IMG/VR virus record: IMGVR_UViG_2939142107_000001
Location: 26,843-90,842 of that record
Strand: one strand, 5' to 3'
From: a virus
Lineage: Duplodnaviria; Heunggongvirae; Uroviricota; Caudoviricetes
DNA: 64,000 bases
Shown: positions 1-64,000 of the stretch, in pieces
How the letters are laid out: each line of letters begins with the position of its first letter
Position numbering within the stretch: position 1 is the stretch's first letter
Notes under the pieces: model-generated
What the model saw: the letters and a program-made list of their open reading frames with translations, nothing else
Databases searched by the model: none
What the model was told of the DNA's origin: nothing
Position numbers and translations under genes: made by a program

Positions 1-2820
1 CTGCAAACAGCACGCACAATCGGCGGAGTGTCGTTCGATGGTAGTGCCAATATCGACCTGCCGGGCGTGAATAAAGCAGGTAATCAGAGCACTACCGGCA
101 ATGCTGCAACCGCTACGAAACTGCAAACAGCCCGCACAATCAACGGTGTTAAGTTTGATGGTTCTGCGAACATTTCGATACCAACAATTACGTCCAGAGG
201 GCGTGTTACTGCGCTCACCGATACAACACAAGGTGCTGCTACTGGATTGCAGATGTATGAGGCGTACAACAATAGCTACCCGACCGCGTATGGCAACGTA
301 TTGCACATGAAAGGTGCGAGTGCTGCTGGTGAGGGCGAGTTGCTTATTGGCTGGAGTGGTACGAGCGGTGCACATGCGCCGGTTTTCATTCGCTCCCGAA
401 GAGATCACACTGATGCGGCATGGTCAGCGTGGGCGCAGGTATATACATCAAGGGACTCCATTCCTGGTGTGAATGCCACTGGCAATCAGAATACAACTGG
501 CAATGCAGCAACTGCTACAAAACTACAGACGGCAAGAACTATCGGCGGAGTTAGCTTTGATGGTACTGCGAATATTAATTTACCTGGTGTTAACGTTGCG
601 GGTAATCAGAATACATCCGGTAACGCGGCTACAGCGACCAAGTTACAAACCGCTAGAACTATAAATGGGGTGTCGTTTGACGGTTCTAAAAACATTGAGC
701 TAACTCCAAGGTCTATAGGCACGATCAACTCAATAACAATGTCTTTTAGTGGTGGTGCTGGATGGTTCAAGCTGGCAACTGTAACCATGCCACAGGCCAG
801 TTCCGTGGTTTACATAAGCCTGATTGGTAGTTCTGGATATAATGTTAACTCCCCTATGCAGGCTGGTATATCTGAACTTGTTCTTCGTGCGGGAAATGGG
901 AATCCAAAAGGTCTTACTGGTGCGTTATGGCGACGGACATCGGTTGGATTTACTAATTTTGCATGGGTGAATACATCCGGTGATACCTATGATGTTTATG
1001 TTGAAATAGGTAATTTCGCCACGGGTGTAAATATCCAGTGGGATTATACCAGTAACGCCAGCGTAACGATTCATACATCACCATCTTATACAGCGAATAA
1101 ACCAACAGGCCTGACAGATGGAACTGTATATGTAATTTACAGTTCGCACATTAAACCGACCGCCACGGATGTCGGCGCATTACCAATAACCGGAGGAAAT
1201 CTCAACGGCGGTTTAACGGCTACTGGTGAGATCATTTCAAAATCGGCGAATGGTCTGCGTATTGCCTACGGAAACTACGGATTCTTTATCCGAAACGATG
1301 GTTCAAACACATATTTCATGTTGACCAATTCGGGTAACAGCCTGGGAACCTATAATAATTTAAGGCCGCTTATCATTAACAATGCCAATGGTACTGTTAC
1401 GATCGGTAATGGACTCAATGTTACTGGCGGCATCAATGGTAGTTTGAACGGTAATGCTGCAACTGCAACAAAACTGCAAACAGCACGCACAATAGGCGGA
1501 GTGTCATTCGATGGTAGTGCCAATATCGACCTGCCAGGTGTGAATAAAGCAGGTAATCAGAGCACTACTGGCAATGCTGCAACTGCAACAAAACTGCAAA
1601 CAGCACGCACAATCGGCGGAGTGTCGTTCGATGGTAGTGCCAATATCGACCTGCCGGGCGTGAATAAAACAGGTAATCAGAGCACTACCGGTAATGCAGC
1701 TACGGCTACCAAATTGCTAACAGCGCGTACCATTAATGGGGTTTCATTTGACGGTTCTGCGAATATTTCACTGTCACCAGCAAATATTGGTTGCCCGGCA
1801 TCTCCTACTGGTTGGTTAAAAACAGGTAATAACGGTGAGTCAATAACGACAGCTCAGTTAGTTACTTTGTTGCAAAATAATGGGGCATTCAATACGAAAG
1901 CATGGTTCGCTCGTTGTGCATGGTCGTATGCAACTAGTGCATCCATACCAGACAGTGAAACTGGTTGTGGCATTATTCCACTGGCGGGTGCTGTGATAGA
2001 AGTATTCAGCAATAATACCGACAATTACACTATTCGAATAACAACAGCCACGACGACAAGTGTCTCTGGTGCACTCACTAATGCGGAGTTTATCTATGTG
2101 TTTAACGTGTCTGGCAGCACAAGTTATTCACCTGGATGGCGCAGAGCGTATAACACTAAAAATAAACCTACTACTACTGACCTTGGCTTGAGCGATGAAA
2201 GTGGATACGTTGGGCGCCTGATAAGCACTAGGGTTTTCACGTCATCAGGTACGTACATCCCGACGCCAGGAACAAAACGGCTCAGGGTCACAATAACGGG
2301 CGGCGGTGGCGGAGGGGGCGGCTGCAAGGCTACATCCAATAATGAAACGTTTTTCGGTGCTGGCGGTGGGGCCGGTGGAACAATAATTTCAATAATGACC
2401 CCGACACAGAATAGTTATCCAGTCACTATCGGCGCAGGTGGGGCCGGTGGTGTTAGTGCGACGAACGGCACCAGGGGCGGGAATAGCGTATTCGCATCGT
2501 TAATTGCTCCTGGTGGCGCAGGCGGCGGGAAAGTGGGTGTTACAAACACAAACGGCGGTAACGGAGGTGTGCCGAGTACTGGCGATATCCGCATCACTGG
2601 TGGAGATGGAGGCGACGGTCAGTCCGGAAATATCAGCGTCAGCGGTGAAGGCGGAACATCGCACTGGGGCGGCGGTGGACGCGCAGGCGCTGGCGGTGGT
2701 GTTATCGGTAAAGCATATGGTTCAGGCGGAGGTGGCGCATACGATGCCGGTTATAGCGGAACCAGTATGACGGGCGGGAAAGGTGCTTCAGGGATTTGTA
2801 TTATCGAGGAGTTTGCATAA
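1..2820 (+). CDS. Tail fibre protein, 5' partial (reading frame open to window start); repeated phage tail-fibre motif and glycine-rich C-terminal domain
   Basis: 930-aa ORF in frame from nt 1; motif GNAATATKLQTARTIxGVSFDGSxNI recurs at least 7 times; C-terminus rich in GGGxGG runs; followed immediately by a Tfa-like gene. Confidence 0.85.
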   Translation: MQTARTIGGVSFDGSANIDLPGVNKAGNQSTTGNAATATKLQTARTINGVKFDGSANISIPTITSRGRVTALTDTTQGAATGLQMYEAYNNSYPTAYGNVLHMKGASAAGEGELLIGWSGTSGAHAPVFIRSRRDHTDAAWSAWAQVYTSRDSIPGVNATGNQNTTGNAATATKLQTARTIGGVSFDGTANINLPGVNVAGNQNTSGNAATATKLQTARTINGVSFDGSKNIELTPRSIGTINSITMSFSGGAGWFKLATVTMPQASSVVYISLIGSSGYNVNSPMQAGISELVLRAGNGNPKGLTGALWRRTSVGFTNFAWVNTSGDTYDVYVEIGNFATGVNIQWDYTSNASVTIHTSPSYTANKPTGLTDGTVYVIYSSHIKPTATDVGALPITGGNLNGGLTATGEIISKSANGLRIAYGNYGFFIRNDGSNTYFMLTNSGNSLGTYNNLRPLIINNANGTVTIGNGLNVTGGINGSLNGNAATATKLQTARTIGGVSFDGSANIDLPGVNKAGNQSTTGNAATATKLQTARTIGGVSFDGSANIDLPGVNKTGNQSTTGNAATATKLLTARTINGVSFDGSANISLSPANIGCPASPTGWLKTGNNGESITTAQLVTLLQNNGAFNTKAWFARCAWSYATSASIPDSETGCGIIPLAGAVIEVFSNNTDNYTIRITTATTTSVSGALTNAEFIYVFNVSGSTSYSPGWRRAYNTKNKPTTTDLGLSDESGYVGRLISTRVFTSSGTYIPTPGTKRLRVTITGGGGGGGGCKATSNNETFFGAGGGAGGTIISIMTPTQNSYPVTIGAGGAGGVSATNGTRGGNSVFASLIAPGGAGGGKVGVTNTNGGNGGVPSTGDIRITGGDGGDGQSGNISVSGEGGTSHWGGGGRAGAGGGVIGKAYGSGGGGAYDAGYSGTSMTGGKGASGICIIEEFA
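1474..1713 (+). repeat. Two tandem near-identical 120-bp in-frame direct repeats inside the tail-fibre gene; a third near-identical copy is at 1..~107
   Basis: ctgcaaacagcacgcacaat(a/c)ggcggagtgtc(a/g)ttcgatggtagtgccaatatcgacctgcc... seen at 1474 and 1594 and again at nt 1. Confidence 0.8.
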
Positions 2821-3230
2821 TGAATACGTCATATGCAGTTATTGAAAATGGGATGGTTGTGAATGTCATTGTCTGGGATGGCGAGGCTGAATTCACAGTG
2901 CCGGATAATCAGCAGCTCATTAATATTTCTGATATCAGTGAGCAGCCCGGAATCGGCTGGGTGTATTCAGACGGGGGATTTACTGCGCCACCCACTCCGG
3001 AACGTTCTCATGATGAACTGGTAGCTGACGCTGAACAGAAAAAAAAGTCGCTGATTGATACCGCAATGGCTTCCATTAGTCTTATTCAACTGAAATTACA
3101 GGCCGGACGGAATCTTACGCAGGCTGAAACCACCCGTCTTAACGCTGTGTTGGATTATATCGATGCGGTGACCGCAACGGATACCAGCACTGCACCAGAT
3201 GTCAATTGGCCAGCGTTCCCGGAGGCGTAG
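2820..3230 (+). CDS. Tail fibre assembly chaperone (Tfa/U-like)
   Basis: TAATG overlap with tail-fibre stop; N-terminal YAVIENGMVVNVIVWDG and C-terminal LNAVLDYIDAV...WPAFPE typical of Tfa proteins. Confidence 0.8.
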   Translation: MNTSYAVIENGMVVNVIVWDGEAEFTVPDNQQLINISDISEQPGIGWVYSDGGFTAPPTPERSHDELVADAEQKKKSLIDTAMASISLIQLKLQAGRNLTQAETTRLNAVLDYIDAVTATDTSTAPDVNWPAFPEA

Positions 3231-3648
3231 CCCATTAAAAAAATATCTGGAGCGCTGGAAGTAACGACTGGTTCCAGTGCATCCAGATAAGATGATTACT
3301 GTTCATGCTTCAAGAGCGAGCGCATACTGCATCCAGGCCAATCTAACTTTCATTCGACCAGAGTGTCACCTCTCAAAAGCATTTTTTAACTCTGGTCGTT
3401 CAGCCTTTTTGCCGCTCGCCTTATCCTCAAAAATTAGCTCACATCCTGCGCTTTCAAGGGCATTTCGTTGCTAAGCAGTGTTTTGTTCATTTGTTGATAC
3501 GCGTACATAGCCTATTAGCATATTTTCTACTCACTATCGTTATTTATAGCAAGCTGCGGATTTTGATTAACAGAAACCAGTGTGTGTGGAAATCACAAAG
3601 TGCATACCGTGCCCCAATGATGTTTTATTGAAAAGCGGGGGTACTTTA

Positions 3649-3930
3649 ATGTTTGATTTAACAATATTTTTTATAACCATCCTTGGAGGCGTGCATTCGT
3701 TTCTGAATGGGGTTCGTGAAAAACGTTACGAAGCGTCATGCAGGCAATTGATGGCCGAGTGTATTGCTGCCGTACTTGCAGGCTTTATAGGCATGTATTT
3801 CGCGGAATATAAGGGTATGGATGAAAGTCTTCAGAATTGCGTGACTATTATTTGCAGCATCAATAACAAGCTCATTCTTGAAAAGTCACAAAGGATTATC
3901 GATTCGTACCTCAATAGAAATGCCTCTTAA
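3649..3930 (+). CDS. Holin-like small membrane protein, paralog of the next gene
   Basis: ATG at 3649 after GCGGGGG; hydrophobic segments; pattern similarity to 3998..4327 product (ILGG..FL, AG..A, SINN/ASNN). Confidence 0.45.
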   Translation: MFDLTIFFITILGGVHSFLNGVREKRYEASCRQLMAECIAAVLAGFIGMYFAEYKGMDESLQNCVTIICSINNKLILEKSQRIIDSYLNRNAS

Positions 3931-3997
3931 GCAACAAATGACCGGTTGAGAAGTTACTTTGCATACCATTACCTCCTGACAACGTAGGAGGGAACTT

Positions 3998-4327
3998 GTG
4001 CTTGACACACAGGAATTAGCTCCAGTTGCTATTGCGTTCCTGCTTTCAGTAATTGGTGGGATAGGCACGTTCCTGATGGATGTCCGAGACGGTCGCCAGT
4101 CTGGCAATTTGTTGGGATTGGTTACGGAGATCTTTGTTGCAGTGACAGCTGGCGCGGTGGCGTACCTATTGGGGCAACACGAGGGCTGGGAGTTATCAAT
4201 TACGTACTTAATGGTAACGATAGCCAGCAATAACGGTCATGAGGTGATTTCAGGGATGAAACGAGTGAATATCGATAGCATTCTGAATGTTCTTACAAGT
4301 TTGGTGAAAAAGGGAGGCGGGAAATGA
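3998..4327 (+). CDS. lydA: Holin-like membrane protein (LydA-like by position)
   Basis: GTG start 8 nt after AGGAGG; 109 aa with TM segments; sits upstream of the hdf-darA operon; symbol by synteny and size only. Confidence 0.45.
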   Translation: MLDTQELAPVAIAFLLSVIGGIGTFLMDVRDGRQSGNLLGLVTEIFVAVTAGAVAYLLGQHEGWELSITYLMVTIASNNGHEVISGMKRVNIDSILNVLTSLVKKGGGK

Positions 4328-4767
4328 TTGGCTGGGGTGTATGCGTTCTTGCGTTAGCCTTAGCCGATCGCTGTTTGCTAAAACGCAAGGACATCACGCA
4401 TTTAGAACTTGGTGATGTGGAAATTAAACCGGGTTTCATCCGAGTGCCGTTCAAATACCGGTCTAAATTCCCGTTTTTGCGCGGCGCAACGGTCAGATAT
4501 TGGATCCGCGATGTTCAGAAGCCGACGACAGTGATTGAAGGCGAACAACGTTGTCTGACGTCGGCTGAACAGGGCGAAAACAGTGAATGGTTGTACATAC
4601 CCACTGAATATATGGGTATAGGAGATCGACTGTGGCATTTCAACGTCATGGTTACGCATGGCGACTCGTTCATTAACCCGTTGTATCGGATTTTCCCTGT
4701 TACTCAGCAAATCCGCAGAAGTTACGTAATAAATCTCGCACAGGATGTGTCAGATGACGAAAAATAA
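4324..4767 (+). CDS. lydB: LydB-like protein (antiholin position)
   Basis: ATG overlaps previous stop; 147 aa; assignment by synteny only. Confidence 0.4.
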   Translation: MIGWGVCVLALALADRCLLKRKDITHLELGDVEIKPGFIRVPFKYRSKFPFLRGATVRYWIRDVQKPTTVIEGEQRCLTSAEQGENSEWLYIPTEYMGIGDRLWHFNVMVTHGDSFINPLYRIFPVTQQIRRSYVINLAQDVSDDEK

Positions 4768-5356
4768 GTATGCAACGGTCGATTTTGACCAGGTTAATGA
4801 AAAGGGGCTGAAATCCCTTATCGCGGCGATCAATAAAACCGGGGTTACGGTAATTGAGGTTGACTCCAGCAACCGCGCAACAACGAAAGATGGCGTTAAA
4901 GTTAAAACCGCAAAGCTGGTTCTTAACGACGGACAAATTCTTGCCATACAGGTAAACGATACTGGCGATATATCGTCTGTGAAACTGAATGGAAAAGCTA
5001 TTCCTAACGCTCAGTCGCCGGATATCAAGACGCTTGGTACCGTCATGGGACAAGCGGCCCGCAAAAACTCCGCAAAATTCCAGAAATCACTGATCGCCAA
5101 AGCGAAGCGTGTTGCCAATCCGGTAGACAAGAAACCGGCAGTTAAATCCAACTTTCAGCGCCTGCAAGAAGCAAAACAGCGGAATGCTCAGGTGGTTGCC
5201 GCTTATAAGTCCGCGCAGAATTCGGTGTCTTTCAATCAACAGCAGATCACTGATTTGCGGGCGAAGCTGGATAAGGAGACGGGCCGACTCAATAACGAAA
5301 AGGCACGGAATGGCGAACTCAAACGTCGTCTTAAGCAACTGAAAGCAGGAAATTAA
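4754..5356 (+). CDS. hdf: Hdf-like protein
   Basis: AGGA 8 nt before ATG 4754; shares KNSAKFQ-containing segment with the downstream 639-aa protein; first gene of the dar-type operon. Confidence 0.55.
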   Translation: MTKNKYATVDFDQVNEKGLKSLIAAINKTGVTVIEVDSSNRATTKDGVKVKTAKLVLNDGQILAIQVNDTGDISSVKLNGKAIPNAQSPDIKTLGTVMGQAARKNSAKFQKSLIAKAKRVANPVDKKPAVKSNFQRLQEAKQRNAQVVAAYKSAQNSVSFNQQQITDLRAKLDKETGRLNNEKARNGELKRRLKQLKAGN

Positions 5357-5357
5357 C

Positions 5358-7277
5358 ATGGAACAGTTCAATATCAATAAAGGGGTGACGATCAAGCCCG
5401 GGCTTGACGTGCTTCCCCCGCCAGTGACTGATGATGAATATCGCGCATTAATGGCCGGTGAGGACCGCTATCTGATGACGGAATCCAATACCCTGGAGGA
5501 AATCGAGGCTACGTTCTTCTATGACACGCCGATCCACTGGTGTGCTACGGATTTACTGGAGGCGATTAGTTCTACTCGTTTGCAGTTACACCGGACCATG
5601 CAGGCATTTGTCCGGGCATTGAACCAGAAGCTGAATGGTACCGGAATCTCTGCGGGGAGTGATAAAACGGGGGATGTGGCCCAGAACGGTGCACGCGCGA
5701 TCGGCGGTGCTGAAATTGGCCGGGCACGTAACGTTAACGGGCTGCCGGTCCTGCCAGCCATTATTCCGCTCAGTGATGGTCAGACTATCAGCATTTTGTT
5801 TCATAGCCCGACAGCGGAAAACCGGATCACCAATAGCGATACGCTGGTTGCTTTCCAGTTCTTACTGAATAAAAAAGACGTTACTCACACCGTTGCTCCG
5901 ATGAGTGGACGTGATATGACGCTGGCGCAGGTCACCATGAAACTTGCCAACCTTGCAGAGAAAAACTCGGCAAAATTCCAGCGTGCGCAGAAGAAGAAAA
6001 AAGCCCTGGTTGATGAAATAACCCAACTACAGGCTGACAGTGACCAGAAAGAGGATGCCATGAGCGACCTCGCGGATCAGGTGGCAGCGGTAGAAGGCCA
6101 GAAGGCAGATCTGGAGCAGAAAATTAACGCGGTTGCTTCGGAAGCGGATTCTCTTTATCAAGAAAATGAGCGTTTGCAGGCGGAGATTGATCAGCTCAAT
6201 CGTACTGGTGGGCGCGATACCATTGCTCCAGCGGGGATGACTGGTGGGCACTCTCGCGCGCTAACGGATCGCCTTGCCAGTATCAAAAATCGTATGCATA
6301 TGGACGGGGAAGCGACGCTCAGTAATGGTGCATCAATGAAGCAATTCATTGGGGATGGCGAAGGGTATATCCAGTTAACCGATCCGGATGGCAGCGTATA
6401 CATGATCAAGGCTAAATCCATACAGGGTGTGGACATGGCAGATGCGATCGGCAAGCTGTTTAAAGCCTATAAAGCGGGTAATGTATCGGAATATTTGGTC
6501 CAGCCAGAAGAACATAAACCAGAAAACGTCGAACCTGAACCAGCGGAGGATACCGGTAGCTCTTCGCCTGAACCAGAAGTCTCTGTAGGTGCATATCGAT
6601 ATGCCCTGCAAATGCGTCCGGCGGCCCCTGGCGCGATACCTGAAGGTAACAAAGCAATTCTTCCGCGCCCTGATGAAGGTGACCCGTATTATGAATATGC
6701 ACGCTACGGCATTGCTACTTACGATACCCCGCTTTCTGATCAGCAAATGAGTGAGTACGACCTGAAGTTATTGCCTCGCGAGGATTCTTTCGACTTCCTG
6801 GCGAAGACACTTACTAATGGTCCGTTTGGCAAATATGCACAAAAAGCTCTGGAGCTAGCCACCAGCTCACCAGACGAGTTCCGCGTAATGCTGAAAACTC
6901 AGTTTCAAAAAACTTTCCCCAATATTGCGTTTCCAGGGGGCGCTGGCATCGAGAAAATGGTGCAGAGCATGATCAATGCATTGCAGGCCGAAGTCGGTGA
7001 GATTACTCAACCAGAACCGGTCCCGGCACAGCCTGATGAAACGGTTAGCGAAGCAGATGCAGAGGCTAATAAAGCCATTGAATATCTCAATAGCGTGATG
7101 GATATGCAAAGCACTGACATGGCGGAGATCCGTAACGCCCGGGGTAATGTCCGGGAAGCGATTGCAGCCCTTCAGGCTGCCGGGCGTTTTGAGGAAAACG
7201 AAGAGCTGGTTAATGGCGCAGCTCGCCACCTGGCTGATCTGCTGGTAGCAATCCAGAAAGCGGGGGTAGCGGCATGA
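5358..7277 (+). CDS. darA: DarA-like antirestriction / internal head protein
   Basis: 639 aa, size and operon position (hdf-darA-ddrA-ddrB) as recalled for P1; coiled-coil central region. Confidence 0.6.
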   Translation: MEQFNINKGVTIKPGLDVLPPPVTDDEYRALMAGEDRYLMTESNTLEEIEATFFYDTPIHWCATDLLEAISSTRLQLHRTMQAFVRALNQKLNGTGISAGSDKTGDVAQNGARAIGGAEIGRARNVNGLPVLPAIIPLSDGQTISILFHSPTAENRITNSDTLVAFQFLLNKKDVTHTVAPMSGRDMTLAQVTMKLANLAEKNSAKFQRAQKKKKALVDEITQLQADSDQKEDAMSDLADQVAAVEGQKADLEQKINAVASEADSLYQENERLQAEIDQLNRTGGRDTIAPAGMTGGHSRALTDRLASIKNRMHMDGEATLSNGASMKQFIGDGEGYIQLTDPDGSVYMIKAKSIQGVDMADAIGKLFKAYKAGNVSEYLVQPEEHKPENVEPEPAEDTGSSSPEPEVSVGAYRYALQMRPAAPGAIPEGNKAILPRPDEGDPYYEYARYGIATYDTPLSDQQMSEYDLKLLPREDSFDFLAKTLTNGPFGKYAQKALELATSSPDEFRVMLKTQFQKTFPNIAFPGGAGIEKMVQSMINALQAEVGEITQPEPVPAQPDETVSEADAEANKAIEYLNSVMDMQSTDMAEIRNARGNVREAIAALQAAGRFEENEELVNGAARHLADLLVAIQKAGVAA

Positions 7278-7639
7278 CACTATCAGCTATTGAGTTAATG
7301 GACCTCAGCGACAAGTTGGATTCTCTGATGTCCAAAGCTGCTACCGCGAGTGGCATGGAGTTGCTGGATATCAGCGATGAAATTGACCAGATCATGCAAC
7401 AGATGGGGTACGGCGCGTCCGGCGGCGGTAGTGGCGAGGAAAAACAACCTTCGGTACATGATGGTGTGCCAAAACTGGTTGCTGATTTCCTGGCTGATAA
7501 ATTCGTCGATCAGAGCACCGATGCATTTATCGGTACGTTGCAGGACTTGAGTCAATATGTTGGCACATACATCGATCTGGACCAGGTTAAACAGCACACG
7601 GCGGCATGGATAGCCGCCAACATTAAAGAGGCAGCATAA
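7274..7639 (+). CDS. ddrA: DdrA-like protein
   Basis: 121 aa, ATGA overlap with darA; synteny. Confidence 0.5.
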   Translation: MTLSAIELMDLSDKLDSLMSKAATASGMELLDISDEIDQIMQQMGYGASGGGSGEEKQPSVHDGVPKLVADFLADKFVDQSTDAFIGTLQDLSQYVGTYIDLDQVKQHTAAWIAANIKEAA

Positions 7640-7651
7640 GGCGTAACAGGG

Positions 7652-10639
7652 ATGAGCTTAAGCGATCAGGTGGTAATGGCCACCAGCATAGAAACGCTGA
7701 TCGAGCTGCTAAAAAACCTGCCCAATTACGGGCGGGTTTCGTATGTGGTGACAGCGAAGGGAGACGAGGTAAAAACAGCGTTTGATATCGTCGATGCCTC
7801 AGCTCTTTTGGTATCCAATACTCTGGACGGGAAAATTAACCCTGACTATCCCCAGGAACTTCAGCCGCGCGACCGGACCCGCGCATCCAATCTTCTTCAG
7901 GTCAACCAGATATCCAAGGATTTGCGTCCTGCCCAGCTTACCGATTCCGGTTTATCCAGCCATGGCGCGCCGATAATTGGTGAGGACAATGCCGTTGAGT
8001 CAGGTAATGGACGGACCATGGGGATCATCAAAGCCTATCAGGACGGCAATGCGGATCGGTATCGTGAGTACCTGATTGATCATGCGACCGAATTCGGCAT
8101 ACGACCTGAAAAGGTTGAATCAATGGCGGCTCCGGTACTGGTGCGCCGACGGTTAACTAAGGTTGACCGCGTTCAGTTTGCCAAGGACTCAAATATTTCT
8201 GATCTTCAGGAAATGGCAGCCAGTGAAAAGGCTTTTGTTGATGCTGACAGCATAACTCCGGCGATGATGGCGCTGTTTAACCCATCAGAAAGTGGAGATC
8301 TGCTTAGCCGCAGTAATGACGCGTTTATTCGCGGATTCATGACGCAAGTTGGTGCCACACAGGCTGCTGGCCTTGTAACGGAAGATGGGCGACCAACACG
8401 GCAACTTGTAGACCGTATACAAAACGCGATCTTTGCCAAGGCATATAAGGATGCGCGCCTGGTAAGGATGGTTGCAGAAGAACCTGATCCGGATATGCGT
8501 AATGTTCTGACGGCGCTTAATGCGGCAGCCAATGATTTTGTCCAGATGCAGGCTTTGTCAGGAGAAGCGCACAAGCAGGCTGTGACAACTATTGTTGATG
8601 GCATTGAGACAGCGGATAGCCTCGATAAAAAGGCGCTGGCGGCATTGAAAGATGCGGTAGACCTGGTAAGGCAATCGAAGGAGTCAGGCCAGCATATTAC
8701 CGATGTTATTGCTCAGGGGGATATGTTCAGCGAAACGGCCCCGGAAGTGAAAGCACTCGCGTTGTTTATCGTCGCGAATAACCGTAGCGCGAAGCGTATG
8801 GCCACCGCCTTTAAGTTGATGGCGCAACGTATCAATGATGAGTTACAGCACCAGGGCCAGGCGCTCGGGGATATGTTTGGCGGCGGCGATGTGTCGTTAC
8901 AGGATATCCTTCGCCAGGTGTCTCAGGAACTGGAAAACGAAGGCATGCAAGGGATATCCGGCGGTCTTTTCGAGTCCGTTTCCGGCGGTAGCTACAACGG
9001 TGTTGCTCCGTATACCAGTTTGCTATTACATCGGGCATCCGGCATCAAAGACATTATTCATCTGATCAGGCTGCTTTCCCGCACAGATCCCCAGGATGAA
9101 CAGCTTGTACAAGTGCTTGCGCATTTTGTTCGAATGCCTGTTGCCGACGTGAAAAAATGGTGCCGATTATTCGGTATCAGCAATTCGTTACTTCGCGGCT
9201 TGTTAAATCACGCATCCTCCCTTGGGCGCGATGGCTTTGATGAGATAGCGCAGGCGATAAAAAACGGAGATATGCCACCAGCTATTGACTGGTTTTCCAT
9301 TCGCCCAACCAGGGTGAAAGCATTCCTTAGCGCGGCGCATACGGCATCACCATTGGCAGAAATGGTTCAGAGGCTGTCGCTCATATTCACAGATCATACC
9401 GCGTTGGGTGATCTGACTCTTGACGAGATGAAAGAAGCATCCATTCAGTGGGCCGATCAACAAAATGAGGTTAACTCTGACTTCTTGCCAGCATTCAGGA
9501 AGGCCGTTAGTAAAGCGGATGATGCCCGTGGAATTCTGAAGGCATTTAAGGCATTGCAAAGTCGGGTTAATAAACATGTCGGTGATATCGATGGGGTAAC
9601 GGCGGAAGGCAGGGATATCCTTAAAGAGCACGGCATAACGCCAGAGTTTATTGATGAGATCAGGACTGATATGCAGCGTGAGGTCGTATCGTCCCTGCAA
9701 ATCGTAGCCAGAGCGTTGGCGGATGCTAATCCGAAGAGTGCGGCCATTGTTAACCAGGTTATTGGTGATATTGAAGCATCGGAGGGCATGGGGGCGCTGA
9801 AACTCTTCCTTTCGCGAGCGTTTAATCCTAACGGCAATATTCTCCCTGGCATTATTGGTGAGGCTAAAAAGTATGTCAGCGAAGAAGAACTTGAGCATCT
9901 TGACCAACTACTTAAGCGATTCTCATATAACCCGCAGACACGCTGGCAAATGAATCAGCGAAGTATGGGTTCGGTCCACGAGAAAGTGTTATCTGCCATG
10001 AACAGTGCGATCGCCAACTCATCCGTATCTGAAGAAAAAGCTCTTGAGTGGGCCGACTCTTTTATCACGGAAGAAGTGGAAGAAGCCCGCGCTGGACAGA
10101 ATGGTGGGATAAACCTGCGCAAGGAACTTGCTGATATTTATCGCCTGACTGGCGGGAAAATATCGACCTTATCAAAGGTGGTTCACCACCAGGGAAGGGC
10201 ATATGCAAATCTAAATGGTGTTGTTGCTGTCAATTTGAACGATGAAAATGCAAGAGCACTGTGGCACGAGCTGGGTCATCATCTTGAGTACAGTAACCCC
10301 GGTTTGTTAGAGAAAGCCCGGTCATTCCTGAAGGCCAATGTTGAAGGGGGTAAGCTATCTTTCGTCAATATCGGTGGGCGTGGCAAGCCTGAATGGTGCT
10401 TCAGATCTCGATTGAGTAATATTTATATGGCGAAGGTATACCCGCCAGTCTCAGTGAGTAACTCCGGGAAAATTCGGCAGAAATCACCGACTATTTCCAA
10501 AACGTCAGCAACGGAAGTATTCTCTATGGCTCTTCAGTTGTATCATGACAAAGAGGCCGCTGCCGCATCACTGATGAATGGTGACGGATTGCTGGAACTG
10601 TTATTAGGTGTGGCAAAGGAGCTAAATAATGCAGATTAA
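7652..10639 (+). CDS. ddrB: DdrB-like large protein
   Basis: 995 aa ORF following ddrA; synteny and size. Confidence 0.55.
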   Translation: MSLSDQVVMATSIETLIELLKNLPNYGRVSYVVTAKGDEVKTAFDIVDASALLVSNTLDGKINPDYPQELQPRDRTRASNLLQVNQISKDLRPAQLTDSGLSSHGAPIIGEDNAVESGNGRTMGIIKAYQDGNADRYREYLIDHATEFGIRPEKVESMAAPVLVRRRLTKVDRVQFAKDSNISDLQEMAASEKAFVDADSITPAMMALFNPSESGDLLSRSNDAFIRGFMTQVGATQAAGLVTEDGRPTRQLVDRIQNAIFAKAYKDARLVRMVAEEPDPDMRNVLTALNAAANDFVQMQALSGEAHKQAVTTIVDGIETADSLDKKALAALKDAVDLVRQSKESGQHITDVIAQGDMFSETAPEVKALALFIVANNRSAKRMATAFKLMAQRINDELQHQGQALGDMFGGGDVSLQDILRQVSQELENEGMQGISGGLFESVSGGSYNGVAPYTSLLLHRASGIKDIIHLIRLLSRTDPQDEQLVQVLAHFVRMPVADVKKWCRLFGISNSLLRGLLNHASSLGRDGFDEIAQAIKNGDMPPAIDWFSIRPTRVKAFLSAAHTASPLAEMVQRLSLIFTDHTALGDLTLDEMKEASIQWADQQNEVNSDFLPAFRKAVSKADDARGILKAFKALQSRVNKHVGDIDGVTAEGRDILKEHGITPEFIDEIRTDMQREVVSSLQIVARALADANPKSAAIVNQVIGDIEASEGMGALKLFLSRAFNPNGNILPGIIGEAKKYVSEEELEHLDQLLKRFSYNPQTRWQMNQRSMGSVHEKVLSAMNSAIANSSVSEEKALEWADSFITEEVEEARAGQNGGINLRKELADIYRLTGGKISTLSKVVHHQGRAYANLNGVVAVNLNDENARALWHELGHHLEYSNPGLLEKARSFLKANVEGGKLSFVNIGGRGKPEWCFRSRLSNIYMAKVYPPVSVSNSGKIRQKSPTISKTSATEVFSMALQLYHDKEAAAASLMNGDGLLELLLGVAKELNNAD

Positions 10640-23821: not shown

Positions 23822-24331
23822 TTAATTATGGTTAATCATATCTAACAGTATTTTTAGCTTCCTGCATGTGTTATCAATATCTTTACATAATATGACATCA
23901 AGGATGTTTGGTAGTCCTAATACCATATGAGAAATGAAACCCTCGCCAACTTGTAGATTATGGGTAGTCTCATCTGGATTCACGTATTCAATGGTTTTAG
24001 TTTTATTTATCCCATAATCTTTATAACAGATGATTACAGGAATGTTCTTCTGTTCAGCAATCTGCAACTCTATTCCTAGCCCTGTTGATGGAAAACTACA
24101 TTCTGCAATTATTACATCAGATTTCTCAACCATATCTCTGTCCCAAATGTAACAAAGTCTAGATTTGTTACTTTCAGGGCGCTTTGATAATTCTGGGTCA
24201 CTATTTATCAAAGCATATTTTACGTTGTTATTTTGAGATAGACCTTTTGCAAGGCTGTGAATCCAATTACTGTACTCATGGAAAATTTCCCTTGGAACAT
24301 GAGTTAAAGCGCATGCGATATATATATTCAT
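23822..24331 (-). CDS. Nucleoside 2-deoxyribosyltransferase-like (Rossmann/SLOG-type) protein, second gene of AT-rich two-gene module
   Basis: 169 aa; MNIYIACAL N-terminus and FPSTGLGIELQIAEQKNIPVI resembling the NDT catalytic D-x-G-T-x-x-E-x-G segment; start codon overlaps upstream stop (TAATG). Confidence 0.7.
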   Translation of the reverse strand: MNIYIACALTHVPREIFHEYSNWIHSLAKGLSQNNNVKYALINSDPELSKRPESNKSRLCYIWDRDMVEKSDVIIAECSFPSTGLGIELQIAEQKNIPVIICYKDYGINKTKTIEYVNPDETTHNLQVGEGFISHMVLGLPNILDVILCKDIDNTCRKLKILLDMINHN

Positions 24332-25371
24332 TAAGAAGCAGACCTTACGTTTGGGATAAGAAATTGGTGTCCAGTAATTTCAGATGAAATTGCATCTATA
24401 AACTGTGACGGAGATTGTTGAATAAATTCAGCAATAATCCAGTTTTCTTTTTCATTTAGTAACTGTCTTAGCTTAAGTGGGTCATACCGACATAGCTCAC
24501 TTAATCGATGCATAGCTGCTAGGGTTATAACCAATGGCGATATTGAAACAGAAGTATGCTCAGATTGATTGTTTTTACGTTTGAGATACCAAAGAGTCTC
24601 TGCGCCATTGATATAGTAAAGATCTCTTCTTATTTTTTGATGAAATTCAGTTAATTGCGGCATGTTGGACGATTGATTTTCATTAAAATCAAGTAATGAT
24701 TCTACTGATTTTATTTTGTACTTTTCTCTTTCAAACAATTCGAACGCTGGCGGTAGAATGTCGAAAACTGTGTCGAACCGAAAATCCTTGGATAAAATCG
24801 CAGTGAAAAACAGGCTATTGTCTGACTCATTCAAAACGAACTCAGCATCGATCAGTGGAATAAATATATCATCAGTTACATCATAAGTAAGGCAATATGT
24901 ACGATGAATATATGGCAATCCAGAAAAAAGGTTTTTTATATTGTACACCCCCTCATGAGAGGTGCCGTCAATATATTTTGAAAAAGACGGAAGTATACCC
25001 TCATTTTTTATTTTTACTTTTATATCAGATAAGTTATCAATTTGGGCTGTATTTTCACCCCTAGCAACACCATGATGCTGTTTGAAGTTTATATTGCGAG
25101 ATGAAAGTAACGCCTTTACTGCATTCATGAATGAATAATAGTGCAAAAGTGGGGCTGATTGGTTGGGTAAACCATTGGCCGCCTGATTAAATACTTTTGC
25201 TTGCTCCCAATAAAAAAGAGCCTCATCTTTTTCGTTTCGCTTTAACCAGAGTTCGACAAAATCCCAATGACTGTATGTAAGTACATTCCTTGCGGTTAGG
25301 TCAGGGTTTAATAATGCTTTATGAGGCTTCATGACCTTGTTCCTAATTTTCAGCGGCTTAATATTCATCAT
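24331..25371 (-). CDS. Hypothetical 346-aa protein, first gene of AT-rich two-gene module
   Basis: GGAGGA 9 nt upstream of ATG; AT-rich codon usage unlike neighbours; no catalytic motif recognised (N-terminal FYWEQA...LLHYYS...KALL pattern). Confidence 0.7.
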   Translation of the reverse strand: MMNIKPLKIRNKVMKPHKALLNPDLTARNVLTYSHWDFVELWLKRNEKDEALFYWEQAKVFNQAANGLPNQSAPLLHYYSFMNAVKALLSSRNINFKQHHGVARGENTAQIDNLSDIKVKIKNEGILPSFSKYIDGTSHEGVYNIKNLFSGLPYIHRTYCLTYDVTDDIFIPLIDAEFVLNESDNSLFFTAILSKDFRFDTVFDILPPAFELFEREKYKIKSVESLLDFNENQSSNMPQLTEFHQKIRRDLYYINGAETLWYLKRKNNQSEHTSVSISPLVITLAAMHRLSELCRYDPLKLRQLLNEKENWIIAEFIQQSPSQFIDAISSEITGHQFLIPNVRSAS

Positions 25372-25461
25372 TGTAATAATCCTCCACCCAAAGTTACTAG
25401 ATTGTAAAATATATATTTTTGTTCCACAACAAAAATCTCTATTGGCTACTGACGTAATTAA

Positions 25462-26103
25462 TTATAAATAGTTTTCTTTGCCGGTAAGTAAGCCTTGAGG
25501 AACTCGCTTGTCGGCTAGACATTGGGTTCCGCGAATTATGTTAATCAGAGGGCTTAGTAACGATGGTTCCTGGCGGGCCTCAACTTCTCCAGCCATTGCC
25601 CTGATGTAGTCGGCGCTTGCAACGTTGTTATATTCCGTTGCGAAGCAGCATAACAACGACAGAACGTGCTCTGTCGTTATTTCGCTCCAGTTGATGTTGA
25701 AAAATTCATCGCCTTTTTTGTCGTGTTCGGAATCGAAGATGCTTTGGTGGAGGATGTATTTGCCGGATTCTTTGCGCGGTAACTTGATCGCTTTCTGGCG
25801 TTCCAGCTCCTTGTAAATCTGCATTGCTTCAATTAGTACCGGCCTGCCGTTCATGAAGGGATCGCGCAACCTTACACGCTGGCCAACTCGACCCGTAATA
25901 AAGCTGTTTTCCTCTTCCACCAGCACGATAAAACCCTTTTCCTCTTTTTCTTGCAATTCGCGCAGCAGCTGGAGTTCCATATCGCGGCGGCGTTCAGGGT
26001 AGCTGGTCCGCTCAGCCATTATCAGCTCATTGTTGATCCATGCGGCAGTCATTGACGCCGGTTTGCCGACGCTCATCGAAACAACGCATATTTTCTTATC
26101 CAT
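25462..26103 (-). CDS. Hypothetical protein at the P1 mat position
   Basis: ATG at 26103 after AAGGGG; 213 aa; synteny only. Confidence 0.45.
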   Translation of the reverse strand: MDKKICVVSMSVGKPASMTAAWINNELIMAERTSYPERRRDMELQLLRELQEKEEKGFIVLVEEENSFITGRVGQRVRLRDPFMNGRPVLIEAMQIYKELERQKAIKLPRKESGKYILHQSIFDSEHDKKGDEFFNINWSEITTEHVLSLLCCFATEYNNVASADYIRAMAGEVEARQEPSLLSPLINIIRGTQCLADKRVPQGLLTGKENYL

Positions 26104-26292
26104 AGCGCCCCTTATAAAAAAGAAAAGCCACCAGCGGCGGCTTAGCAATACAACTGAAGGTAGCGCCCGGTACTCAGACTGTGCCGTCCATGGAATATTT
26201 GAAAAGGGATCCATCCGTACCGGGCATGTGATGATTCTGACTGAAGTCACTTGTCAGTTGTCAATTATTTCAGATTAAAAATAATATATTTA

Positions 26293-26853
26293 TTAGTGCA
26301 TGATGTTTGCCATCTCATAAGCGTCAGCCAGCAACTCCATCTCTGACTTGTTCAGCAAGGTGAATTCTTTCTTGCCTCCAACCACACCATCGGCATGAAC
26401 AGGGACCAGCCAGGGGTATTTTTCTCTTACTTCAGCCGGTGCTGCATGCTGGTGGTGCCATCTACAAAGTGGCAATTGCTTTTTGTGACAACCAGGCGCG
26501 GTACGACCGGAGATATGGTGCAGAGACACCTCTTCAGATATTACTCCATGCATATAGCAGGCAATGCAGGGGAGAGCACCAAGAGCATTGGCTATGCGCC
26601 GCTCCTCCGCCGTCGGTGTTCGTCCCTTCAAGCCACGAGATTTTATTTTTACCGCGCTTTTCCGCGTTTTGCTGGCTGGTGGGCGCTCTTTCTGTTTAGC
26701 GATACGGCGGTCGATAGTATTCCGCATTTTCTGATATTGAGATTCTCGCCAGGCCGGATCAGCCAACTTCTCCCGTTGCCGAGCGATCGCTCGTTCTCTG
26801 GCTGCCTTCTGCCACTTACGGTGCTGTTCAATTTTTTGTTCGATTGTTTTCAT
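26293..26853 (-). CDS. ref: Ref recombination enhancement function (HNH-type nuclease)
   Basis: 186 aa from MKTIEQKIEQHRKWQK; Cys/His cluster (CIACYMHG...HH...CRWHH); position cre-cra-ref. Confidence 0.85.
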   Translation of the reverse strand: MKTIEQKIEQHRKWQKAARERAIARQREKLADPAWRESQYQKMRNTIDRRIAKQKERPPASKTRKSAVKIKSRGLKGRTPTAEERRIANALGALPCIACYMHGVISEEVSLHHISGRTAPGCHKKQLPLCRWHHQHAAPAEVREKYPWLVPVHADGVVGGKKEFTLLNKSEMELLADAYEMANIMH

Positions 26854-26857
26854 ATGG

Positions 26858-26883
26858 CAAAAAAAAGGCGGCCTGATGGCCGC
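26858..26883 (-). terminator. Hairpin plus T8 run immediately upstream of ref start codon (terminator/attenuator-like)
   Basis: minus strand ggcggccatcaggccgcc followed by tttttttt, 4 nt before ATG. Confidence 0.4.
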
Positions 26884-26951
26884 CAATGATGTCAAGGAGT
26901 TAAGTAATGGCAACGTCTTCGTAGTTGACAAAAACTGCGGCTCAATTATAG

Positions 26952-26968
26952 CAATCAATTAGAGCAAT
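26952..26968. promoter_or_regulatory. C1-operator-like site upstream of ref
   Basis: caatcaATTAGAGCAAT (reverse orientation of ATTGCTCTAAT core). Confidence 0.6.
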
Positions 26969-27099
26969 GGTAGATATTTTGTTTATCGCGAATCACATTT
27001 TTTCACTTCAGTACCTGTGTGCTATACTCCTTCTTGATTGATTGGATGCGGAATACAAACCCGCTCTTTTGTGCAGCCTGGCTCCTTGCCAGGCTTTTT

Positions 27100-27411
27100 T
27101 TATTTCATCATGGAAGCTGTTAATGCTTTGGACCTTGCTGAACTGATTGAGAGGGCTTTGTCAACGTGCCCCAAAAATTCGCCAAACTCAGACATCACTT
27201 TAGCAAAACCGCGCCGTGCTTCTTCCTCGGTGGCATTCATCACGAAATGTTCAGCACTACGCATACTTCTGACAGGGAACGCAACGGATATTGAGTCAAT
27301 ATCAGGCATTCTATCGCTCAGCTTTACAGTGACAATGACGGCTGGCGACTGAATATTAGTGCTCACTGACAGCACTACATATTTTCCGTCGATGTTGAAA
27401 TTCTTTCTCAT
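27100..27411 (-). CDS. cra: Cra-like protein (cre-associated position)
   Basis: 103-aa ORF immediately downstream of cre; synteny only. Confidence 0.4.
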   Translation of the reverse strand: MRKNFNIDGKYVVLSVSTNIQSPAVIVTVKLSDRMPDIDSISVAFPVRSMRSAEHFVMNATEEEARRGFAKVMSEFGEFLGHVDKALSISSARSKALTASMMK

Positions 27412-27427
27412 ATGTCGCCATAAATAT

Positions 27428-27444
27428 CAAAGAATTAGAGCAAT
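27428..27444. promoter_or_regulatory. C1-operator-like site between cre and cra
   Basis: agaATTAGAGCAATcat. Confidence 0.5.
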
Positions 27445-27461
27445 CATTTACGCGTTAATGG

Positions 27462-28493
27462 CTAATCGCCATCTTCCAGCAGGCGCACCATTGCCCCTGT
27501 TTCACTATCCAGGTTACGGATATAGTTCATGACAATATTTACGTTGGTCCAGCCACCAGCTTGCATGATCTCCGGTATTGAAACTCCGGCGCGGGCCATA
27601 TCTCGCGCGGCTCCGACACGGGCACTGTGTCCAGACCAGGCCAGGTACCTCTGACCAGAGTCATCCTTAGCCCCGTAAATCAATCGGTGAGTTGCTTCAA
27701 AAATCCCTTCCAGGGCGCGAGTTGATAGCTGGCTGGTGGATGATGGCGAGGCAACACCATTTTTTCTGACCCGGCAAAACAAGTAGTTATTCGGATCATC
27801 AGCCACACCAGAGACGGAAATCCATCGCTCGACCAGTTTAGTTACCCCCAGGCTAAGTGCCTTCTCTACACCTGCGGTGCTAACCAGCGTTTTCGTTCTG
27901 CCAATATGGATTAACATTCTCCCACCGTCAGTACGTGAGATATCTTTAACCCTGATCCTGGCAATTTCGGCTATACGTAACAGGGTGTTATAAGCAATCC
28001 CCAGAAATGCCAGATTACGTATATCCTGGCAGCGATCGCTATTTTCTATGAGTGAACGAACCTGGTCGAAATCAGTGCGTTCGAACGCCAGTGCCTGTTT
28101 TGCACGTTCACCGGCATCAACGTTTTCTTTTCGGATCCGCCGCATGACCAGTGAAACAGCATTGCTGTCACTTGGTCGTGGCAGCCCGGACCGACGATGA
28201 AGCATGTTTAGCTGGCCCAAATGTTGCTGGATAGTTTTTACTGCCAGACCGCGCGCCTGAAGATATAGAAGATAATCGCGAACATCTTCAGGTTCTGCGG
28301 GAAACCATTTCCGGTTATTCAACTTGCACCATGCCGCCCACGACCGGCAAACGGACAGAAGCATTTTCCAGGTATGCTCAGAAAACGCCTGGCGATCCCT
28401 GAACATGTCCATCAGGTTCTTGCGAACCTCATCACTCGTTGCATCGACCGGTAATGCAGGCAAATTTTGGTGTACGGTCAGTAAATTGGACAT
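27462..28493 (-). CDS. cre: Cre site-specific tyrosine recombinase
   Basis: 343 aa beginning MSNLLTVHQNLPALPVDATSDEVRKNLMDMFRDRQAFSEHTWKMLLSVCRSWAAWCKLNNRKWFPAEPEDVRDYLLYLQARGLAVKTIQQHLGQLNMLHRRSGLPRPSDSNAVSLVMRRIRKENVDAGERAKQALAFERTDFDQVRSL..., recognised as Cre. Confidence 0.98.
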   Translation of the reverse strand: MSNLLTVHQNLPALPVDATSDEVRKNLMDMFRDRQAFSEHTWKMLLSVCRSWAAWCKLNNRKWFPAEPEDVRDYLLYLQARGLAVKTIQQHLGQLNMLHRRSGLPRPSDSNAVSLVMRRIRKENVDAGERAKQALAFERTDFDQVRSLIENSDRCQDIRNLAFLGIAYNTLLRIAEIARIRVKDISRTDGGRMLIHIGRTKTLVSTAGVEKALSLGVTKLVERWISVSGVADDPNNYLFCRVRKNGVASPSSTSQLSTRALEGIFEATHRLIYGAKDDSGQRYLAWSGHSARVGAARDMARAGVSIPEIMQAGGWTNVNIVMNYIRNLDSETGAMVRLLEDGD

Positions 28494-28902
28494 TTAACAC
28501 TCAGATAATGGTTTTAAGTAAAGTGTACAGGATCGGCTCTGCCTTTACCTGTTTATGGTTCTCGTCATAGAAACGCCAGCGACCGCGCGTGCGTTCTATT
28601 TTCTCTTCACCGCGCGATAATGACAGTTGACAACTATCACGATCAAACCCTTTTGCCCGCCAGTAACCACGGTTTTTCTCAAGCTCAAGATGAGTGGACA
28701 CTTTAGCAGCTGAATATCCCATTTTTCACCTCTGATTGATTGGTGGTGCTAAGTGCGCTACGCGAAATCTGGAGCACTAACACTGCCAACATTTCGCAGA
28801 TTTTACGTAGCGCAACCTTGATCAAATGATCACTATTTGACCTGTAAGGTATTGAACTGTATGGATTTACAGGTAAATTGATCATGTTCAATAACCCTTT
28901 AG

Positions 28903-28936
28903 ATAACTTCGTATAATGTATGCTATACGAAGTTAT
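28903..28936. other. loxP: loxP recombination site
   Basis: exact ATAACTTCGTATA-ATGTATGC-TATACGAAGTTAT, about 410 bp upstream of cre start. Confidence 0.98.
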
Positions 28937-28979
28937 TAGGTCTGAAGAGGAGTTTACGTCCAGCTGCGCATAAAAATCA

Positions 28980-29079
28980 ATAATTATTAGAGCAATAAAT
29001 TTTGAGAGAAAAATCCCACTCCACCAGCCAAAAACTGGATTGTTTTTCATAGTTGTTTGACAATTGCTCTAATAAATTA
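28980..29079. promoter_or_regulatory. Pair of C1 operators next to loxP (Op99-type)
   Basis: 28980..28996 ataattATTAGAGCAAT (reverse) and 29063..29079 ATTGCTCTAATAAATTA (forward, 16/17 to consensus as recalled). Confidence 0.7.
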
Positions 29080-29238
29080 TAGTTTTGCCGCCGTTTCGTA
29101 ATACGACTTTGGATTCACTATTTAATGTGTCTTCAGCGTTGTAGAGCGGCTCAGAAGGAAATGAGCAAACAGGGAAACCTTATACAACGGCATTACAGCT
29201 ATGCATTGCTCATCTTACACACAGCGCAATGTTGTTAG

Positions 29239-30433
<1,195 letters not shown>

Positions 30434-30516
30434 TTAGATTACCCCAGCATGGATCATGGGTGAAACAGTAGGTCAGAGCTTCAGGCTCTGTGTTGTCAAT
30501 ACAGTGAGGCATAATT

Positions 30517-30726
30517 ATGGCTTTCATTCCACCAACCATCGACGACGTTAGACATTGCTCTAACGCTTTATCTGTAGACCCCGCCGAAACCGACGCTGCC
30601 CGCGCCATTGCTGAACACTACTCAAAGATATCCAATCAGGAGTACCGCATCACCCAAGACGACCTGGATGATCTCACTGACACAATCGAATATCTCATGG
30701 CCACTAACCAGCCAGACTCACAATAA
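30517..30726 (+). CDS. coi: Coi, C1 inactivator
   Basis: 69-aa ORF immediately upstream of c1, same strand; size and position as in P1. Confidence 0.75.
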   Translation: MAFIPPTIDDVRHCSNALSVDPAETDAARAIAEHYSKISNQEYRITQDDLDDLTDTIEYLMATNQPDSQ

Positions 30727-30742
30727 ATGCACTAATAAATCT
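30726..30742. promoter_or_regulatory. C1-operator-like site between coi and c1
   Basis: AATGCACTAATAAATCT; followed by TATAAT hexamer at 30764..30769. Confidence 0.5.
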
Positions 30743-30836
30743 ATTATTTTCGTTGGATCCTTCTATAATGGTGGCCAACAACTCCCAGTGTAATCCGCTG
30801 TGAGTTGTTGGCCATGTCAATTCTGGAGGAGGATCA

Positions 30837-31688
30837 ATGATAAATTATGTCTACGGCGAACAACTGTACCAGGAGTTCGTCAGCTTCAGGGATCTCTTTC
30901 TAAAAAAAGCTGTTGCACGCGCCCAACACGTTGATGCCGCCAGCGACGGTCGTCCTGTTCGCCCGGTTGTCGTTCTGCCGTTCAAAGAAACGGACAGCAT
31001 TCAGGCTGAAATTGATAAATGGACTTTAATGGCGCGGGAACTGGAACAGTACCCAGACCTCAATATCCCAAAGACTATTTTATATCCAGTGCCTAACATC
31101 CTTCGCGGTGTGCGTAAGGTTACTACTTATCAGACAGAAGCTGTGAACAGCGTCAACATGACCGCTGGCCGCATTATTCATCTGATTGATAAGGACATTC
31201 GCATCCAGAAAAGCGCGGGGATCAATGAGCACAGTGCGAAATACATAGAGAACCTGGAAGCAACAAAAGAGCTAATGAAGCAGTACCCGGAGGATGAAAA
31301 ATTCCGTATGCGTGTACACGGCTTTAGCGAAACAATGCTGCGCGTCCATTACATTTCCAGTAGCCCTAACTACAATGATGGTAAATCAGTTAGTTACCAT
31401 GTGCCGCTGTGTGGTGTGTTTATCTGCGATGAAACTCTCCGTGATGGAATCATCATCAACGGTGAATTCGAGAAAGCAAAATTTAGCCTTTATGACTCTA
31501 TAGAACCGATCATCTGCGACCGCTGGCCGCAGGCAAAAATATATCGCCTGGCAGATATTGAAAATGTAAAAAAACAAATTGCCATCACTCGCGAAGAGAA
31601 AAAGGTCAAATCAGCCGCATCAGTTACGCGCAGCCGTAAAACTAAGAAGGGGCAGCCAGTAAACAGCAACCCCGAAAGCGCGCAATAG
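30837..31688 (+). CDS. c1: C1 repressor of lysogeny
   Basis: 283 aa beginning MINYVYGEQLYQEFVSFRDLFLKKAVARAQHVDAASDGRPVRPVVVLPFKETDSIQAEIDKWTLMARELEQYPDLNIPKTILYPVPNILRGVRK, recognised as P1 C1. Confidence 0.95.
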   Translation: MINYVYGEQLYQEFVSFRDLFLKKAVARAQHVDAASDGRPVRPVVVLPFKETDSIQAEIDKWTLMARELEQYPDLNIPKTILYPVPNILRGVRKVTTYQTEAVNSVNMTAGRIIHLIDKDIRIQKSAGINEHSAKYIENLEATKELMKQYPEDEKFRMRVHGFSETMLRVHYISSSPNYNDGKSVSYHVPLCGVFICDETLRDGIIINGEFEKAKFSLYDSIEPIICDRWPQAKIYRLADIENVKKQIAITREEKKVKSAASVTRSRKTKKGQPVNSNPESAQ

Positions 31689-31713
31689 TTTTCCATCCGG
31701 CATGGTCAAATTG

Positions 31714-33198
31714 TTATTCATTAAGCCATGCCAGAGCTTCATCAACCTGCGCTTCGTCTTCGACGCTAAGCACTTCATCTTGGGGAACATAGTTCGCCAA
31801 CATAGCGAAACAATATGTATCCCAATGGTCCGGTGAGTGCAGGTTGAGTTTTTTCTTCATATCTTCCTTTGACATCACCTTCCATTGACCTGCGGAATTT
31901 ATCCCTACCGGTATCTTTGATGCTTCCTCTATAGTCGCAGCCCCCTTATCAAGCCTCATACGCCCTGATTTTACAGCTTCTGCCGCCTGAATATTCGCGA
32001 AAGCGCGCATATCGAAATAAAGGCTTTTATCTTCACGGCTGTGCATCTTTTTACCCCAGCGGATACGCTGGACGGTAATGCCATAGCGTTCGTACATTAG
32101 ATCAGCCGTCGATTTCCCCAAGCCATCGCCATCAATAGCTATGGTTATGTTCGGGAACCGTTCTGGGTTACATTCTGCGAAAATCTTGGCGGCTAACTGC
32201 GTTTCTGTAACGTCTGTGTATTCCAGCATACGATAGTTGATTACACGGCGTTTATTTCGCTGGCCGGACACCATCATGATATTAATAACGGACTTATCTC
32301 GTCCTGTGCCACCAGCAACGTCAACACATGCAACCCAGCCCCATCCTTTGGCAATCTTGACCTTTCGCCGCGTCGCCCGCTCAACCTCATCACGACCAAG
32401 AAGAAAGCCATCTTGAGATTTGGGAAATTCACCACGTACTTTGATCATGTACATGGGGTTATCACGACCGCCATACTCCGCAAGTTTTGCTCGTATAAAT
32501 TTTGCATCTACAAGCGGAGATTCTTCACTATTCAGTATTATCGCAGTAAACAATCCATCAGGATTTCCCGGGCGAATAGCTAGTCTGTGGTGTGAATCGT
32601 AGAAATAGCCTGAAGGTCGCGTAGGCTGGGAAAGAAGCAGAATACGGTTATCCTTACCGGTCAGCGCACCTGTTATCACACTGAATGCTTTATCACTCAC
32701 ACCCGACGCTTCGTCGATGATATACAAGAGATGATCGGCGTGTTCACCAGCCAACGCCTCCTCATTTCCGGGGCGACAGGACTTTATCAATATTGTCCAA
32801 ACACCCTTGCCAGTCACCTCAAAAAAAGACGTTTCTGTAAGAATGAAATACTTCGACAACCACGGGAATCTGCTAACAGCAGTAGCCCAATTGCTCTTTA
32901 TGTATTTGAAAATACCATCAAGGACTTGCTGTCTTTTGTTAGCGACCAGAATGACGCGAGCGCCGGGGAAAAACATGATGAAGAGTATTGCAATGATACT
33001 CGTCATATCCGATTTACCAGTACCATGGCCGGAGGTCACACTTGTCCAACTGCCGTCCTGCTGCGTGGACTCAATGATCTCATCCTGCTGCCAGGTTGGT
33101 GTCTTCCCAAACAACACATCAGCGGCCGCAATCCAGTCATAACGATATAGCGCCACCAGCTCGCGCCAACGTGGGTCCGTTACGCAACTTCTGGCCAT
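31714..33198 (-). CDS. pacB: Terminase large subunit PacB
   Basis: 494 aa; ATPase Walker A-like GHGTGKSD and Walker B region [11 protein letters not shown]; follows pacA with ATGA overlap. Confidence 0.9.
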
Positions 33199-34391
33199 TA
33201 ATCATCATCCCCGTACAGTTTGCGGGTAACTTCTTCGTCTTCCTCCTCGTCTTCGTCCAGATCCTGTTCAAGCCATGCTTCGTTTGATATGCCTTCCGCA
33301 TCGACATCACCATAACCACCTGTATCGACGATATCGGCAATTTCTTCTCTACGATGCTCAATCCACAATGCCGCATCAGCGCGGCGGCTGGCGGCCCGTT
33401 CTCGCGCGATTTTATCCAGATCTTCAAGTGATGGAGCGCCAGATGCTGTTTGGTTTTCCTCATCATCGGTATTGGTCTTAGGAGCACGCAGATCGGCTTT
33501 GATTTGCTCCAGCATCAGGGGCGGCACTTTTCCTCCATGCGCCTCGATGAATTCAGCCGCTTCCAGCACTGACCAGTTATTTTCACGCTTTCGTTCGTAT
33601 GCCAGCTTAACAATGCCAGCTTGCCCCATAGATAAAGCGTGCTTTTCCGCCTCCCGGCTTTCTTTTCGATAGTTATTCCGGATGCTGTAAATGGTGTTGA
33701 TCAGGCTGCTTATCTGCGCGGAACAGCTGTTTAGCATGCTCGCGATACGGTATTCAGGCGGAGTACCTTCATCATCGTCTTTTTGCTGATCGCGCATTTC
33801 CTGCACTAGGCGAATACACGTATCCCTGGCGTTCTCCAGCATAAGGAGATGAGAAAGAGACTTTTCCAGAAGAGTGGTTTCCAGAACATCGGCCCCGGAC
33901 CGACGCAACATAGCGCGCGCGGCCTTCCGCGCTTCAACGTTATCTATCAGGTAATCGCCAGCTTCGAATTCAAAGCGTTCACCATCATCATCCAGGGTGT
34001 CGCGTTCCAGGCGATCACGTAAGGTCCGGTGGGCGCGGGTGATCACGTCATGATCATCTGAACGATCATTTATGCGCTTATTTTGGCGCTTCGCATTCTC
34101 GACTGCGGCACTGACAACGGCATTAACTCTTTGTTTTTCCGCTATTTCAGCCGAAATGTGATCACCTGCATGTTGATCATTAGAGTGATCAATGATCATG
34201 CTTTTTAGTGGCTTCCTGACTGGCTTATTTGGCTTGCGGCTGTCCGTAGTCCTGGTGTCTTCTTTGAAGGCACGGAGATAACGACGTGCGGTATTAGGGT
34301 TAAGATTAAACTCGGCGGCATACTGTGCGATGGTGTAACCACCATCTCGCGCCAGGCGAGCAAAATTCTTCTTGTGATCGTCCCAGGTCAC
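33198..34391 (-). CDS. pacA: Terminase small subunit PacA (contains pac site)
   Basis: 397 aa, N-terminal HTH-like region, acidic C-terminus; GATC-hexamer pac cluster inside 5' coding region. Confidence 0.9.
34040..34200. other. pac: pac packaging site: seven TGATCA(N) hexanucleotide elements in two clusters (3 + 4)
   Basis: tgatcacgtcatgatcatctgaacgatca at 34040..34068 and tgatcacctgcatgttgatcattagagtgatcaatgatca at 34159..34198. Confidence 0.8.
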
Positions 34392-34476
34392 TTATGCTTC
34401 CTTTCGTAAAAACTCTTTTTGACGCGAGGGTAACGAAAGTCACATGTCAAAAGGCCCGGAACGGGCAAGCAATCAA

Positions 34477-34929
34477 TCAGATACGTGCGGATGTGGCATT
34501 ACCGTAATGACGGTGCTGACGGGCCACCTTATTGAAAAGTTGACGCGCCATTACCCAAGGCTGGTGCTCCCGGCGTTCCTTTTCGTCCTGCGTCATATAG
34601 AGTTCGTTCTGGAGTTTTTCATCAAACCGGCGCGGAGCGCGGCTACGGCGAAAGAATTCAGGATTCAGAGAGTGGATCTGAAATCTACGTGGGCGTGTAC
34701 TGTCATCTATCAAAACAGACGAATACTTAGACACAGCGATAGCCTTTAAGCGCAGATAAACATCGCGCTTATCGACATCCAGATGCGGGTATTCCTTTTC
34801 AAGAATTGCTGCGAGTTCTTTCGCTGATAGAAGAGATTTAGTGCGGATCATGTAATCCGCAATCTCGTACGATGTTATTCGTGAGTGATTTATTTCCATG
34901 AAGTGGCGTCCCTGCCAGTTAAGTAACAT
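34477..34929 (-). CDS. lpa: Lpa-like late promoter activator (by position)
   Basis: 150-aa ORF upstream of pacA, AGGTGA before ATG 34929, C1-operator-like site just upstream; synteny only. Confidence 0.45.
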   Translation of the reverse strand: MLLNWQGRHFMEINHSRITSYEIADYMIRTKSLLSAKELAAILEKEYPHLDVDKRDVYLRLKAIAVSKYSSVLIDDSTRPRRFQIHSLNPEFFRRSRAPRRFDEKLQNELYMTQDEKERREHQPWVMARQLFNKVARQHRHYGNATSARI

Positions 34930-34999
34930 CCTGTCACCTACTGATTAGCCCATGTCAACTAATCAACGTGGAATATAATACCCTAGATTAAAGAAATAG

Positions 35000-64000: not shown

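What the first reader, a model, noticed from the sequence alone, without database searches (positions are those of the whole stretch)
1..3648. Tail-fibre locus lacks cin and the invertible C-segment; tail-fibre gene carries tandem 120-bp repeats
Seen: tail-fibre and Tfa genes are followed by about 420 bp of non-coding DNA and then holin-like genes. No recombinase gene and no inverted alternative tail-fibre/Tfa copies are present. Three near-identical 120-bp units lie inside the fibre gene (nt 1, 1474, 1594). Established: P1 switches host range by Cin-mediated inversion of the C-segment. Inference: this phage has a fixed host-range determinant, but intragenic repeats could allow recombinational length variation of the fibre.
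Basis: partly seen in the sequence, partly recalled or inferred. Interest (0 to 1): 0.45.

Follow-up and report, generated by a model that had tools for sequence, protein, structure and literature searches.

The report
P1-like tail-fibre locus, decayed cin switch
This is the tail-fibre region of a P1-like E. coli phage-plasmid in which an old 2.5-kb deletion destroyed the Cin DNA-inversion host-range switch, leaving one long fibre gene whose 40-residue repeats vary in number between natural isolates; both features are ordinary, and the loss of the switch is already described.

Summary
The observation largely holds, but the "420 bp of non-coding DNA" is not empty. It contains a dead 5' stub of cin on the minus strand (3321-3521): a stop at codon 17, an 11-nt deletion, and truncation near codon 70.

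Compared with pSBF45b, which has the same fibre type with an intact switch, the window lacks 2.53 kb. The missing DNA holds tfa', Sv', cixL and the 3' two-thirds of cin. A single orphan cixR survives in the fibre gene, about 510 bp upstream of the window. A near-identical complete plasmid has no other invertase and no second cix. The same junction occurs in 43 PLSDB plasmids and 72 of 5,426 complete E. coli genomes, so assembly collapse is excluded. Venturini et al. (2019) reported this truncated cin in pSvP1.

The fibre is an intact 1,566-aa ORF with seven 40-aa units in three clusters. Three units are 92-94% identical in DNA. Natural relatives that are 99-99.9% identical differ by clean 40- or 80-aa indels in every cluster, and whole domains between clusters come and go.

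The finding is an ordinary, known kind of variation and of low interest.

The parts
1..2820 (+). 3' 2,820 nt (codons 628-1566 plus stop) of the tail-fibre gene S. The full ORF is 1,566 aa and starts 1,880 nt upstream of the window.
   Evidence: The first ~2 kb of the gene region is 94.8% identical to P1 R and Sc. The identical 1,566-aa protein is seen on 29 contigs.
1..96 (+). Repeat unit 1 (40-aa unit, aa 620-659), truncated by the window edge. It is 92-94% nt identical to units 5 and 6.
97..216 (+). Repeat unit 2, the terminal half-unit of cluster 1. Only the ~27-aa core is conserved.
217..498 (+). Inter-repeat domain K1, shared with P1 Sv. It is absent from some relatives (pSvP1, pSBF45b).
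   Evidence: alignment.
499..738 (+). Repeat cluster 2 (units 3 and 4), with 52-72% nt identity to the other units.
739..1449 (+). Inter-repeat domain K2. It includes a T4 gp34-trimerisation-like / Mu S-like segment at 1144-1377.
   Evidence: Pfam PF21446, E=2.8e-28. PDB 5yvq and 4uxe.
1450..1809 (+). Repeat cluster 3 (units 5, 6 and 7; 120 nt each). Units 5 and 6 are 94% identical.
1729..2196 (+). Domain K3, similar to the Mu S / S' C-terminal region. It is a 132-aa module absent from many otherwise 98%-identical fibres.
   Evidence: PDB 8ju3..
2242..2808 (+). Glycine-rich C-terminal domain, the presumed distal tip.
   Evidence: Pfam PF21722, E=2.3e-11. Weak full-length match to the cyanophage Pam3 fibre 7yfw, E=0.004.
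2820..3230 (+). tfa, the tail-fibre assembly chaperone (136 aa). Its ATG overlaps the fibre stop codon (TAATG).
   Evidence: PF02413, E=6e-22. phrog_188. Sequence.
3231..3289 (.). Spacer homologous to the centre of the invertible segment (between tfa and tfa') of pSBF45b.
   Evidence: Window 2600-3289 matches L005 4514-5199 at 90%.
3290..3320 (.). Deletion junction: 25-31 nt of filler of unassigned origin.
3321..3521 (-). cin pseudogene stub. The start codon is at 3519-3521. It has TAG at codon 17, an 11-nt deletion at 3381/3382, and is truncated near codon 70 of 186.
3432..3503 (.). Sequence corresponding to the P1 recombinational enhancer inside cin. It is retained (68 of 72 nt) but has nothing to act on.
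   Evidence: P1 annotation. Identity.
3522..3648 (.). Divergent cin/lydC promoter region, P1-like. It contains a weak cix-like sequence at 3567-3592 (4 of 18 consensus mismatches, core AG).
3649..3930 (+). lydC, a holin-family gene.
   Evidence: PF16083. Annotation.
3998..4767 (+). lydA holin (3998-4327) and lydB antiholin (4324-4767).
   Evidence: PF16083 and PF16084, E=5e-101.

Best explanation
The region is the R-S-tfa tail-fibre operon and its junction with the lyd/dar operon in a P1-like (IncY, Punavirus-type) E. coli phage-plasmid.

An ancestor carried a P1-style Cin/cix invertible segment with this glycine-rich-tipped fibre on one side. pSBF45b still has that arrangement. One illegitimate deletion of about 2.5 kb removed tfa', Sv', cixL and cin codons ~70-186. 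The remaining cin stub then decayed further, with an 11-nt deletion and, in this lineage, a stop at codon 17.

The phage therefore makes one fibre type. With one cix site and no invertase it cannot switch by inversion.

The fibre is a chain of globular modules separated by clusters of a 40-aa connector repeat. Some units are still 92-94% identical in DNA. Unequal homologous recombination or slippage between units adds and removes units. Recombination between clusters deletes or swaps the modules that lie between them.

Fibre diversity in this lineage therefore arises at population level by general recombination, not by programmed inversion.

Shown: the anatomy, the deletion, the absence of Cin and of a second cix, and the natural repeat-number and module variants. 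Inferred: the recombination mechanism, its rate, and any effect on host range.
For: Identity of the window:
- Nt 1-20000 are 100% identical to NZ_CP029103.1.
- The fibre N-terminal region and the lyd/dar region are 94-97% identical to P1 and P7.

The cin stub and the deletion:
- The stub is shown. PGAP (NCBI's annotation pipeline) annotates it as a pseudogene.
- Window 2600-3289 matches pSBF45b L005 4514-5199, and window 3321-3700 matches L005 7730-8120. So L005 5200-7729, which holds tfa', Sv', cixL and the cin 3' end, is missing.
- P1, P7 and pSBF45b each have cixR and cixL. Every locus with the truncated cin has cixR only.
- The near-identical plasmid has one perfect cixR. The next best match has 9 of 26 mismatches. 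The window itself has none within 3 mismatches.
- All six relatives with the stub that were examined share the same truncation point and an indel of about 11 nt (10-12 nt) at the same place. This points to one ancestral event.
- The same junction is present in 43 PLSDB plasmids and 72 of 5,426 complete E. coli genomes.

The repeats:
- Clean 40- or 80-aa indels occur between proteins 99-99.9% identical, for example P0035 and P0094, which differ by 1 mismatch plus one 40-aa indel.
- Short fibres exist in which cluster 1 is joined directly to cluster 3 or to the Gly-rich domain (L012, L013).
Against: - The window differs from NZ_CP029103.1 by one IS5. About 27 kb of its own replicon and the host chromosome were not seen, so a trans-acting invertase elsewhere cannot be formally excluded. 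Even so, only one cix site would be available.
- pSBF45b is 84-90% identical in the flanks. It is a model of the ancestor, not the ancestor itself.
- The 25-31 nt at the junction have no identified source.
- Repeat variation is shown between isolates, not within a clone. No rate and no phenotype are known.
Confidence: 0.88

Rival explanations
1. Assembly artefact: the inverted duplicate halves of an invertible segment were collapsed, or the tandem repeats were mis-assembled, so cin and the alternative fibre only appear to be missing.
For: Invertible segments and 120-bp tandem repeats are hard to assemble from short reads. RefSeq flags the fibre and tfa as 'incomplete' pseudogenes.
Against: - The same junction, base for base, is present in 43 complete plasmids and 72 complete genomes from different laboratories, hosts and countries.
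- The breakpoint lies inside cin, in unique sequence, and carries extra decay mutations. A collapse of inverted repeats would not produce that.
- The fibre ORF is uninterrupted, and the identical protein occurs on 29 contigs.
Confidence: 0.01
2. The locus never had an inversion switch. It is an ancestrally simple fibre-tfa cassette that happens to sit next to the lyd genes.
For: Many phages have a single fibre-tfa pair. The fibre distal part is unrelated to P1 Sv over most of its length.
Against: - A cin 5' stub with its promoter region and enhancer sequence lies in the P1 position and orientation.
- A perfect cixR sits at the P1 position in the fibre gene.
- A relative has the same fibre type inside an intact cix-flanked segment with cin.
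Confidence: 0.03
3. The switch still works in trans. A host or co-resident Din-family invertase (for example Pin of the e14 prophage) recombines the orphan cixR with a cryptic cix-like site.
For: - cixR is perfect and the enhancer sequence is 68 of 72 nt retained.
- A weak cix-like sequence lies at 3567-3592.
- From memory, not tested here: Din invertases cross-complement.
Against: - The best secondary site has 4 of 18 consensus mismatches and a core dinucleotide AG, which does not match the TT/AA core of cix.
- There is no alternative fibre end to bring into frame. Any such inversion would only truncate the fibre.
- cixR is explained by coding constraint, since it encodes LAVIQYLGLRE within the conserved fibre.
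Confidence: 0.02
4. The 40-aa repeats are purely structural shaft elements kept similar by selection on the protein. They play no particular part in generating variation.
For: The ~27-aa core is conserved at protein level in all seven units while four units have drifted to 52-72% nt identity. That is the pattern expected from protein-level constraint.
Against: - Units 1, 5 and 6 are 92-94% identical in DNA, including synonymous sites. This indicates recent duplication or gene conversion.
- In-register unit gains and losses occur in all three clusters between fibres that are otherwise 99-99.9% identical.
- Module deletions have their joints inside units.
Confidence: 0.06

Closest known systems
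Bacteriophage P1 / P7 C-segment with Cin invertase (S-U-U'-Sv'-cixL-cin), Din family of DNA-inversion host-range switches (also Mu Gin/G-segment, p15B Min, e14 Pin)
   Same: - Same genomic position and gene order: R, S (constant part 95% identical to P1), then lydC-lydA-lydB-odaE/hdf-darA.
- Identical cixR.
- The cin start, promoter region and enhancer sequence are present.
   Different: cin is a dead stub. cixL, Sv' and U' are deleted. The expressed Sv part is 3.3 kb instead of 1.6 kb and ends in a Gly-rich domain. No inversion is possible.
pSvP1 (MN510446) and other P1-like plasmids described by Venturini et al. 2019 (PMC6906374) with a 'partial invertase orf' and no complete C-segment
   Same: pSvP1 has the same tfa-to-cin-stub junction (96.8% identity over 771 nt), the same truncation point, and a Gly-rich fibre of the same family. 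The paper states that the switch is presumably lost.
   Different: The fibre module content differs: 1,394 aa in pSvP1 against 1,566 aa here, with different unit counts. The window's stub carries an extra nonsense codon. The paper does not discuss the repeats.
pSBF45b (NZ_CP067234.1), a P1-like plasmid with the Gly-rich fibre type inside an intact switch
   Same: The fibre C-terminal part, tfa and downstream spacer are 90% identical. The cin 5' end and lydC region are 84% identical.
   Different: It retains tfa', Sv', cixL and a full 186-aa cin. Its fibre is shorter, at 1,077 aa with 4 units.
Repeat- and motif-mediated plasticity of phage tail fibres, for example T-even gp37/gp38 motif recombination and duplications, and mosaic P1/P2/Mu/lambda fibre genes (recalled from the literature, not re-read here)
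   Same: Conserved short motifs inside fibre genes serve as joints for duplication, deletion and module exchange, changing fibre length and tip.
   Different: Here the unit is a 40-aa (120-nt) connector with no Pfam model. It occurs in three clusters, and in-register copy-number polymorphism is documented in all three.

Membership tests
Din-family DNA-inversion host-range switch (P1 Cin / C-segment type) | Intact serine invertase gene (~186 aa, catalytic N-domain plus C-terminal HTH) | tested here: not met
   Only codons 1 to about 70 remain, with TAG at codon 17 and an 11-nt deletion. No other Cin-like hit at E<=10 in the window or in the near-identical whole plasmid.
Din-family DNA-inversion host-range switch (P1 Cin / C-segment type) | Two cix crossover sites in inverted orientation flanking the segment | tested here: not met
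   One perfect cixR, about 510 nt upstream of the window. No cixL: the next best match has 9 of 26 mismatches.
Din-family DNA-inversion host-range switch (P1 Cin / C-segment type) | Alternative, oppositely oriented fibre 3' end and chaperone (Sv', U') | tested here: not met
   No inverted repeats of at least 25 nt in the whole locus. The only inverted pair in the window's first 6 kb is a 20-nt, 80% match. The corresponding 2.53 kb of pSBF45b is absent.
Din-family DNA-inversion host-range switch (P1 Cin / C-segment type) | Recombinational enhancer within the 5' part of the invertase gene | tested here: met
   68 of 72 nt identical to the annotated P1 enhancer. It is a relic without partners.
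P1-like (Punavirus-type, IncY) phage-plasmid tail-fibre operon | R gene, S with the P1 constant N-terminal part, then a chaperone, next to lydC-lydA-lydB-darA | tested here: met
   94.8% nt identity to P1 over 2,068 nt of R and Sc. 94-97% identity over the lyd/dar region. IncY replicon typing.
Caudovirales tail-fibre assembly protein (Caudo_TAP, PF02413) | Score above the Pfam gathering threshold, and position immediately downstream of the fibre gene | tested here: met
   78.6 bits against a cutoff of 22.1. The start codon overlaps the fibre stop codon.
Glycine-rich-domain fibre tips (Gly_rich_2, PF21722) | Score above the Pfam gathering threshold at the C-terminus | tested here: met
   44.6 bits against a cutoff of 24.3, aa 1375-1563.
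Intragenic tandem-repeat copy-number polymorphism | Units similar enough in DNA for homologous recombination, and in-register unit-number variants among close relatives | tested here: met
   Three units are 92-94% identical. 40- and 80-aa indels occur between proteins 99-99.9% identical, in all three clusters.
Intragenic tandem-repeat copy-number polymorphism | Variation arising within a clone at measurable frequency | not testable with these tools
   Needs sequencing reads or PCR from cultures.

The most novel reading that the evidence does not exclude
The 120-bp connector repeats might act as a fast recombinational 'accordion', perhaps stimulated by the phage's own Ref/RecA-dependent recombination function. 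On this reading, fibre-length and knob-content variants would arise within a single lysogen population at useful frequency, and lineages that lost Cin would have swapped programmed inversion for repeat-driven host-range diversification.
Probability: 0.1. Interest if true: 0.5.

Novelty: new member of a known kind. Interest (0 to 1): 0.2.

Why it matters
The practical value is small.
- It shows that a recognisable sub-lineage of P1-like phage-plasmids has a permanently fixed fibre. This lineage is present in about 1.3% of complete E. coli genomes and includes antibiotic-resistance carriers.
- It indicates that RefSeq's 'incomplete' pseudogene calls for the fibre and tfa are probably over-cautious.
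- It shows that fibre length in this lineage varies in quanta of 40 residues.

These points are useful for annotation, for predicting the host range of these transducing elements, and for engineering P1-type fibres. They do not change what is known about the biology of DNA-inversion switches or tail fibres.

Tried and rejected
- Rfam scan of nt 1-4400 at E<=1 gave no RNA family.
- The promoter/terminator scan of 2700-4100 gave no more sites than shuffled sequence.
- The source of the 25-31 nt junction filler was sought in P1, P7, pSBF45b and H8 plasmid A. Only chance-level 9-12-mers were found.
- The 40-aa repeat was scanned against Pfam at E<=1 (no family). The whole fibre was scanned against NCBIfam (none). 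The Pfam Phage_fiber_2 hits lie in the P1 constant part, not in these repeats.
- No PDB sequence match covers the repeat itself.
- I tried to find the exact source record through the IS5 junction. No PLSDB record has this backbone with the IS5 at that place at 100% identity.
- The phage collection holds no record with this fibre-tfa-stub arrangement over more than 45% of the 6-kb query.
- Structure prediction was considered and not run. The homologues retrieved are at least 84% identical, so they would give a shallow alignment, and a monomer model of a trimeric fibre would be unreliable.
- The Ur-lambda and D6-like papers were read for comparable repeats or switch loss. They added nothing specific.
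Full report
**What the window is**

The first 20 kb of the window are 100% identical to the reverse strand of NZ_CP029103.1 (E. coli AR437 plasmid unnamed1, 89,643 bp, IncY, non-mobilizable). Window nt 1 corresponds to record nt 75544. The rest of the window is also identical, apart from one extra 1,195-bp IS5.

The backbone is P1-like. From about nt 3321-3382 onward (P7 and JL22 from 3321, P1 from 3382) the window is 94-97% identical to P1, P7, SJ46 and RCS47 across lydC-lydA-lydB-hdf/odaE-darA. Upstream of the window, the R gene and the constant part of the fibre gene are 94.8% identical to P1.

**Checking the observation**

The fibre ORF is open from nt 1, in frame 1, to the stop codon at 2818-2820. 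In the full record it is an uninterrupted 1,566-aa gene that starts 1,880 nt before the window with the P1 S N-terminus MNDVTVVTSVTYP. The window therefore begins at codon 628.

tfa (2820-3230, 136 aa) overlaps the fibre stop codon (TAATG) and scores 78.6 bits for Caudo_TAP. A 418-bp gap follows (3231-3648). Next come lydC (3649-3930), lydA (3998-4327) and lydB (4324-4767).

No inverted copies of fibre or tfa sequence exist. The only inverted repeat reported in 1-6000 is a 20-nt, 80% pair, and none of at least 25 nt exists across the whole locus.

The repeats are real. Nt 1-176 matches 1474-1649 at 87% and 1594-1769 at 89%. Tandem Repeats Finder (TRF) reports period 120, 2.3-2.7 copies and a score up to 447. 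The coordinates and the description therefore hold.

Alignment with P1 and P7 shows that window ~3321-3521 is the 5' end of cin on the minus strand, with its start codon at 3519-3521. A tblastn search with P1 Cin finds aa 1-49 (90% identity, E=8e-24) and aa 50-74 in a second frame. It finds nothing else at E<=10 in the window or in the rest of NZ_CP029103.1.

The stub has three lesions:
- TAG at codon 17.
- An 11-nt deletion at 3381/3382.
- Truncation near codon 70 of 186.

RefSeq's own annotation already lists a 'recombinase family protein' pseudogene (frameshifted, internal stop, missing C-terminus) at record 72024-72192, which is window 3353-3521. The sequence corresponding to the P1 recombinational enhancer is retained at 68 of 72 nt (window 3432-3503). 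Nt 3522-3648 are the P1-like cin/lydC divergent promoter region.

**How the switch was lost**

pSBF45b (NZ_CP067234.1, locus L005) carries a fibre of the same Gly-rich type and the same tfa, but inside an intact switch. It has tfa' and Sv' on the opposite strand, cixR and cixL, and a full 186-aa cin.

Window 2600-3289 aligns to L005 4514-5199 at 90%, and window 3321-3700 aligns to L005 7730-8120 at 84%. Relative to that arrangement the window therefore lacks L005 5200-7729, a stretch of 2.53 kb. That stretch holds tfa', Sv', cixL and the 3' two-thirds of cin. The junction (3290-3320) is 25-31 nt of filler whose source I could not identify. Neither endpoint is a cix site, so the deletion was illegitimate rather than Cin-mediated (inference).

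The left crossover site survives. A sequence identical to P1 cixR (TTATCCAATACCTTGGTTTAAGAGAA) lies in the fibre gene at record 76052-76077, about 510 nt upstream of the window. There it encodes the conserved LAVIQYLGLRE. The next best match to cixR anywhere in the plasmid has 9 of 26 mismatches. The best match to a degenerate Din-family consensus is a weak site in the cin promoter region (window 3567-3592) with an AG core that is incompatible with the TT/AA core of cix. The window itself has no cix within 3 mismatches.

P1, P7 and pSBF45b each have both cix sites. All six other loci with the stub that I fetched have cixR only.

**Not an artefact, and not new**

A 771-nt probe across tfa, the junction and the stub matches over at least 80% of its length in 43 PLSDB plasmids and in 72 of 5,426 complete E. 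coli genomes. These come from dogs, humans, pigs, poultry, cattle and sewage in several countries.

All relatives examined share the same truncation point and an indel of about 11 nt (10-12 nt) at the same place. One has 18 extra nt at the junction. The codon-17 stop is seen only in the window and one other plasmid. This pattern points to a single old deletion followed by further decay.

For comparison, 434 plasmids carry at least 80% of a cin-like gene, so the intact switch is the common state.

One member of the stub group, pSvP1 (MN510446), was described by Venturini et al. 2019. [quoted passage not shown] A survey of 77 P1-like elements also lists lydC-cin-Sv'-U'-U-S as one of eight hypervariable regions (PMC9603915).

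**The fibre and its repeats**

The fibre is built as follows:

| Segment | Description |
|---|---|
| Constant part | P1 Sc-like N-terminal part |
| K0 | About 135-aa module absent from P1 |
| Cluster 1 | Two repeat units |
| K1 | Shared with P1 Sv |
| Cluster 2 | Two repeat units |
| K2 | Includes a T4 gp34-trimerisation-like / Mu S-like segment (Pfam PF21446, E=2.8e-28; PDB 5yvq, 4uxe) |
| Cluster 3 | Three repeat units |
| K3 | Similar to part of Mu S/S' (PDB 8ju3) |
| Tip | Gly_rich_2 domain (PF21722) |

Each repeat unit is 40 aa, GNAATATKLQTARTIGGVSFDGSANIDLPGVNKAGNQSTT. The last unit of each cluster keeps only the ~27-aa core. No Pfam or NCBIfam model covers the unit.

In window coordinates the units are -23..96, 97-216, 499-618, 619-738, 1450-1569, 1570-1689 and 1690-1809. 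Units 1, 5 and 6 are 92-94% identical in DNA. The others are 52-72% identical despite 60-87% protein identity. The similar units therefore reflect recent duplication or gene conversion, not only selection on the protein.

**Does repeat number vary?**

Yes. Among fetched relatives at 93-96% overall identity, cluster 1 has 2 units here, 3 in NZ_CP116167.1 and 4 in NZ_CP020522.1, with exact 40- and 80-aa gaps.

NZ_CP023381.1 has five tandem units joined directly to the Gly-rich domain (1,023 aa). NZ_CP029365.1 joins cluster 1 to the last unit of cluster 3 (1,060 aa), and its last 419 aa are 99.5% identical to ours.

A database search returned 4,942 homologues. The top 120 clusters fall into length classes 1394, 1434, 1474, 1514, 1555 and 1566 aa. 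Their cluster sizes are 2-4, 2-3 and 2-5 units.

Pairwise comparisons show clean in-register indels between proteins that are otherwise 99-99.9% identical. P0035 and P0094 differ by one mismatch plus one 40-aa indel. P0028 and P0119 differ by five mismatches plus two 40-aa indels. Indels occur in all three clusters. Our protein differs from the common 1,474-aa form (98% identity) by one unit fewer in cluster 1 and by the extra 132-aa K3 module.

Whether it happens within a clone, how fast, and with what effect on adsorption is not known.

**Comparison with known systems**

The locus works as an ordinary single fibre plus chaperone. It is a relic of the Din-family Cin/C-segment switch, not a member. 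Three of the four defining features are absent (intact invertase, two inverted cix sites, alternative Sv'/U'), and only the enhancer sequence remains.

Fibre mosaicism and motif-mediated rearrangement are long established for P1, P2, Mu, lambda and T-even fibres (recalled from the literature, not re-read here). The 40-aa copy-number polymorphism seen here is a clear but unsurprising example.

**Caveats**

The window's own replicon differs from NZ_CP029103.1 by an IS5, and about 27 kb of it was not seen. The host chromosome was also not available. pSBF45b is a model for the ancestor, not the ancestor. No structure was predicted for the repeat.

**Verdict**

The feature is an already-described kind of decay of the P1 host-range switch, combined with an ordinary repeat-polymorphic fibre gene. 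Interest is low.

Noticed in passing
window 29239-30433: A complete 1,195-bp IS5 (ends GGAAGGTGCGAATAAG...) flanked by a TTAG duplication. It is absent from the otherwise identical NZ_CP029103.1. It sits about 300 bp from loxP (28903-28936), between the cre/loxP side and coi-c1. Two 119-kb duck E. coli plasmids match this left junction at 99.7%.
   Followed up: partly
L012 (NZ_CP029365.1) 4778-6734, matching window 1567-3523: The block of fibre C-terminus, tfa and cin stub is 99.1% identical in a plasmid with a different P1-related backbone. That plasmid has a different fibre N-terminus (71% identity), no lydC, and replicon rep_cluster_1704. The homology stops at the cin start codon. The dead stub has therefore travelled with the fibre module by recombination between phage-plasmid lineages.
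   Followed up: partly
window 1-3230 (record 72315-77425): RefSeq/PGAP marks the fibre ('missing C-terminus') and tfa ('missing N-terminus') as pseudogenes. An older annotation calls only the last 482 aa a 'glycine-rich domain-containing protein'. Yet the 1,566-aa ORF is uninterrupted, the identical protein is found on 29 contigs, and other records annotate a 136-aa tfa. These are probably annotation artefacts of a mosaic gene.
   Followed up: partly
window 2242-2808: The Gly-rich C-terminal domain aligns over its full length, weakly and with strong compositional bias (E=0.004), to the fibre protein of cyanophage Pam3 (PDB 7yfw, 7ypx). It follows a Mu S-like domain that is missing in many close relatives, so the Gly-rich domain is likely to be the true distal tip.
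   Followed up: no
window 3567-3592: A weak cix-like sequence (TTAACAGAAACCAGTGTGTGTGGAAA) lies in the cin promoter region and is conserved in P1. It may correspond to the quasi-cix site reported upstream of cin in the old P1 literature (from memory, not checked).
   Followed up: no
NZ_CP168949.1 2848148-2848918 (E. coli IH5 chromosome): One 100% match to the tfa-to-cin-stub junction lies on a 5.18-Mb chromosome rather than a plasmid. This suggests either an integrated P1-like element or an assembly that joined plasmid and chromosome.
   Followed up: no
NZ_OQ420476.1 24763-24814: Another P1-like plasmid keeps only the first 52 nt of cin. The switch has therefore been lost independently more than once, with different breakpoints.
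   Followed up: no
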